DNA of 64,000 nucleotides from Coleofasciculus chthonoplastes F2-STO-03 (GTDB lineage Bacteria > Cyanobacteriota > Cyanobacteriia > Cyanobacteriales > Coleofasciculaceae), in NCBI GenBank assembly GCA_040222015.1, contig JAVJWO010000195.1, forward strand, positions 1-64,000, given 5' to 3'. A program made the position numbers and the translations under genes. This document shows, piece after piece, positions 1-64,000 of this stretch (positions are counted from its first letter, which is position 1; each line of letters opens with the position of its first letter). The notes below the pieces were generated by a model. That model did not search any database. It saw nothing but the letters and a program-made list of their open reading frames with translations, and was not told the DNA's origin.

Positions 1-147
1 ACAGGGAATAGGGAACAGGGAACAGGGAACAGGGAACAGGGAACAGGGAACAGGGAACAGGGAACAGGGAACAGGGAACAGGGAACAGGGAACAGGGAAC
101 AGGGAACAGGGAACAGGGAACAGGGAACAGGGAACAGGGAACAGGAA
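1..147. repeat. Heptamer tandem repeat (CAGGGAA)n, STRR-like, ~20 units, truncated by window edge
   Basis: Directly visible tandem 7-mer. Confidence 0.95.
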
Positions 148-199
148 ATTGTGAAGTTTTGGTAAGGAATTATTAGAATTGTCACCGATTTAATTAAAG

Positions 200-241
200 G
201 TAAAAATCGATACAATTGCCATCAGTACAGTAGGTTAATAT
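200..241 (+). promoter_or_regulatory. Putative NtcA-activated promoter: GTA-N8-TAC (200-213), 22 nt, then TAATAT -10 (236-241)
   Basis: GTAaaaatcgaTAC followed at exactly 22 nt by TA-N3-T, the canonical cyanobacterial NtcA promoter spacing; lies upstream of a urea/amide-sensor kinase. Confidence 0.6.
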
Positions 242-544
242 TCAAAGAGACATTGTGAAAAACAATAGTCAAATGTTTAGCATTTGCCTCAATCGTGTAT
301 TTGACCTATCGTTGCTTTATACAGCTTCATTGAATACCAGGGATTCGCGCTCAGGGTGTTTGGCTTTTGTCACTTCCCCAGGTTTTAATTAAACAGGGAA
401 GAATTGAGAAATCTTAAACGGAATAATTAATCCAGATTGCAATAGAATGATTAATTGATCACGTCAACAACAAAAAGCAACGGTTAAAGGATTATTGGAC
501 AGTAGAGAGGCATTTAACGGGAGAACATTTCGGGAACATCAGTA

Positions 545-3331
545 ATGAGCGAATTCAACCAGTCAGTGATCAGATCTGGTGCTGCGATCCGTGTTGGTAT
601 TTTACATTCTTTAAGCGGCACGATGGCGATTAGCGAAGCCTCGTTAAAGGATGCGGAACTGATGGCGATCGCGGAAATTAATCAAGCGGGTGGTGTCTTA
701 GGACATCGAATTGAACCCGTTATCGAAGATGGCGCATCCCAATCGGCGACATTTGCCCTTAAAGCTAGAAAGCTGATTGAACAGGATCAGGTTGCCACAA
801 TCTTTGGCGGGTGGACGTCTGCGAGTCGCAAAGCGGTTGTACCCATCTTAGAAGAACTCAACGCCCTGATGTGGTATCCGGTTGAATATGAAGGACTCGA
901 ATGTTCTCGCCACATTTTTTATACGGGGATTTGTCCGAATCAACAAGTCGGTCCAGCGGTGGATTGGTTGTTGAACCATAAGGGAAAACGTTTTTATCTA
1001 ATTGGATCTGATTATGTTTTTCCGCGAACCGCCAACAAGTTAATTAAGGCGCAACTTAAACAGCAAGGGGGGAGTTTAGCGGGGGAAGAATATGTTCCGT
1101 TAGGGATGACAGAGTTTGGCGATTTGATCGCTAGAATTAAAGAAGCTAAACCGGAGGTAGTCTTTAATACCCTGAATGGGGACAGTAATTTAGCGTTTTA
1201 TCAACAGTACCAAGAAGCCGGAATCACGGCAGCGGAGATTCCTATCTTAGCGGTGAGTGTCGCTGAAGAGGAACTGCGGCGAATTGGAGGGAGTATCGCA
1301 GCAGGTCATTATGCCAGTTGGAGTTATTTTCAGAGTATTAATACCCCGAAAAACCGCGAATTTGTCCAGAATTTTCAGGCACATTATGGTCAAGATCGAG
1401 TCACCAGTGATCCGATTGAGTCGGCGTATGTCCAGGTTTATCTCTGGAAACAAGCGGTAGAAAAAGCGGGTTGCTTTGATGTGGAATCATTGCGAGAAGC
1501 GGCGTATGGGCAAACCTTTGAAGCGCCGGGAGGGAAGATTCGGATTGAGACGAATAACCATTTGAGCAAACATTGCCGAATTGGTAAGATTTTGGAGAGT
1601 GGTCAATTTGAAATTGTCTTTACCAGTGTCGGACGCCTTAAACCTCAGCCTTGGTTGGGAATTGAAAAGTTAAGTAATCAGATCTCACCAGTGGTTATTG
1701 ATATGCTGGCAGAGGTTTCCCAATCAATTCAATATAACTGCCAACTGGAACAAAAGTCCCGTGAACTAGAAGCGGCGATGGCGCAACTGGTGACGACGAA
1801 TGAAAAGTTGCAACGCACTCAAGACCAATTATTGCAAGCCGAAGCCCAATTTCGCGAGTTACAAGATCAAGAAAAACTGTTGAAGCGTCGCTTGTCGAGT
1901 CAAATTCGCAGTTCGTTGGAATTAGAACAGATTTTGAAGACGGCGGTGAGGGAAATCTGTAGTTTATTACATATCGATCGCTGTCAGTTTTTGTGGTATC
2001 ATACTTACGGTAGTCTGCCTCGCTTTGAACCCATGGAAGTGGCGGGAGAGTTGAGTGAGAATAAGGGAGTGCAATGGAACTCGGCGGACGAACTTTTGCC
2101 AGATTTCCCGTCAATGATTCAGCAGCAATCGTTGCTACGGATTGACGATATTGCCAGCGATAGTCAGCTTAAGGGTAAGACTCGCGATCGCTTCCTGGAT
2201 GATGGACTGCAAGCTTTGCTAATTGTACCCCTACAAACTCGCAGCAATAAAATTGGCGTGGTGGTTTGTGAACATTATCAGGAGAGTCGCTACTGGAGTG
2301 AACAGGAGGTTGAATTAATTGTTTCAGTAGTTGATCAACTATCGAGTGCGATTGATCAAGCTGAATTGTATGCCCATAGTCGCACAACCGCAGCCTTAGC
2401 CACCGCCCAAGCCGAACAACTGAAGCAAGCGTTGCATGATTTAAAAGCCTATCAAGCGCAGTTAGTGCAGACGGAAAAAATGTCTACATTAGGGACATTA
2501 GTCGCCGGGGTAGCCCATGAAATTAATAACCCTACCAGTTTTATTTACGGTAATCTTCACTATGCCAAAGAATACACCGAAGATTTATTAGAAATGCTGC
2601 GGTTGTATCAAGAGTATTATCCTGAACCTGCACCCGAAATTCAAGATCACGCCCAAGCGATTGAGTTAGAGTTTCTGCTCAAAGACTTGCCTAAAACTCT
2701 GGGTTCCATGGAGATTGGGGCGGAACGGATTCGTCATTTGGTATTGAGTTTGCGGAATTTCTCGCGTTTGGATCAAGCCCAAATGCAACCCATGGATATT
2801 CGTGAGGGGATGGAGAGTACCTTACTGTTATTGCGGAATCGACTGAAAGGAAATGGTCACAATCCAGAGATTGAATTAGTGAAAGAGTATGGGGAGTTAC
2901 CCTTGGTTGAGTGCTATCCGTCGCAGCTTAATCAAGTGTTTATGAATCTCCTGGGTAATGCAATTGATGCGTTAGAGGAAGTTGTCGCCCGGAATGAGAC
3001 AAATTTTTCGCCGATGATTCGGATTCAGTCAGAAGCGCCCTCGGCTGATTATATTCGGGTGAGAATTAGTGATAATGGCTCAGGGATGACGGATGATGTG
3101 AAGTTAAAGTTATTTGATCCGTTTTTTACGACTAAGCCGATTGGTAAGGGGACGGGTTTAGGACTCTCGATTAGTTATCAAATTGTTGTAGATAAGCATA
3201 AGGGAATTTTGCAATGTAACTCTACTCCTAGACAAGGAACAGAGTTTATTATTGAGATTCCGGTGCGACAAAATTGTAAAGTTGCCGTGAGTCAGGAGAT
3301 GAATATCCGACTGAAGGCTCAAACCCATTAA
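545..3331 (+). CDS. UrtA/AmiC-like (urea/amide-binding) domain - coiled coil - GAF - histidine kinase fusion
   Basis: N-term [45 protein letters not shown] as in UrtA; GAF end [16 protein letters not shown]-box VAHEINNP, N-box [28 protein letters not shown]; no signal peptide or TM. Confidence 0.9.
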
Positions 3332-3344
3332 GGAGTTGAACGGG

Positions 3345-3430
3345 ATATGATAGAACGGGGCGGGGCGTATGATAGAACGGGGCGGTTAAAACCGCAGCTA
3401 CACAAACTAAACCCGCCTGCGCGGGTTTCA
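3345..3430. repeat. Dispersed palindromic repeat with hairpin AAACCCGC-ctgc-GCGGGTTT, preceded by a short direct duplication (TATGATAGAACGGGGCGG x2)
   Basis: Inverted repeat 3409-3428; direct repeat visible just downstream of the kinase stop. Confidence 0.6.
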
Positions 3431-4945
3431 TCTAGCTGGAGGTTCCCGGAAGTGCGATCACATTTCTGGTGACAAATCCAGGATTAACCATCTGTAGGGG
3501 CGACCCGCTTGCACTAATTAAAAACTCCCATCCGTTCAATTAGGTTGGGTCGCCCTCTGCTATTAATTGGCTAATTAATGCTAAAACAACAGCAGCATTT
3601 CAGTTTTACTAGCTGAGTGATTTCCTATTCTTGATGATTCTCTGTGGAGTTGCACTGAATTAAACTTTCAGTTGCCTTGCTCCCCATTGACTAACTTAGG
3701 AAATATCAGCGTTTAAATGGTTTGCTGCTGTTGTTTTTAGATGAGACAGATTGATTGATTTAGCCAGCGTTTTTACCTCTTCTTTTGAATCTAAACGTTG
3801 CTTTTGTATCTGTCTGATGAAGCTTTATTTGCTTCATAGTTCTACTTTAGCACCTTTGATTGAAAGGACAAGGGAATGATACGTAAGTTTACATTAATCG
3901 GGAAAAGGTTAAGTTCGATTAATTCTTCCCCGATTCAGACCTCTCGGTGGACATTCTCAGGAGTGCGATCGCGTTCCTTTTTAGAAATGCCAGATTAACC
4001 ACCTGTAGGGGCGACCCGCTTGCACTAATTAAAAACTCCCATCCGTTTAATTGGGTCGGGTCGCCCTCTCCTATTAATTGGGCGGAAATGCTAAAACAAC
4101 AGCAGCATTTCAGTTTTACTAGCCGAGTGATTTCCTCTTCTTGATGATTCTCTGTGGAGTTGCACTGAATTAAACTTTCAGTTGCCTTGCTCCCCATTGA
4201 CTAGCTTAGGAAATATCAGCGTTTAAATGGCTTGCTGCTGCTGTTTTTAGATGAGACAGATTGATTGATTTAGCCAGCGTTTTTACCTCTTCTTTTGAAT
4301 CTAAACGTTGCTTTTGTATCTGTCCGGTGAAGCTTTATTCGCTTCATAGTTCTACTTTAGCACCTTTGATTGAAAGGACAAGGGAATGATACGTAAGTTT
4401 ACATTAATCGGGAAAAGGTTGAGTTAGATTAATGCTTCCCCTATTCAGACCTCTAGGTGGACATTCCCAGGAGTGCGATCGCATTCCTTTTTAGAAAGGC
4501 AAGATTAACCACCTGCAGGGGCAACCCGCTTGCATCAATTAACAATCTCCAATCCATTTAATTGGGTCGGGTCGCCCTTTTCTATTAATTGGCTAATTAA
4601 TGCTAAAACAACAGCAGCACGTCCGATCGACTTGCTGAGTGATTTCCTTCTTTTAGTAATTCTATCTGGAGTTGCACTGAATTGAAGTTTCAGTAGCCTT
4701 GCTCCCTATTAACTAGCTTAGGAAATATCAGCGTCTAAATGGTTTGCTGCTGTTGTTTTTAGATGAGACAGATTAATTGATTTAGCCAGCGTTTTTACCT
4801 CTTCTTTTGAATCTAAACGTTGCTTTTTTATCTGTCCGGTGAAGCTTTATTTGCTTCATACTTTTACTTTACCACTCTCAAGTTGAAAGACAAGGAAATG
4901 ACATAGAAGTTAACATTTGTCCGAGAAATATTAAGTTAAGTTACG
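3431..4945. repeat. Three tandem ~510-bp units, each extensively self-complementary (candidate structured ncRNA array)
   Basis: Anchor CTG(T/C)AGGGGC at 3492, 4003, 4513 (period 511/510); units 1 and 2 nearly identical, unit 3 more diverged; nested inverted repeats in every unit. Confidence 0.95.
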
Positions 4946-5210
4946 ATTGTGGGCAACGATTGATGAGCAGGTGATCATCCTGAACCAGTCGAAAACAGGA
5001 TCAAATTGAACGATTGAGTCTCTGAATTAAGTGAAAATACTTAGAGACTATGTGCAGAACACATAATTTGTGGAGTGAGCTAAACTGCCTCTACTGACGC
5101 TGTACTTGCTGTATACCGATCGCGACTGAACTGGCAAGTGATTAGATAATGGGGTTAGTATAGCAAAGGGTATTTTTACAAAAGTTCATTCTTTAGACTC
5201 AGAAATTTCC

Positions 5211-5960
5211 ATGACGGATAGGGTAACAACGATGTCCAACGATGTTGATGCGAAGACAGATACAGATATCGAGGCGAAGACAACAGAAAAAGAAGTCCGC
5301 CTACTGCTTTACTTGTGGGATATGGGAGGTTCGGATGTTAAGAGGGGTGAACTAACCAAGCGACTGAAACGGAAAAAGGAGACAGCTGCTGATTACCAGG
5401 AGAGTTATCAGCAGTTAGAAGAGAACGGTGCGATCGCGGTTTCTCGGTATAAGGTATCTCTGGTACAGCCGAAGGGATTTCAGATGCTGGAAGCGGGGTT
5501 AAAGAGTGAGGCGTTTAAATTTGAGAGTCAGATTGGCGCGAAAACCGCGAATGCGTTACTCAAATGGATTCGAGAACAAGCTATGTCGGCGGGTACTGTT
5601 GGTGATGGCGCGGTTGCTGCCGGGAAGACTGGGGAGAGTGCGATTGAGCAAAGCTCAGCGCCAAAGGCGATCGCGTCTTATGATCAGTTTAAGCAGGTGG
5701 CGCTGGATGTCTACAATCAGCTTAACCGCGACTATAACTTAGATGACTTAGTACCGATATATCGGATACGACGAACCATTGGCGATCGCGTCTCTCGTTC
5801 CCAGTTCAATGACTGGATGCTGGAAATGCAGGCGAATGACATCTTCCAGCTAATGGGGGGAGAGGTTTTAAACGTTACCCCTGATCAATTAGAAGACTCA
5901 ATTACTCCGCCAGTCGGCAAATTGCGTTACTTTGCCAAGCTTGTGAATGCTGAAGCCTAA
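5211..5960 (+). CDS. Hypothetical protein, probable N- and C-terminal winged-helix-like domains; first gene of ATPase/nuclease operon
   Basis: 249 aa; LLLYLWD..VKRGELTKRL..YQQLEENGAI and LVPIYRIRR..SRSQFNDWMLEMQ..IFQL patterns resemble wHTH; low-complexity linker between them. Confidence 0.75.
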   Translation: MTDRVTTMSNDVDAKTDTDIEAKTTEKEVRLLLYLWDMGGSDVKRGELTKRLKRKKETAADYQESYQQLEENGAIAVSRYKVSLVQPKGFQMLEAGLKSEAFKFESQIGAKTANALLKWIREQAMSAGTVGDGAVAAGKTGESAIEQSSAPKAIASYDQFKQVALDVYNQLNRDYNLDDLVPIYRIRRTIGDRVSRSQFNDWMLEMQANDIFQLMGGEVLNVTPDQLEDSITPPVGKLRYFAKLVNAEA

Positions 5961-5993
5961 TTGAAACCGCTTGTTGTTTGTTCCTTCACCTGA

Positions 5994-8009
5994 ATGATCA
6001 TGACTAATTTATCTGTTTCACCGATTGAAGAAATCAACACCGCCATCCAAGACTACAATCCGTTCAACAGTGCAGCCATTGATAAAGTCCAAAGTGTTTG
6101 GGGTAAAGGATTCCCGGATTTGAATACTCTCAATGCTCATGCTTCTCAAAAAGTCTTGGAGATAATCAAGCAGGTTAAAACCAGCTCAGATAGTAAGGAT
6201 AAGGTAGCCACTTTAGTTGTGACTGGCGATCCGGGTTCAGGGAAAACTCAACTCATTGGTCGCCTGCGCCGTCGTGTCATTGGTGATGGTAGTGCTGTAT
6301 TTATCTATGTTAACACTGGCAAGTATGGTAACTTAAATCTGTTGAGACATCAATTTCTGCAAACGTTGATCGAGAACTTGGCGCGAGTTGGCAGTCAAGA
6401 AGTTACACAATGGCAGGAAGTGGCGGCGGCTATGGCAAATGCCAGTAATTCCAGTGGTCAGAAAACTGCCGCAGCAACAATAGTTAAGAATTTTGATAAA
6501 GCCTATGCCAAAGCTTTACAAAATCACCAAAATCTACTCAAAAAATTGAGTACCCAGATTCTCAAAATCAAGCCGGATGCTGATCCTTATATTCTCAGGG
6601 CGATTTTGTGGACTCTTTCAGAAATGTACGCCCCCTATGCTATTGAATGGTTAGCTGGTAATGAGCTAGATCAAGAAACGGCTAACTCTATGGGTTTGCC
6701 AACTAATGCTGGTAAGACATCTCAAGAACAAGAAGCAGAAGCTCTGGGTAATATACAACAAATCTTGCGGTTAGTTAGTGACCATAAACCTGTGCTGATT
6801 TGTTTTGATGAATTGGAAACCCAAGGAATATTATCTGAAGATGGGTTTACGAAAGCACAGGTAATTGCTAGGTTAGTTAAAGACGTTTACGATAACCTCG
6901 AACAGTCAGGTATTGGCAAAGGTATTGTCATGTTGACGGTAATGTTCCAGTCAACTTGGAGTAAGGAAATAACCTTTTATACTGAAACTGTTAGCTCAGT
7001 AAAAGATCGGTTGTCAACAGCAACTCAAGGAAACCCAATAAGTTTAAAACCTCTAGATAGCCAATTCATTGTTGATTTAGTTGCCTTGTGGTTGCAAAAA
7101 GAGCTATATGATCCTCGTGATTTAAAACCTCATGATCCAGTTTATCCGTTTACAGAAAGCCAACTCAGGGATATCGGTAAAGGCAAGCCGACTGTACGGG
7201 AAACTTTAGATTGGTGTGCTAAGAATTATCGCCCCAATGTTCCTATATCACTAGAAGAGAGATTTAAAAGAGCTGTTAAAGCCTCGAAGGAGGCAGACCT
7301 TGGAGATTATTTAGAGGACAATGATAAAATTGCTGATGCTCTACGTTTTGGCTTTGAGCAGTTGATAGGTGAAACATTGGAAGGGGAAACATTAACCGGA
7401 CAAAAATTACGGCAACTAACAATTGAAAGCGTTGATACTGATATCAAAGTAGTCAACTCAAAGGCTCCTGCCAAGAATCTATCAAACCAAGGTTACATTA
7501 ATTTCAAGGTTGTTGGCAATGAAGATGACAAAAATTTTGTCATTGGTGTAGCAGTTATTCAAAAAGGCAACGCAGCTGCACTAGGCGCTGGATTAAAGCG
7601 CTTAACGGCATACGAACGGTTTGGTTTAACTCGCGGTTGTTTAGTTCGCTCGAAAAACAAAAAAATTAACAAGACGACAAACGCTTATAAGTTACTGGAA
7701 AAACTCACATCTCAGGCAAAGGGAGGAGAATGGGCGTATCTGGAAGCTGAACAGATTAGACCTCTGATTGACCTGTATTCTGTTTATCAAAACTGCGAGA
7801 CATATCAGCTTACTCAAAAGCAGGTGGCAGAATTCTCAAAACCCCAAATTTTAGAGAATCCACTACTGCGAGAAATCCTCAGCGATCCCTCTGGCGAAAT
7901 TGATGCAGAGACTATCGAAGATGAAGAACTCTTTGGAACGCTGTTCGACGAATCTAGTGCTGATGATACAGCCAATGATGACGACCTGAATGACCTATTC
8001 GTAGCATAG
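5994..8009 (+). CDS. P-loop NTPase (AAA+/STAND-like) with C-terminal domain and acidic tail
   Basis: Walker A GDPGSGKT, Walker B PVLICFDELE, YPFT..L motif; tail ADDTANDDDLNDLF; 33 bp after previous gene. Confidence 0.85.
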   Translation: MIMTNLSVSPIEEINTAIQDYNPFNSAAIDKVQSVWGKGFPDLNTLNAHASQKVLEIIKQVKTSSDSKDKVATLVVTGDPGSGKTQLIGRLRRRVIGDGSAVFIYVNTGKYGNLNLLRHQFLQTLIENLARVGSQEVTQWQEVAAAMANASNSSGQKTAAATIVKNFDKAYAKALQNHQNLLKKLSTQILKIKPDADPYILRAILWTLSEMYAPYAIEWLAGNELDQETANSMGLPTNAGKTSQEQEAEALGNIQQILRLVSDHKPVLICFDELETQGILSEDGFTKAQVIARLVKDVYDNLEQSGIGKGIVMLTVMFQSTWSKEITFYTETVSSVKDRLSTATQGNPISLKPLDSQFIVDLVALWLQKELYDPRDLKPHDPVYPFTESQLRDIGKGKPTVRETLDWCAKNYRPNVPISLEERFKRAVKASKEADLGDYLEDNDKIADALRFGFEQLIGETLEGETLTGQKLRQLTIESVDTDIKVVNSKAPAKNLSNQGYINFKVVGNEDDKNFVIGVAVIQKGNAAALGAGLKRLTAYERFGLTRGCLVRSKNKKINKTTNAYKLLEKLTSQAKGGEWAYLEAEQIRPLIDLYSVYQNCETYQLTQKQVAEFSKPQILENPLLREILSDPSGEIDAETIEDEELFGTLFDESSADDTANDDDLNDLFVA

Positions 8010-8020
8010 GAACATAAATT

Positions 8021-9463
8021 ATGCTGCCAATCGCCCTACGTCTACCTGCCCCAGATATTAAAGCCTTAATCGAAGGACGCTCAATTGCCATTATCCCTCG
8101 GATATTCGTCAATCCAGGACGACAATTTGCTCTCTATCCCTCAGATACCTCCACTAACGCTCTGCCTATCGAACAATATTATCGCTCAAATTTTATCCCC
8201 ACCGCCCAAAAAAGTCTGGCTGAACTCGGTTCTGAAACCGTTCTAATTAAAGCCTGGGCAAAATGCGAACGGTGTCAAGTCTTGGATGATTCCGAATCCC
8301 TTGATTTTCTATCTCAGCTAACTGTATGGACAAAAGCCGGATTAGAGCAAACTCGTGTAAAACGAGGTCATATTTTTTTAGCCTACCTGCGGGTTTATCG
8401 ACTCCCGCAACCGATGGAAATTCCGGTTCATCCGAGTCCCCGATTTATACCTCTCCCCCAACCTTTAACCGTGACTCAAAATACACCTGTTTTGAGTCAG
8501 ACATGCTTTGAACAGCGCTGTCGCCAGATGGAAGAACGACAGCCGCCTCAGCATCCAGAATTGGAAGAATTACAGAGTGCGATCGCGCTATTATCAAACC
8601 ATAATCTAGCGGCTAAAGAACTTGACCAAGATATCAAACAATTCTTGGGATGGAATAGCCAATCAATCGTGAGATTTGACTCTGATTTCATCTGGATTAA
8701 AACAATCGCCGATGTCGGCAACTCTAGCGATGGTCATCAATTTGAAAAACTGGTACGGAAAAGCTTACTAAAACTAGGATTTACCAACTCTAGAAATGAC
8801 CCCAAAGCCAGCCTAAATCCAGAAGCAACTGGTGGTGCTGGCGGGATTGACTTTTATGCAGATGCACCTTATCCCATCGTTGGCGAATGCAAAGCCACCA
8901 AAAGTGAAATAGTACCCAGTAAAACTCCGGGACAATTAATCCAACTGGGGAACAATCATCTCCAACAAGATTATGCTCCTTGTCTCAAACTCATTGTCGC
9001 CGCCGGTGAATTAACCCCAGATGCTTTACGAACAACTTTAAATAATCAGATTAGCGTGATTCGTCCAGAAACTCTCCAACATCTCGTAGAATTGCAAGCC
9101 CAATATAATGGTGCTATTGACTTGCTGAAACTCAAAGCCTGCTGGCAAAATGCTTATGGGTTAGCCGATGATAAAATTGAGCAATACCTAGTAAAAGTGC
9201 GTCAAGACATCGCCGTGCGATCGCACATCGTTCAATCTGTTAAATCCTTACAAGAAAATGCCAGGTTAGGCGAAGTGGAAGTTGGTCAAATTTATGGCAC
9301 GTATATCGGTTCGAGTCCGCCCAAACCCTTAATGCCAAATGAATTGCGTGATATTCTCATTGAACTATCCTCCCCCTTAATAGGCTACTTAGGGAGAAAT
9401 AAGGGTAATGAATCGAACAGCGATCGCTTCTATTTCCTGCGCGATTTACCCCAGATTCATTAA
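8021..9463 (+). CDS. DUF1802-like N-terminal domain fused to a PD-(D/E)XK restriction-endonuclease-like domain
   Basis: ALIEGRSIAII and LAYLRVYRLPQP..PVLS as in DUF1802; FEKLVRKSLLKLGF..GGAGGIDF..IVGECKAT is a Mrr-like catalytic motif; 11 bp after the ATPase. Confidence 0.8.
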   Translation: MLPIALRLPAPDIKALIEGRSIAIIPRIFVNPGRQFALYPSDTSTNALPIEQYYRSNFIPTAQKSLAELGSETVLIKAWAKCERCQVLDDSESLDFLSQLTVWTKAGLEQTRVKRGHIFLAYLRVYRLPQPMEIPVHPSPRFIPLPQPLTVTQNTPVLSQTCFEQRCRQMEERQPPQHPELEELQSAIALLSNHNLAAKELDQDIKQFLGWNSQSIVRFDSDFIWIKTIADVGNSSDGHQFEKLVRKSLLKLGFTNSRNDPKASLNPEATGGAGGIDFYADAPYPIVGECKATKSEIVPSKTPGQLIQLGNNHLQQDYAPCLKLIVAAGELTPDALRTTLNNQISVIRPETLQHLVELQAQYNGAIDLLKLKACWQNAYGLADDKIEQYLVKVRQDIAVRSHIVQSVKSLQENARLGEVEVGQIYGTYIGSSPPKPLMPNELRDILIELSSPLIGYLGRNKGNESNSDRFYFLRDLPQIH

Positions 9464-9515
9464 GATAAAAAAATCTTGTGTAAGTACAGATAGAGGATAG
9501 GCGTAAGTCTCCTAT

Positions 9516-10322
9516 CTAAACTCTAAAAGGGAAACTTCCATTTTCACAAAAGCCAGGGGTAAGAAAATGCAGAGTCGCCAAAACACCCAGAATCGCACTG
9601 ACAATTATACCTGTAGCAATTCGTTTAATTCGTACAAACTGGGCAAGCTGACTCGCCCAAATATATTCTCGGTGTTCTTGAAGTGGCAAGGGTGTATTGT
9701 TATCCGATGCAGCCAACCAAGCTGTTGCTTCCCACAGTTGTTTACCGTGTAGCAAATAGCTGTGATCCCGATCATGAGACACCCAATCCCGCCAGAGTCC
9801 ATAGAATTTAGTATGCAATCTGGCGTCTTCTGGATTAATATTGAGAGAATTCAATAATTTGGTTAAGCAAACCTCAAAATCCTCTTCGGGAGTAAAAAAC
9901 ATCCAGTTTATGGATCGCAAAGATAAGGGAACTGAATCAGGTTGCTCAATCACAATCGGGAAAATTCGTTTACCTTGACTTAAAGCATACTCTAACTCTT
10001 GACCACAAACCTTAGATATCGCTGAGTTAGGCGTTAGCATAAATAGAAAGTAATCCGAATCTTCAATCCCTCGCTTAATTTCCTCCCACCACTCAACCGC
10101 TGGTGGAATATCTTCCCAATCCACCCAGATTTCATAATTCGGAGATAGAGCCGCGTAGAGTTTTTCAACGAATACTTTGTCCTTGTGGGAGTAAGAGAAA
10201 AATAGCCTACTCTCACGCTCTTGAATGTCCGGTTTTCGCCAACTCTCTTTGAGTAAAAACAGCAGGCTTTTGAGAAAACGCGGGGGAGAAGAAGAAGGAC
10301 TTGGAGTTTGAATGCTAGTCAT
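9516..10322 (-). CDS. TIR (TIR_2-type) domain protein with C-terminal transmembrane helix
   Basis: LFFSYSHKD, WVDWEDIPP..W.EEI..GI, SKVCGQELEYA, SLRSINW; LLHGKQLWEATAW motif; hydrophobic IATGIIVSAILGVLATL; ATG at 10322 preferred over GTG at 10370. Confidence 0.85.
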   Translation of the reverse strand: MTSIQTPSPSSSPPRFLKSLLFLLKESWRKPDIQERESRLFFSYSHKDKVFVEKLYAALSPNYEIWVDWEDIPPAVEWWEEIKRGIEDSDYFLFMLTPNSAISKVCGQELEYALSQGKRIFPIVIEQPDSVPLSLRSINWMFFTPEEDFEVCLTKLLNSLNINPEDARLHTKFYGLWRDWVSHDRDHSYLLHGKQLWEATAWLAASDNNTPLPLQEHREYIWASQLAQFVRIKRIATGIIVSAILGVLATLHFLTPGFCENGSFPFRV

Positions 10323-10456
10323 TTGACATCCAGAAGTATACGATAAAGCTTGAATGATTGGATACTTCACCGCAACCCGTAAATTTTCCGGTTTTTGTTA
10401 AACTTTCTTTATGTTCTTGAGATAATAACTCGTGATGTATTAATTTTATCTAAGTT

Positions 10457-10805
10457 CAGGGAACAGGGAACAGGGAACAGGGAACGGTTTTCATCGCTTG
10501 AACCCTATTACCTGAAGGGGTGACAAGCTCGCGTCAAAGGTGTGGGGTATGGGGTGTGGGGAAAATCGGTAAGAAACACAAAAGCCCATAAGAGGAGATA
10601 GGGTAAGGAGCGAGCGCTCTTTCTGGCGAGCCAACGAATAAACAATTTTGGTGACTCAATAGGAGTGACTCCCTGAGTTTAGTTCAATTTTTCCCTACAC
10701 CCTACACCCTATACCCTACACCCTACACCCAGTTATGTAGGGTGGGTTAGGCGGGACTTAAAGTCAGGCAATAAACCTTTAATCGACTATCCGCCGTAAC
10801 CCACC
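10457..10805. repeat. Cluster of small repeats: (CAGGGAA)4, a ~190-bp unit bounded by inverted heptamer tracts (GGGGTGT.. / ..CCCTACA), and a GTAG REP-like palindrome
   Basis: Tracts at ~10457-10486, ~10539-10561, ~10693-10730; GTAGGGTGGGTTAGGCGG...CCGCCGTAACCCACC at ~10737-10805. Confidence 0.65.
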
Positions 10806-10927
10806 GATATTTAGGTGGCGATGTTTTATAGCGGACAAAATTTATGTCCAGGTACTTACGCCTTGAGCAAGAGCGCAAGGATGGTGCCCATACGGATAGA
10901 TTGGCAATAATCAAGGACAAATTACAA

Positions 10928-11986
10928 TTAAAGGAACTGACTAAATCTCGAATCCGCTTGTAGGATTTTCAGTACCTGCTTAATTTCTTGAGTGCGGTCT
11001 TTTTTCACAATTAACGTCACCCCACCATCTCGCACAACCACCACATCTTCCAAGCCAATCGTCACAATCACCTCATCCTGATCACTGGTATAAAGAATCG
11101 CTCCTTGGGTATCTTTCCCCACATGAGTTGCCAGTTCCACATTCGCCGCATCTCCCTTGTGCAACCGTTCTAAAGCATTCCAATCTCCCAAATCATCCCA
11201 ACCAAACGCAGTCGGGAGAACATAAGCCAGTTGGGTTTTCTCCATTAAGGCATAATCAATACTGGTTTTAGGTAGTTTAGAATAAGCATCAATCCCCTGT
11301 TTTTGTAACGGATTGATAATATCAGCCGCATAAGTGTTTAGTTCCGCTAATACGACGCCAGCCCGGAAAATAAACATCCCACCATTCCAGCTAAATTTCC
11401 CCGTCGCCAGAAATTTCTCGGCTGTTTCTCGGTCTGGCTTTTCTGTAAATCGAGCAACCCGATAAACCGGTAAGTCATTAAACGTTCCGGCGGGTTCTCC
11501 TTGTTCGATATAACCGTAACCCGTAGAGGGGTAGTCCGGGGCAATTCCTAAGGTGACAATCGCGGCTTCAGTCGCCGCTAACTGAGTCGCCGCCTTAATC
11601 GTCTGTTGAAACGCCTCCTGGTCTGCAATCCAATGGTCTGCAGGAAAAAAGCCGACCACCGCATCTTCTCCATAGTGACGCGCAATTTCTAAGGTTGCCC
11701 ACGCCACAGCAGGTGCAGTGTCCCGCCCTTCGGGTTCAGCTAATATATGCTCACTATCAAGTTGGGGTAACTGTTGTTTCACCCCATCAGCTAATTGAGC
11801 CGATGTGATTACCCAGACATTGGCTGAACCTCCCGCCAATTGACTGAGACGGTCAGCCGTGGTTTGTAATAAACTTTTTCCACTACCATCTAAACTTAAG
11901 AACTGCTTAGGTCGGTGTTTGCGGCTAAGGGGCCAAAACCGTTCACCTTTGCCGCCAGCTAAAATTACAGGTATTAATTGACTCAT
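10928..11986 (-). CDS. manC: Mannose-1-phosphate guanylyltransferase
   Basis: PVILAGGKGERFWPLSR..PKQFL, EPEGRDTAPA, TGYGYIE, FTEKPD, SIDYALMEK, WDDLGDW. Confidence 0.92.
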   Translation of the reverse strand: MSQLIPVILAGGKGERFWPLSRKHRPKQFLSLDGSGKSLLQTTADRLSQLAGGSANVWVITSAQLADGVKQQLPQLDSEHILAEPEGRDTAPAVAWATLEIARHYGEDAVVGFFPADHWIADQEAFQQTIKAATQLAATEAAIVTLGIAPDYPSTGYGYIEQGEPAGTFNDLPVYRVARFTEKPDRETAEKFLATGKFSWNGGMFIFRAGVVLAELNTYAADIINPLQKQGIDAYSKLPKTSIDYALMEKTQLAYVLPTAFGWDDLGDWNALERLHKGDAANVELATHVGKDTQGAILYTSDQDEVIVTIGLEDVVVVRDGGVTLIVKKDRTQEIKQVLKILQADSRFSQFL

Positions 11987-12024
11987 TGTCCGTGCTATTC
12001 TGATTGTCTGCTACATCCTAGCCT

Positions 12025-12102
12025 GGGAGAGCGGAGGGGCGGAGGCGCGGAGGCGCGGAGGGAGCAGGGGGAGCAGGGGAAGCTGGGGGAGCTGGGGGAG
12101 TG
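12025..12102. repeat. Purine-rich GGGGAGC(A/T)G-type tandem repeat
   Basis: Visible 8-9-mer tandem units; same family at ~24050, ~42790-42910, ~53410-53510. Confidence 0.8.
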
Positions 12103-12187
12103 AGCTGGTAACGCTATAATCCAGCAATAGATTCGGTGAACGTCAAACGATTCCAGAACAGTTGGTGTGTGGTGAGGGTAAAAAAAC

Positions 12188-13648
12188 GTGTCGAACAGTT
12201 CCCAAACTAGCTGGGGTTTTCAAGTCTCCCATCCAGAAAGTTATCCGCGATCGCAGGGCGACTCTGATGTCGCTGAAAATGATACTGGGGGTTCCCCGCC
12301 TCCCCCACCACCAGAGGGTGATGGCGGAGAGTCCCATTCCGATGATCATTCAAATAAATCCAGTGGTGGTCGCTATATGCGCTGGTTTCTGTGGAGTGCG
12401 GCGTTTATCTTAACCGCTACAGTTTCTGCTACCTTGGGCGCAACGGTTGCCCTAATTACCCCCCTGTCCCCCTTAATCGTGCCGCAAAATTTTCTCCCTG
12501 GCGCGAAAGAAAATTCCTGGCGACAAGCGTTTCGCTATGATTTAGCCCGACCGGTCAACATTCTGGTAATGGGGATTGACCGAGTTCCCGATAGTGCCAA
12601 AAACTCGTCCGACGTTTTCAGTGGTCGCAGTGATACTATGCTGTTGTTACGCCTCGACCCGACAGAAGAGTCCGTGACGATGCTTTCTATTCCTAGGGAC
12701 ACCCAAGTGGAACTTCCGGAGGTAGGACTTACCAAAATCAATGATGCCAATGTGGAAGGGGGTGCAGCGTTAGCCGCACGGGTGGTGAGTCGTACTCTCA
12801 ATAATGTACCCGTTGATCGCTATGTACGGGTGACTACGGATGCATTTCGGGAACTGGTAGACCTGGTGGGGGGAGTTGAGGTGTTTGTTCCCTATCCGAT
12901 GCAGTATGAGGATGTAACCCAGGATTTGTACATTGATTTAGAACCGGGATGGCAAACCTTAAATGGAGACCAAGCCGAACAGTTTGCTCGATTTCGTAAA
13001 GACAACTATGGCGATATTGGTCGAGTCCAGCGCCAACAAACGCTACTCAAGGCGCTGCGTCAACGGTTGCTCAGTCCCACAGTGCTACCGCGTTTACCCC
13101 AAATCATTCGGGTGATGCAGCAATATATTGATACCAATCTCAGTTTAGAAGAAATGCTGGCGCTGGTGGGCTTTGGCTTAGATTTAGACAAAGATGATTT
13201 TCAGATGGTACTTTTGCCCGGTCGCTTCAGTGGTCCAGAGGAATATGTTGCCAGCTATTGGATTATGGATTCTGCCGGACGCGATCGCGTTATGCAACAA
13301 TACTTTCAGCAAACCCTTGACTGGAGTTCATCGGAGATTCGGCGTTCTCCCCAACGGTTGCGAATTGCGATTCAAAATGCCACAGATGACCCGCAATTAG
13401 CTCACAAAGTTGCTCGATATTTGGCGAAAAACGACTTTTATAATGTCTACATCATACAGGATTGGCCCGATCAGGTACGCGAAACTCAGATTATTGTGCA
13501 ACAAGGCGATTTGAAAGCCGCCGCGACATTGAAACGGGTTTTGCAACTCGGTCACGTCGAAGCCTCTTCCACAGGAGATATTGAATCCGATTTAACCATT
13601 CGTGTGGGTGAGGATTGGTTGATTCGGCACGCACAAGAGGAGGAATAA
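12188..13648 (+). CDS. LCP (LytR-CpsA-Psr) family protein with LytR C-terminal domain
   Basis: TM helix; NILVMGID, GRSDTMLL, LSIPRDT, KINDA, RFR..GDIGRVQRQQ; C-term DLTIRVGEDW. Confidence 0.92.
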   Translation: MSNSSQTSWGFQVSHPESYPRSQGDSDVAENDTGGSPPPPPPEGDGGESHSDDHSNKSSGGRYMRWFLWSAAFILTATVSATLGATVALITPLSPLIVPQNFLPGAKENSWRQAFRYDLARPVNILVMGIDRVPDSAKNSSDVFSGRSDTMLLLRLDPTEESVTMLSIPRDTQVELPEVGLTKINDANVEGGAALAARVVSRTLNNVPVDRYVRVTTDAFRELVDLVGGVEVFVPYPMQYEDVTQDLYIDLEPGWQTLNGDQAEQFARFRKDNYGDIGRVQRQQTLLKALRQRLLSPTVLPRLPQIIRVMQQYIDTNLSLEEMLALVGFGLDLDKDDFQMVLLPGRFSGPEEYVASYWIMDSAGRDRVMQQYFQQTLDWSSSEIRRSPQRLRIAIQNATDDPQLAHKVARYLAKNDFYNVYIIQDWPDQVRETQIIVQQGDLKAAATLKRVLQLGHVEASSTGDIESDLTIRVGEDWLIRHAQEEE

Positions 13649-13702
13649 TGCAGGGGGAGCATGTAGAGACGTAGCATGCTACGTCTGGGAGCAGGGGGAG
13701 GT

Positions 13703-13852
13703 AAATGATCAATGACTAGAAAAGAGTTTTATGTGTAGGGGCGGGTTTCACTACTATCGTTTTTTGCCCACCCTAATGTCACTAAACCCGCCCTGCCTAA
13801 ATGACCAATGACCAATGACCAATGACCAATGACCAATGACCAATGACCAATG
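13703..13852. repeat. Composite GTAG REP (GTAGGGGCGGGTTT...AAACCCGCCC) plus STRR tract (ATGACCA)n
   Basis: REP ~13735-13793; heptamer tract ~13801-13852; inverted copy at 14855-15027. Confidence 0.85.
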
Positions 13853-13866
13853 TAGACTAGAATATT

Positions 13867-14850
13867 ATGTCTATTGTTGTGGCTCAAAATCTGAGCAAAG
13901 TCTACCCCGTAGCGGTCAAACAACCCGGTATTAAGGGAACTCTCACCCACTTTTTGCGCCGAAAGTACCGCTCTGTCGTTGCTGTACAAAATGTTTCCTT
14001 TGAAATTGGCATGGGGGAAGTGGTGGGATTTCTCGGTCCCAATGGTGCCGGTAAAACCACGACCTTGAAAATGCTCACCGGACTTGTTCACCCTTCAGGG
14101 GGTGAGGTTAAGGTGGCGGGTTATATCCCATTTCACCGGGAATCCAGCTTTTTGCAGCAGATTACCCTAGTCATGGGTCAAAAGCAGCAACTGATTTGGG
14201 ATTTACCCGCCTGGGATTCCCTGAGAATCAACGCCGCTGTTTATGGAATTTCTCACAACCAGTTTCAACGTCGCGTCGGGGAACTGGCAGAAATGTTATC
14301 CTTAGAAGCCAAACTCACGCAACCCGTGCGGAAACTCTCCCTCGGAGAACGCATGAAAGCCGAATTGCTGGCGGCGCTTTTGCATCAACCCCAAGTCTTA
14401 TTTTTAGATGAACCCACGTTGGGATTGGATGTTAATGCTCAATTAGCGGTGCGGAATTTCTTACGCGAGTACAACCAGCGCACGGGAGCCACCGTTTTAT
14501 TGACCAGTCACTACATGGCAGATATTACGGCGCTGTGTCAGCGAGTGCTGCTAATTTATGAAGGGCAGATGATTTATGATGGCAGCTTGGAGGGACTCCT
14601 TAATCGCTTTGCGCCCTATCGGGAGGTAAAAGTAGAACTAGCTCAACCCTTGTCAAAAGAGGAGTTGTCAGGTTATGCAGAAATAGAGGCAATCGATGGG
14701 TTAGCAGTACGTTTCTTAGTGCAGCGTGAAAAGCTGACAAGTACCGTGGCTCGGATTTTGGCGGATTTAGAGGTGATAGATTTAACTGTTAGTGACCCCC
14801 CCATCGAAGAAGTCATCGGTCGGGTTTTCCGAGCCGGAGTTGTTTCGTGA
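13867..14850 (+). CDS. ABC transporter ATP-binding protein (ABC-2 export type)
   Basis: GPNGAGKTT, LSLGERMK, LFLDEPT, TSHYM. Confidence 0.93.
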   Translation: MSIVVAQNLSKVYPVAVKQPGIKGTLTHFLRRKYRSVVAVQNVSFEIGMGEVVGFLGPNGAGKTTTLKMLTGLVHPSGGEVKVAGYIPFHRESSFLQQITLVMGQKQQLIWDLPAWDSLRINAAVYGISHNQFQRRVGELAEMLSLEAKLTQPVRKLSLGERMKAELLAALLHQPQVLFLDEPTLGLDVNAQLAVRNFLREYNQRTGATVLLTSHYMADITALCQRVLLIYEGQMIYDGSLEGLLNRFAPYREVKVELAQPLSKEELSGYAEIEAIDGLAVRFLVQREKLTSTVARILADLEVIDLTVSDPPIEEVIGRVFRAGVVS

Positions 14851-14854
14851 TTTT

Positions 14855-15027
14855 TGGTCATTGGTCATTGGTCATTTGTCCAGAAATTAATCATTTGGAC
14901 AGGGCGGGTGTAGGGTGCGTTAGCGTTCGCGAAGCGTTCCCGCAGGGTAGCGTAACGCACCATTTCAAACGATAGTAGTGAAACCCGCCCCTACATAGAA
15001 AACTCTTTTCTAGTCATTAATCATTTG
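14855..15027. repeat. Inverted STRR+REP composite with nested palindromic elements
   Basis: (TGGTCAT)n, then a REP whose loop contains GTAGGGTGCGTTA...CGTAACGCACC; AAACGATAGTAGTGAAACCCGCCCCTAC...TCATTT mirrors 13703-13762. Confidence 0.8.
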
Positions 15028-15040
15028 CCCTCCCCATCTT

Positions 15041-15069
15041 CCCCACCACAAAACTTATTCAGCAGACCC
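15041..15069 (-). mobile_element. Isolated terminal fragment of the IS5-like MITE family (GGGTCTGCTGAATAAG end)
   Basis: Reverse complement matches the left ends at 58217 and 61196. Confidence 0.6.
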
Positions 15070-15077
15070 TAATTACT

Positions 15078-15866
15078 ATGAAGCGATTAATTCACACCAG
15101 TCAGATATTTCTGTCTGTTTACTATGCTTATATGTTGGAATACCGGGCAGAGCTTTTTTTTTGGATACTTTCCAACAGTTTGCCGCTGATTCTCATGGGG
15201 GTTTGGATGCAGGCAGCTCAAGCCGGGGAGTTTGAGCTAACTCCTGAAGAATTTATGCGTTACTTCCTATCCGTTTTTCTCGTTCGCCAGTTTACTGTGG
15301 TGTGGATGATTTTTGATTTTGAAAGGGAAGTGGTAGAGGGCAGACTATCTCCTAAACTCCTGCAACCCATTGATCCTGTATGGCATCATGTTGCAGGTCA
15401 TCTATCTGAACGCTTTGTTCGCCTACCTTTATCGGTTGTACTTTTAGGTTTATTCTTTCTCCTCTATCCCTCAGCATTTTGGTTACCTGGTTTGGGTGAT
15501 ATACTATTATTTATATTCATCACAGCCATGGCATTTGCTCTACAATTTTTAATCCAATATACCTTTGCCTTATTTGCATTTTGGACAGAGCGAGCCAGTT
15601 CACTGGAACAATTTTGGTATTTATTCTATTTGTTTCTGTCAGGAATGATGGCACCGTTAGAAGTTTTTCCCCCTACAGTCCGAGCCATTGCCGAATGGAC
15701 GCCTTTTCCCTACTTGGCTCATTTTCCAGCGGCGTTGTTAATCGGGCTACCTGTTAATTTTGTCAAAGGAATTTTAGTTATGGTGGGCTGGGGATTGTTG
15801 TTTTTTACCATCAATCGCTGGTTGTGGCGCAAGGGATTGAAGCAGTATTCGGGAATGGGAGCGTGA
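15078..15866 (+). CDS. ABC-2 family permease (DUF990-like)
   Basis: Six TM segments; EYRAEL, EGRLSPKLLQP, LSG..APL..FP, TPFPY, GLKQYSGMGA. Confidence 0.88.
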   Translation: MKRLIHTSQIFLSVYYAYMLEYRAELFFWILSNSLPLILMGVWMQAAQAGEFELTPEEFMRYFLSVFLVRQFTVVWMIFDFEREVVEGRLSPKLLQPIDPVWHHVAGHLSERFVRLPLSVVLLGLFFLLYPSAFWLPGLGDILLFIFITAMAFALQFLIQYTFALFAFWTERASSLEQFWYLFYLFLSGMMAPLEVFPPTVRAIAEWTPFPYLAHFPAALLIGLPVNFVKGILVMVGWGLLFFTINRWLWRKGLKQYSGMGA

Positions 15867-16040
15867 TATGAGCGGGGGTGCAGGGGTGTGGGGGAGATGA
15901 GGAAGTAGAGACGTGCCATGGCACGTCTGGAAGATGAGGGCGGGTTGAGTAACATTACGGGTGAAGAATAAACGATAATAGCCAAACCCGCCTCTACACA
16001 TAGGTTAGGGCGGGTTTTGAACAAACGTTATTATCCACAG

Positions 16041-16269
16041 GTGACGTCCTCCTACACCGACCCTACGGGTACGGTTGTAGGCTTCCTTTGTCGTCGTTTC
16101 AGAACGACGCTTCCGGCGTTTTATAGTGGGGAATACGCCCAGCCCCACTTCTTGCTTATCGCAAGAGAATTAATATTAGCTTACAACAAGCAAGTTGTCA
16201 ATAATAAACTGGCGATTCATCCCACGCTCAATCGAAGATTAGAGCGTGGGGAACCTATCGCCGGATAAG
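16041..16269 (-). mobile_element. Non-autonomous IS200/IS605-derived element (PATE-like, 229 bp) inserted in the loop of a REP
   Basis: Minus strand: starts after TTAG with a CCCACGCTC..GAGCGTGGG hairpin and ends GAAGCCTACA..TGTAGGAGGACGTCAC; no TSD; removal restores a ~64-nt REP like those at 45482 and 63246. Confidence 0.8.
16173..16201 (-). promoter_or_regulatory. Sigma70-type promoter TTGACA-N17-TAATAT inside the PATE-like element
   Basis: Minus strand TTGACA acttgcttgttgtaagc TAATAT, 17-nt spacer. Confidence 0.7.
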
Positions 16270-16346
16270 CTAAAAGAAAGTTCCTAAACCCGCCCCTACA
16301 AATCATTTGCCCTGAACACAGTTAAGGATGCCCTAATCTCCAATCA

Positions 16347-16652
16347 CTATTTTTGGTCAAATTTGGCAACGGCATTTTGGAAGGATTGCTGTAGATCCAG
16401 CCAAGCGGCTTCTACACCAATTTTGATATCTTCCCAAGCATCTTGACTAGCCGCCTGGAGTTCTTCCAGTTTCTTTTGTACGGCAACCTGTTTTGTTTGC
16501 AGTTCCTCAAGCAGGCTATTGTAATGAATCTTAACATCAGCCTGGGCTTGGGCTGCCTTGGCTTTCATTTCGTCAACCTGAGCATTTAGCTTGTTTAACT
16601 CAGCTTGCACTTTGTCTCGGTATATCTGTTGCTGGTTTGGTTCGGTAGCCAT
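16347..16652 (-). CDS. Small coiled-coil protein, Sll1863-like stress-response family
   Basis: Y..KVQAEL..LNAQVDEMKAKA...LEELQAAS.DAWEDIKIGVEAAW.DL..SF; GAGG RBS. Confidence 0.75.
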   Translation of the reverse strand: MATEPNQQQIYRDKVQAELNKLNAQVDEMKAKAAQAQADVKIHYNSLLEELQTKQVAVQKKLEELQAASQDAWEDIKIGVEAAWLDLQQSFQNAVAKFDQK

Positions 16653-16812
16653 AAGAATACCTCATTAACGTCAAAAATTTGCCTCAAAAAGGCTGGATAC
16701 AACCATAAATGTTTAATTCCTCACTCACTATAGAGTGACTTGTCGGGTTCATGCATCTATCTCTTGAATGATATAATCCAATTCTGTCTTGTAGTGACTA
16801 TCCAACGGGGAA

Positions 16813-18243
16813 ATGGCAGAACAAGCTCTAGCGCAGGATACCCATGCCGATTCCTACAAAAACCGAGGTCGGAACTGGTGGAATAAGCTCACCGCCTTAA
16901 TTGCATGGGCGAATATCCTGCTGGCATTATTCAATCTCAGCTATATCCCATTGCGGGATGTTTATGTGCGAGAATTTCCTAAGATTGTGACAGTCTATGA
17001 CCCGGTGAAAAGTATTGAGCCTCATCCGGATACCCAACGTTATCTCCAAACCGTTGATGCTTTAACCGTACAAATCTCCCAACAGGGACTGCAAGCACCG
17101 CCAATTGAACCAGTCTTGCAAGAGTTGCGCCAACAAAGTAATGATCTGATTGAAGAGAACCCATTTTTGGCAGCCAATAAGTTTGGTACATTCGCTAAAT
17201 TGAAGCGGCGGATGCGGGATCATCTGAATACGGAATCAGCCAAGCAAGCCTTTGCGCGATTTTGGCGACAGGAGTATCTGGTGCAAGTGGGCTGGGAAAA
17301 CGCCCTCTCATTCTTTAACAGCGAGATTAGACCGCTACTGAACAGCAATTATTTTCGACCCACCGATGAAAATGGTCAACTCGTTGATAACTTCTGGCGT
17401 ATTGACCTTTATTTTATTGCCTTTTTTGGGATTGAGCTTTTATTCCGTACCTTCTTCATGTCTCGACGCCAAGAGAAGTTGACCTGGGGAGATACCCTCT
17501 GGCGGCGTTGGTACGACATGCTGCTGCTACTTCCCACCTGGCGCTGGTTACGGATTATTCCGGCATCCGTGCGATCGCATCAATCGGGATTGATCAATAT
17601 GGAGCGAATTTTAGCACAAGTCACCCATGAACCAGCAGCGTATTTGGCAGATCGGGTATCGATGTTTTTGATGGTGCGACTGATTAATCAAACCAAAGAA
17701 TCTGTTGACAAAGGAGATATGGCGCGTGCCATATTGCAACCTGAGACGTATGTTCAAGTTAGCGATATTAATAAAGTCGATGCCATCACCGATCGCCTCT
17801 TAGAACTCTCTATTTATAAAGTTTTACCGCAAGTTCAACCCGATTTACAGGCATTATTGCATCATAGTCTCAAAGGAGCGCTGCAACAATCAGATTTTTA
17901 CACGGGATTGCGACAAGTACCGGGAATGAAAGGGTTGCCCAAAGAGGTTATGGAAAACCTAGCTAATTATTTAGCCCAAGCCATGTATGAAGTCTTAGCT
18001 ACCTCCTACTCTGATCTGCAAGGGCGACAACTGTTTGACCAACTGAGTCATAATTTTAAGTACGCCCTGCGGGAAGAACTACAGGATGAGGCAACACAGT
18101 TAGAACTTCAGTCGTTGCTGTCTGACTTGTTGGAAGAACTGAAGATTAATTATGTGCAGCGTTCAACTGATGAAGATCCGGAAGCCACTTTAGAAGAAGC
18201 TGATCAACTGCGTCAAGAGATGGAAAATCCCAAAATTCAGTAG
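16813..18243 (+). CDS. Conserved cyanobacterial hypothetical membrane protein
   Basis: 476-aa ORF with TM segments; LFNLSYIPLRD, IEPHP, RWYD..LLLP.WRWLRIIP. Confidence 0.8.
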   Translation: MAEQALAQDTHADSYKNRGRNWWNKLTALIAWANILLALFNLSYIPLRDVYVREFPKIVTVYDPVKSIEPHPDTQRYLQTVDALTVQISQQGLQAPPIEPVLQELRQQSNDLIEENPFLAANKFGTFAKLKRRMRDHLNTESAKQAFARFWRQEYLVQVGWENALSFFNSEIRPLLNSNYFRPTDENGQLVDNFWRIDLYFIAFFGIELLFRTFFMSRRQEKLTWGDTLWRRWYDMLLLLPTWRWLRIIPASVRSHQSGLINMERILAQVTHEPAAYLADRVSMFLMVRLINQTKESVDKGDMARAILQPETYVQVSDINKVDAITDRLLELSIYKVLPQVQPDLQALLHHSLKGALQQSDFYTGLRQVPGMKGLPKEVMENLANYLAQAMYEVLATSYSDLQGRQLFDQLSHNFKYALREELQDEATQLELQSLLSDLLEELKINYVQRSTDEDPEATLEEADQLRQEMENPKIQ

Positions 18244-18333
18244 TGTTTCACATTCTACAGGTCAAGTTCTTCCCTACGCCAAAATGGGCGTAGATGCTAG
18301 TATTTGAAAGGATAATAAAGGCAGCGATCGCGA

Positions 18334-19029
18334 GTGGTGACTATGACATCGACAAAACTCTCTCCTCGATTAACGATTCCCCGCTTAGAAAACGGTGATA
18401 AACTCAACCGTATTGAATTTGAGCATCGCTATTCAGCTATGCCTGATCTGAAAAAAGCGGAATTAATTGAAGGAATCGTGTACATGGCATCTCCCCTCCG
18501 GATTACCCAACATGGCGAACCCCATGCTCATATTATGTTGTGGCTAGGCTTCTACACAAGTTTCACTCCTAATCTGCAATTGGGCGACAATTGTACAGTT
18601 AGGCTGGATCTCGATAACGAACCTCAACCGGATGCTATTCTGAGAATTAAAGTCGGTGGACAATCAACAATTAGCGACGATGATTATATCGAAGGTGCGC
18701 CTGAGTTGATCGTAGAAATTGCGGCTAGTAGTGTTTCCATTGATTTGCACCAAAAACTCAATGTGTATCGCCGTAATGGAGTACAAGAGTATTTAGTGTG
18801 GCGAGTTGAAAACGGTGAATTGGATTGGTTTCGGTTAAGGGAAGGAGACTATACTAAACTTAAACCTAATCGCGAAGGGATTCTGTGTTCAACTGTTTTT
18901 TCAGGATTGTGGCTAGATAGAGCCGCGTTATTAGCTGGAGATTTAGCCAAGGTTTTAGACGTATTGCAGCAGGGATTAGCCAGTCAAGATCATCAAGATT
19001 TTGTTCAAGACTTGGCATCACGTCAGTAG
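18334..19029 (+). CDS. Uma2 family (DUF820) PD-(D/E)XK endonuclease-like protein
   Basis: LENGD.L...EF, AELIEGIV, EPQPD, GAPELIVEIAASS, NGVQEYLVW. Confidence 0.92.
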   Translation: MVTMTSTKLSPRLTIPRLENGDKLNRIEFEHRYSAMPDLKKAELIEGIVYMASPLRITQHGEPHAHIMLWLGFYTSFTPNLQLGDNCTVRLDLDNEPQPDAILRIKVGGQSTISDDDYIEGAPELIVEIAASSVSIDLHQKLNVYRRNGVQEYLVWRVENGELDWFRLREGDYTKLKPNREGILCSTVFSGLWLDRAALLAGDLAKVLDVLQQGLASQDHQDFVQDLASRQ

Positions 19030-19084
19030 GTGTTAGGCGCTAGGTTTTAGGTGTTAGGTTTTATAAAGTAGAAACGCGATCGCA

Positions 19085-19756
19085 ATGGATTATCCCGATA
19101 TTGATCTTGCTCCTCTCATTGATCATGCCCTCCTCTCGCCCACGGCGACACCCGAACAGGTGGAAAAATGGTGTCGTGAAGCTGATCGATTTCAGTTTGC
19201 CACAGTCTGTGTCTATCCGGTGTACGTCAAACTCGCGGCTGAACTCTTACACAACAAAACGCCCAAGGTTTGTACCGTGATTGGCTTTCCCAGTGGCGCT
19301 ACCACAACTGCGGCTAAACTCTACGAAGCCCAAGAAGCAGTAGAAAATGGCGCGACGGAATTGGATGTCGTGCTTCATTTAGGGGCATTAAAAACCGGGA
19401 ACACCGACGCTATCTATCGCGAAATTGCCCCAATCTGCGAGGAAACTGGGCAAACCGTCAAAGTTATCTTAGAAACAACGCTTTTAACTGACACTGAAAA
19501 ACAACTCGCCGCCGAAATCTGCATTGATGCTGGGGCGCAATATCTCAAAACCAGTACAGGTTGGCATGGAGGTGCAACGGTGTCGGATGTCAAATTTTTG
19601 AAAGACTTAACAAAAGGACAAATCGGGATTAAGGCTTCAGGAGGTATCCGCACCATCGAACAAGCGTTAGATTTAGTCATAGCCGGAGCAACCCGATTAG
19701 GAACCTCTCGTGGACCAGAGTTGTTGCAACAGCGTGAGGAAAAAGACGAAGAATGA
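19085..19756 (+). CDS. deoC: Deoxyribose-phosphate aldolase
   Basis: [49 protein letters not shown]. Confidence 0.95.
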
Positions 19757-19786
19757 AGTGTTTCAGACGTGATGCCGGAAGCGTCT

Positions 19787-19999
19787 GTAGGGGCGGGTTT
19801 AGGGATTAATATTGATTGTTGTTACCAACGTTTCTACAAAACCCGCCCTGACCGATGTGTAGGAATAGGCTTGACGACTAACATTTTTTGTCACCCGGAT
19901 GTGACTAAACTCACCCTGACAAATGACAAATGACAAATGACAAATGACAAATGACAAATGACGAATGACAAATGACAAATGACGAATGACAAATGACAA
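19787..19999. repeat. GTAG REP followed by STRR tract (TGACAAA)n whose last unit overlaps the recO start codon
   Basis: REP ~19787-19850; heptamers ~19918-19999; similar composite at 42946-43110. Confidence 0.85.
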
Positions 20000-20862
20000 A
20001 AACCTATAACGCCACTGGAATTAACCTGAAAAGTATGCCGCTAGGTGAAGCGGATCGCTTAGTCACAATTTTAACGCCAGAGTGGGGATTGATTCGCGTA
20101 GTGGCACCGGGTTCCCGCAAACAGAACTCAAAATTGGCAGGTAGAATGGGCTTGTTTGTGGTGAATCAGTTACTGATTTACAAAGGGCGATCGCTGGATA
20201 AAATTACTCAAGCTGAAACCTTGGAATCCTATCCAGGATTGGCGAAGGATTTAGGCAAGCTGGCAGCCAGTCAGTACCTGGCAGAATTAGTATTGTGTCA
20301 TGCCTTAAGTGAACAACCCCAAGCTGAACTGTACGCCTTGTTCAATGAGCATCTGCGGCGATTGGAACAGTTACCCCAATTAAGCAGCAGTCCCTCCGGT
20401 GCCTCCCTAATTTTGGCACACCTTTGCCAGGGTATTTTTCACTTATTGGCGTTAGCTGGGATTGCGCCGCAAGTGCAACAGTGTTGTATCTCTCAGCATC
20501 CGATTCAGCCTGATTTTGCGGCTCAGAATTGGCAAGTCGGGTTTAGTGTGGAGGCGGGTGGCACCTATAATTTGGCAGTAGAGGCGTCTCAACCGGAGAA
20601 CCGGTTCCATCCCGTTGCTAGCCGTAGTCAGGGAGTTAATCAATCCCCTTTACCCCGGTTAACCTGTAAACTGAATGCCGTTGAATTAGCGATTGTACAA
20701 CAGCTAGCGGCGGCTGAGTTATCCCAGGCATCCCTAGACGCGATCGCTCCCCTCTGGGTTAAAGTTGAGCGGATGTTACGGGATTATGCCCAGTATCACT
20801 TTGGTCGTTCCATTCGTTCAGCCGCGTTAGTAGACGCTTTGGCAATGTCAACGGAACAATAA
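19993..20862 (+). CDS. recO: DNA repair protein RecO
   Basis: [54 protein letters not shown]; conserved position after deoC. Confidence 0.92.
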
Positions 20863-21033
20863 GCTGTCATGCATTTAAATTGGGTATTAGTAGCGAGCTT
20901 TTAGTAGCGAGCAAGATGCTCAGTAGCGAGCAAGATGCTCGGTAGCGAGCAAGATGCTCGGTAGCGAGCAAGATGCTCGCACTACGTACAAGATTTTGCC
21001 ATTATTGACATTAGTTTAATCGGACACTGCTTA
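20860..21033. mobile_element. TA-flanked MITE-like element (TAAGCTGT...GCTTA) with internal 19-bp tandem amplification GTAGCGAGCAAGATGCTC(A/G)
   Basis: Reverse-complement homologue at 58125-58448; left end overlaps the recO stop codon. Confidence 0.7.
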
Positions 21034-21184
21034 TCTATCTTTAGAAAAGGGCGAGTCGATACAGCTTAATTCTCACACCGCCAGATTTGTGCAGCGACTC
21101 GCCCCTACAACCGCGATAATCCCGAAAATCCGGAAAATAATATAATTTGTGGTCTAATTTAGCATGCATCCACAAACGAACATG

Positions 21185-21268
21185 GACGGTTTTTACGGCG
21201 AAAGTAGTCCTCCACGAAGGCAGAAGCCCACATTACACCTAATTAGAGATTAGCGCTGGGTAGTTTAC
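21185..21268 (+). mobile_element. Possible degenerate IS200/IS605 (tnpB) right-end remnant
   Basis: GAAGCCCAC...TGGGTAGTTTAC resembles cyanobacterial IS605 right ends (GAAGCCCAC..GTGGGTAGTTCAC). Confidence 0.4.
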
Positions 21269-21377
21269 ATGCAATGATAGAGAAAGTGTAGTTTTATAAA
21301 AAACTGATCAAAATACCTTAAGTGGACGATTTACCCATTGGGGTTGATCAGCCACAGCAGCCAACTTACGAGAACGA

Positions 21378-22841
21378 ATGCGATTATCTGAATCTGAATC
21401 CAAACGAGTTAACCAAAATCCTGTCCAAAAAAAGTCATCGTCTGCGACTAAGCGCAATTATCGAGAACCTCACCAGCCGCCGCGTCAAGCAGAGAACATC
21501 CCGGCGAAAACGGATGAACCTACTGCTGAACCAGGCAAACAAGGGTTTGTACCCGTTCTGAAAAATGGTAATTTCTTAACCTTGTGGAGTGGTCAGGTTT
21601 TTTCTCAGCTTGCCGATAAAATTTATTTGGTGTTGATGATTGCCTTGATTGCTAGCCACTTTCAGGCGGAGGGAACCAGTATCAGTGGTTGGGTTTCAGC
21701 CTTGATGATTGCGTTCACAATTCCGGCTGTCCTGTTTGGTTCTCTGGCGGGAGTATTCGTGGATCGCTGGTCAAAAAAGGCGGTACTCGTCTCTACCAAT
21801 CTGCTGCGAGGTGTCTTGGTTTGGTCAGTTCCGGCGGTGTTATGGCTGACTCAGGATTGGAGTCCCATCTATAAGTTGCCCGTCGGCTTCTATGGCTTGT
21901 TAATTATCACATTCTTGGTTTCCACCTTAACCCAATTTTTTGCCCCGGCTGAACAAGCGGTTATTCCGTTGATTGTCAAGCGTCGTCATTTACTCTCGGC
22001 GAATTCCCTTTATACCACGACGATGATGGCATCCTTGATTATTGGATTTGCCGTGGGTGATCCGTTATTAGCGTTGACTGATAAATTGGTGGCGCAGTTG
22101 GGGATTGATTGGCAATTTGGCAAGGAATTTGTCGTTGGTGGCGGGTATGCGATCGCGGGATTGGTGTTACTAGTGCTGAAAACGGGTGAAAATACTGAAC
22201 CCACCGAAGGTGAAACCCCCCACGTTTTTGCTGATATCTGGGAGGGATTGCTTTATCTCAAACGCCAACGGCGCGTCCGCAATGCCATGATTCAATTAGT
22301 GATTTTATTCTCCATTTTCGCCGCCTTAGCCGTGTTAGCGGTACGACTCGCCGAAACCCTTCCAGGGATGAAAGCCTCACAATTTGGCTTCTTGTTGGCA
22401 ATGGGAGGAATTGGAATGGCGGCTGGTGCGGCGATTCTGGGACATTGGGGTCAGCATTTTACCCACAATCGCTTGAGTCTCTATGGATCAATCGGTATGT
22501 CAGTGGCGCTAGTGGGGTTATCGGTATTTACTCATAGTCTCTGGATGGCGTTAGCAATGACCGCCCTGTTGGGGATGTGTGGGGCGATGGTGGGGATTCC
22601 CATGCAAACCACGATTCAAGCCGAAACCCCGGAAGAGATGCGCGGGAAGGTCTTTGGACTGCAAAATAATGGGGTAAATATTGCCCTGAGTCTGCCCTTA
22701 GCCTTAGCGGGTTTAGCCGAAACCTGGCTCGGTTTAGCCCCGGTCTTATTTAGTTTAGCCATAATTGCGATCGCGGGAGGGTGCTTAAACTGGTATATTT
22801 CCGGTACAGGATCAGCGATGTTAACCCACGCTGACAAATAG
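21378..22841 (+). CDS. MFS transporter
   Basis: 12-TM pattern; LWSGQVFSQLAD, AGVFVDRW, FFAPAEQA, MRGKVFG. Confidence 0.92.
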   Translation: MRLSESESKRVNQNPVQKKSSSATKRNYREPHQPPRQAENIPAKTDEPTAEPGKQGFVPVLKNGNFLTLWSGQVFSQLADKIYLVLMIALIASHFQAEGTSISGWVSALMIAFTIPAVLFGSLAGVFVDRWSKKAVLVSTNLLRGVLVWSVPAVLWLTQDWSPIYKLPVGFYGLLIITFLVSTLTQFFAPAEQAVIPLIVKRRHLLSANSLYTTTMMASLIIGFAVGDPLLALTDKLVAQLGIDWQFGKEFVVGGGYAIAGLVLLVLKTGENTEPTEGETPHVFADIWEGLLYLKRQRRVRNAMIQLVILFSIFAALAVLAVRLAETLPGMKASQFGFLLAMGGIGMAAGAAILGHWGQHFTHNRLSLYGSIGMSVALVGLSVFTHSLWMALAMTALLGMCGAMVGIPMQTTIQAETPEEMRGKVFGLQNNGVNIALSLPLALAGLAETWLGLAPVLFSLAIIAIAGGCLNWYISGTGSAMLTHADK

Positions 22842-22861
22842 AGACTCACGATTCAACTTGA

Positions 22862-24025
22862 ATGCATATCGCCTGGATCGGAAAAAAATCACCCTTTTGT
22901 GGGAATGTCACTTACGGTCGAGAAGTTACTAACGCTTTACTCGACCGGGGATACCAAGTTAGTTTTCTCCATTTTACCCAAGAGGAAACCGTCGCAGATC
23001 CCCTGTGTTCGGGTTGTCAGGAGGTATCCCTCCCTTGCTTGTACAAGTCCCAAGTTTATACGATTCCCTCCCCCAAAGCGAGTAAGGTTTTAAAACAGGC
23101 TCTACAGAAACTGCGCCCGGATTTAGTCCATGCGTCTCTCACGTTGTCTCCCTTAGATTTTCTGCTTCCAGAAATCTGTGAAGACCTGAATTTACCCCTG
23201 GTTGCCACATTTCATCCCCCCTTTGATGGCAAACGCCGCAATTTTAAATCGGGAACCCAATTGGTTGCTTATCAACTCTATGCGCCGTTTTTGGCACATT
23301 ATGATCGGGTAATTATCTTTTCTCAACTGCAACGGGATTTTCTGGTGCGTTTGGGAGTTCCTCGTCATAAACTCGCCGTAATTCCCAATGGAGTTGATGT
23401 GCTCAAATATGCTCCTGGCACATCGAATTTGAAAGTCAGATTTGATGCCCAACGCCTATTTGTTTATCAAGGTCGCATTGCCACAGAAAAAAATGTCGAG
23501 GCGTTACTCAAGGCGTGGAAACAGTCGGAAATGGGCGATGGCTGTAAGCTTTTGATTGTCGGCAATGGACCTCTGGTTTCCACGTTAAGACCTTTTTATG
23601 ATAGATACGATGGGATTCTCTGGTTAGGCTTTATCGCCAATGAACAGCAGCGGATTGAGATTCTGCAAGCCGCAGATGTATTTATTTTGCCCTCGTTATT
23701 AGAAGGACTCTCCTTATCATTACTCGAAGCCATGGCTTGTGGTTTGGCTTGTGTCGCCACCGATGCGGGGGCGGATGGTGAGGTTTTAGAAGGGGGCGCG
23801 GGTATTATTCTGAATACCCATCGGGTCACGTCTCAATTGAATACCCTTTTGCCCTTGTTACGAGATCATACGGAATGGACAATGCTTCTGGGTCAAAAAG
23901 CTAGAGCTAGAGTTTTAGAACGTTACACCCTGAGTGGGAATATTAGTCAATTAGAAATTTTATATAAAGAGGTACTAAAAGGGACTCAGACTTACGTTCC
24001 TCATCCTAGTCCCTCGTCCTTATAA
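22862..24025 (+). CDS. dgdA: GT4 glycosyltransferase, probably digalactosyldiacylglycerol synthase (DgdA/Ycf82)
   Basis: MHIAWIGKKSPFCGNVTYGREVT N-terminus, IPNGVD, EGLSLSLLEAMACG; position in the deoC-recO-MFS cluster (ortholog assignment from recall). Confidence 0.75.
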   Translation: MHIAWIGKKSPFCGNVTYGREVTNALLDRGYQVSFLHFTQEETVADPLCSGCQEVSLPCLYKSQVYTIPSPKASKVLKQALQKLRPDLVHASLTLSPLDFLLPEICEDLNLPLVATFHPPFDGKRRNFKSGTQLVAYQLYAPFLAHYDRVIIFSQLQRDFLVRLGVPRHKLAVIPNGVDVLKYAPGTSNLKVRFDAQRLFVYQGRIATEKNVEALLKAWKQSEMGDGCKLLIVGNGPLVSTLRPFYDRYDGILWLGFIANEQQRIEILQAADVFILPSLLEGLSLSLLEAMACGLACVATDAGADGEVLEGGAGIILNTHRVTSQLNTLLPLLRDHTEWTMLLGQKARARVLERYTLSGNISQLEILYKEVLKGTQTYVPHPSPSSL

Positions 24026-24290
24026 GCAATGCCAATTCGGGAGAGTGGGAGAGCAGGGGGAGCTGGGGGAGCAATGTAGAGACGTGCCATGGCACGTCTG
24101 GGATCTGAGGGAGCAGGTTGTAGGTTGGGTTTCGACTTCGCTCAACCCAACAGAATCTAGGGCTAAAGCCCTTACTACAAGCGGTCAAGATTGCGCTACA
24201 ATGTAACGTAGTGTTAAGTAAAGTAACCAAATACTTATCAAATTAGTCTTTACAACATCAGTACCCTCGATCCGTCCAAGAGGAATAACA

Positions 24291-25790
24291 GTGACTCAGA
24301 CAGCACCAAATCCCAAGAAAAGCCAGTTGAATAGTTCTCCAACCGTTAAGCCTGCCGAAATCAAACAGGATGTCGATGTGGTTTTCTATCTCCCCGAAGC
24401 AGAACCCGACACATTTAAACAGGATGCAGGTTCCTCTTCCCTACCCGGAACCGAAAACGCCAAAAAAGGCTGGCTATCTGGAGGAAAAGGGCTGTTTTTA
24501 GGCATCGGTATTGGTGTCCTCTTAGCGTTAGGGGCGACGCGCTTCGTCTCGTCTCAACAAGCAGATGCCCCAACCGCAGCCCCCCCTGTCGCCACATCAT
24601 CTGCCCCTAGTCAAAGCGTAACTGTAGCCCAAGTGACATCTGAGAGTGTCAACCGCAGTTTAGATGCCACCGGAAGCTCGGCGGCGTTTGAGATGAATCC
24701 AGTCATGTCTCAGGCGACAGGCTTACAGATTCAACAGGTGTTGGTGGAAGAAGGGCAGGTTGTCAAAGCTGGACAATTATTAGCCCGTCTCGATAACTCG
24801 GTACTCCAGGCACAATTAAATCAAGCCCAAGCCTCCGTCGCCCAAGCAGAAGCCCGCCTCGCGGAACTTCGGGCAGGTTCCCGTAGCGAAGAAATTGCCC
24901 GGGCTAAAGAAGTGGTGAGCAGCGCTGAATCTGCTGTTGCAGCCGCCGAGTCAGACTTAGAATTAGCTAGAACCCGGGTCGATCGCAATAAAAAGCTGCA
25001 AGCTGAAGGTGCTATTGCCCGCGATCGCTTAGATGAAGTCTACAATCAAGAACGCAGTAGCCGTTCCCAACTTGAACAGGCACAAGCCCGGTTACGAGAA
25101 GCCAAGCAGCAACTTGCCCAACTCCAAGCTGGACCCCGACGGGAAGTGATTACCCAAGCCGAAGCCCAACTCGCCCAGGCACAGGCACAGGTGCAATCGA
25201 CGATCGCACAACTCAACAACACCCGCATCCTGGCTCCGGTGAGTGGTAAAATAGCCGAACGCAATGCCCGTGTGGGAAATGTCACCTCTGGTTCCCAAAC
25301 TCTCTTCAAAATCATTGAAAATGGACGTTTAGAACTGATTGCTAACGTTCCTGAAACCCAACTTCCCCAAATTCAACCCGGACAATCGGTAACGATTACC
25401 TCCGACGCAGATAGTAGTTTACAACTGTCGGGTAAAGTTCGGGAAATTGACCCGATGATTGATGAAGCCTCCCGTCAGGCGCAGGTGAAGATTGATTTAC
25501 CCGCCTCAGCCACCTTAAAACCGGGAATGTTTTTACGGGCGTCGATTACCACCTCAGCTGCCCAAGGGTTAACCCTACCCGCCAAAGCTATTTTGCCCCA
25601 AAGTGACGGTAGTGCGATCGCCTATATCGTGCAACCCGATAATACGGTTAAAGCCCAGCCTGTAGAGGTGGGTGAACTTCTGGGTGATAATCGGGTTGAA
25701 ATTAAAAGTGGGTTATCTGTAGGCGATCGCGTTGTGGTTAAGGGTGCGGCTTATTTAAAAGATGGCGATACCGTTGAGGTGGTTAACTGA
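24291..25790 (+). CDS. RND efflux periplasmic adaptor (membrane fusion protein)
   Basis: TM anchor; VEEGQVVKAGQLLARLD, long coiled coil, ILAPVSG, LKPGMF, GLSVGDRVV. Confidence 0.92.
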   Translation: MTQTAPNPKKSQLNSSPTVKPAEIKQDVDVVFYLPEAEPDTFKQDAGSSSLPGTENAKKGWLSGGKGLFLGIGIGVLLALGATRFVSSQQADAPTAAPPVATSSAPSQSVTVAQVTSESVNRSLDATGSSAAFEMNPVMSQATGLQIQQVLVEEGQVVKAGQLLARLDNSVLQAQLNQAQASVAQAEARLAELRAGSRSEEIARAKEVVSSAESAVAAAESDLELARTRVDRNKKLQAEGAIARDRLDEVYNQERSSRSQLEQAQARLREAKQQLAQLQAGPRREVITQAEAQLAQAQAQVQSTIAQLNNTRILAPVSGKIAERNARVGNVTSGSQTLFKIIENGRLELIANVPETQLPQIQPGQSVTITSDADSSLQLSGKVREIDPMIDEASRQAQVKIDLPASATLKPGMFLRASITTSAAQGLTLPAKAILPQSDGSAIAYIVQPDNTVKAQPVEVGELLGDNRVEIKSGLSVGDRVVVKGAAYLKDGDTVEVVN

Positions 25791-25841
25791 TTCGATAAAC
25801 AGGGGTTTGGCAACCAAACCCCTACCTGGTAATCAACACCC

Positions 25842-26603
25842 CTACGGAGAATGATCATCTGGATCGATCCCTGCTTCTCGCAGCAATTCTTCTAAGCGTT
25901 TAGCACGTTCTTCGGCAATTTCCTTAGCCTGACGTTCCTGTTCAAGTTGTGCGCTGAAAGTTGCCTTAGCCTGACGTTCCTGTTTAAGTTGTCGGGATAC
26001 TGTTTCCAGTTGTTGTTGTACCTCTACATAATCAATAAAGGGTTGACCATCAGGACGATATAGTAAAAGAGTGTCTGATGCAACCTCAAAGCGAATGCCC
26101 AAACGAGGAGAAACCCACCCATTCATCTGTTCGATTGTATCGAGCCAATTCTCATCTCGTAACCATCCGGTTAACCTATTTTTATTAGGATCGTAGAGAT
26201 AGTATTCTTCCACCCCATAGCGATGATAAAATAGTAACTTTCGGTTCATTTCTTTCTGGGTATTTCCCGGAGAAAGAATCTCAAACACGACTTGGGGCGC
26301 GATATTATTCTCCCGCCACTGCTGATAAGACCCTCTGTCTCCTTTTTCTACTCCAAACACGACCATTATATCTGGTGCTTGGCGTAATTTATTATTTCCT
26401 TCAACTGGATACCACAATAAGTCTCCGGCTACGAAAACATTAGGGGTGTTGGCATATAACCAGGCTAAATTATAGTAAATTACGGTAATCCAGCGAAATT
26501 GAATAGTATTATCTGCCATTGGTTGTCCATCACTGTCAGGATAAATGATTGAGGTATCGGTTTGGGGGGTCAGTTGTGTTACCATCGTTGCTTCCCAATT
26601 CAC
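25842..26603 (-). CDS. Uma2 family endonuclease-like protein with coiled-coil tail
   Basis: YPDSDGQPMADNT.QF, APDIMVVFG, PQVVFEILSP, GVEEYYLYDP, SPRLGIRF. Confidence 0.92.
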   Translation of the reverse strand: MNWEATMVTQLTPQTDTSIIYPDSDGQPMADNTIQFRWITVIYYNLAWLYANTPNVFVAGDLLWYPVEGNNKLRQAPDIMVVFGVEKGDRGSYQQWRENNIAPQVVFEILSPGNTQKEMNRKLLFYHRYGVEEYYLYDPNKNRLTGWLRDENWLDTIEQMNGWVSPRLGIRFEVASDTLLLYRPDGQPFIDYVEVQQQLETVSRQLKQERQAKATFSAQLEQERQAKEIAEERAKRLEELLREAGIDPDDHSP

Positions 26604-26737
26604 TATAATTATTTGAGTTTAGCGGCTTGTTTCTATTATAATGACGCATAAATAGAGATTCGATTCAGGCTCTTTTGTCCCAGAGTCAAGGCTGTCGGTG
26701 AGGGGCGCGATCGCTTTGCCTTAGCCTTCTTCCACAA

Positions 26738-26862
26738 TATAGCGGTACTAAGACAGGTTAGGACATTATTTACTGTTCCCTGTGACACACCGAGCGAAGT
26801 CGAGGTGTTCCCTGTTCCCTCTTGGACTAACCAATATCCTAATGTATCCCCGTAGTGCTATA
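26738..26862. mobile_element. TA-flanked IS630-type MITE (TATAGC...GTTAGGAC ... TCCTAA...GCTATA)
   Basis: Terminal inverted motifs with the same spacing as the element at 40793-40898. Confidence 0.6.
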
Positions 26863-27123
26863 AGTATGACGTTGAGCCTTACTCAAGCGAGAATTTGCCG
26901 AAAAGCAGAAGCCAGAATAGGGTCGCGATGGTGGAATCTGGGTTATACTTAACGTAGGAGAATTACGCTGTTCCTCTTGGAAATTTTATTGTCAATAATT
27001 TTGAAATCCTTGTCGTTCGATGAACTAACTCACCCATTATCCCCAGCTTAATGTCATCCTCCTCTTCTTATAAAGATTTATTTCCCATTTTTATTATGTT
27101 AAGCTTAAATACAACAACTCAGC

Positions 27124-28002
27124 ATGAGATTTATTAGTCCTAAAACTGACTTTGCGTTTAAGAAAATTTTTGGCTCAACACGCAGTCAAAAAATCCTCAT
27201 CAGCTTTCTGAACGCTATCGTTTATGAAGGCAAAAACACCATAAAATCATTGGAAATAATCGACCCATATAATCCGGGTAGTACCAGCACACTTAAAGAT
27301 ACTTATCTCGATGTTCGGGCAGTTTTAGATAATGGCTCTACAGTAATCATCGAAATGCAAGTCTTAAACGTTGAAGCCTTTGAAAAACGAGTAATTTACA
27401 ATATTGCCAAGGCTTATGCGAACCAGTTAGATATGGGAGAACAGTATACAAGATTACGACCATTTATTGCTTTAAGTATTGCTGATTTTTTGCTATTTAA
27501 AAATAGCTCACAACTGATTAATCGGTTTCGACTCAAGGAAGAAAAACAGCTATTTAACTATCGAGACGAGTTAACATTGATTTTTATAGAGTTGCCAAAA
27601 TTCAATAAAGAACTATCAGAATTAGAAACCCTTAGCGATAAATGGATTTATTTTCTCAAAGCTGCCCCCAGTTTAGAGAGGGTTCCCGAATCCCTAGGGG
27701 CAGTACCGGAAATAGAAGAAGCGTTAACTATTGCCAGTCGTGCTAATTTAAGTAATCAAGAATTAGAGGAGTTGCACAAGCAGGAAGTATTTATCGGCGA
27801 TAGGAAGGGTGAGATTAATCTTGCCAAGATTGAGCAGAATTTAAAATTAATTTCACTTGTCCTAGAACAAAATTTTGGAGCAATTAATCCAGTAATCATG
27901 AATAAAATAGAACAATTATCTTTGCCCGAGTTAGACCGTTTAATTGAGGAAGTTTTAAGTTTTACAAGCTGGGAAGATGTGGAAGAGTGGTTAGCTGATT
28001 AA
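27124..28002 (+). CDS. Rpn family recombination-promoting nuclease / PD-(D/E)XK putative transposase with DUF4351-like tail
   Basis: FISPKTDFAFKKIFG, LDVRA, IIEMQV, FIELPKF, DKWIYFLK; tail IEQLSLPEL..L....LSF.....VEEWL. Confidence 0.9.
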   Translation: MRFISPKTDFAFKKIFGSTRSQKILISFLNAIVYEGKNTIKSLEIIDPYNPGSTSTLKDTYLDVRAVLDNGSTVIIEMQVLNVEAFEKRVIYNIAKAYANQLDMGEQYTRLRPFIALSIADFLLFKNSSQLINRFRLKEEKQLFNYRDELTLIFIELPKFNKELSELETLSDKWIYFLKAAPSLERVPESLGAVPEIEEALTIASRANLSNQELEELHKQEVFIGDRKGEINLAKIEQNLKLISLVLEQNFGAINPVIMNKIEQLSLPELDRLIEEVLSFTSWEDVEEWLAD

Positions 28003-28268
28003 TATCGGTGTTTATAATTAGGACTTGAAGATTGTATAGACGTTTAACCGCAACGTCTAGGAAATAGGAAAAACTTCACATAAACAAACTGATATCTGTA
28101 AAAGCTATGAAGATATAAGCAATCAAAATAAAACTGATTCAGTGAATTTTATTAGTTCAATATGTTCAGATTTTAAATGAAATTCAGACTATACCGCTTA
28201 TTCAGCAAAATCTAATTACACTCACCCTAAACTTGATGGCGCTCGCATAGCAACTACAAACGAAATTT

Positions 28269-31200
28269 ATGTCTTTCCATATCTCCGCTTGGTCAATTAA
28301 AAAACCTGTTCCGACTATCGTCTTGTTCCTGATTTTGGGCATCTTTGGTTTGGTGTCCTTTTTTCGATTAGGAATTGACAGTAATCCGAATATCGATATT
28401 CCCGCCGTGATGGTAACAGTTACCCAACCCGGTGCGGGACCCACAGAATTAGAAACCCAAGTCACCAAGAAAATAGAAGATTCAGTGGCGGGGTTGGGAA
28501 ATATTGATGAACTCACCTCCACGGTGACGGAAGGGAGTTCCACGACTACCGTTAGTTTTGTCCTGGGAACGGATAGCGATCGCGCCACGAATGAGGTGCG
28601 GAATGCGGTTGCCCAAATTCGTCAGGATTTACCCCAGGATGTGAATGAACCGATTGTCAAGCGCCTAGAGTTTGCAGGCGGTTCGATTATGACCTACGCG
28701 GTGGCGTCTGAGACGCGATCGGTTGAACAATTAAGCGATTTAGTCGATCGCACAATTAGCCGCGCCCTGCTGAATGTACCTGGCGTGGCTCAAATTGACC
28801 GTTTGGGGGGTGTGGATCGGGAGATTCGGGTTGATCTTGATCCGAGTCGTTTACAAGCTTATGGGATTACCGCCACCCAAGTGAATGATCAAATTCGGAA
28901 TTTGAATATTGACTTACCCGGAGGGCGGGGAAATGTCGGCGGAAGTGAGCAAAATATCCGAACTTTGGGAAGTGCAGAAACGGTTGCGGAATTACGAAGT
29001 TATCGGATTGTTCTGCCCAATGGTGCAACGGTTCCCTTATCTAGTTTAGGAGAAGTAGAGGATAGTTTTGCTGAACAGCGACAGGCGGCGTCTTTAAATG
29101 GCGAATCCGTGGTAGCATTTTCGGTGCGGCGGAGTACGGGTAGCACCTTAGTCACCGTAGAAGAAGGGGTGCGCGAAGCTGTTTCAGAATTGGAAAAAAC
29201 CCTACCAGACGATGTGACTCTGGCACTCATTTTTACTCGTGCTGATGCGATTCGGGATTCCTATCAAGCCACGATTGATGCCTTAGTTTTAGCCTGTATT
29301 TTAACAGTGATTGCCGTCGGATTGTTTTTGCGGGATTGGCGAGTCACTCTAATTACGGCAACGGCGTTACCCCTATCGATTATTCCCACCTTTGGGGTGA
29401 TGAAACTCTTAGGTTATACCTTAAACGGGATGACGTTATTGGCGTTAGCCTTAGCGGTGGGTAATTTGGTTGATGATGCGATTTGTATGATTGAAAACAT
29501 TGACCAACATTTAGATATGGGTAAAAAGCCCTTTAACGCGGCATTGGATGCTTCACGGGAAATTGGGTTAGCCGTGGTGGCGACAACAGCCACCATTGTG
29601 GCGGTGTTTATTCCGGTGGCGTTTATGGGGGGTATACCGGGTCAATTTTTCCAACCCTTTGGTGTCACAGTGGCGGTGTCTACGATGTTTTCCACATTGG
29701 TGGCTTGTACGATGACACCGATGTTGAGTGCCTATTTGCTTAAATCTAAAAGAAACCGGGAACCGGGAACCAGAAAAAAACGAATTCACCCTTACCGCAA
29801 TCTACTCACTTGGGCATTACGTCATCGGATTACCACCCTATTAATTGCGTTGGCTTTCTTTATCGGTAGTTTACAACTGGTGCCATTAATTCCCAAGGGT
29901 TTATTTGATAGTGGGGATACGGGGTTGAGTACAGTGATGGTTGAACTACCACCCGGATCAACCTTGAGTGAAACTGAAGCGATTATGCAACAACTCAACC
30001 AATCGTTGCAAGAAAATCCGGCGGTTGAGAAGGTTTTTACTACGGCGGATAATATCAATTCGGGTACAGTCTACGCCAACCTGTTACCCAAAGATGAACG
30101 GGAGGTTTCTCAGCAGGAATTTGAACAAGAGATGCGCCAGGTGTTCCGGACAATTCCGGGGGCGCGGATTAGTTTCCAAAGTCAAGGGGCTGGGGGAGGC
30201 GGTAAGGATTTATCGATTGTGCTTAAGAGTGAAAATGCCCCAGTGTTGACGCAAACGGCAGAAACTTTGGAAAAGCAGATGCGGGATATTCCAGGATTGG
30301 TGGAAGTTACCTCCAGTACCAGTTTAGTTAAGCCGGAAATTGTGATTCAGCCTGATCCAGAACGGGCGGCAGATTTGGGCGTTTCTGTAGGCGCGATCGC
30401 ACGAACGGCATCTTTGGCGTTAATTGGGGATAATGAGTCGAATCTGGCGAAGTTTGATTTAGCGGATCGGCAGATTCCGATTCGGATACAACTTGATCCA
30501 GACACTCGCACTGATATTAGTACCCTGAAAAATTTACAGGTTCCCAGTCAAAGCGGAACTCTGGTTCCGATTAGTGCAGTGGCGGATATCCGTTTGGGAA
30601 GTGGTCCAGCGCAAATTGACCGTTTTGATCGCAATCGTCAGGTATCGGTGGAAGCGAATTTAGAAGGAATTTCTCTGGGAGATGCTTTAGAAACGGTTAA
30701 AGCATTACCTGCGATGAATCCCCTCCCGCCCGATGTCGCTGAGGAACCGGCTGGTGATGCCAAGATTATGCAGGATATTTTTACCCGGTTTGCAACTGCA
30801 TTAGGGGCGGCGATTCTGTCGATTTATGCGATTCTCGTCTTACTTTATAGCAATTTCTTGTATCCGTTTGGGATTTTAGTCGCTTTGCCTTTATCCATTG
30901 GTGGGGCGTTACTGGGGTTGTTAGTGATGCAGAAGGAGTTGGGCTTGTTTGCCCTAATTGGCATTGTTTTGCTGATGGGATTGGTGACAAAAAATGCGAT
31001 TTTATTAGTAGACTTTGGATTGGCGGGGATAAAAGAAGGAAAACCCCAATATAAGGCAGTTGTTGAGGCGGGGGTGTCTCGGTTACGCCCAATTCTGATG
31101 ACATCGGTGTCTACAATTGCCGGGATGATGCCCATTGCCTTAGAGTTAGGGGCGGATGGTGAGGTACGCAGCCCTATGGCGATCGCGGTAATTGGTGGGT

Positions 31201-31319
31201 TTACGACTTCAACCTTGTTAACCTTGGTGGTGGTTCCCGTGTTATTTACTTATGTGGATAACTTATATCGCTGGATTCGCGGATTATTTGGGGGAAAGAA
31301 AAAGCAGGTTCAGTTATAA
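28269..31319 (+). CDS. RND efflux permease (AcrB/AcrD/AcrF family)
   Basis: SAWSIKKPVP, LVDDAI..IENI, AFMGGIPGQFF, GLVTKNAILLVD, RLRPILMTS. Confidence 0.95.
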   Translation: MSFHISAWSIKKPVPTIVLFLILGIFGLVSFFRLGIDSNPNIDIPAVMVTVTQPGAGPTELETQVTKKIEDSVAGLGNIDELTSTVTEGSSTTTVSFVLGTDSDRATNEVRNAVAQIRQDLPQDVNEPIVKRLEFAGGSIMTYAVASETRSVEQLSDLVDRTISRALLNVPGVAQIDRLGGVDREIRVDLDPSRLQAYGITATQVNDQIRNLNIDLPGGRGNVGGSEQNIRTLGSAETVAELRSYRIVLPNGATVPLSSLGEVEDSFAEQRQAASLNGESVVAFSVRRSTGSTLVTVEEGVREAVSELEKTLPDDVTLALIFTRADAIRDSYQATIDALVLACILTVIAVGLFLRDWRVTLITATALPLSIIPTFGVMKLLGYTLNGMTLLALALAVGNLVDDAICMIENIDQHLDMGKKPFNAALDASREIGLAVVATTATIVAVFIPVAFMGGIPGQFFQPFGVTVAVSTMFSTLVACTMTPMLSAYLLKSKRNREPGTRKKRIHPYRNLLTWALRHRITTLLIALAFFIGSLQLVPLIPKGLFDSGDTGLSTVMVELPPGSTLSETEAIMQQLNQSLQENPAVEKVFTTADNINSGTVYANLLPKDEREVSQQEFEQEMRQVFRTIPGARISFQSQGAGGGGKDLSIVLKSENAPVLTQTAETLEKQMRDIPGLVEVTSSTSLVKPEIVIQPDPERAADLGVSVGAIARTASLALIGDNESNLAKFDLADRQIPIRIQLDPDTRTDISTLKNLQVPSQSGTLVPISAVADIRLGSGPAQIDRFDRNRQVSVEANLEGISLGDALETVKALPAMNPLPPDVAEEPAGDAKIMQDIFTRFATALGAAILSIYAILVLLYSNFLYPFGILVALPLSIGGALLGLLVMQKELGLFALIGIVLLMGLVTKNAILLVDFGLAGIKEGKPQYKAVVEAGVSRLRPILMTSVSTIAGMMPIALELGADGEVRSPMAIAVIGGFTTSTLLTLVVVPVLFTYVDNLYRWIRGLFGGKKKQVQL

Positions 31320-31386
31320 CTAGAGTTTATCTGGGAACACTTGACGCTATTGTCAGATTATTCTGCGATCGCTATTCCTCTAATCG

Positions 31387-32607
31387 CTAATTTACTGGAT
31401 ATTTCTGGGCTTTTTTGTCCAGTGTTAGGCGGATAGCGGGATAGGGAAATAATTCGCGAAATCCCCGCCTTCGCTGTTGCGGAGACTCCGGAGTCAAATA
31501 ACTCCACAGGGTTTCCCAATAAAAAAAGGATACACCATCAAAGGCGCGATCGCGAACCGCTTCAACTTGGGCTTGAATTTGTGCAAAGGGAATCGGATCA
31601 CCTAAGGTTCCCGTTAAAATGCCAATACTTACCGGAATAGTTCGCCGCGCCATGCGTACTGCGGGTTGATTAAGTTCGGCGGTAAAACGACTCAACTCAT
31701 CCCGATAAACCTGTAACACTAATTCATCAACCCAACCCCGTTGTACCCAGGTTTGCCAGTCTTGTAGATAATGTTGATAAGCAAAGGCTTGGGGATTAGG
31801 TGAAAGCGAGATGATACAATCGGGTTTAATTGATTTAACCGTCTGGACAATCTCTCCCATAAACTCGCTAATCTTATTCGCCCGCCAGCGCATCCATTCA
31901 CTATTTAACGGCGAATTCGGGGGAGGATTCCCATAATGTTCTTGCTGATAACGCTCAATGGTATAAGGATCATAACCCAATTCCACAGGCATGCCAAAGT
32001 GATCATCCAACTGAATCCCATCCACATCATATTGGCTGACTACTTCCTTAATTAGCTCAAGAATCAGCCTTTGTACCTCTGGATGCAACGGATTTAGCCA
32101 TAAGAGTTGGGGATTCTCCGGATCAGATTTTTGAGTTAAACTCTGAGTTATCCAGGTGGGATGACGCCGCGCTAATTCCGAATAAATCGGTGTCATAAAT
32201 CCATACTCAAACCACGGAATAACCCGTAACCCTTGGCGATGTCCCTGCTGTATAATATCTGCCAAGACATCTCCATTGAGGCGCATAATTGCCAGCAAAG
32301 GTTCTTGTGTCGCCACCGCACTCGGATAAAACGTATGTCCCCGATTCCAAACCACCGGATAAACCGTGTTAAAGTTCAGTTTAGACAATTGCGCGATCGC
32401 TCGGTTAATTCCCCACGGCGAAAATAATACACCACTGGCGACATTTGTCAACCAAACGCCTCTAATTTCTGTAATTTTTCTTGGCGTTTGGGAACGCGCC
32501 AAAGATGGGGAAAATACAATCGATTTAGCAATCAGTAGGACAATAGTTAATAACAGCCCCAATACGAGAAAAACCCTGAATCTACGTTGACGTTTATCAT
32601 TCGTCAT
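31387..32607 (-). CDS. Glycoside hydrolase family 10-like (DUF187/GHL10) protein
   Basis: EIRGVWLTNV, FNTVYPVVWNRG, IPWFEYG, WLNPLHPEVQ, YDVDGIQLDDHF, LQDW. Confidence 0.9.
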   Translation of the reverse strand: MTNDKRQRRFRVFLVLGLLLTIVLLIAKSIVFSPSLARSQTPRKITEIRGVWLTNVASGVLFSPWGINRAIAQLSKLNFNTVYPVVWNRGHTFYPSAVATQEPLLAIMRLNGDVLADIIQQGHRQGLRVIPWFEYGFMTPIYSELARRHPTWITQSLTQKSDPENPQLLWLNPLHPEVQRLILELIKEVVSQYDVDGIQLDDHFGMPVELGYDPYTIERYQQEHYGNPPPNSPLNSEWMRWRANKISEFMGEIVQTVKSIKPDCIISLSPNPQAFAYQHYLQDWQTWVQRGWVDELVLQVYRDELSRFTAELNQPAVRMARRTIPVSIGILTGTLGDPIPFAQIQAQVEAVRDRAFDGVSFFYWETLWSYLTPESPQQRRRGFRELFPYPAIRLTLDKKAQKYPVN

Positions 32608-32706
32608 TCGTCATTTGTTTATGTCTTATGTCAATGCATTAACATTACATCCAGAAACCGTAGGGGCGCACGCTCCGTGCGCCCGATTCTAGGGTATCAA
32701 TTTTCG

Positions 32707-33606
32707 TCACACAGCCGTTGAATAAACAAATTGGTTGTTGGCTGGAAATCCAACGCCTTGGTTACTGACTGGAAATCCTCCCCCATGACTCCCCTGCATC
32801 TCGTTAATATCTAAACCATAGAGTTTTGCACCTTCCAAATTGGCATCTAGTAACTCAGTTTTTCTGAGAATTGCCCAGGTTAGATTTGCATTCTCCAGAT
32901 TCGCATTCTCCAGATTCGCGCCCGTCAAATCTGCGCCTTGGAGATTTGCCCAATCCAGTTTAGCGGATTCTAAATTCGCCGCAATCAAACTTGCGCCTTC
33001 TAAATTCGCCCGACTCAATCTCGCGCCACTAAAATTAACCCCTTCTAAATCAGCGCCCGCTAAATCTAAATCTTTTAACCAGGCGTAGCTGAGATTGACA
33101 AAACTCAGTGCTGACCCATAAACCCTAGCACCAATCAGCCTTGCTTCCGATAAATTCGCCCATTTAAAATTCACGCCCGTTAAATTTGCATCCCGCAAAT
33201 TCACCCGTTCTAACTGCGCTCCGCAAAGATTTGCACCCCATAAGTTAGCCCGTCGGAGGTTTGTACCATTCAATATTGCTCCACTGAGTTTAGCACCGGT
33301 GAGCTTTGATTTGACCATAAAAGCACCACTCATATTCGCTTTAGTCAAATCAGCGTCAACCAGTTTGGCATCGCTCATTTTAACGTAATTAAGATTCGTC
33401 CAATTCATCTGAGCGCCACTCAAATCAGATTTGAGTAAAAATGCTCGCGTCAAATCAGCGCCTCTGAGATTCGCCCCCGTTAGGTTAACTCCGATTAACA
33501 TAACTCCCCTGAGGTTAACCCCACTGAGGTCAATCCCGGTGAATTCTCGATTTCCTTGTTCGTACAGTTTGAGAAGTTGTCTAACGTTCATAGCTACAAC
33601 GTCCAC
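32707..33606 (-). CDS. Pentapeptide repeat protein
   Basis: LLKLYEQGNREF followed by continuous A(D/N)LxX repeats. Confidence 0.93.
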   Translation of the reverse strand: MDVVAMNVRQLLKLYEQGNREFTGIDLSGVNLRGVMLIGVNLTGANLRGADLTRAFLLKSDLSGAQMNWTNLNYVKMSDAKLVDADLTKANMSGAFMVKSKLTGAKLSGAILNGTNLRRANLWGANLCGAQLERVNLRDANLTGVNFKWANLSEARLIGARVYGSALSFVNLSYAWLKDLDLAGADLEGVNFSGARLSRANLEGASLIAANLESAKLDWANLQGADLTGANLENANLENANLTWAILRKTELLDANLEGAKLYGLDINEMQGSHGGGFPVSNQGVGFPANNQFVYSTAV

Positions 33607-34018
33607 TAAGTATTTATGATTGGGGCAAAGTTGAATGGATTGATAATTTTAAGGGGATTCTCTTTCTACTTTAATCCTAATAGTTAATGAATAAACCTTC
33701 TTTGAAAAAATTTACGTTTATACCCAACGTCCTTAAACTGTAGTATAATCCATTCTTTATCTCTGAGTCAGTCAATCTGACTTTACTAATAAATATTATA
33801 CTGCTATGCGATTGCCATTTCGCCCAAATCGCTGCCTTCTTTATCAAGCTTAAAGAAAATGTTAAGTAACATTAAATATCCACACTGTACCCCTAATAAT
33901 TCAGATTACACTGAAATACTTGTCATACACCCTATAACATTTAAATTTGCCATTAATGGGTTGATATAGTGATGATTATAAAAAACTAGATAATTGTACG
34001 ACAAATGACGACTGATTT

Positions 34019-35164
34019 TTACGTCAGGGTGCGAATTTGACCCGCTTGAACAGAAAGAATTTGCGAGGAGTTCAACCACTGAGAATCAAATGCGCCTAAG
34101 TGAGTGGTTGTAATCAGGGTTTGAAACCGATCTTGAATCGCATCCAAAAGCTGATTTTGGCGGTTAGGATCAAGTTCTGCTAAAACATCATCCAGTAATA
34201 ACAGGGGCGGTTCACCCACAACTTCTTCTATTAGTTTTAACTCTGCCAATTTTAGTGCCAAAACCAACGTCCGTTGTTGTCCTTGAGAACCATAGGAACG
34301 GGCAGGTGTTTGGTTAATTGTAAATTCCACATCATCTCGGTGTGGACCAACCAGAGTTATCCCCTGACGCTGTTCGGGAAAACGACGATGGTGGAGTTTA
34401 TCTAAAAATGCCTGTTGAACAGCTTCTGGGTCATCCTTCTCTAGGTTGACATTTGGCGCGTAGGTCACTTCCAGTAACTCTGTTTTACCACTAATACTAC
34501 TATGCCAAGATTTAGCAAGTGGTGCTAATCGTTGCAACACTCTAGCACGACGCCGAGTCACACGCGACCCGGCTGTTGCCAGTTGTGCATCCCAAAGAGC
34601 CAGTTCTGTCTGGGGTTGTTTCGATACTACCCCCTCTGTCCTCTCTTCCTCCTGCTTCCGGATGGTTTTGAGCAAGGCGTTGCGCTGGCGCAAGACTTGA
34701 TTATATTGCTGCAAAATATAAGCATAAATCGGTTCAAGTTGGGTGAGAATAGAATCCAGCCAATTCCGGCGTCGTTCTGGACTTCCGCGCACTAAATCCA
34801 AATCCAGACTGGAAAACTGTACCGCATTCAAAATCCCCAAAAAATCAAGCTGGCGACGTAAGGATTCGCGATTTAGAGCAACAGTCCGACGTCCCTGACT
34901 GCGAAGCGTTAAACTTAGCTCAATAGAACCATAAGCCCGTTCCAAGATAGCCTGAATCTGACCCATAGAGGCATCCTCCAACACCAATTCGCGATCGCGT
35001 CCTGACCGATGAGTTTTCAGCGTTGAGAGTAATTCTACCGCTTCTAGCAGATTAGACTTTCCCTGAGCATTATTTCCCACCAAAATCGTTTTCGGTGCCT
35101 CAAAATTAACCAAGCAATCCCGATAATTCCGAAACTGGCGCAACTTTAAGCGTTTTAAGTACAT
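34019..35164 (-). CDS. recF: DNA replication/repair protein RecF
   Basis: FRNY, GNNAQGKSNLLEA, QRNALL, GPHRDD, GSQGQQR, LLLDDVLAELD. Confidence 0.96.
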   Translation of the reverse strand: MYLKRLKLRQFRNYRDCLVNFEAPKTILVGNNAQGKSNLLEAVELLSTLKTHRSGRDRELVLEDASMGQIQAILERAYGSIELSLTLRSQGRRTVALNRESLRRQLDFLGILNAVQFSSLDLDLVRGSPERRRNWLDSILTQLEPIYAYILQQYNQVLRQRNALLKTIRKQEEERTEGVVSKQPQTELALWDAQLATAGSRVTRRRARVLQRLAPLAKSWHSSISGKTELLEVTYAPNVNLEKDDPEAVQQAFLDKLHHRRFPEQRQGITLVGPHRDDVEFTINQTPARSYGSQGQQRTLVLALKLAELKLIEEVVGEPPLLLLDDVLAELDPNRQNQLLDAIQDRFQTLITTTHLGAFDSQWLNSSQILSVQAGQIRTLT

Positions 35165-35325
35165 TGGTCATTCGTCATTGGTCATTCGTCATTGGTCATT
35201 TGTCAGAGTTTGAGGACTATTTACGGTACGTAATACTTGGGGATTTATTTTCACAAACTAACTAAGTGTTAAATCACCTGATAACTCCCCCATCTACCGA
35301 TTCATGCCTAATGACAAATGAGAAA

Positions 35326-38169
35326 TTACCGATTTTTATACCAACGAATAAACAGTTTTTCCAACTCAACCCAAACAAACAATGACGTACTAAATCCTAA
35401 ACAAATCAGCAATTCAGTAAGCGTGAGCGGTTCTGTACCAAAGAAATTTTGTAAAAATGGCACATAAACCAATGCTAATTGTAAGATAGTCGTGACCGTG
35501 ACTGCCCAGATTAAATAGGGATTCGAGAACGGATTTATCTCAACAGTTAAACGAGTATTGGAACGAACCGCGATCGCGTGTCCCATCTGAGCCACACATA
35601 ATGTAGTAAAGACCATCGTTTTCCAGTGGAGTGGAAAATAGTCAAACGCCAACGCCATTAACGTAATCGTGACAATGGCGAAAATAATCCCAATGCGAAC
35701 CATATAGGCTCCTAATCCCCTAGCAAAAATACTCTCACGGGGACTAAAGGGAGGACGCTTCATTACATCCGGTTCAGCCGGTTCTACTGCTAAGGCTAGG
35801 GCGGGTAAACCGTCGGTAACTAAGTTCATCCAGAGAATTTGTAACGGCGACAGGGGAACATCCGGGAGTCCCATAATCGGTGCAGCGGCAATGGTTAACA
35901 CCTCACCAATATTACTGCCCAAGATATAGCGAATAAAGCGGCGGATATTATCATACACCGTGCGACCTTCTTCAGTCGCAGCAACAATCGTGGCAAAGTT
36001 ATCATCCAGCAGTACCATATCACTGGCTTCTTTACTCACATCGGTTCCGGTAATCCCCATGGCAATGCCGATATCTGCTTGTTTCAAGGCGGGAGCATCA
36101 TTCACCCCATCACCCGTCATTGCCACGAATTCACCTTGACGCTGAAGCCCTTGTACAATCCGCAGCTTATGTTCCGGAGAAACACGAGCATAAACGCTCA
36201 CCTCTTCCACCTGTTTGTCAAGATCAGATTGTCCAAGCTTTTGTAACTCCTGACCCGTGAGAACCCGATCATGTTGATCCGCAATACCCAAAGCATGAGC
36301 GATCGCGCGAGCCGTAAGCTGATGATCGCCTGTAATCATCACCGGGCGGATACCCGCATTCCGACAGCGGCGCACAGCATCCAAAACTTCTGGACGAGGG
36401 GCATCTAACATCCCCACCAGTCCTAACCACACTAATCCTTGCTCTGTCGCTTCATGCGCCTCTACCCCGTCATCAGGTGCAGCATCTAGAGGCTTATAGG
36501 CAAACCCCAAAACCCGCAATCCCGCCCCAGCCATTTGATTATTGTGCCGCAGAATTTCCGTTCGTTGCTCATCGGTCAACACCTCAGTGCGATCGCCCGC
36601 CTGCAAAGAATGGCAACGCTCCAAGACTAACTCAGGGGAACCCTTGGTAAACATCAGGTAGGTTCCTTGTCCATCATTGGTTACCCCTGAGCCATTTGAC
36701 CCTTGACATATTACACTCATGCGCTTCCGCTCTGAGGAAAAGGGAATTTCACCGACCCGAGGAAACTGACGCCGCAACGGTTCTTTATCCACACCGCCTT
36801 TACCGGCGAGGGTAATTAATGCTCCTTCAGTGGGGTCTCCTAAAATTAACCAATCCTCCTGTTCATACTGCAAGACGGCATCATTACAGAGGGCACACCC
36901 TTGAAGTAAGACCTGTAATTCGGGATACTCTTGGGCAGAAACCCCTGTCTCGGCGATGAGAAACTCCCCGTTAGGCGCATAGCCTTCGCCCGTAACTTGG
37001 AACGTGTGGTGGGGCGTGATTACCCATTGCACGACCATCTTATTTTGAGTCAGAGTCCCAGTTTTATCTGAACAGATCGTCGTCACACTGCCTAAGGTTT
37101 CCACAGCCGGAAGTTTCCGGATCAGAGCATGGCGACGCACCATGCGTTGAGTTCCCAGTGCCAAGGTTACAGTAATCACCGCAGGTAAGCCTTCTGGCAC
37201 TACCGCTACCGCCATACTGAGAGACACTTCCACCAGTTGTTGCAGAACACCTAAATCGCCGCCACTTTTAATCAAGCCACCAACAACAACCAGCACCACC
37301 AGGATCAGAGAACCACTGACTAAGACATTCCCCAATTGGGTCATCCGCTGTTGCAGGGGTGTCGGTTCACTTTCCACCCCTTGCAACATTTCGGCGATGC
37401 GTCCCAATTCCGTCTTCATCCCTGTGGCTGCAACCAGGACGGTTCCTCGACCTTGAACCACTTCAGTTCCCTGAAACACTAAATTAATGCGATCGCCTAA
37501 GGGGGTATCCTCAGCTAAGGTGACAGCGGCCTCCTTATTCACCGCGTTCGCTTCTCCAGTTAACGCGGATTCCCGGATCTGGAGGTTTGATTCCTCAATT
37601 AACCGTCCATCTGCCGCAACTTGCACACCTGCTTCTAGGAGCATAATGTCTCCAGGGACAAGCTGTTTGCTATCCACCTCCATAGGTTTACCCTCGCGGA
37701 GGACACGGACTTTAGGAGAGGCGAGGTTTTTCAGGGCGGCGAGGGCTTTTTCAGCACGACTTTCTTGGAGATAGCCCAAGACACCGTTAAGAATAACGAT
37801 TAATAGAATCGCGATCGTATCCTTAAACGGAACTTGACCCGCCTCTAACCCGCCTTGTCGCCAATCGATCAGGTCGATGACTCCGGAGATGATTGCCACC
37901 ACAATCAGCATGATTAGCATGATATTGGTGAACTGCTCCAGAAGAATCGCCCAAGAACTGCGACCAGCAGTTTCTTCGAGTTCATTCAATCCGTAGTATT
38001 GCGATCGCAGGCTGATTTGTTCAGAGTTCAAACCCGTCTGCGAATTGCTCTCCAGTTGAGCAAGCGACTCGTCTATGGATTGGGTATGCCATGCATTTAA
38101 AGGATCAGGCAGCGAATGGGAAGGATGAGATGAAGTCACGGGGCAGGTTTGCATAAACACGATACCCAA
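35326..38169 (-). CDS. Cation-transporting P-type ATPase (P2A, PacL-like Ca2+ ATPase)
   Basis: [47 protein letters not shown] at 38154 is an alternative start. Confidence 0.93.
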
Positions 38170-38303
38170 TCAATCATAGTCTTTTCAGACAACAACTGTA
38201 ATTTGTCATTGGTCTTATGTCATTCGTCATTGGTCATTCGTCAGGGAACAGTGAACAGGATCAGGTAGTAGAGACGTAGCATGCTACGTCTCTACACCCC
38301 CGC

Positions 38304-40466
38304 TTAAAACTGATAACGAACTGAAAAGTGAAATCCTTCATCTTGAGCATTCTGACCTTGATCCTCCAGTTCCACTAAGGGTAAACCATAGTCAAGGCGC
38401 AAATCTAATCCAGGTAGCGGTTGCCAAAGTATTCCTATACCCAGACTGGCTAAAAACTGCTCTTGAGGCAGAGGGTTCTGATTATCGGGATTATTCCACA
38501 CCCAACCCGCATCAAAAAATGGCGCAATTTGAAACGTTGACGCACCGGATGCATTTTTCTCTAAGGTGATCCGGTCTTCTAAGAACAATCGCACCCCGTT
38601 ATCTCCAATTCGAGCATTCTGTCGATAGCCTCGCACGGATTGAGCGCCACCAATAACAAATTGCTGAGACGGCAAAAGAGTATTGGGAGTCAGTTGAATG
38701 TCAGCCCCCATAATTAAAAAATGACCATCACTGAAAATTTGAACTCGTTGGATCTGACCCAGCCAGGTCAAAAAACGTCCATCCGGATCAGGATCGGGAT
38801 TAACAGTCGCATCCAACCACCCTGTACCCAGACTAAAGAGCGATCGCACTGACCACGCTCCCCTGGAATCACGACGTAGGTAGTCTTGTCCAAATTGAAT
38901 TACACTGGTGCGCGTTATCCCGTCAATATCAGCACCAGGACTTAAAGGGGCAGGCATATCCAAAAAAAATGTCTGACTGTTCCTAAAACTAAAAGCTAGG
39001 GATAGGGAGAATTCTTCACGGGAGGTGCGAATTAAGGGTTGACTAAAACTAATCTCATACTGTTCTGATTCCCCCTCAATCCCGAATTGAGCAAAGGGTT
39101 CGGCTGTGACTTGATTGCGATCAACGCTGGCTTGCACTTGCAGGGTGCCATTTTTCGGATTCAGGGGAAGGCGATAGCCCATGTTGATCACCTTTGAACC
39201 GCTCGTGGTGGAATAGGAGTAACTAGCGGTTAGTTCATCCCCATACCCGGTCAGATTACGATAGCGTCCATTTACGCCCAATCGTTCTGAACCTACACTC
39301 GGCGGTGAATAGTTATCGGTGGTAAGACTACTTTCAAAGGGATTGGCTTCAACAACACGAATAATTAAATTGCTCTTTCCCGATTGACTACCCGCGCGAA
39401 GACTAGCTTCTACGGATTCAAATAAGGGATTCGCCCGCAGTAGCCGCAATTTATCTTCCAAGCGAGCGGTATTTAAGGGGGTGCTGACACCAAGCTGAAT
39501 CCGATTCCGGATGTAACTGGGTTTAAGGCGACGAATTCCCTCAATTTTAATCTCCTCCAGACTCCCTTCTAGGACAAAAATCTCTACGACACCATCAGTA
39601 ATCACCTGGTCTACTAGAATGGCTCTTGAGGTGATGTAACCACGATTTAAATAGAGTTGAGTGATGGCATCAGCAGCCTCTTGCAATTGTTGTAGGGTAA
39701 CCGCTTCTCCTTCCAAGGGTTGGACAATGGGATTGAAGTCATCGAGTTCAAAGATGGTGCTACCTGTGACATTGATTTTCTCGATTTGAATAGTCTCCAC
39801 GTTAGAATTTGTGGGACGAGAGGGAGTGGGTTCGGGTTGGGTCAACGGTGGGGACTCATCAGGACGTAAGGGTTCAGGACTAGGCGTGGGTTGAGGAAAA
39901 CGATCGTCTGGACTGGGTTGGATGGTTTCGGGGTTGGGAATCGTGGACGGGGTTTGTGCGATCGGAACCTCATCCAGGTAAGCGTGATCTGGGGTAAAAA
40001 TAGGGTCGAGTTTGGAGTGAGACGCTTCTGGATCAAAAGAGCGATCGCAAGATTCGAGTTCAGCACGATTGGGCTGCTCTCTACAGGCTTCCTCAGCTTC
40101 TCTCTCCCCGTACTGGAGATCCTTAGTTAGCTCCTGTTCGTTTAAAGCGTGATTATCTCCGTCTACTCTGCCATTTAACTCTTGTCCTGGGAGCCAGTCC
40201 TCCTCTGTCCTAAAGTCATTTTCTGCCTTCTGAGAGCCTTCTACCTTCTGAGAGCCTTCTACCTGCTGAGATTGCTGGTGAGAGAGTTCCATAAGATTAG
40301 GGAAATGAACAGGGTTTTGGCTCACTTGTGACACAGACATTGGAGTTGTACCCAGCGCCGTTGGTGCATTTAAACCCATAATACCCACCCAAACAGGTGT
40401 CAGTTGTCCCAGAATTTGCCTCTTCAAAAAAATATGCACTAAAAGCTTACTCCCCGACTCTTTCAT
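38304..40466 (-). CDS. ShlB/FhaC/HecB (TpsB) two-partner secretion outer-membrane protein
   Basis: POTRA (ITQLYLNRGYITSRA), DNYSPPSVGSER, SVRGYRQN, C-terminal FSVRYQF. Confidence 0.92.
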   Translation of the reverse strand: MKESGSKLLVHIFLKRQILGQLTPVWVGIMGLNAPTALGTTPMSVSQVSQNPVHFPNLMELSHQQSQQVEGSQKVEGSQKAENDFRTEEDWLPGQELNGRVDGDNHALNEQELTKDLQYGEREAEEACREQPNRAELESCDRSFDPEASHSKLDPIFTPDHAYLDEVPIAQTPSTIPNPETIQPSPDDRFPQPTPSPEPLRPDESPPLTQPEPTPSRPTNSNVETIQIEKINVTGSTIFELDDFNPIVQPLEGEAVTLQQLQEAADAITQLYLNRGYITSRAILVDQVITDGVVEIFVLEGSLEEIKIEGIRRLKPSYIRNRIQLGVSTPLNTARLEDKLRLLRANPLFESVEASLRAGSQSGKSNLIIRVVEANPFESSLTTDNYSPPSVGSERLGVNGRYRNLTGYGDELTASYSYSTTSGSKVINMGYRLPLNPKNGTLQVQASVDRNQVTAEPFAQFGIEGESEQYEISFSQPLIRTSREEFSLSLAFSFRNSQTFFLDMPAPLSPGADIDGITRTSVIQFGQDYLRRDSRGAWSVRSLFSLGTGWLDATVNPDPDPDGRFLTWLGQIQRVQIFSDGHFLIMGADIQLTPNTLLPSQQFVIGGAQSVRGYRQNARIGDNGVRLFLEDRITLEKNASGASTFQIAPFFDAGWVWNNPDNQNPLPQEQFLASLGIGILWQPLPGLDLRLDYGLPLVELEDQGQNAQDEGFHFSVRYQF

Positions 40467-40767
40467 CGTTGAGCGCCCCCAGCGACTAATTGTTCTGGAA
40501 TAACTGCCGTTACATAAAACTTAATGTGATATTTTTATCATACAGCACACCATCTTGTCTTTCAGGAAAAAATAAGTTCAAAACATTTTTCCTCCAAATA
40601 TCTAGAAATTACCTGTGAATCAGGCTCTAAGTTTCTTATCCCACCACTCTCAGTTGAGGTGTTTCCACTTGCCACGTCCCTGATTCTACCTGTTGAACCG
40701 CCGTGGAATTAAAAAGTTCTGCCAGCTTGACAGTAATTTCTTCGGGTTTCATCTTGTTTTTTCCAGA

Positions 40768-40977
40768 TATAGCAAGTCGCTAGGCGTGTATTTATAGCAA
40801 CCGCCATGGCTGTTAGGACACATCATTTATGTAGAGACCAAACATGGACGGTCTCTACAATGGTGCCGAACGTCCTAATCGATGTGTCTATTGCTATACA
40901 ACTCTCGTAGCTGAAACTTAGTCCAGGTAAGATGTTTCTGAATCCAAAGTGTAAATAGATCAGCGCGAAGCGCTATA
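40768..40977. mobile_element. Nested TA-flanked IS630-type MITEs (outer 40768-40977, inner 40793-40898 containing a GTAGAGAC..GTCTCTAC palindrome)
   Basis: Two TATAGC starts and two GCTATA ends in nested order. Confidence 0.6.
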
Positions 40978-41106
40978 ATTTCGTAAAAAAATCCCCCGAC
41001 AGTTATCAGGGGACACTTCTAGAAGTATGAAAGATTCGGGATCAAGTGTGAAGGGGCAAGATTGACGATAGTTCTTGGTTATCCTTTGTCCTTCACACTT
41101 TAATCG

Positions 41107-42360
41107 TTAGAGCCATTCGGGAACAGCTTCTTCTTTGGTGTTGGTGTTGCGTGAGGGCGTCTCGCGGGTAAATTTCATCTGAATCGAGCGAGTTTGTTCG
41201 CCATCTGCTGCTACTGCCATAATCGGGTAGTCGATCAAACCATCTTGGAAGGACATCTGGAAGCGGAAGGTTCCGTCTGGATTCAGTTTAATTGGACGCC
41301 CACCAATGGTTACGGTGGCATCGGGTTCGGTTGCCCCGTAGACAATCAATTCAGCATCGGCAACCAACCAGAACTGACGAGGACGAATCGGTGGCATAGA
41401 AGCCGACATCCCCATCCCGACTCCGGACATGCCAACACCGGACATGGTTAAGCCAGACATGGTGGGTACAGCCCACATCCCTGCCCCAGAGGGGAAGATG
41501 TAGGAACTGACGGATTGAGACGGAGCCATCGATCCGGGAACATGCTGCATTGAACCGTACATAGAACCCGCGACGCGCTGAGCTTCGGCAGATTTTGCCA
41601 TGCCAAAGATTTCGTCGTAGATGGGGTTCTCGGTATGTGCGGTATCTGCGGTAACAGGTTGGCGCTTTCTGGGAGGAACCAACTCGTATAAGGTTTTGCC
41701 TTGGAGTTCTTCATCCCAATTAACGGTGATGAATTGGTCTTCAATCCAGTCGCTGGGATAAACCGGGGGAACATGGACGGGTGTAGAACGGGCTAGGATT
41801 AACCAACGACCATCGGCACAACGATAACCGATATCCACTACGTAGTCGCGATCGCTAACGGGTAGAGGTAAGTACCATTCTCTTGCTAGTTCGTCACAGG
41901 GATATTCCTGAATGCTATGGGCGCTTTGGTATTCCAGGTTAATATCGGTGACATCATAAATCCGCAGCGCTAATTGCTGTCCTCCCTGACGCCGCAGCTC
42001 TTCCTTGTGTTCGTTAGGAATATCCCAGTAGGTATACGCCCATTGGGGATCGCGGGGCATGAGTACGATCCGACTTTCACCATAACCAGAGGGTAAATCT
42101 GGTAATCCTTCGTCTACAGATGCTAGATCACCACCGGTGCGATCGTCTTGACCGAGTTCAAATTTAGATGCTTCCACTTCTGGTTGTGCCTCCACTGTGC
42201 TAGTTGGACTGATTGAGATTTTGGTATGTTGGACTTTTTGAATTTCTGCCAGTAACTGTGCTTTACGCATCCGGCTATACCGTGAGATGCCGTACTCACT
42301 GGCAACTCTACGCAGTTGCCGTAAGGTCATCTCTTCTAAAGGTGGGCGTTCTTTTGCCAT
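41107..42360 (-). CDS. DUF4912 domain protein with N-terminal Rho_N-like domain
   Basis: LEEMTLRQLR..YSRMRKAQL; LPSGYGESRIVLMPRDPQWAYTYW; FWLVADAELIVYGATEP; ATG at 42360. Confidence 0.9.
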   Translation of the reverse strand: MAKERPPLEEMTLRQLRRVASEYGISRYSRMRKAQLLAEIQKVQHTKISISPTSTVEAQPEVEASKFELGQDDRTGGDLASVDEGLPDLPSGYGESRIVLMPRDPQWAYTYWDIPNEHKEELRRQGGQQLALRIYDVTDINLEYQSAHSIQEYPCDELAREWYLPLPVSDRDYVVDIGYRCADGRWLILARSTPVHVPPVYPSDWIEDQFITVNWDEELQGKTLYELVPPRKRQPVTADTAHTENPIYDEIFGMAKSAEAQRVAGSMYGSMQHVPGSMAPSQSVSSYIFPSGAGMWAVPTMSGLTMSGVGMSGVGMGMSASMPPIRPRQFWLVADAELIVYGATEPDATVTIGGRPIKLNPDGTFRFQMSFQDGLIDYPIMAVAADGEQTRSIQMKFTRETPSRNTNTKEEAVPEWL

Positions 42361-42788
42361 GAATATGCTCTCCAATTGTTAGGTCGGTAGGTTGTATCTC
42401 TCCTGGTGAATCAAAAGATGGGGATCATAATTTAACAACATCACATTTGATAAAGGTTAATGATTCCTACCGCCTTGGAGTAAGTCAGTCTCGGTGACGC
42501 ATTGCATTCGTCTTTCGTTTGGGCAGGTACAAACTCACGCACGACTTACTGTTTAGGCTGACGTTGGGGATTTCTCCCGATAACACTTAGGTTTCTCCAG
42601 TCAGGATCACAGAAATACTCATAATCAGTATTTCTTTGGGATCGCTTTATTTATCTATGTACCAGAAATGCCTTAGGTATGGTCAAGGGGATCAAGACGC
42701 CAATTTTCACGAATTGACGAATTTACAAGCTTATCGGGGATCGCAATGTCATGAAATCATGACATTTTGACGACAAGGGGATCGCTTA

Positions 42789-43110
42789 GGGGAGCAGGGG
42801 GAGCAGAGGGAGCGGGGGGAGCAGAGGGAGCGGGGGGAGCTGGGGGAGCAGAGGGAGCGGGGGGAGCTGGGGAAGATGAGGGAGATGGGGAAGATGAGGG
42901 AGATAGAGGAGTCATGTTCCAGGCGTGATTACAGAAGCATCTGTCTGTAGGGGCGGGTTTAGGGACTAATATTGATTGTTATCCCTAGCTTGGCAGCAAA
43001 ACCCGCCCCGACCAAATGACAAATGACAAATGACAAATGACAAATGACAAATGACAAATGACAAATGACAAATGACAAATGACGAATGACGAATGACAAA
43101 TGACGAATAA
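42789..43110. repeat. GGGGAGCAG-type tract, GTAG REP and (TGACAAA)n STRR tract
   Basis: Directly visible; REP ~42947-43010; heptamers ~43014-43110. Confidence 0.88.
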
Positions 43111-43111
43111 C

Positions 43112-44527
43112 CTAGAAATTAAAAAACCCCTCATCAGAGAAATCCTGCTGTTCTAGCCAATCTTGACCCAACTGAATGGTCACATCGGAGGCGAGAGAAC
43201 CCGTACTCTCGACCCGCACCTCACCAAATCCCAAATCAGCCCGGATAGCCGCAGCGCTGGTTTCGTCTCCTTTTTGGGCAATGATGCGTGTAACCTTTAA
43301 GGGTTCTGCCCAAGGTTCGCCGACATAATTATTTCGATAACCGGCTTCTCTTAGGGTACTGATTAGGGATTGAACAGCTTCTGAATTATCCGTACTATCT
43401 TGAATCGCCACCCGCAAATAAGCTGGATCAATATCGGAGAGTTCGCTATAACCTTGATCGAAATGTTGAGCCACCATTTGTCGAATCTGGCGGTGGTTGG
43501 GTAGCCAGTAACTGACTTCATTTTCACCGGTACCGTTAAACCGACCTGGAACCATTAACATTTGTACGTCAGACCGTTTACTATCAACAGCAAATCCAAT
43601 CAAAGCCACCAATTCTTCAACGCTTAAGTTGGTGTCAATGTGAGACTGAATCACCGATAAAATTTTAGGTAGTCGGGCTAAAGTTGTAGGATTAAGGGCT
43701 TGCTCGATTAATGCCCGCATCAGGATTTGTTGACGCTGTACTCGACCGACATCACCATATTTGTCATAGCGAAAGCGCAAAAATTGCATCGCCTGATCGC
43801 CATTCAGATGCTGTTTACCTTGCTTAAGGTTGATATAGAGATGTTGAGAATCATCTTGATATTTCATATCCTTGGGAACATACACAGTGACGCCACCCAA
43901 GGCATCTACGAGCTTTTCCACACCTTGGACATTCACTCGCACATAACGGTCAATCCCTACACCATCGAGGAGTTCACTGGCTGCCTTTGCCGTTAATGCT
44001 GGTCCACCATGATAATTAGCCGCATTAATTTTAGTGACACCATACCCTTCAACGTAGGTTTGGGTATCACGGGGAATGGAGAGAACATTTAATTTTTGGT
44101 TATTAGGGTCAAACCGAACCAACAGCATGGTGTCGGAATGCCCATCAAAGGAATTGACCAGTGCATGGTAGCCTAACTCGTCCTGTGTCGGTTCATCCAA
44201 GTCAGAGGTAAGAACCTTCGTCCCCAATATCAAAATATTAACAGGTCGCGTCAATTCGGGCAGTCGCATACTATTGCGGGTCATACTACCCTTTTCACTA
44301 AAGACAGCTGCCTCATCATCACTCAGTTGGCTTTGCAGTAAAGGCATACTCGATAGCGAAACAGCAAGCATTGCCCCGGCTGTCGCGGATAACATGGCGA
44401 CGCCAGTAAAGCCTAACCACAGCCAAAGCCAATGTCCTCGTTTAGCTTTAGTCGGTTTTTTTTTCGGCGGTTGACTTCTCTTTTTCTGTCCTGGGCGGGG
44501 TTGTTCGTAGGTTTTTCGAGCTGACAC
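43112..44527 (-). CDS. LCP family protein with LytR C-terminal domain (second paralog)
   Basis: NILILG, SDTMLLVRFDP, LSIPRDT, KINAAN, RFRYD..GDVGRVQRQQ, DVTIQLGQDW. Confidence 0.92.
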   Translation of the reverse strand: MSARKTYEQPRPGQKKRSQPPKKKPTKAKRGHWLWLWLGFTGVAMLSATAGAMLAVSLSSMPLLQSQLSDDEAAVFSEKGSMTRNSMRLPELTRPVNILILGTKVLTSDLDEPTQDELGYHALVNSFDGHSDTMLLVRFDPNNQKLNVLSIPRDTQTYVEGYGVTKINAANYHGGPALTAKAASELLDGVGIDRYVRVNVQGVEKLVDALGGVTVYVPKDMKYQDDSQHLYINLKQGKQHLNGDQAMQFLRFRYDKYGDVGRVQRQQILMRALIEQALNPTTLARLPKILSVIQSHIDTNLSVEELVALIGFAVDSKRSDVQMLMVPGRFNGTGENEVSYWLPNHRQIRQMVAQHFDQGYSELSDIDPAYLRVAIQDSTDNSEAVQSLISTLREAGYRNNYVGEPWAEPLKVTRIIAQKGDETSAAAIRADLGFGEVRVESTGSLASDVTIQLGQDWLEQQDFSDEGFFNF

Positions 44528-44769
44528 TTGGTTTCCTCACACACACATAAGCGATCAGGATGGGTTTAGGCAGATGATACACGCTGATGCCCTCATTGCT
44601 TACCCTAAGTTTGATTGAGAGAGTTTGACACAAACACTCCTATCAGGTTTTCTCACCGTTTGGGGCAAAACCAGGCAAATACGGCAAAAGATGAGAGCAG
44701 TTGATCAACTTCAGGCAAAAAGCCCGTCACCATTTTCCTATAACCGGACAACCCAAACGCTGAAATCGT

Positions 44770-45147
44770 TTACTCGGACAGATGCTTTCGCACTTTTCCT
44801 TCCGCCACCTGGCTAATCCCAGGCAGACGGGGTAACTTCCCTTGCCACAAGCGCACCATGAGCCAAACACTCACTAAAAAATACCCAGAGGTGAGCATGG
44901 TATTCATAAATAACAGGCGGAAGCTCCAAAACTCGGTGAGCTGTGCCCCTGACAATAATAAAATGTAGCCTACTAGCCAAGCGAAAGCCAAGGTTACAGA
45001 CAAACGACTCACCGCTTGCTGTTCTCGCGTTCCTTGGCGACGGTAGATTGTCCACAGTGCCGGAAAAAAGCCGATCACAGGCAGCAGGTAGGCAAATAGC
45101 TGTAAACGTTGCAGGTTTTGATTGTCCAATGGGTCGAGTTGATTCAT
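44770..45147 (-). CDS. Conserved hypothetical membrane protein
   Basis: Three TM segments; YLLPVIGFFPALWT, SRLSVTL, RLPG. Confidence 0.75.
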   Translation of the reverse strand: MNQLDPLDNQNLQRLQLFAYLLPVIGFFPALWTIYRRQGTREQQAVSRLSVTLAFAWLVGYILLLSGAQLTEFWSFRLLFMNTMLTSGYFLVSVWLMVRLWQGKLPRLPGISQVAEGKVRKHLSE

Positions 45148-45259
45148 TGTGCTTTGATTTAAGGCATAAAAACCTGATCAGGTGGGAATTTGCTCATTGC
45201 TCATCAGTGCTAAAAAAAGGAATAATATCACAACCGCATACCAGGTAGCCTAAAAACGT

Positions 45260-45463
45260 ATGGGTATTCAGTTCACTTTCATTATCAAAGTCTTAATTCT
45301 CGCCCTAGGCATTTCCCTGCTGATCAAGTACGCCAGTCCTAGTTTACCCCCTATTCCGGCAACATCCGGGAATGCCCTGATTGCCGTACTCACACCCGCT
45401 ATAATTTTAGCGATCGCTCTTTTATGGCGCTTCTGGAAATTTCATCAGCCTCCGGTTGAATAG
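45260..45463 (+). CDS. Small hypothetical membrane protein
   Basis: 67 aa, two TM helices; FIIKVLIL..ISLLIKY..ALIAVLTP. Confidence 0.65.
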   Translation: MGIQFTFIIKVLILALGISLLIKYASPSLPPIPATSGNALIAVLTPAIILAIALLWRFWKFHQPPVE

Positions 45464-45481
45464 AGGGAGTCAACACTTAGT

Positions 45482-45637
45482 CAGGGCGGGTTTTGCACAA
45501 ACGTGATCATCAATAACTAAATGCAAGTCCCTAAACCCGCCCCTACGAATTTTGGATTTTGGGTTCACCGAAACCCTGGATATACCCTAGGGTGGACAAT
45601 GCCCGCCAGTAGAGACGCGCCATGGCGCGTCTCTACA
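45482..45637. repeat. GTAG REP-like palindromes
   Basis: AGGGCGGGTTTT...AAACCCGCCCCTAC and GTAGAGACGCGCCATGGCGCGTCTCTAC. Confidence 0.8.
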
Positions 45638-45640
45638 CCC

Positions 45641-48600
45641 TTACCAAGGACTTCCTACTAACGTAAACGCGCTCCAAAAATAAGGATGAGTCAACGCCTT
45701 GTCCTCAATTCCAGCTAATTCTTCCGGTAAATCAATTGTCCCATTGGGAGTGATCAATTGCCCATTTTCAATTCTAACTTTACCCTGAATCATCGCTAAT
45801 TGGGTCTGTCGCAGCGCTTCGGCTTTAATCGGGACTTGCTTTAAGTTTTGATAAAAAGTGGTCATTAATCCCAATGTCCCCTCATCACTGACATACCAGA
45901 GACTTCCTAACGCTGATTTCACCCCCGCTTGTACCGCTAACCCAGTAAATCCTAACTCCGCCTCTTCATTTCCTAATGCGGTTCGACAAGCACTTAATAC
46001 CATGAGTTCTACAGGTGGATTATGCAGTCCAAGTTGGCGAATTTGATCCAGGGATAGTCTCGTATTCCAAAATTGGATATAGGAATTTTCCGGTTGACCC
46101 GGTTTAAATTCACCATGAGTTGCCAAATGCACAATACCAAAGGGTTGAGACGCCCGTGCTGCTTTCAGATTTTCGGGAGTAAACGTAGAATTCAGGAAGG
46201 ATTCACCTTGCCATAGATTATCTGCGATCGCGGATAATTCCACAGGCACAGCAGGTAACGGATTTTGCTCCGTAAATTCCGACGCCCCCATTGCCAAAAC
46301 CTGTAAATCCCTCACATCCACATAACGAGTATCCGTTAGCGACAAACTCGGCATAAACCCAATACTATAGCGTTCAACAATAAAACCATTGCCATCATGG
46401 AGCGCCGCTACTGGTAATGAGCGCAAACCCTGATCCATAATAAAAGCCAAATTATTAATCTCCCTCTTTTGTAACTCCGCCTCCAAAGGAGCAATTAACC
46501 ACTGATATAATTGTTGTGCGCTGGCAAGATACGGACGAGGAATGCGAGTATCCGTAACCGCACGACGGAAACCTTGTACCATTTCCATCACCCTTTTCCG
46601 ACTTGCCCCCGGAACAACAAATCGCATCGGTTCCCCACCAGCCGTCACCAAAATCAACTCCAATGTATCCGTATCTTCCCAAACCTCCTGAGCCAAAAAC
46701 ATCTCATCCCAACCACCAACCCCCTCTGCGAACCTCTGCGCTTCCCTCTGCGCCCCTCTGCGTTTTCTCGTCTCAACTTCCACTCTCCCACCATCATCTC
46801 CAACACCATCTCCTGGCACAAACACCGCATAAATCAGAGCTGGTTTCACCCCAGCCGCCTGTTCAATCTTTTGTAAAGTATTTTGAGCTTGTATCAGCGT
46901 AATAATTGGCGTCTCACTTAACCCCCAATACTCTTCATACTCATTCGTGAACGCGGTTTCAGTTTCCGCGATCGGACTCAAAACTGGAGAAGTATCGCAG
47001 TCGCCAGGATTATTAGGACATACTGATAAATGCAATGTATGGTTTTGAGATAGACTGAGTGTTCTAACCGTTATAGCGGTTGCTATATCAGTCCCGAAAT
47101 CCTCAGTGATATCCTCAGATTCATCTATATCGTCTGGTTCGGTATCTAAACAGTCGGGAGGGCAAGAACCTGTAATAAATTCATCCGTGATAATCTGAAT
47201 ATTTCCTGCGGTTTTATTCTCAGTAAACGATTGGAAAGGCTCAAGATTAGACTCGCCACTGGTAATCGCACCTGCTGTACCATTAATGGAGGCATCACCC
47301 ACATTAAAAGGAATCAAACCTTGACCGCCATGTTGGATGCTAATCCCACCTCCGCCGTTACCTCCGGCTGTAGAAATACTGGTATTTTTCTCATTTTGGT
47401 CGATAAATGTGTCGGTTATCTGGATGAATCCGCCAGCGGTAATGTCAACGTTTCCGCCTGTACCGTTAATTCCGGCTTGGGTATTAATTGCGGTAACTTG
47501 AATATTATTTTCAGCATTAAGGGTAATGGAACCGCCATCACCTGAACTGGAACTTGTGTCTAGGGATTGAGTCGTAATATCTTGACTGGCTGTTAGGTCA
47601 ATACTATTGGCAGCTATTGTCTCATTGGCTATGATATTGGCGGCATTATTGACCGTCAATCCAGCAAGTTTTCTTGAGGTAGCCGTACCTGTTCCTGTGG
47701 TGTATTGAGCCGCCACTTCTGAGGGGGATAAGGCAGAATCGTAAATGGCTACTTCGTCAATACTGCCCCGGAAAAAATTATCAACTGCGTTCCCCCCTCT
47801 ACGTGCTAGAAAAAGTGGAGAATTATTTTGTGTCGGGCTATTTATAGTATCGGTATTCGTATCTTCTAGAATTCCATCAACATATAAAGAGAGTGTCGAA
47901 CCCTCTTTGATAAAAGCAATGTGATGAAACTGTCCATCGTCTATGGATACTGTTGAGTTAACGGTAGGACTCAGATTTGTAGGAACACCATCATATCGCG
48001 CAGCAAGGATTTTTCCTGATTGGTAGAAATAGCGAATCACATAAGGGTATGGCTCGCCTCCACTCCATTTTTCAATGACATCCTTATCACCGGCTACCGT
48101 ATCCAATTGTTCAGGCGACACTTGAATCCAAGCGGTTATCGTAAAATCTTCATTCGTGCCAAAATCAATAAAATCTGAATCGGGAATTTCTACATACCCT
48201 GTCGTACCATCAAAAAATGGGGCTGGATTAGCATCATCCACTAACGCCCCCTCTTGATTACGATTTACCCCACCAAAGTAAGTGCCATCTATATTGTTTC
48301 CAGACGAGTCAAAAGCTGTCTCCCCCTCTTCATCCAAACGCCAATATCCTACCGGATCATCTAACAGTACCGCCACATTATAAGGTAACGCTCCACCTAC
48401 AGCACCATTAAACGTAATATTCCCGGTTCCAGCTTCTAAAGTTAACGTATCCGTACCTGGATTAAAGGCATGAAGACTACGATTAAATGTAATATCCCCG
48501 CCCACTGTAGAACCTGTGCTGAGTGTCTGACTACTGCGAAGAATTACAGGTGCTTCAAAGGTGAGATTTCCACCATTTAAGTAAACTGAGGCATCCAAGT

Positions 48601-50206
48601 TTATGAACGCCGCCTCAAATGATAAATTGTTGCTGCTACTAGAATTAATATCACTGATAATATCAATATTTTTACTCGCAGCAATTGAGACATCCCCAGA
48701 ATTTAATGCAGTTAACAGTGAATTAGCAGAAATCAGGAAACTCCCGCTACCTTCTCCCGACAGGATTTGATTATCGTTGAGTGCTGTATCATTGGTTCCA
48801 CTTGTGCCAATAATCACGCTAGTGGGATCTAATAATAACTGTCCCGCTTCACCCCCACTGCTACTTACATCGACAAAACCGTCAAAGGCTAACTGTTGCT
48901 GACTGGATATTTCGACAAAACCGCCGTTGCCAGAATTATGTCCGCCACGAGTGCTAATGTTGCCATAAAATGCAGTTTGCTCATCTGCCCAGATAATTAC
49001 AGTTCCACCATCGCCTGCGGTTACAGCATCAGCTTTAATCGTAGAATTTTCATTAACTAATGTGATATCAGCATTCGGGATTATTCCTGCACCTTGATAG
49101 TCGCCACCAATGCGAATAGTACCGCCGTTATTTGTACCGGATGCGTCAATATTGGCGCTGATTAATCCTACAGTTTTGCCAATAACATTTATCTCGCCGC
49201 CAGTTGCAGGTGAAGGCGCATGTAGGGGCGCATAGACGTGCGCCCCCACTGGTGTTCCAGCATTTCCGATCTGGGAAACGTCAATTGTGCCAGAGATAAT
49301 AGTAACGTCTGTTTCATTGGGGAGAATTAATTCCGAATCCGTTAATTTCACCGTTTCGGCTGAATCTACCTCAACGCCTGTCTCCAGGTTTTCCTCTGTC
49401 CCCGTCAACAATTCAGCTAAATCTAATGGTGTAAAGGGAATAACTTGTCCCGAACTATTCACCAATGGTTCAACTTCCAAAGACAGCAATTGTCCCGGCT
49501 GAGAAATCTTGACCCGATGAGAACCCGGAACTGCTGCAATCGTAATTCTTCCTCCCGGTGCTGTCAGTTCTCCCGTATTAATCACTGTACCACCGAGTAA
49601 AGTTAAATTCTGACCCTGGGAGATAGCTAAATTTCCGGCATTAACAATACTTCCGGGCTGAGATACATCAAAAATAAACTGTTGCGGATTTCCGACTAAT
49701 TGCTGATACTCATTTGTGCCAAATGCATTGAACCAAAGATTCTCGCCAAACCCAATCCCTGTCGCTGTTGTCATCATAAAATCAGCCGGGACATTTAACT
49801 GGGCATTTTGCCCAAACACTATCCCCGCTGGATTCATTAAATATAAATTGGCATTTCCCCCCGTCACCTGAATCAAGCCATTAATCAGCGATGGATTTCC
49901 CCCCATCACTCGTCCGAAAATATTATTGAGGTGAGGATTTGCCAAAAAGTTAGCGGTTTCACCTGCATCTAAACCAAACTCCTGGAAACTGTGGAATAGA
50001 TTGGTTTCGTCGCTTGACAAACTACCGCCATTAATGTTATGTATATTTCCCTGTTGGTCAATAATCGTACCCGTTCCATCGGATGCTGGGATAATTGATT
50101 GCGCCAGTGTTTCTACACCAATAAGACTCACCACTATTGGCAGAAGAATTGCTGGAGTAACAGACAGCCATCTCAAGTACCATTGAGCAGATTTCATGAA
50201 ATACAC
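45641..50206 (-). CDS. Filamentous-haemagglutinin (TPS) N-terminal domain - LamG-like domain - CHAT protease exoprotein
   Basis: Signal peptide; NLFHSFQEF, LMNPAGIVFG; GYWRLDE..FTITAWI..HHIAF..LYVDG..GSIDEVAIYDSALS (LamG); VHLATHG and MVLSACRT (CHAT dyad); HPYFWSAFTLVGSPW. Confidence 0.93.
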   Translation of the reverse strand: MYFMKSAQWYLRWLSVTPAILLPIVVSLIGVETLAQSIIPASDGTGTIIDQQGNIHNINGGSLSSDETNLFHSFQEFGLDAGETANFLANPHLNNIFGRVMGGNPSLINGLIQVTGGNANLYLMNPAGIVFGQNAQLNVPADFMMTTATGIGFGENLWFNAFGTNEYQQLVGNPQQFIFDVSQPGSIVNAGNLAISQGQNLTLLGGTVINTGELTAPGGRITIAAVPGSHRVKISQPGQLLSLEVEPLVNSSGQVIPFTPLDLAELLTGTEENLETGVEVDSAETVKLTDSELILPNETDVTIISGTIDVSQIGNAGTPVGAHVYAPLHAPSPATGGEINVIGKTVGLISANIDASGTNNGGTIRIGGDYQGAGIIPNADITLVNENSTIKADAVTAGDGGTVIIWADEQTAFYGNISTRGGHNSGNGGFVEISSQQQLAFDGFVDVSSSGGEAGQLLLDPTSVIIGTSGTNDTALNDNQILSGEGSGSFLISANSLLTALNSGDVSIAASKNIDIISDINSSSSNNLSFEAAFINLDASVYLNGGNLTFEAPVILRSSQTLSTGSTVGGDITFNRSLHAFNPGTDTLTLEAGTGNITFNGAVGGALPYNVAVLLDDPVGYWRLDEEGETAFDSSGNNIDGTYFGGVNRNQEGALVDDANPAPFFDGTTGYVEIPDSDFIDFGTNEDFTITAWIQVSPEQLDTVAGDKDVIEKWSGGEPYPYVIRYFYQSGKILAARYDGVPTNLSPTVNSTVSIDDGQFHHIAFIKEGSTLSLYVDGILEDTNTDTINSPTQNNSPLFLARRGGNAVDNFFRGSIDEVAIYDSALSPSEVAAQYTTGTGTATSRKLAGLTVNNAANIIANETIAANSIDLTASQDITTQSLDTSSSSGDGGSITLNAENNIQVTAINTQAGINGTGGNVDITAGGFIQITDTFIDQNEKNTSISTAGGNGGGGISIQHGGQGLIPFNVGDASINGTAGAITSGESNLEPFQSFTENKTAGNIQIITDEFITGSCPPDCLDTEPDDIDESEDITEDFGTDIATAITVRTLSLSQNHTLHLSVCPNNPGDCDTSPVLSPIAETETAFTNEYEEYWGLSETPIITLIQAQNTLQKIEQAAGVKPALIYAVFVPGDGVGDDGGRVEVETRKRRGAQREAQRFAEGVGGWDEMFLAQEVWEDTDTLELILVTAGGEPMRFVVPGASRKRVMEMVQGFRRAVTDTRIPRPYLASAQQLYQWLIAPLEAELQKREINNLAFIMDQGLRSLPVAALHDGNGFIVERYSIGFMPSLSLTDTRYVDVRDLQVLAMGASEFTEQNPLPAVPVELSAIADNLWQGESFLNSTFTPENLKAARASQPFGIVHLATHGEFKPGQPENSYIQFWNTRLSLDQIRQLGLHNPPVELMVLSACRTALGNEEAELGFTGLAVQAGVKSALGSLWYVSDEGTLGLMTTFYQNLKQVPIKAEALRQTQLAMIQGKVRIENGQLITPNGTIDLPEELAGIEDKALTHPYFWSAFTLVGSPW

Positions 50207-50362
50207 CGAGACCTATTCGGTTGAATTTTACCCCCCCTGACAAGGGTTTAATCGATAAGCAAGAAAACGCTAGAAAACGATACGATACTTTAAATTTTGT
50301 GATTTTACGATACTTTGGGATGGTTGGTGGAAATTAACTCAACACCCGACAAGTTCTGTCAA

Positions 50363-50456
50363 CAGGATTTACGCACAAACGCCATTTATAGTAGGGGCAC
50401 GGCATTGCCGTGCCCCTACAGGTAGTGCCTGTGCCGTAAAGAAAGCGTAAGTCCTA
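50363..50456. mobile_element. MITE-like element with AGGA(T/C)TTACGC...GCGTAAGTCCT termini enclosing a REP palindrome
   Basis: Terminal inverted repeats; internal GTAGGGGCACGGCA-TTGCCGTGCCCCTAC. Confidence 0.65.
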
Positions 50457-50609
50457 TTCAAGCCTCTCCAACCCTTACCAATGACATAGCTGGCTTCGTT
50501 TCGGGAAGCGAGTATGACATAAGACAAATGACGAATGACGAATAACGAATGACGAATAACGATCGCAAACGAGTACAATAACTCTTACTTGTGATCATCC
50601 TGCTTAATT

Positions 50610-50819
50610 TTGACCACCTGGATCACCCTAAAAACAACTCATACCCGCTGGGAAGCCGAGCTGATGCAGCAGGTTCTGGCAGCTCACGACATCCCTAGTC
50701 GGATTATTGACCAGGGTATCCCATCCTATTTTGGCGCGGGAAGTCCGGCTGCGTTGCAAGTTCGCTCTTATGATCAATGGACAGCTTTGCTATTACTCAG
50801 TTCTCCAGACGAGGAATAA
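50610..50819 (+). CDS. Small DUF2007-like (putative signal-transducing) protein
   Basis: WITL....RWEAELMQQVLAAHDIP.RI.D.G...Y.G.GSPAALQV; TTG start. Confidence 0.75.
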   Translation: MTTWITLKTTHTRWEAELMQQVLAAHDIPSRIIDQGIPSYFGAGSPAALQVRSYDQWTALLLLSSPDEE

Positions 50820-50860
50820 GCAGAAATATCGGATAATTATTAAGGAATTAAAAACGTTTC

Positions 50861-51799
50861 ATGTCTTTATTTGACTGGTTTGCCAATCGACGAAAATCAG
50901 AACCGATGCCCCAACAACGACGGGAACGGGAGATTGCTGATGGATTGTGGACAAAATGTGAGGCGTGCGCGGTTCTCACCTATACTAAAGACCTAAGAGC
51001 CAATCAAATGGTCTGCTCAGAATGTGGTCATCATATCCGGGTATATAGCGATGAACGGATTCGCCAGCTTATCGATGAGAATACCTGGATACCCCTTGAT
51101 GAGCAAATTCGCCCCACTGATCCGCTAAAATTCCGCGATCGCAAATCCTATACAGATCGGCTACAAGATTACCAAGACAAGACTAAACTCACCGACGCCG
51201 TGCAAACGGGGATCGGACAGCTTCATGGATTACCCATCGCCCTAGGCGTCATGGATTTCCGCTTCATGGGCGGTAGTATGGGTTCAGTCGTAGGTGAAAA
51301 ACTGACCCGCCTGATCGAACAAGCTACCCGCCAACGCTTACCTGTGGTGATTATATGCGCCTCTGGGGGGGCGAGAATGCAAGAAGGGATGTTAAGCCTA
51401 ATGCAGATGGCAAAAATCTCTGGGGCGCTGGAACAGCATCGTCAAGCTAACCTACTCTATATCCCGGTGTTAACCCATCCCACCACGGGAGGCGTTACGG
51501 CTAGTTTTGCTATGTTAGGGGACATTATCCTAGCTGAACCCAAAGCTACCATCGGTTTTGCGGGACGCCGAGTGATTGAGCAAACCTTGCGCGAAAAACT
51601 CCCCGACGACTTTCAAACCTCTGAATATCTACTCCAGTACGGCTTTGTCGATGCGATTGTTCCTCGCACCCAGTTGCAAAAGACGTTAGCGCAGCTTATC
51701 CGCCTCCATCAACCCTTCCCTACCTCACCTACTGTGGTTTCCCATTCTGAACCGATGACGTTGATGGCGAAAGGCGCTGATCACAAAACTGAGTTTTAA
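50861..51799 (+). CDS. accD: Acetyl-CoA carboxylase carboxyltransferase beta subunit
   Basis: GLWTKC..C zinc finger, [47 protein letters not shown]. Confidence 0.97.
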
Positions 51800-52238
51800 G
51801 GGGGGGAGCGTTTTGTGAGTTTTTACCTATAAATCTTTGACGTAAAAAACTTCTTGAGAGAAAGGCGTCCCCAAGATGGCATCATATTCATAGTCAAGTG
51901 ACTCAATCTCAATTTCGTCAGTTAATTATTATGGGGTTTGCAGACCGATCAAAGGTGGACATTACTGCCGAATACACGGTTCCCACAAAAAAGATACCCG
52001 ATCCAGGTAAACCGTTGGGAATCATTGAAAGACTGAAAATGGGCGGCTTGTGCATTCCCTGTTTTCTGTGAAGAGTTCACTGAAAATCCGTAGTGTGACA
52101 TCTTTAAACGTGCAGACTGTCGGTTTGATCCCCAGAAGTGGTTGACGTCGATGCCCTTCAGGTAGAGGATAAGCTACAGGTTGAGCAATTTTCATGCATT
52201 TAAAACGAATGAGCCAAATTTTCCAAGGAGAACCCCCA

Positions 52239-52727
52239 ATGAAACGATTGATATTGCTGGCTGTGGCAATGGTATTGTTTGTGTTTCAAGTAGCGGTGAG
52301 TAGCGCCAGCGCTCTTGAACTCAGTGAGGACGTTCGCACCGTTCCCGTCAATGAACAGGGTGATACTACGGTTGTCAGCCTAGGCGAGTTCAAGACAGGT
52401 CAACGCCTGTTTAACGATACCTGTAGTCAATGTCATCTCGGCGGCAGAACCAAGACAAACCCCAACGTCACTTTAAAGATGGAGGATCTCAAAGGAGCAT
52501 TTCCTCCGCGAGATAACATTGCCGCTCTCGTAGACTACATAAAAAACCCCACAACCTATGACGGATTTACAGAGATTTATGAGTTGCATCCTAGCACTCG
52601 CAGCGCAGATATCTTCCCGGAGATGAGAAATCTCACAGAAGACGATCTGGAGGCGCTCGCGGGTTATATTCTGATCCAACCAAAGGTTCAAGGTATCATG
52701 TGGGGAGGCGGTAAGGCTGTCAGCTAA
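52239..52727 (+). CDS. psbV: Photosystem II cytochrome c-550
   Basis: Signal peptide; CSQCH; KTNPNV, PTTYDG, ELHPS, WGGGK; AAGGAG RBS before ATG 52239. Confidence 0.95.
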   Translation: MKRLILLAVAMVLFVFQVAVSSASALELSEDVRTVPVNEQGDTTVVSLGEFKTGQRLFNDTCSQCHLGGRTKTNPNVTLKMEDLKGAFPPRDNIAALVDYIKNPTTYDGFTEIYELHPSTRSADIFPEMRNLTEDDLEALAGYILIQPKVQGIMWGGGKAVS

Positions 52728-52865
52728 GTCCGGATTTTTTTGAATGATGCATCGAAGGGTTGGAAGTAGACGATTAAACGGTTGGAGGTAAAATCCTTTA
52801 ACGTTTAATTGGCTAGTATTCAACCCTTCAGTAACCCCAAACAAAAGATAAAAAACTAGAAACTA

Positions 52866-53402
52866 ATGCTGACTAATTGGATTAAAATATTTCCCCTGGG
52901 TCATTTACTCCGCTATAAATTTTTTTCAGCTCGCGGTCTTTTCGCTACGTTGATGGCTATCTCTATCGTCTTTATAGTCAGCTCTCCGGCTTATGCGATA
53001 GATGACTACGTTAAACGCTTCTTAAAGGTGACTGAACCCATTGCGTTAGATTTAGATGGACAGGGACAAACCCAGCAATTTACCCCAGAGGATTTGGCTG
53101 AGGGGAAAGAACTGTTTAAAGCCCATTGCATCAATTGTCATGTTGGCGGAACAACCCTACAAGATCCCAGAGTTTCCCTGGAAATAGAAACATTGGCGGG
53201 AGCAACCCCACCTCGCGATAATGTCGATGGGATTATCTCTTTTCTCAGAGAACCTATGACTTATGATGGCAGCGCCCCAAGTTTTTGGTGTCGCCAAGTC
53301 CCAGACACTTGGATGCCACGGGAGCAAATTGAAAAGTTAGCTGCATTTGTCCTGAGAGCGGCTCAAAAGGCTCCAGGTTGGGGTGGGAAGGCTTCATCTT
53401 AA
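52866..53402 (+). CDS. psbV2: Cytochrome c-550-like PsbV2
   Basis: CINCHVGG, GATPPRDN, PMTYDG..WCRQV, LRAAQKAPGWG; directly after psbV. Confidence 0.88.
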   Translation: MLTNWIKIFPLGHLLRYKFFSARGLFATLMAISIVFIVSSPAYAIDDYVKRFLKVTEPIALDLDGQGQTQQFTPEDLAEGKELFKAHCINCHVGGTTLQDPRVSLEIETLAGATPPRDNVDGIISFLREPMTYDGSAPSFWCRQVPDTWMPREQIEKLAAFVLRAAQKAPGWGGKASS

Positions 53403-53408
53403 ATTTGT

Positions 53409-53633
53409 GGAGCAGGGGGAGCATGGGAAGCGGGGGAAGCGGGGGGAGCGGGGGGAGCAGGGGGAGCAGGGGGAGCAGGGGGAGATAAGGGAGATGGGAA
53501 GCTGGGGAAGATTGTGTAGGGGCGGGTTTCACTACTATCTTTTCGGTTACACCTAGATGTAACTAAACCCGCCCCGACTTTACAAATGACGAATGACGAA
53601 TGACCAATGACCAATGACGAATGACCAATGACA
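53409..53633. repeat. GGGGAGCAG tract, GTAG REP and ATGAC(C/G)A STRR tract
   Basis: Directly visible; REP ~53516-53577. Confidence 0.85.
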
Positions 53634-53721
53634 ATCCTCGCCGTTAACTTTAATTGTCCCTACCTACTATTAGGTCATAATAAGGAGTAAATTTTGAGAG
53701 TAGCGCTCAAACTTTGAGCAA

Positions 53722-55536
53722 ATGAAAACAGCGACGCGCCCAGAGGAATTAACGGATTTAGGCAACTGCTTACAGGAGGACTTGCAGTCATACCTGCATG
53801 AGAGCATTCCTGTTCAAGTTCGGTGTCGGCGAAGTGATGAAAAGTTAGCGATTTGGGTACAGCATCCCGCCGAGGCGACGCTGGATAAAGACCAGATTCT
53901 GGCGTTTTTAGAACAAACGATCCGCAGCCAATATCCATTGGTGGCTCAACAAGTAAGAGTTAACCTGCTGCGATCTGGCGAAAAGAAACCTTACGTCTCG
54001 CAATCGCTCTCCCTAGATTTGCCTGAACCTGAACCCGAAACGACGACACCCTCTGAGGTGGATTCGGTAGAAACAAAGGAGACAGAGGAGACTAACTCCT
54101 CCTCTGAGGCGGAAACTCCGCCAAACCTAGACTCAGAAAAAACACAAGCTGAATCATCCCATCCGTGGAATCAACCGATTCCGGAGGTAAACGATAAAGC
54201 CGATGAGTCAAAATCCGAACAACCGCCGTCAGTCAAGCTCAGGTTAAAATCATCCTGGCTACCGTTAGTAGTCGCGGGTGCTGGGTTGAGTTTGGTGGTT
54301 TTCTTTAGCACGCTTTATCTCCTGACTCGCCCTTGTGTCATGGGTAAATGCACGGTTTTGTCAGAAGCGGAACAGTTAAGTCAGACATCAGCAGAAACCC
54401 TGCAAAACCCAGCATCGGGAAAAGCGGTTTTGGAAGCCCAGGAGCAGTTACAAGAGGCGATTCAATTAGTGGCGGCGATTCCGTTTTGGTCCGGTTACCG
54501 CAGCCAAGCGCAACAAAAACTGCAAGTCTATCAGTCCCAATCCGAAACCGTGGCGGATATGGTAGAGGCGCTGAAAACAGCAGCTAGAGCGGGGTATGAG
54601 AGCCAAAACCCGCCGCATCCAGAATCGAAGTGGCGGGAAGTTCAGAACCTCTGGCGAGACGCGATCGCGAAATTGGAACAGCTACCTACGGATAGCAATC
54701 TTCAACCTTTAGCCAAAACTAAAATTAAAGCATATAAGACGAATTTAGAGGAAATTAATCAGCGACTGCTTAAAGAACGAATTGCCCAGGAACATTTAAA
54801 AGCGGCTCAAGAAGCGGCGCGGATGGCTGAAGTGCGTCAAGGAATTGCCCAATCCTTATCAGACTGGCAATTGGTTTATGCGACTTGGCAAGCGTCGATG
54901 CAGCGCCTGAAACAGATTCCCCAAGGGACAACTCCTTATGAGGAAGCCCAAGAGTTATTGGCGCTGTATTTACCCAATCTTGCCAAAGCCCGCGATCGCA
55001 AAACTCAAGAGCAAATTTCTGCTAATGCCTATAATCAAGGCGTGCGGCTGGCTCAACTGGCGACAGACTCTCAATCCGATCAGCAATGGTCAGTCGCTCT
55101 AGTTCACTGGCGGAATGCGTTAACTTATGTCAATCAGGTACCCAAAGAGACCTATTTCTATGCTAAGGCACAATCGTTGGTTGAACCCTACCGAGGTGCG
55201 CTCAAACAGGCTCAAAACCAGCTTCAGTTAGCTGTCAAGATGCAACAAGCCCGTCGGGATCTTAATCAAACTTGTTCGGGGACACCCAAAATTTGTACCT
55301 ATACGCTTGACAACAAGATGATCAAGGTGAGGTTAACCCCTGCTTACGTCCAGATGGTACAACAACGAGCGTTGAGTGCTAGAACCCAAGGAGACTCAGA
55401 GGCTCATGCGGGTATTGTGAATCACATTTTGACCTTGGGAGAAGCCTTGGAAGTGATTAGTGATAATGCCAAACTGCGAGTAGAGGTTTATACACCAGAG
55501 GGTGTGATGATCCAATCCCATAATCCGGCTCAGTAG
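53722..55536 (+). CDS. Hypothetical single-TM protein with helical (TPR-like) C-terminal repeats
   Basis: 604 aa; TM near residue 180; repeated W..A...L.QIP..T..Y..AQ..L..Y. Confidence 0.8.
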   Translation: MKTATRPEELTDLGNCLQEDLQSYLHESIPVQVRCRRSDEKLAIWVQHPAEATLDKDQILAFLEQTIRSQYPLVAQQVRVNLLRSGEKKPYVSQSLSLDLPEPEPETTTPSEVDSVETKETEETNSSSEAETPPNLDSEKTQAESSHPWNQPIPEVNDKADESKSEQPPSVKLRLKSSWLPLVVAGAGLSLVVFFSTLYLLTRPCVMGKCTVLSEAEQLSQTSAETLQNPASGKAVLEAQEQLQEAIQLVAAIPFWSGYRSQAQQKLQVYQSQSETVADMVEALKTAARAGYESQNPPHPESKWREVQNLWRDAIAKLEQLPTDSNLQPLAKTKIKAYKTNLEEINQRLLKERIAQEHLKAAQEAARMAEVRQGIAQSLSDWQLVYATWQASMQRLKQIPQGTTPYEEAQELLALYLPNLAKARDRKTQEQISANAYNQGVRLAQLATDSQSDQQWSVALVHWRNALTYVNQVPKETYFYAKAQSLVEPYRGALKQAQNQLQLAVKMQQARRDLNQTCSGTPKICTYTLDNKMIKVRLTPAYVQMVQQRALSARTQGDSEAHAGIVNHILTLGEALEVISDNAKLRVEVYTPEGVMIQSHNPAQ

Positions 55537-55860
55537 CTTGGACTACTACCTTGACGGTCAAGGTGCGATCGCGTATGAAGCAGCGTGGTGAAATGAGTAG
55601 TCTTTCTTGGAATTCAAGTATTTTAAGAAATACAGTGTAATGTAAAAAAAAATAAAATTAAGTAACAAAACAAGAAATAATAGCAGTTTAAGTCACTCTA
55701 AAACCTTAAGATACCTAGTAGTGTTAGCTAAAAAGTAAAAGCTTCTACAATCCAAAATTCCCAAGGAAATTCTCCTCGTTAAAAGGGATGTTCATTATCC
55801 ATTGTTAATTTGTGAATTTATCTAAATTATAACGATCAAGTTACTTTCTATTAACTTTAA

Positions 55861-56859
55861 ATGATACAGAAAACTAAACCCTTACACGTATCCCAACCTC
55901 AGCTCAATCCTAGTCCAACGATGATGGCTCTATTGGCTATATTCACCGCCATCGTAGCTTTATCCCTGGCGGCTATATTGATCCGATTGAGTGAACGGGA
56001 ACTCGGTCCGTTTGCCACCATCTTTAATCGCTTCTGGATTGCCTTTATCGTCTTATGGCTATTGAACCAGTCAAAGGCGCGATCGCAACACGATGAACAA
56101 TCGTCTAGACCTCAGTCAGATTATACCGTTCGCGACTGGATCATGTTGATCTCGGCGGGAGTAATGTTCTGGGGGTGTTTGGCACTTTGGGCATGGTCTC
56201 TCACCCAAACAGGCGTTGCTAATTCCACCATCTTACATAACCTGACTCCCTTATTCACAACATTAGGAGTATGGTTGATATTCGGTCAGCGTTTTGACAG
56301 TCGGTTTCTGATGGGGTTGATGATGGCAATGGTGGGGGCAACTGCCCTAGGACTTGATGATTTACAAGTCGCCACAGATAACTTTGCCGGAGATATTGCC
56401 GCGTTGTTATCCGCCCTGTTTTCCGCCGCCAACTTGATGCTGATTGAAAAACTGCGTGCCAAGTGGGATGCCACCACCATTATTATGTGGTGCTGCTTAG
56501 TCGGAACAGTGGTAACGTTGCCCGTTGTCCTGCTAACTGAAGACAGACTATTCCCGATTTCGGGTTCAGGATGGTTATCGGTTATCAGTTTAGCGGTTGT
56601 CTGTCAAGTGGTCGGTCAAGGACTACAGGCATATAGTCTCAAACGCTTGTCTTCTGGATTAGTGGGTGTGTTCCTGCTCCTTGATCCCGTACTGGCGGCG
56701 TTGGTGGCGTGGGTTCTGTTTGCCGAACATTTAAGTTTGTTTAACGGATTCGCGTTTGCTGTGGTTTTAGTCGGCATCTATGTGGCTAAATCGAGTCACT
56801 ACGCCTCTCAGGTTATGGCACAAGACTCCCAACCCGCGCTTTGTGTCGCTGGGAAGTAA
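55861..56859 (+). CDS. DMT/EamA family transporter
   Basis: ~10 TM; WSLTQTGVANSTILHNLTPLF, GDIAAL, LLDPVLAALVAWVLFAE. Confidence 0.9.
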   Translation: MIQKTKPLHVSQPQLNPSPTMMALLAIFTAIVALSLAAILIRLSERELGPFATIFNRFWIAFIVLWLLNQSKARSQHDEQSSRPQSDYTVRDWIMLISAGVMFWGCLALWAWSLTQTGVANSTILHNLTPLFTTLGVWLIFGQRFDSRFLMGLMMAMVGATALGLDDLQVATDNFAGDIAALLSALFSAANLMLIEKLRAKWDATTIIMWCCLVGTVVTLPVVLLTEDRLFPISGSGWLSVISLAVVCQVVGQGLQAYSLKRLSSGLVGVFLLLDPVLAALVAWVLFAEHLSLFNGFAFAVVLVGIYVAKSSHYASQVMAQDSQPALCVAGK

Positions 56860-56956
56860 TTCGGGTCTGCTGAAATCAGTCTTGTGGGCAACTTTGGGAA
56901 AGTCTTATGTAACGGTAAAATGAGTATGAACATTACTTAGCAAGGATTAAAGTTCT

Positions 56957-57076
56957 ATGACGCCCTCATTAGCCAACTTTTTCTGGAGTCTCGTTTTGGG
57001 TGGAGTAATTGTGGTGATTCCCGCCACTGTTGCTCTGATCTTTATCAGCCAGAAGGATAAAATCCAACGCTCCTAA
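56957..57076 (+). CDS. psbX: Photosystem II reaction centre protein X (not in ORF track)
   Basis: Manual translation [39 protein letters not shown]; upstream of ycf66. Confidence 0.95.
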
Positions 57077-57289
57077 GCTTGAGCGGTCGTTTTTGAACCC
57101 TTTGTCCAGGAACAGGGTAGCCCAGTCAGTCGCTGCCCTGTTTTCCCTATCTAGCTTCCTGAACCTCAACTTTTGAGTAGAATAGACTAGGCGTGAAGCT
57201 TTATTCTCTCAAAAATTTTGGCATAGCCAGTTAAGGTAGAGATTTATGGGCAAAACTCGCTACCATAGGACTGACTTAGGAGAGCAGCA

Positions 57290-58111
57290 ATGGTAAATTT
57301 TGGGCTGAACCCAGCCAGTATTCTGGGTATTTTCTTGGCAGTTGCCGGAGCAGGGCTTTATTTCCTGCGATCGGTACGTCCGGAGTTAGCACGAGATCAC
57401 GACATATTCTTCGCCGCTGTCGGACTATTGTGCGGCTTTATTTTGGTATTTCAGGGATGGCGACTTGATCCGATTCTCCAGTTTGGTCAGTTTCTGTTAA
57501 CGGGTTCTGTCATTTTCTTTGCGGTTGAAACCCTGCGTCTACGAGGAATCACCACCGAACAAGCCAAGCGCAATACAAAAGTTGTCGATGACGAACGCCC
57601 CGTGAGCAACGTTTATCGCCAGGTGGCTGAGTTGGACGAACTCGAACCGATGGAAGATGAAGATCCCTACATTGGTCGTCGCCTCCGGGGAACCGCCGAT
57701 TCGCGCTATAACCGCAGCGACAGGTACGAAGCCGAGGTTCGCCGTCCTAGAAGTCGCAGCGTTTCCGATGACTTCCCCCCAGAAGAACGCTCCCGTAAAC
57801 GCCGTCCACGTCCTGCAACTCGTTCCTCAAGACCGCCTGTGGACAGATGGGAGGCTGACGTAGATAATGACTGGGATGATAGACCAACTCCGAGTCGTCG
57901 TCCTCGCCCTTCGCGTCCACCGAGTCGCAGCCCCGAACCTGATATAGAACCCCCACCCAGAAAAAGACGTCGTCCTCCCCAAGAAGCAACGGTATCTGTG
58001 GCAGATCAAGAGGTAGAACCGCCTGCCAGCGATTATGTGGATTATAAACCCATTGATCCGTTGGAGGACGAAGACGAGGATGACTACGTGCCTAGAGGTT
58101 CAGAATACTAA
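57290..58111 (+). CDS. ycf66: Ycf66 family protein
   Basis: LYFLRSVRPELARDHDIFFAAVGLLCG..QGWRLDPILQFGQ; Arg/Pro/Asp-rich tail. Confidence 0.93.
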   Translation: MVNFGLNPASILGIFLAVAGAGLYFLRSVRPELARDHDIFFAAVGLLCGFILVFQGWRLDPILQFGQFLLTGSVIFFAVETLRLRGITTEQAKRNTKVVDDERPVSNVYRQVAELDELEPMEDEDPYIGRRLRGTADSRYNRSDRYEAEVRRPRSRSVSDDFPPEERSRKRRPRPATRSSRPPVDRWEADVDNDWDDRPTPSRRPRPSRPPSRSPEPDIEPPPRKRRRPPQEATVSVADQEVEPPASDYVDYKPIDPLEDEDEDDYVPRGSEY

Positions 58112-58124
58112 ATCAAATTAGGTA

Positions 58125-58448
58125 TAAGCTGTTCGGCATTTAAATTTTAATGTCAATAATGACGAACTCCTTGGTGTGCGAGCCAGAAAGCTCGCTACTA
58201 ATACCCAATTTAAATAGGGTCTGCTGAATAAGTCTTGTGGTGGGGAGAGGCAACAGGGAACAGGCAACAGGCAACAGTTTCAAGCCTCTGTTGAGGTAAA
58301 ATTCGGCGCTTAGGTCGGCGAAAATCCCAAGATGCAAGAGGGTGCTAGTGTAAAAACCTTGCACTTGTTGGATGAAAAAATAGATTGAAACCCTTATCTG
58401 GTCTACCTTCCACACTCATGCAGCAAGCCCTAAATACATGACAGCTTA
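58125..58448. mobile_element. TA-flanked MITE (TAAGCTGT...ACAGCTTA) interrupted by an IS5-like MITE at 58217-58430
   Basis: Outer element matches 20860-21033 in reverse; inner ends GGGTCTGCTGAAT / ATGCAGCAAGCCC flanked on both sides by TAAATA. Confidence 0.75.
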
Positions 58449-58514
58449 CCACCCACGTCAGTAGAGTTGGGTTTCGTTCCTCAACCCAACCTACCAATCA
58501 TCATAATTCCTAGC

Positions 58515-59126
58515 CTAATTGCTAGCCAAAGCCGCATTTAACAAAATAGCCAGAACAGAACGAATTGCTCGCAGTTCTTCTGGCGGTTCCCGTAAAAACT
58601 CGAAACTACTAGCATTAATTAAAGCATTATAAGCATCCACAACAGCCACAAACTGAGCCGGATTAACATTACCCCCTGCTGTCAATCCCGCTAGGCTAGT
58701 GGCTAGATTTTGGGCAAGGGTTGGATTTGCCCCAGCATTAACAAGGGAATTTTGAATTTGACTCATCCCTGCATCAACGTTACCCGTTCCCGTCAAAACC
58801 TGGGCAAAGTTTTGCTGAACTGATGCGGGAATGGGAGACGTATCATTACCAACACCGGGCAAATTTCGTTGGGCAAGTCGTTCATTTACGAAATCCGCTA
58901 CCTCGAACACATCCTCTCGTATCTGAGGTGTTTCATACACGAGAATGAGTTCACCACCTCGACTTGGAGCAAAAGCACCACCCGCTATATCGCTAGTGGT
59001 AATAATATTGCCCGTAACATCTGATAGGACAGGCTGGGCTTGGCTCGATGTTGTCATCGATAAAATTCCTGCTACTCCCACAGCTAAACCTAGTCCTAAC
59101 TGAAATGCTAAATGTCTCTTTTTCAT
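58515..59126 (-). CDS. Hypothetical secreted protein
   Basis: Signal peptide ending SQA; AVVDAYNALINAS..FL..PPEEL C-terminal motif; AGGAG RBS. Confidence 0.8.
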   Translation of the reverse strand: MKKRHLAFQLGLGLAVGVAGILSMTTSSQAQPVLSDVTGNIITTSDIAGGAFAPSRGGELILVYETPQIREDVFEVADFVNERLAQRNLPGVGNDTSPIPASVQQNFAQVLTGTGNVDAGMSQIQNSLVNAGANPTLAQNLATSLAGLTAGGNVNPAQFVAVVDAYNALINASSFEFLREPPEELRAIRSVLAILLNAALASN

Positions 59127-59217
59127 TCGTCTTCTCCTTATATAACTGACTTGAGTAATGGGTATCGCATTGCTATGCCCCTACGCCAAGAATTGGAGGT
59201 GAATCAATCTACACGCT

Positions 59218-60906
59218 TTAGAACGATAGCCCATAACCAATCCCCAAAATGAACCGAGGGTCATCGCCAGCATTACCCGTCACATCAGCTACAGCCGGGG
59301 TAATTACCAGAGGAACACCCTGAATTGGCACAATTGAAGCGCCTAAATATAAATCTTGACCCGTCCAATCGGCAATTAAGGTAATGGGTTCTACAACTTG
59401 TAAACCAACGCTACCAAATACATTCGTCGAACCCTCTTTATCCTCAATATCATTTTCGGAGCGGAAGCGCCCCCCACCGAGACCAACAGAAGCAGTTAGG
59501 CGACTAAAGGGATCACTGGGATTTTCCCGCAAACGGAAGACTTTACTGACAACTCCATAAACACTTTGGTCACCATCGGTATTGCCCCAAACAATGGCAT
59601 TCTCCACACCAACTGCCACAGCGAGATCATCACCAATTAAGCGGTGAAGTTTGAAGCTAACTCCGCCATCTTCAAAGGTATCGCCAAATAAGTCATAAAT
59701 GGAAACAGCGGTTTCTAGAGCAACGATTTTCTTAGCATCACCGACGCCAAAACCGACAACAACAGCACCATCGTCTTCATCGAAAAACCGCACTTGCTCT
59801 TGATAGGTAGCACCGAAGAATATATTTCCCGTTTGAGCGCCAAAGGCTGTAGGAGTATTAATACTGGAACCCCCGCGTACAATCCGACGCAATTGCTCTT
59901 CCACAGGTGGTGCTGGTAAGAGATACTGCCGTCGCAAAGCAGCAACTTGTTCCGGTGTCGGTGGTGGTGGTTCTTGGGCAATGGGTTCATACCCCACAAT
60001 GTAACGGCTTGCCACAGTGGTGGGCGGGATTTGGGGTAATTGCCCTTGGCTGACTAATGCTTGGTAAATAAAGGCAGCTACATCGGCACGAGTGGCCGTC
60101 TGATTCGGATTCAAGAACGCCACATTCGGGTAATTCACTACCATCTGGTTTACCGTTGCTGCCGCGATGCTAGTCTGCGCCCAGTCCGGAATTTGAGCGG
60201 CATCCTGAAAGGCTTGATTTAATAGGGCTGTGCTTTGAGCGGGAGCCGATAAATCCAATCCACTGACTAATGCCACTAGCACTTGCACACGGGGGATATT
60301 TTGATCCGGAAGGAAAATATTATTGGGATATCCTTCCATAAATCCCATGCGATATGCTTCTTGAATCGCATCCAATGCCCAGAAGTTAGCTGGGATATCC
60401 GAAAACTGAGTGGCTGGACGTTCCAAGGGTTGCTCAAACGCCTGACGAATCATCGCCGCAAACTGAGCGCGGGTGACTGGGGCGTTAGGTCGAAATGTCC
60501 CATCGGGAAATCCCTGGATGATTCCCCGTGCAGCTAGGGCTTGGATAAAGGCTTGCGCCCAATTGTCTTGAATATCTGGAAAGGTTGTGGCTTGAACGAT
60601 TTGCCTGCCACGACTAGGCGTCGATGTCGGTGCTGTTTGTGCGGGTTGAGTTGTATTTGGGGCAGAGTTTTGGGGGCGCAGGGCATCAGCCCCCAGCATA
60701 TTATTTAGGAGTGATTCTCCTAATGAGTCTTTTTGATTAGCTTGTGGGTTGGTTTGGGCTTGGGCAATACTCTGAGGACTGGCTATGTTAGCTGCCACAC
60801 TGAGTAAGGTGCTGCCCACCACTGAACCAATGACTATATATCCCCAATGGTGCATAGTTTTGCCGATTGGCTGGAAACAACCCTTAAACCTATATCTCCT
60901 CATCAC
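59218..60906 (-). CDS. S-layer homology (3x SLH) protein with probable C-terminal outer-membrane beta-barrel
   Basis: FPDI..NWA, GFPDGTFRPNAPVTRAQFA, GYPNNIFLP, ATRADVAAFIYQAL; amphipathic strands ending ILGIGYGLSF. Confidence 0.85.
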   Translation of the reverse strand: MMRRYRFKGCFQPIGKTMHHWGYIVIGSVVGSTLLSVAANIASPQSIAQAQTNPQANQKDSLGESLLNNMLGADALRPQNSAPNTTQPAQTAPTSTPSRGRQIVQATTFPDIQDNWAQAFIQALAARGIIQGFPDGTFRPNAPVTRAQFAAMIRQAFEQPLERPATQFSDIPANFWALDAIQEAYRMGFMEGYPNNIFLPDQNIPRVQVLVALVSGLDLSAPAQSTALLNQAFQDAAQIPDWAQTSIAAATVNQMVVNYPNVAFLNPNQTATRADVAAFIYQALVSQGQLPQIPPTTVASRYIVGYEPIAQEPPPPTPEQVAALRRQYLLPAPPVEEQLRRIVRGGSSINTPTAFGAQTGNIFFGATYQEQVRFFDEDDGAVVVGFGVGDAKKIVALETAVSIYDLFGDTFEDGGVSFKLHRLIGDDLAVAVGVENAIVWGNTDGDQSVYGVVSKVFRLRENPSDPFSRLTASVGLGGGRFRSENDIEDKEGSTNVFGSVGLQVVEPITLIADWTGQDLYLGASIVPIQGVPLVITPAVADVTGNAGDDPRFILGIGYGLSF

Positions 60907-61195
60907 TTTTGCTATGCTCCCGAAGCTGAGTTGTTATCTCAAAGGTACATGAGTTTTGCTGATTAATGCCTTAATTTATCTAAAAAATTGCCGTGGATAC
61001 TTCTGTTATGACCCAACAGGGTTTAAAGGAAGTCTCTGTTCCAATGCACAACAGGCACTAAAATGTCAAGTCCTACTGATGACTAATTTCGCTTTTATCC
61101 CGTGTGAACCTTTAGGTTTATTTAATGGTAATTTAACAATAGTAGCTGGCTTCGGCTAGTATGGCTGCTTTTGGGTTAAACGATACATATAGTTA

Positions 61196-61320
61196 GGGGC
61201 TGCTGAATAAGTTTTGTGGTGAGGGGAGGGAACTGCTTAACAGGGAACTGCTTAACAGGGAACTGCTTAACAGGGAACTGTTTCAAGCCTCTGTTGAGAG
61301 AAAATTCGGCGTTTAGGTTG
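61196..61320 (+). mobile_element. Truncated copy of the IS5-like MITE with internal (AGGGAACTGCTTAAC)n repeats
   Basis: GGGGCTGCTGAATAAG..TTTCAAGCCTCTGTTGAG..AAATTCGGCG shared with 58217-58320. Confidence 0.65.
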
Positions 61321-61457
61321 AATGTCACTGACTGGTAGGCTGGTGGGCAATGCCCACCCTACGGCACATCAAAGGTTTTGGCTATATCACAATGCTTATT
61401 TCAGTGCCATTCAGTGTAGGTTGGCTTGCAATGCCAGGGTGAGAAATCCCCGTTCGT

Positions 61458-62696
61458 TCACGCCAGGGAGGATGTCAAAGAGATAGGTAGCTCAATCCGA
61501 AACTCTGTATCTTTACCGGGTTCTGAGAAACATTGGATTGAGCCTTTATGCTGTCCGACAATAATTTGGTAACTAATGGCTAGTCCTAAACCAGTACCCA
61601 TACCAATGGGTTTAGTAGTGAAAAAGGGATCAAATATGCGAGCTTTAATGTCTGAGGTGATATGAGACCCGTTATTGGCAATGCGAATCATAACACGCTC
61701 GTTTTCTAATTGTTCTGTCCAGAGAATAATCCGAGCGGGTATTGTATGCGGTTCTTCTCTGATAGCATCAATGGCGTTGTTCAGAATATTCAGAAACACT
61801 TGATTTAACTGACAAGCATAACATTCGACTAAGGGTAAGTTGCCGTAGTCTTTGACTACCTCAATATTCAATTCGGGTTGATTCGATTTTAAGCGATAGT
61901 GCAACATCAATAAGGTGTTGTCAAGTTCTTGATTAATATCAACCGATTGCAAACCAGAACGGTTTTGCCGGGAAAACTCTTGTAGAGAAAGAACCATCTT
62001 CTGGATGCGTTGGGTTCCTCGGCGCATTGATGATAAAACTTTCGGCAAGTCGTCAATGAGAAAGTTCAGATCGACGGTTTCAATTTTGTCAATAACATCG
62101 CGGGGAGGGTTGGGGGTGATTCCTTGGTAGAGATTGAGGAGTTCAATTAAGTCTTGGGTGTAGCGTTCAGCGTAACTGAGGTTACTGTAGATAAATGTGA
62201 CGGGGTTGTTGAGTTCATGGGCTAAGCCGGCGATAAGCTGCCATAAGCTTGCCATTTTTTCCGTTTGCACTAATTGTGCCTGAGTTTGTTGTAATTGTCG
62301 CAGGGCTTGACTTAACTGTTGAGTTAATTGGCGCGATCGCAGCCCCGCCCTAACCCGTGCCAATAACTCTTCGACATCAATAGGTTTGGAGATAAACTCA
62401 TCAGCACCTGCATCTAAGCCTTGAACGCGATCGGTAATTTGATCGCGCATGGTGAGCAAAATTATAAACGTGGTTGCCAATTCTGGATCAGCTTTCACTT
62501 GCCGACAGACTTCTAGTCCATCCAGACGAGGCATAATCCAATCACATATCATCAAATCGGGATAGAGCAATTTGACCTGGAGTAGGGCTTCTTCTCCGTT
62601 TGGGGCGATCGCGACGTCGTGATTTTGACTCGTGAGTAGATTTTTCAGCACAAGCTGAACCGTCAAATCATCATCAACCACTAAAATTTTCGCCAT
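61458..62696 (-). CDS. Hybrid response regulator - histidine kinase
   Basis: REC (ILVVDDD, CDWIMP, SKP); [26 protein letters not shown]. Confidence 0.92.
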   Translation of the reverse strand: MAKILVVDDDLTVQLVLKNLLTSQNHDVAIAPNGEEALLQVKLLYPDLMICDWIMPRLDGLEVCRQVKADPELATTFIILLTMRDQITDRVQGLDAGADEFISKPIDVEELLARVRAGLRSRQLTQQLSQALRQLQQTQAQLVQTEKMASLWQLIAGLAHELNNPVTFIYSNLSYAERYTQDLIELLNLYQGITPNPPRDVIDKIETVDLNFLIDDLPKVLSSMRRGTQRIQKMVLSLQEFSRQNRSGLQSVDINQELDNTLLMLHYRLKSNQPELNIEVVKDYGNLPLVECYACQLNQVFLNILNNAIDAIREEPHTIPARIILWTEQLENERVMIRIANNGSHITSDIKARIFDPFFTTKPIGMGTGLGLAISYQIIVGQHKGSIQCFSEPGKDTEFRIELPISLTSSLA

Positions 62697-62719
62697 AGCT
62701 GATTAACCGCAATTCTACA

Positions 62720-63094
62720 TCAGGGGAATTCTTGGGAAAGATATGATTTTACCCCTAACCTCTGGCTTTCGAGTGCAACAACCAGATCCGCCGCATTGGA
62801 CAAATACTCGGCTTTTGCCTGACGCTCCAATTCAGTCGCGATCGCGTGGAGAGATGAAACACCCACATTAGCCGCCGCTCCTTTGAGCTGATGGGCGCAT
62901 CTGGCGACAGTTGGATAATCATTGACAGCTTCAGCTTGTTTAATCGCTTCTAAGTTAACGCGAATGACCTCCAGCAAGGCGGCGAGCAGCTCACCTTTTA
63001 ACTCCACTTCACCTAGACTTACTTCCTCTAAGCGATCAAAGTCGATCTCGATAGCGTTGGTAGAATTGCTCGGTGAAAAATTCGATTCAGACAA
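62720..63094 (-). CDS. Hpt (histidine phosphotransfer) domain protein
   Basis: AHQLKGAAANVG..L...A..LE; TTG start. Confidence 0.85.
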   Translation of the reverse strand: MSESNFSPSNSTNAIEIDFDRLEEVSLGEVELKGELLAALLEVIRVNLEAIKQAEAVNDYPTVARCAHQLKGAAANVGVSSLHAIATELERQAKAEYLSNAADLVVALESQRLGVKSYLSQEFP

Positions 63095-63245
63095 AAAGCT
63101 TCTATTCCGATTTTTATTGGGCAGTAGATAATTATAGCCTGATCATGAACGGATCACGCTGGTGGTTCAGTGGAAATGCAGGGAAGCCGAAGGACTCCAT
63201 GTGCAGGGGACGGAGCGAAGTCTCGTAGTTTACCTGCAAACTGAG

Positions 63246-63311
63246 TAGGGGCGGGTTTTGCACAAATGTTACCATCAATAGCCCACAGAAAATCCCCAAA
63301 CCCGCCCCTAC
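63246..63311. repeat. GTAG REP palindrome
   Basis: GTAGGGGCGGGTTTT...AAACCCGCCCCTAC. Confidence 0.85.
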
Positions 63312-63340
63312 AAGTATCACGAATCACCTTTTCCCCTTAG

Positions 63341-64000
63341 ATTCCCGACGCCTTAATTAAATCGGTCGGGGATTGAGTCGGGACGTGAATCTAACTGTTA
63401 ATGACTAAACCATGATTTGCCAGCAATTTCTAGATTTTTCTGGAAATATCTCCTCTTGTGTGGTAGGATATTGAGTGATTTATCAAACACTAACATTAAG
63501 ATATGCCACGCCGAGGGAAGCGTCTCAAGTCCTCCAAGTCTCTCCAAAAACACTGCGAAACTGGGACAGAGACGGCGAGAACCGAACAATTAGAACTCCT
63601 GCGGGTCATCGACGGTACGATATCGATTCCGTCGTCAATCCAGAGGGCGATACAAGAATCAGAGTCCTCTATGCCAGAGTTAGCTCATACAAACAAAAGT
63701 CAGAGATGGTGCGACAAGCCGACTACCTGCAATCCCTGTTCACAAACGGAAAGCTTATCAAAGAAGTCGGCTCAGGACTCAACTACAAGCGCAAAGGACT
63801 TCTTTCCCTTTTGGGACAAGTTTTGTCAGGAAACGTCAGAGAAGTTGTGGTCTCGATCAAAGACCGACTTGTCAGGTTCGGTCTTGACCTTATCGAATGG
63901 CTCTGTCAACAAAAAGATTGCTTCCTCGTGGTTCTCAACCGAAGTGACTTGTCTAATGAGCGAGAAATGGTTGAAGATATCCTTGCCATCGTCCATGTCT
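63341..64000 (+). mobile_element. Left part of an insertion sequence carrying an IS607-type transposase (continues beyond window)
   Basis: Hairpin TCCCGAC...GTCGGGA after TTAG, followed by a serine-recombinase ORF. Confidence 0.75.
63475..64000 (+). CDS. tnpA: IS607-family transposase (MerR-like HTH + serine recombinase), partial; not in ORF track
   Basis: Manual translation YATPREASQVLQVSPKTLRNWD..RTPAGHRRY..LYARVSS.KQ..EVGSGLNYKRKG..KDRLVRFG..EMVEDILAIVHV; GTG start at 63475 uncertain. Confidence 0.9.
   Translation, partial: MIYQTLTLRYATPREASQVLQVSPKTLRNWDRDGENRTIRTPAGHRRYDIDSVVNPEGDTRIRVLYARVSSYKQKSEMVRQADYLQSLFTNGKLIKEVGSGLNYKRKGLLSLLGQVLSGNVREVVVSIKDRLVRFGLDLIEWLCQQKDCFLVVLNRSDLSNEREMVEDILAIVHV

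Follow-up and report, generated by a model that had tools for sequence, protein, structure and literature searches.

A tandem triplet of predicted PmgR1/Ncr0700-family small RNAs, a putative restriction-type three-gene module and a TIR gene lie side by side in Coleofasciculus chthonoplastes

The window, a stretch of 64,000 nucleotides of C. chthonoplastes F2-STO-03 (contig JAVJWO010000195.1, positions 1 to 64,000), most probably carries three independent things side by side (probability of about 0.85): a triplet of small RNAs of the PmgR1/Ncr0700 family, a conserved three-gene module of putative restriction type and a TIR gene that occurs sporadically. The RNA and the operon would be neighbours through synteny inherited within one genus. 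The original prediction had described a defence locus in which repeat-encoded RNAs would regulate, scaffold or guide an ATPase-nuclease complex. The results reported here do not support this proposal, and most of what would refute it was observed.

The layout itself was confirmed. Three repeat units follow one another at spacings of 510 and 512 bp, unit 1 matching unit 2 at 92% over 512 nt and unit 3 at 84% over 487 nt. They are structured, as had been proposed, the fold of unit 1 beating 100/100 shuffles on both strands (z of -5.8 for the minus and -6.8 for the plus strand). The operon is made of three tightly spaced ORFs on the plus strand (5211-5960, 5994-8009 and 8021-9463, with gaps of 33 and 11 bp) and is convergent with the TIR gene. 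TIR_2, DUF1802, AAA_16 and the kinase domains passed the Pfam cut-offs whereas Mrr_cat remained just below (19.3 vs 21). One flanking gene is presumably manC, judging from its sequence.

Each ~510-bp unit appears to be a self-contained cassette in which a sigma-70-type promoter drives a folded RNA of ~255 nt away from the operon, as indicated by homology, strand, structure, promoter conservation and multicopy spread. The conserved core of a unit, ~315 bp on the minus strand, corresponds to the RNA and its promoter. Copy 1 (3583..3837, minus strand), whose predicted start comes from aligning it with the published 5' end, is composed of a 5' hairpin, a stem with an AAGAGGU loop and a long rod ending in a U run. 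The promoter of copy 1 (3838..3895, minus strand) contains an extended -10 element (3844-3849), a -35 element (3866-3871) and an HLR1-like direct repeat (3878-3895) that agrees at 14/16 positions and is centred at about -50, the motif and its position being taken from available excerpts of PMC6525291; this repeat could be bound by RpaB. Copy 2 (4093..4347, minus strand; promoter 4348..4405, same strand) is a recent duplicate of copy 1 (97%). Copy 3 (4605..4859, minus strand) is of the operon-proximal type and in the tree forms a group (100/99) together with the proximal copies from 7 congeners; its promoter (4860..4917, minus strand) stands back to back with the operon and has a more degenerate upstream repeat. 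The promoter is conserved across the aligned RNA copies, and a consensus promoter scan returned 0 sites. Outside the conserved RNA, ~70 bp of each unit is occupied by a hairpin which we take to be REP-like (3491..3562, also ~4002-4072 and ~4512-4583, strand not assigned) and which is dispersed genome-wide, with 151 matches on 76 contigs. The AAGAGGU loop resembles a Shine-Dalgarno sequence.

In the alignment of the RNA copies, 91.9% of 2395 cells were paired in the conserved structure, compared with 34-47% in slid controls. Double changes were found at 18/65 pairs, and none of 500 shuffles scored as high on four of the five measures of structure; helices 1-3 and 7 showed no double-sided change. 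The excess of G-U over A-C combinations (174 vs 50) points to the minus strand. RNA libraries of four studies contain contigs that map onto the units, but these do not show that the units are transcribed. Libraries X1, X2 and X7 yielded no long pieces on the operon whereas X8 covers almost the whole of it, and the share was at most 0.20 in 20/24 runs; since these are contigs, from runs that were chosen through the repeat itself, their coverage ranks nothing.

By profile and by motif order, the window RNAs are assigned to the PmgR1/Ncr0700 family, a known small RNA tied to carbon metabolism. The published ncr0700 text was identical, letter for letter by eye, to a locus named here L205. The family profile A2 matches L205 over model positions 13-271 (E 5e-11) with 37.9 bits, the best of 500 shuffles reaching 9.6. 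A profile of 82 rows built without Coleofasciculus and without the PmgR1-type genus matched all three window units at E<=3e-58 and L205 at E 1.5e-13. Compared with PmgR1/Ncr0700 (DsiR1) of Synechocystis sp. PCC 6803, the window RNA has collinear motifs over the full length, the same 5' end as placed by our alignment, -35 and -10 elements at equal distance, the same closing stem and a similar size (~255 nt vs the 251 nt printed). The two differ by two insertions of L205 that are missing from the window RNA, and by copy number, three tandem and five dispersed copies here vs a single motif match in each genome of the PmgR1-type genus. Direct blastn from L205 gave 0 matches in this genome, and a narrow profile of eight PmgR1-type loci retrieved three of the five dispersed paralogues (E 1.3e-7, 4e-4 and 1.3e-3) and, at E<10, 0/3 window copies. 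As both searches miss them, the window copies form a diverged branch, so that their function may have drifted. In the Rfam 15 covariance scan the units were unmatched, the single 24-nt match lying outside them and below the gathering score. Like PmgR1, which is marked by strong accumulation in these conditions and by a part in photomixotrophy and glycogen metabolism, the window RNA would accumulate in darkness or stationary phase and tune carbon metabolism. A mutant phenotype has reportedly been published for PmgR1 (de Porcellinis 2016, from the title as cited). The available text of PMC8682795 counts PmgR1 among the small RNAs of highest abundance in Synechocystis and states that its targets and mechanism are unknown; in that of PMC12475003 it is recovered from sedimentation fractions 8-9, close to the RNase P RNA in 9-10. 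A tandem PmgR1 array was not found in the literature searched, and homologues may have been noticed earlier.

The repeat had been linked to the operon by adjacency. It is dispersed, with eight copies in this genome, and across genomes it has unrelated neighbour genes. It was matched in 38/52 genomes of the family and 256/401 of the order; a blastn search with L205 in 301 phylum genomes had 12 matches and is too insensitive for gauging the range. The phage collection contained no match, and the plasmid search returned partial matches in three Nostoc records. Tandem arrays also occur in four other genomes (G520, G568, G461 and G530). The available text of Pfreundt et al. 2014 (PMC4143802) describes in Trichodesmium erythraeum a 7-repeat tandem array with an own start per repeat and a ~260-nt RNA, as in the window, and with repeats of 736-973 bp vs the ~510-bp units here, the likeness being one of description. 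In the same text this array RNA makes up 44.7% of TSS reads, and its authors did not find a similar sequence. The chances are about even that the PmgR1 family, with its Shine-Dalgarno-like loop, is spread across the order and amplified in dose, and that this most abundant Trichodesmium RNA belongs to it. Tentatively, the window RNA would be an abundant, stoichiometric RNA that titrates a protein or ribosomal partner, in which case tandem duplication would raise its dose; base-pairing on mRNAs is a somewhat less probable mechanism.

Two other readings of the units were weighed against an RNA of this family. Their presence in many contexts, the inverted pairs seen around genes and the embedded REP-like hairpin would suit non-autonomous mobile repeats (MITE/REP-like) devoid of RNA function. 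This is very improbable given the conserved promoter, the G-U bias, the compensatory changes and the homology to an RNA whose mutant has a published phenotype; moreover, the copies of this genome are deeply diverged from one another (tree branches of 0.6-0.8), and the placement of several dispersed copies was not used because of their long branches. A reading of the units as genes for a micropeptide or for an LDR-like type I toxin-antitoxin system is even harder to credit. The ~510-bp tandem layout is like that of the E. coli LDR repeats, and a 25-aa ORF (3760-3837, minus strand) is intact in 3/3 units. However, the frame at the equivalent position varies from 0 to 53 codons over 37 aligned copies, of which four have an ATG start, the peptide is basic and not hydrophobic, and the aligned copies share a conserved secondary structure and no conserved ORF. 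This ORF would also have no leader, since its ATG coincides with the inferred RNA start. A hammerhead-like reading was rejected, as was a retron-like one, as inspection by eye of the starts of neighbouring ORFs revealed no reverse transcriptase.

The operon looks like a previously unstudied type-IV-like restriction module, its folds and motifs being observed and its activity being what they suggest. The nuclease (8021..9463; 480 aa) has three domains, and restriction-enzyme folds were its best structural matches. Residues 1-159 form a DUF1802 domain with an ASCH/PUA-like fold (vs 6kir, Z 10.0, rmsd 3.4, 138 aligned), ASCH entries being present among the structural matches; residues 220-386 a FokI-like PD-(D/E)XK domain (vs FokI, Z 14.7, rmsd 2.6, 148 aligned), with D277, E289 and K291 invariant in 47/47 sequences; and residues 394-480 a C-terminal winged helix. 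The 671-aa protein (5994..8009) is an ORC/Cdc6-like (STAND-related) AAA+ ATPase in which G81, G83, K84, F271 and D272 are invariant, 33/33. The 249-aa protein (5211..5960), with a winged-helix-like N-terminal region and a conserved C-terminal domain, is probably the partner of the ATPase. It was itself unmatched in Pfam, while 7/32 of its aligned homologues matched a winged-helix family. The predicted wHTH-ATPase complex scored 0.50 vs 0.00 for the best control, which weakly supports this pairing; the runs shared at least 69% of contacts, with a partner pLDDT of at least 72. The mark for this score is reached by 116/157 solved complexes and by 2/215 mismatches, both at most 0.60. At E<=0.001, Foldseek returned no nuclease match, profiles of the three proteins found nothing below E 0.001 in the PDB sequence search, and in the ESM Atlas they matched unnamed cyanobacterial clusters only.

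The combination had not been recognised as a named system, and for the operon nothing in PADLOC 2.0 or NCBIfam passed the cut-off. In PADLOC 2.0 the wHTH and nuclease had no family and the ATPase reached E 1e-4 at best, and in NCBIfam 20 every match was below cut-off. In the accessible portions of the literature on DUF1802 and ASCH/PUA restriction ATPases in cyanobacteria, no description of the operon was found. In available texts, type IV restriction enzymes whose readers belong to the PUA superfamily (MspJI, VcaM4I, TagI) also carry a PUA/ASCH-like domain fused to PD-(D/E)XK, and the use of an NTPase partner recalls the NTPase-plus-nuclease design of McrBC. The operon differs from these by its DUF1802/ASCH reader, C-terminal winged helix, ORC/Cdc6-like NTPase and wHTH partner. 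The ATPase and its partner would assemble on DNA and gate the nuclease, in which the ASCH/PUA domain would recognise a modified base and the FokI-like domain would do the cutting; such a module would not need RNA. A role in chromosome maintenance, in which the ATPase would serve replication or repair in filamentous cyanobacteria, is unlikely. It would agree with the ORC/Cdc6 fold, with neighbours fixed within a genus and with the distribution of the operon, which is conserved across filamentous cyanobacteria, mostly as one match per genome, in 85/401 phylum genomes concentrated in few families. The restriction-enzyme folds speak against it, as do the exchange of ATPase alleles inside one genus (88-94% in 4/8 congeners, 37-38% in 4/8), the tandem triplication on contig C7 of G520, whose RNA array is on C3, and the swapped effector of a paralogous wHTH-like/ATPase pair of this genome (G000:C169), which is accompanied by an exonuclease-PD-(D/E)XK-FtsK gene. 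Among 80 loci, some of them cut by contig ends, the ATPase family was present at 79 and the nuclease family at 72, and clustering of the neighbours without annotation revealed no fourth gene, such as a cognate methyltransferase, common across genera.

The TIR gene, thought to close the locus, proved to be a sporadic neighbour outside the module, present in 2/7 assessable congeners and at 1/80 GTDB loci. It encodes a TIR_2 protein of 284 aa (9516..10370, minus strand) with one hydrophobic C-terminal stretch (residues 251-269), whose nearest relatives are TIR proteins of 900-1560 aa of this genome. The TIR domain is shared with Thoeris ThsB (PADLOC model, E 5e-12), but the protein is far under the NCBIfam cut-off (35.6 vs 220). 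No ThsA lies beside it, the neighbours being the nuclease and a 352-aa ORF, and 0/3 operon proteins match ThsA.

A link between RNA and operon was sought among operon homologues: the RNA adjoins 7/117 loci, all of Coleofasciculus (7/7), the others giving 0/110. Conversely, the RNA is present and the wHTH and nuclease profiles are unmatched in 4/4 PmgR1-bearing genomes of one genus (G232, G161, G073 and G194). It is improbable that, in Coleofasciculus at least, the RNAs regulate, scaffold or guide the ATPase-nuclease system after co-option of a PmgR1 copy or of its divergent promoter. For such a component, the wHTH gene is preceded, ~0.3-0.7 kb upstream, by at least one copy in 8/8 congener loci while the outer flanks vary (kinase, enolase-like, gyrase-like), the proximal copy is a clade of its own with an altered upstream motif, and the nuclease has the ASCH/PUA fold. 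Since RNA binding by ASCH domains occurs, the RNA could conceivably be bound in trans. Against it, the congeners are not independent of each other, and the kinase-RNA adjacency recurs in another genus at a 3.3-kb locus (L010) containing no operon gene. The units have no variable spacer, and a guide function was rejected, the complementarity of the RNA to the operon not exceeding 10-11 nt. Slightly more doubtful still is a co-option in which the light/dark state would gate restriction, the Coleofasciculus RNA acting as a ligand of the ASCH domain or of the ATPase, or the divergent promoter setting the timing of the operon.

The reading as three independent things disposes of a false lead, namely a defence system guided or scaffolded by RNA, and two testable leads remain. 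For PmgR1, the alignment, the covarying structure, the promoter, the Shine-Dalgarno-like loop and the repeated tandem amplification provide targets for mutation; if the co-option were true, PmgR1 would gain a first partner and a metabolic small RNA would be tied to immunity. The operon represents an ATPase/ASCH-nuclease module that is widespread and swaps alleles. Should it restrict modified DNA, it would matter for phage ecology and for the barriers to transformation among filamentous cyanobacteria.

The three structured units of the original prediction were found in tandem, spaced 510 and 512 bp. Identity to unit 1 is 92% for unit 2 and 84% for unit 3, and the fold of unit 1 was better than 100 of 100 shuffles on both strands. 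About 70 bp of each unit is a hairpin repeat, presumably a REP element, with 151 blastn matches across 76 contigs of the genome, and the remainder of the unit has only three high-identity occurrences there. Five additional, diverged RNA copies were detected by profile search on other contigs of this genome (L081-L085, on C197, C203, C46, C42 and C181). Another dispersed repeat, a GC-rich hairpin with 98 blastn matches in the genome, lies at 3376-3430 and is the source of a sub-threshold CRISPR-DR28 match.

In the alignment of homologues, about 315 bp of the unit are conserved; this core comprises a minus-strand promoter (-35, extended -10 and upstream repeat) and, behind it, about 255 nt closing with a long stem and a U run (3583-3837, 4093-4347 and 4605-4859 in the window). 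The promoter call rests on conservation, since a consensus promoter scan gave no site. The RNA structure was tested as 65 pairs set by hand from the consensus. Pairing was observed in 91.9% of 2395 cells, against 34-47% in slid controls, and 18 pairs presented two-sided changes; shuffles matched the structure in 0 of 500 cases on four of five measures and in 88 of 500 on the fifth. The covariation is located in the 3' rod, and no two-sided change was detected in helices 1-3 and 7. The excess of G-U (174) over A-C (50) among the pairs favours the minus strand. The loop of the second stem contains a Shine-Dalgarno stretch of at least 5 nt (GAGGU or AGGAG) in 36 of 37 copies. A 25-aa ORF was rejected as the gene product of the units, its frame not being conserved across aligned copies.

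No match to the units was obtained in Rfam. Of 52 genomes of the family 38 carry the RNA element, as do 256 of 401 in the order, and this wide occurrence suggested a known sRNA; PmgR1 (Ncr0700) was taken as the candidate and tested. The 251-nt ncr0700 sequence is printed in the supplement of PMC6596454 and, compared by eye, agrees with that of locus L205. A motif derived from it was searched in 14 genomes of one genus and found in 8; in genome G073 it sits within a blastn match already produced by the window element. The family profile A2, built without PmgR1-type sequences, aligned with L205 over model positions 13-271 (E 5e-11), a stretch that includes the 5' end as well as the -10 element, with 37.9 bits versus 9.6 for the best of 500 shuffles. 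An 82-row profile with rows from neither Coleofasciculus nor the PmgR1-type genus recovered both the three window units (E≤3e-58) and five PmgR1-type loci (4e-12 to 1.6e-25). With L205 as blastn query no match was obtained in the Coleofasciculus genome, and a profile from eight PmgR1-type loci matched three of the five dispersed paralogues, which are nearer to it than the window copies, and none of the three window copies; these two misses point to a diverged branch. As judged by sequence comparison, the window units belong to the known PmgR1/Ncr0700 sRNA family. Coleofasciculus homologues or multiple copies may already be listed in De Porcellinis et al. 2016 or in the supplement of PMC12873609. 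Ncr0700 is described as the dominant sRNA in darkness, stationary phase and heat, and works downstream of PmgA in glycogen control. It is cut by RNase E, its targets and mechanism being stated as unknown in PMC8682795, and it sediments in fractions 8-9, close to RNase P RNA (PMC12475003). A 202-genome screen reported 34 ncr0700 homology matches within its search regions.

In genome G520, about ten full or partial RNA copies spaced by about 340 bp form an array (L200:4200-7632, contig C3) with near-consensus -35/-10 elements in several copies. Further tandem arrays have three copies in G568 and two each in G461 and G530; like that of G520, they occur in other families. Copies from one array mostly cluster in the tree, in agreement with repeated duplication of the RNA; the duplication behind units 1 and 2 is recent (97%), and unit 3 falls in the operon-proximal clade of the genus. 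At L013, L016, L017, L018 and L024, RNA copies form inverted pairs that point away from each other; several of these pairs enclose a conserved gene of about 105 aa and/or a gene that we take to be cupin-like. RNA libraries of four studies yielded contigs that lie on the units (word depth 114-225 within the RNA bodies in X2), but strand, ends and level are not readable from them and they could derive from DNA. An HLR1-like repeat (14/16) is centred about 50 nt upstream of units 1 and 2, an activating position for HLR1 according to PMC6525291. This candidate control site is only a lead, because ncr0700 is absent from the main text of that paper and unit 3 fits worse. In Trichodesmium, a 7-repeat array yielding an RNA of about 260 nt and 44.7% of TSS reads is reported without homologues (PMC4143802); by that description it would fit the PmgR1 family. 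The mechanism we prefer, at slightly less than even odds, is that the RNA would titrate a partner stoichiometrically, tandem copies raising the dose; repeated dose amplification, the conserved rod and the RNP-sized sedimentation argue for it.

The operon was present as predicted, with gaps of 33 and 11 bp between the genes of a 249-aa wHTH-like protein (5211-5960), a 671-aa ATPase (5994-8009) and a 480-aa nuclease (8021-9463), all on the plus strand and convergent with the TIR gene (9516-10370, minus strand). PADLOC and NCBIfam searches of the operon proteins gave no system above cut-off. The 249-aa protein, 79-96% identical to its Coleofasciculus relatives, has matches in 85 of 401 phylum genomes; among 80 GTDB loci, several of which end at contig ends, 79 contain a member of the ATPase family and 72 one of the nuclease family. 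The structure nearest to the ATPase model (pLDDT 84) is ORC/Cdc6 (E 1.8e-5), and the Walker residues are invariant among aligned homologues. In the nuclease model (pLDDT 87), the N-domain resembles ASCH (Z 10.0), the catalytic domain resembles FokI (Z 14.7) and the C-terminal part is a winged helix; D277, E289 and K291 are invariant in 47 sequences. The modelled wHTH-ATPase complex scored 0.50 versus 0.00 for the top control (contacts agreeing in at least 69%, pLDDT of the partner 72 or higher). This is a weak pass: of 157 solved complexes 116 reach the mark, and so do 2 of 215 mismatches, both at most 0.60. Among eight congeners (L061-L068), the ATPase is 88-94% identical in four and 37-38% in four, and despite these two allele types its flanking genes stay 79-96% identical. 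Additional ATPase copies were noted at L033, L095 and L139. A paralogous operon of the same genome (L086:824-6468, contig C169) encodes 293-aa wHTH-like, 658-aa ATPase and 863-aa effector proteins; the last is a 3'-5' exonuclease / PD-(D/E)XK / FtsK fusion, so that the core is alike and the effector different. In G520 the operon region is repeated three times in tandem (L212-L217, C7:58270-72091) with extra wHTH fragments. At 30 of 80 loci (within L095-L164), mostly from Microcoleus, a family presumed to be Uma2-like lies downstream of the nuclease gene. The operon is unstudied but widespread and restriction-like; compared with a review of type IV restriction, its anatomy fits a type-IV-like module with predicted activity.

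The TIR gene (284 aa, TIR_2) was found in 2 of 7 assessable congeners and 1 of 80 GTDB loci, and its product is related to at least six TIR proteins of 900-1560 aa in the same genome. No ThsA partner was detected at the locus, and the gene is a sporadic neighbour. A histidine kinase gene at 545-3331 encodes a periplasmic-binding-protein domain (Peripla_BP_5) at the N-terminus, together with GAF and HATPase domains; on its other side the block is bordered by a gene that we take to be manC. The heptamer tandem repeats at 1-147, 10457-10485 and 13800-13852 are presumably short tandem repeats of the filamentous cyanobacterial type.

The original prediction joined the RNA units, the operon and the TIR gene into a candidate defence locus, possibly RNA-linked. 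Two profiles were run at full sensitivity over 1.27 Mb of sequence from 117 operon loci, with some genomes present twice, and the RNA was matched only at 7 loci, all from Coleofasciculus; 68 of the 73 other GTDB loci include at least 700 bp upstream, the nearest-copy distance in Coleofasciculus. The wHTH and nuclease profiles gave no match in four RNA-bearing genomes, G520 carries its RNA array and its operons on different contigs (C3 and C7), and RNA and operon share no match above 11 nt; the proposed guide, scaffold or regulator role is not supported. The repeat was both scattered, with five dispersed copies, and unlinked to the operon at the scanned loci outside Coleofasciculus, but the linkage stood in 8 of 8 congener loci, where an RNA copy is kept upstream with differing outer flanks (the kinase, or neighbours we take to be enolase-like and gyrase-like). 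This retention could reflect a functional link of RNA and operon, at least within Coleofasciculus; these congeners are, however, close kin, and with the 7 of 117 count, the four genomes and the lack of longer matches we consider such a link very improbable. Furthermore, kinase-RNA adjacency recurs at L010, in another genus, which suggests that the RNA preceded the operon at the locus. The RNA may bind operon products in trans, since both are common in the order.

These results are in agreement, with a probability of about 85%, with a locus made of three separate parts: a known sRNA family in three copies, an operon of restriction-like anatomy, and a TIR gene that is only sporadically found next to it. 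The features of the original prediction are real, and their assembly into one system very probably wrong.

Follow-up and report, generated by a model that had tools for sequence, protein, structure and literature searches.

A tandem array of PmgR1-family RNA genes in Coleofasciculus chthonoplastes and a candidate CUG-started reading frame

What do the three tandem units at positions 3431 to 4945 of this 64,000-nt stretch of the Coleofasciculus chthonoplastes F2-STO-03 genome (the window) encode, and how might their product work? The units start at 3431, 3942 and 4452, a spacing of 511 and 510 bp, and so are the three direct repeats of about 511 bp that an earlier note, made from the sequence alone, had described. 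The 300-nt cores of units 2 and 3 are 97% and 87% identical to that of unit 1. All the stems named in that note are found in the sequence, and unit 1 folds far better than its shuffled controls on either strand (z of -6.8 on the plus and -5.8 on the minus strand), with z values of -4.1 to -6.1 for the three cores on the minus strand.

Our comparative analysis indicates that the stretch is a tandem triplication of a gene for PmgR1 (Ncr0700)-family RNA, each copy with its own predicted promoter. The units are real, and the array belongs to a known family that is absent from Rfam. We give a probability of about 0.6 to the best explanation of the whole, namely triplicated PmgR1 genes on whose RNAs ribosomes likely start weakly at a conserved CUG. 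The interest of the array lies in an eight-copy expansion of the family and in a translation signal that can be tested.

Composite units and their relation to PmgR1

The genes and repeats discussed in this section are as follows.

3580 to 3837, minus strand: PmgR1-family RNA copy 1, about 258 nt, ends placed by homology (HMM score 298 bits, alignment to the L179 locus described below, covariation)
4090 to 4347, minus strand: PmgR1-family RNA copy 2, 97% identical to copy 1
4602 to 4859, minus strand: PmgR1-family RNA copy 3, 90% identical to copies 1 and 2
3494 to 3555 (also 4005 to 4066 and 4515 to 4577), unstranded: REP-like GTAG hairpin, a dispersed repeat separate from the RNA
3965 to 3972 (also 4475 to 4482; degenerate at 3454 to 3461), unstranded: HIP1 site GCGATCGC, read from the sequence
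545 to 3331, plus strand: flanking gene for a periplasmic-binding/GAF/histidine kinase protein, convergent with the RNAs
5211 to 5960, plus strand: flanking gene, divergent from copy 3, for a 249-aa protein that matches nothing in Pfam or NCBIfam

Each unit is a composite of a REP-like hairpin and a minus-strand RNA gene of about 258 nt. A REP is a repetitive extragenic palindrome, and the left hairpin resembles one in that it starts with GTAG, is rich in G+C and occurs as a hairpin in more than 100 genome copies, many of them intergenic. By BLAST, the GTAGGGGCGACCC hairpin (unit positions ~62-131) recurs throughout the genome, with 137 such hairpins, and long matches outside the genus cover unit positions ~152-465, excluding it. 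Since the hairpin recurs genome-wide and the matches outside the genus skip it, we regard it as a REP-like repeat that was duplicated along with the gene. The earlier note had counted the GGGCGACCC hairpin as part of the RNA, but it is this unrelated repeat. The pair that changes from T-A to T-G to C-G across the units is real, but it sits in the same left hairpin, read on the plus strand, and thus outside the conserved RNA. In contrast to REP elements, no partner transposase was identified for the hairpin, because none of six examined Y1_Tnp loci (of 17 Y1_Tnp matches) had the repeat nearby. The HIP1 sites noted near the left boundary of each unit are present at 3965, 4475 and, in degenerate form, 3454. 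Because the genome holds 6037 HIP1 sites, one duplicated site per unit has little meaning.

Just left of unit 1, at 3346-3428, lie a 22-nt direct repeat pair and a AAACCCGCCTGCGCGGGTTT palindrome, whose core occurs 16 times in the genome. This region contains a minus-strand terminator-like site that could stop read-through, and it also gives a weak CRISPR-DR28 match. Farther left, the 545-3331 gene encodes a 928-aa fusion of Peripla_BP_5, GAF and histidine kinase domains, possibly a sensor with urea or an amide as putative ligand. To the right, at 5211-9463 and 9516-10370, a 249-aa protein, a 671-aa P-loop ATPase and a DUF1802 fusion stand in a row and are followed by an opposite-strand TIR-domain gene. 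The ATPase has weak matches to the Sll1717 family and to DS41 anti-phage proteins, below cut-off, and this group of genes could be a defence island. Heptamer repeats at 1-145 (ACAGGGA, 20.7 times), 10457-10485 (CAGGGAA, 4 times) and 10693-10730 (CCCTACA, 5 times) are presumably typical cyanobacterial short tandem repeats.

The RNAs of the three units almost certainly belong to the PmgR1 (Ncr0700/DsiR1) family, judging from sequence homology along nearly the whole RNA. PmgR1 was reportedly first described by de Porcellinis et al. in 2016, in Synechocystis sp. PCC 6803. The supplement of Kopf and Hess (2015) prints the Synechocystis RNA ncr0700/dsiR1, later named PmgR1 (PMC6596454), and the sequence as printed there has the family motifs in the same order. 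A pattern search located the printed stretch in one of our genomes (G216), at a locus that we call L179, which agrees with 251 printed ncr0700 bases when compared by eye. Against a profile whose seeds were the window and its BLAST relatives alone, and which was built without L179, the locus reaches 46.9 bits (E = 4.7e-12) over profile positions 10-306 of 318. A larger profile, also built without it, gives 73.9 bits, although the overall identity of the window copies to L179 is only ~50%. What the earlier note took for a new kind of RNA is, on these scores, a member of the PmgR1 family.

Homology also revises the predicted size. The 5' end of the printed ncr0700 aligns with position 3837, and the RNAs therefore run from about 3837 to 3580, 4347 to 4090 and 4859 to 4602. 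The predicted length of 258 nt, with ends placed by homology, fits a free-standing transcript of ~250-290 nt with its own promoter and replaces the 350-400 nt proposed earlier. A comparison with Rfam, run on window positions 1-10000, returned no match for the RNA; the sole match was a sub-threshold CRISPR-DR28 hit (E = 0.42) on the unrelated palindrome. PmgR1 has no Rfam model. Two Nostoc sRNAs, 2462444f (258 nt) and 268249f, were considered as abundant candidates of fitting size, and we rejected them because their printed sequences are unlike the family. The supplements of the paper that prints them held no member when searched with 11 family motifs, and a search of the full-text literature with five family motifs gave only unrelated papers among the matches listed.

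The genome contains eight copies of the family, the three in tandem and five dispersed paralogues found as profile matches:

C197:7678-8016
C203:8232-8530
C46:48759-49076
C42:2256-2590
C181:3928-4291

The dispersed paralogues are divergent (53-64% alike). Several of them have stronger Shine-Dalgarno (SD)-like loops (GGAGG), and the one on C181 is without the CUG. Homologues elsewhere were scored by profile HMMs. Among named genomes, a pattern scan picked out 122 loci, 117 of which score with the core profile; their titles are nearly all cyanobacterial (Nostocales, Coleofasciculaceae, Leptolyngbyaceae and others), and the window copies are equalled in score by named Coleofasciculus records. By BLAST, a Nostocales copy matches 58 of 251 genomes of the phylum and none of 107 genomes in the largest family sampled. 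Other genera also have two or three copies in tandem (L017, L049, L066, L084, L086 and L132), and such arrays show that the gene dosage of PmgR1 varies widely among cyanobacteria. That PmgR1 is widely conserved was already known, since a 2026 screen counted, in the part cited here, 34 PmgR1 homology hits in its own search regions (PMC12873609).

Several loci have unusual arrangements. At L169 three copies stand in tandem; their loops are much longer than usual and their rods contain internal duplications, but the SD-like motif and the CUG are retained. In related genera (L012, L014, L015, L016 and L023), a cupin gene and/or a small unnamed ORF close to ssb has a copy on either side, and some of these copies face each other. 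A full-length, unannotated member at L158:2889-3266, on Nostoc plasmid NZ_AP025733.1, is the sole plasmid copy found, and viral contigs and phages yielded none. The PmgR1 locus at L179 lies upstream of a transposase-like ORF and back to back with two genes that we take to resemble hox hydrogenase subunits.

Among 119 copies examined, the downstream ORF is on the same strand in 75 and on the opposite strand in 34 (34/109) and belongs to many families. Neighbours as variable as these argue against a cis-acting leader. The commonest same-strand downstream gene (L099:1483-2250 and 34 relatives, in Nostocales and others) encodes a ~256-aa protein matched by neither Pfam nor NCBIfam, often begins 7-75 nt from the RNA and is a possible read-through partner.

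Fold, promoter and expression of the RNA

The alignment supplies a covariation-supported structure for PmgR1. The consensus from 73 homologues has 50 pairs, comprising a 5' hairpin, helices P2 and P3 around a large loop, and a 3' rod of six helices:

3581 to 3737, minus strand: 3' rod of copy 1 with its internal loops, central bubble and U-rich terminator-like tail, from alignment and covariation

In this set 93% of the cells are paired, compared with 37-47% in slid controls, and none of 500 shuffles reached this level. Two-sided changes occur in 23 of the 50 pairs, all of them within the rod, whereas the 5' helices are nearly invariant in sequence. The conserved secondary structure of PmgR1/Ncr0700 is therefore present, and the covariation that the earlier note had proposed to look for resides in the 3' rod. 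The coding strand is fixed as minus because G-U pairs outnumber A-C mismatches there by 225 to 49 over the 73 homologues. This bears out the earlier proposal of a structured minus-strand RNA, as does a TGn-TAnnnT element before the RNA in 89 of 98 copies.

That element and a second conserved box define the predicted promoter:

3844 to 3852, minus strand: extended -10 TGC-TAAAGT of copy 1 (in copies 2 and 3 the hexamer lies at 4354 to 4359 and 4866 to 4871)
3878 to 3895, unstranded: conserved upstream box of copy 1, matching the HLR1 (RpaB) consensus at 14 of 16 positions and centred at -49.5; RpaB is the putative binding factor
4388 to 4405: upstream box of copy 2, HLR1 14 of 16
4900 to 4917: upstream box of copy 3, HLR1 11 of 16

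We derived the promoter from comparative alignment; a generic promoter scan gave no sigma-70 sites. In the dereplicated set, TGn-TAnnnT lies 7-8 nt upstream of the 5' hairpin, and the second box begins 56-58 nt upstream of it in 88 of 98 copies. Alignment to the 5' end of the printed Synechocystis ncr0700 makes TAAAGT (3849-3844) the -10 hexamer and places the start near 3837. The TATCAT/TGTCAT sequence that had been read as the -10 belongs instead to the upstream box, at about -41 to -58.

The upstream box provides a candidate light-responsive element for PmgR1. HLR1 matches of at least 11 of 16 occur in 45 of 102 family promoters, compared with 2 of 102 at a control position, although a forward-strand peak at -45.5 scores nearly as high as the match at -49.5. 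According to the cited part of the RpaB regulon paper, the HLR1 consensus is a repeat and its activating position in low light is -51 (PMC6525291); ncr0700 is not mentioned in the main text of that paper. Control of the RNA promoter by RpaB is plausible on these grounds. An NtcA box was rejected, because its TAC half is not conserved.

Sequencing runs hint that the units are transcribed. Twenty runs contain part of the stretch, 16 of them recorded as RNA, and of 8 runs compared, 7 RNA runs from 5 studies have contigs on the units. The deepest contig pieces fall inside the predicted RNA (X2 142-225, X4 272-335), and shallower pieces bridge copies. An important caveat is that these data are contigs without strand, level, condition or ends, from runs chosen for holding the stretch, and that run X11 covers 30 of 30 bins, like DNA. 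For the same reason of selection, the absence of RNA contigs on the flanking genes is no evidence. Low-depth contigs at 3754-4283 bridge the promoter, the REP-like hairpin and the next copy, which could represent read-through or library DNA.

In Synechocystis, PmgR1 is the strongest transcript and peaks in the dark, according to the part cited (PMC4195498). It is linked to photomixotrophic growth and glycogen control and is cut by RNase E, and the passages cited state that its targets and mechanism are unknown (PMC8682795); another source, cited in part, ties it to PmgA and glycogen (PMC12831587). The window's genome has four RsbW-like kinases, none of them nameable as PmgA.

A Shine-Dalgarno-like loop and a CUG-started frame

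The 5' domain of each copy carries a motif that resembles a ribosome-binding site, followed by a short open frame:

3775 to 3781, minus strand: Shine-Dalgarno-like AAGAGGU in the loop of the 5' domain of copy 1 (copy 2, 4285 to 4291; copy 3, 4797 to 4803)
3696 to 3767, minus strand: CUG-started frame of 23 codons plus stop, copy 1; translation predicted
4206 to 4277, minus strand: the same frame in copy 2; translation predicted
4718 to 4789, minus strand: the same frame in copy 3; translation predicted

Ribosomes probably translate the RNA from the conserved CUG, to judge from the SD-like site, the CUG and the short stop-free frame that relatives keep. The loop motif is GAGGU in most copies, and 9 of 11 departures from it are changes to AGGAG or GGAGG that are scattered on the tree. 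A 5-mer SD core is present in 55 of 57 dereplicated copies compared with 7.8% of shuffles. We used exact 5-mer counts because a duplex-energy test separated poorly (-7.7 versus -6.2 kcal/mol in control windows). The pattern that recovered most homologues itself includes the loop and the CUG, and homologues are kin; among sequences found without the exact pattern, 57 of 59 have the SD-like loop. Weak opposite-strand self-matches of the rod, partial hits, hits containing N or lying at contig ends, and near-duplicates were dropped before counting, which reduced 231 hits to 146 in the profile set and 213 to 170 to 70 in the frame set.

The CUG lies at ribosome-binding distance downstream of the loop. 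In 51 of 52 copies its frame runs for at least 15 codons without a stop, compared with 29% and 40% for the other two frames. Among 170 distinct sequences, nucleotides 3-45 after the CUG contain no stop in frame and 160 and 143 (303) out of frame, whereas in three flanking control stretches stops are even across frames. In 67 dereplicated copies, ~11 in-frame stops were expected from column frequencies and none was observed. A 1-nt indel splits the family into two frames, with ~11 frame changes on the tree, and the stop-free frame tracks the CUG in both indel groups (1 versus 20/28 stops and 0 versus 9/13). The earlier statement that no long ORF is conserved holds in the sense that no ATG-started ORF is kept, yet this short CUG-started frame stays open family-wide. 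Two other frames were considered and rejected: an ATG at the extreme 5' end lacks conservation within the family, and a plus-strand hydrophobic ORF ending in GVALN, which the three units share, does not persist in homologues and is preceded by a stop in units 1 and 2.

Several observations weigh against translation. The CUG is paired in helix P3, and this pairing by itself could account for its conservation; 3 of 207 hits with the anchor motif are without the CUG; and the peptide, read in two frames, is not conserved past ~4 residues. PmgR1 was reported in fractions 5-12 of a Synechocystis gradient, with a peak at 8-9, and the part cited lists tmRNA, but not PmgR1, in the ribosome-rich fraction 20 (PMC12475003). 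The main text of a Synechocystis Ribo-seq preprint has no mention of PmgR or ncr0700 (10.64898/2025.12.20.695498). We found no statement of an SD-like loop, CUG or stop-free frame of PmgR1 in the printed literature searched or in the cited parts of the PMC articles and the preprint.

From these features we propose the following model. In low light or darkness the RNA would be transcribed under the control of the -50 box, probably bound by RpaB, and the extended -10. A 30S subunit would bind the exposed SD-like loop, but with the CUG locked in helix P3 initiation would be rare and would need melting. A ribosome reading the ~23 codons would then open two parts of the fold, namely the 3' arm of the 5' domain and, as far as the central bubble, the 5' strand of the rod. 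The choice between a folded, stable RNA and one exposed to RNase E would depend on translation as such, and not on the peptide. Folded RNA would accumulate when translation is low, as in the dark, and would act in trans on carbon storage, as Synechocystis PmgR1 does; extra copies would raise the dose.

That translation serves in this manner as a folding or turnover switch is a tentative suggestion, with odds somewhat below even. The broader proposal comes closer to even odds but still falls short of them: that PmgR1 across cyanobacteria is a translation sensor read by ribosomes, with an SD loop, a helix-locked CUG, a frame selected for length and not for sequence, and coupling to carbon storage, and that mat-forming filamentous cyanobacteria have amplified it to at least eight copies. 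If true, an RNA that has so far been regarded as non-coding, and that is more abundant than any other transcript of Synechocystis in the dark, would be read by ribosomes. A sharp prediction follows, namely initiation at one CUG and a function that depends on the SD, the CUG and the open frame.

Alternative readings and known systems

The same features could be explained without elongation. The exposed SD-like loop may act as a 30S decoy that ties up small subunits in the dark, consistent with its retention in 57 of the 59 copies that were recovered without the exact pattern, a start codon locked in a helix and the extreme abundance of PmgR1 in darkness (PMC4195498, cited in part). We consider this unlikely, because stop avoidance over 14 codons points to elongation, which a decoy would not need.

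The short peptide could instead be the effector, in which case PmgR1 would be a small-protein mRNA or a dual-function RNA. In its favor, 51 of 52 copies have a stop-free frame of 15 or more codons, and codons 2-4 are biased to F/L, N/H/K and L/F. However, the peptide is not conserved past ~4 residues: the two frames give unrelated sequences after residue 5, with ~11 switches, frame lengths range from 15 to more than 30 codons, and the window's three peptides differ mainly by replacement changes. An effector peptide is therefore improbable.

We also doubt that PmgR1 is a purely non-coding regulator, in which an invariant 5' domain pairs with mRNAs or titrates a protein and the SD and ORF signals are a by-product. 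The near-invariant 5' helices are what a recognition site would show, the mid-gradient sedimentation suggests a protein complex (PMC12475003, cited in part), and the literature, in the parts cited, treats PmgR1 as an sRNA (PMC8682795, PMC6596454). On the other hand, a seed or binding site does not predict the switching among SD sub-words, nor 0 versus 303 stops tied to the CUG frame.

Last, a 6S-like RNA polymerase mimic, a type I toxin-antitoxin repeat, a riboswitch or a MITE is very improbable, in spite of several copies per genome, a central bubble in the rod reminiscent of 6S RNA, and tandem ~500-bp repeats that we take to resemble LDR-type loci: RF00013 is not matched, six-frame translations give no conserved short hydrophobic ORF and the CUG peptide is polar, no fixed same-strand gene lies downstream (in the window this neighbor runs convergently, and in 34/109 cases it is on the opposite strand), viral contigs and phages are without copies, and, as for the MITE that the earlier note had named as a competing identity, the unit ends have no terminal inverted repeats and the dispersed copies are only 53-64% alike.

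Taken together, these observations favor PmgR1-family RNAs with a probable CUG start, and comparison with known systems places them as follows. The window copies and Synechocystis PmgR1 are alike in full-length homology, motif order, the position of the 5' end relative to the -10, size, and a two-domain fold that ends in GGGTGTTGTT/TGCTGTTGTT. They differ in that the window's genome has three tandem and five dispersed copies at ~50% identity, and in that the window copies are without a small extra hairpin between the two domains and are each followed by a REP-like hairpin. 6S RNA (RF00013) is likewise an abundant rod-shaped RNA with a central bubble, but the PmgR1-family RNA does not match its model and has an extra 5' domain with an SD-like loop, and the genome carries a separate 6S gene on C168. 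In leader-peptide and other translation-coupled switches, such as attenuator leaders, a short ORF melts overlapping helices when it is translated, and the sequence of the peptide matters little. The CUG-started frame would act on the PmgR1-family RNA in the same way. Unlike those leaders, this RNA starts its frame at a CUG and is the product of a free-standing gene, often with a convergent neighbor, and so has no fixed downstream gene to control.
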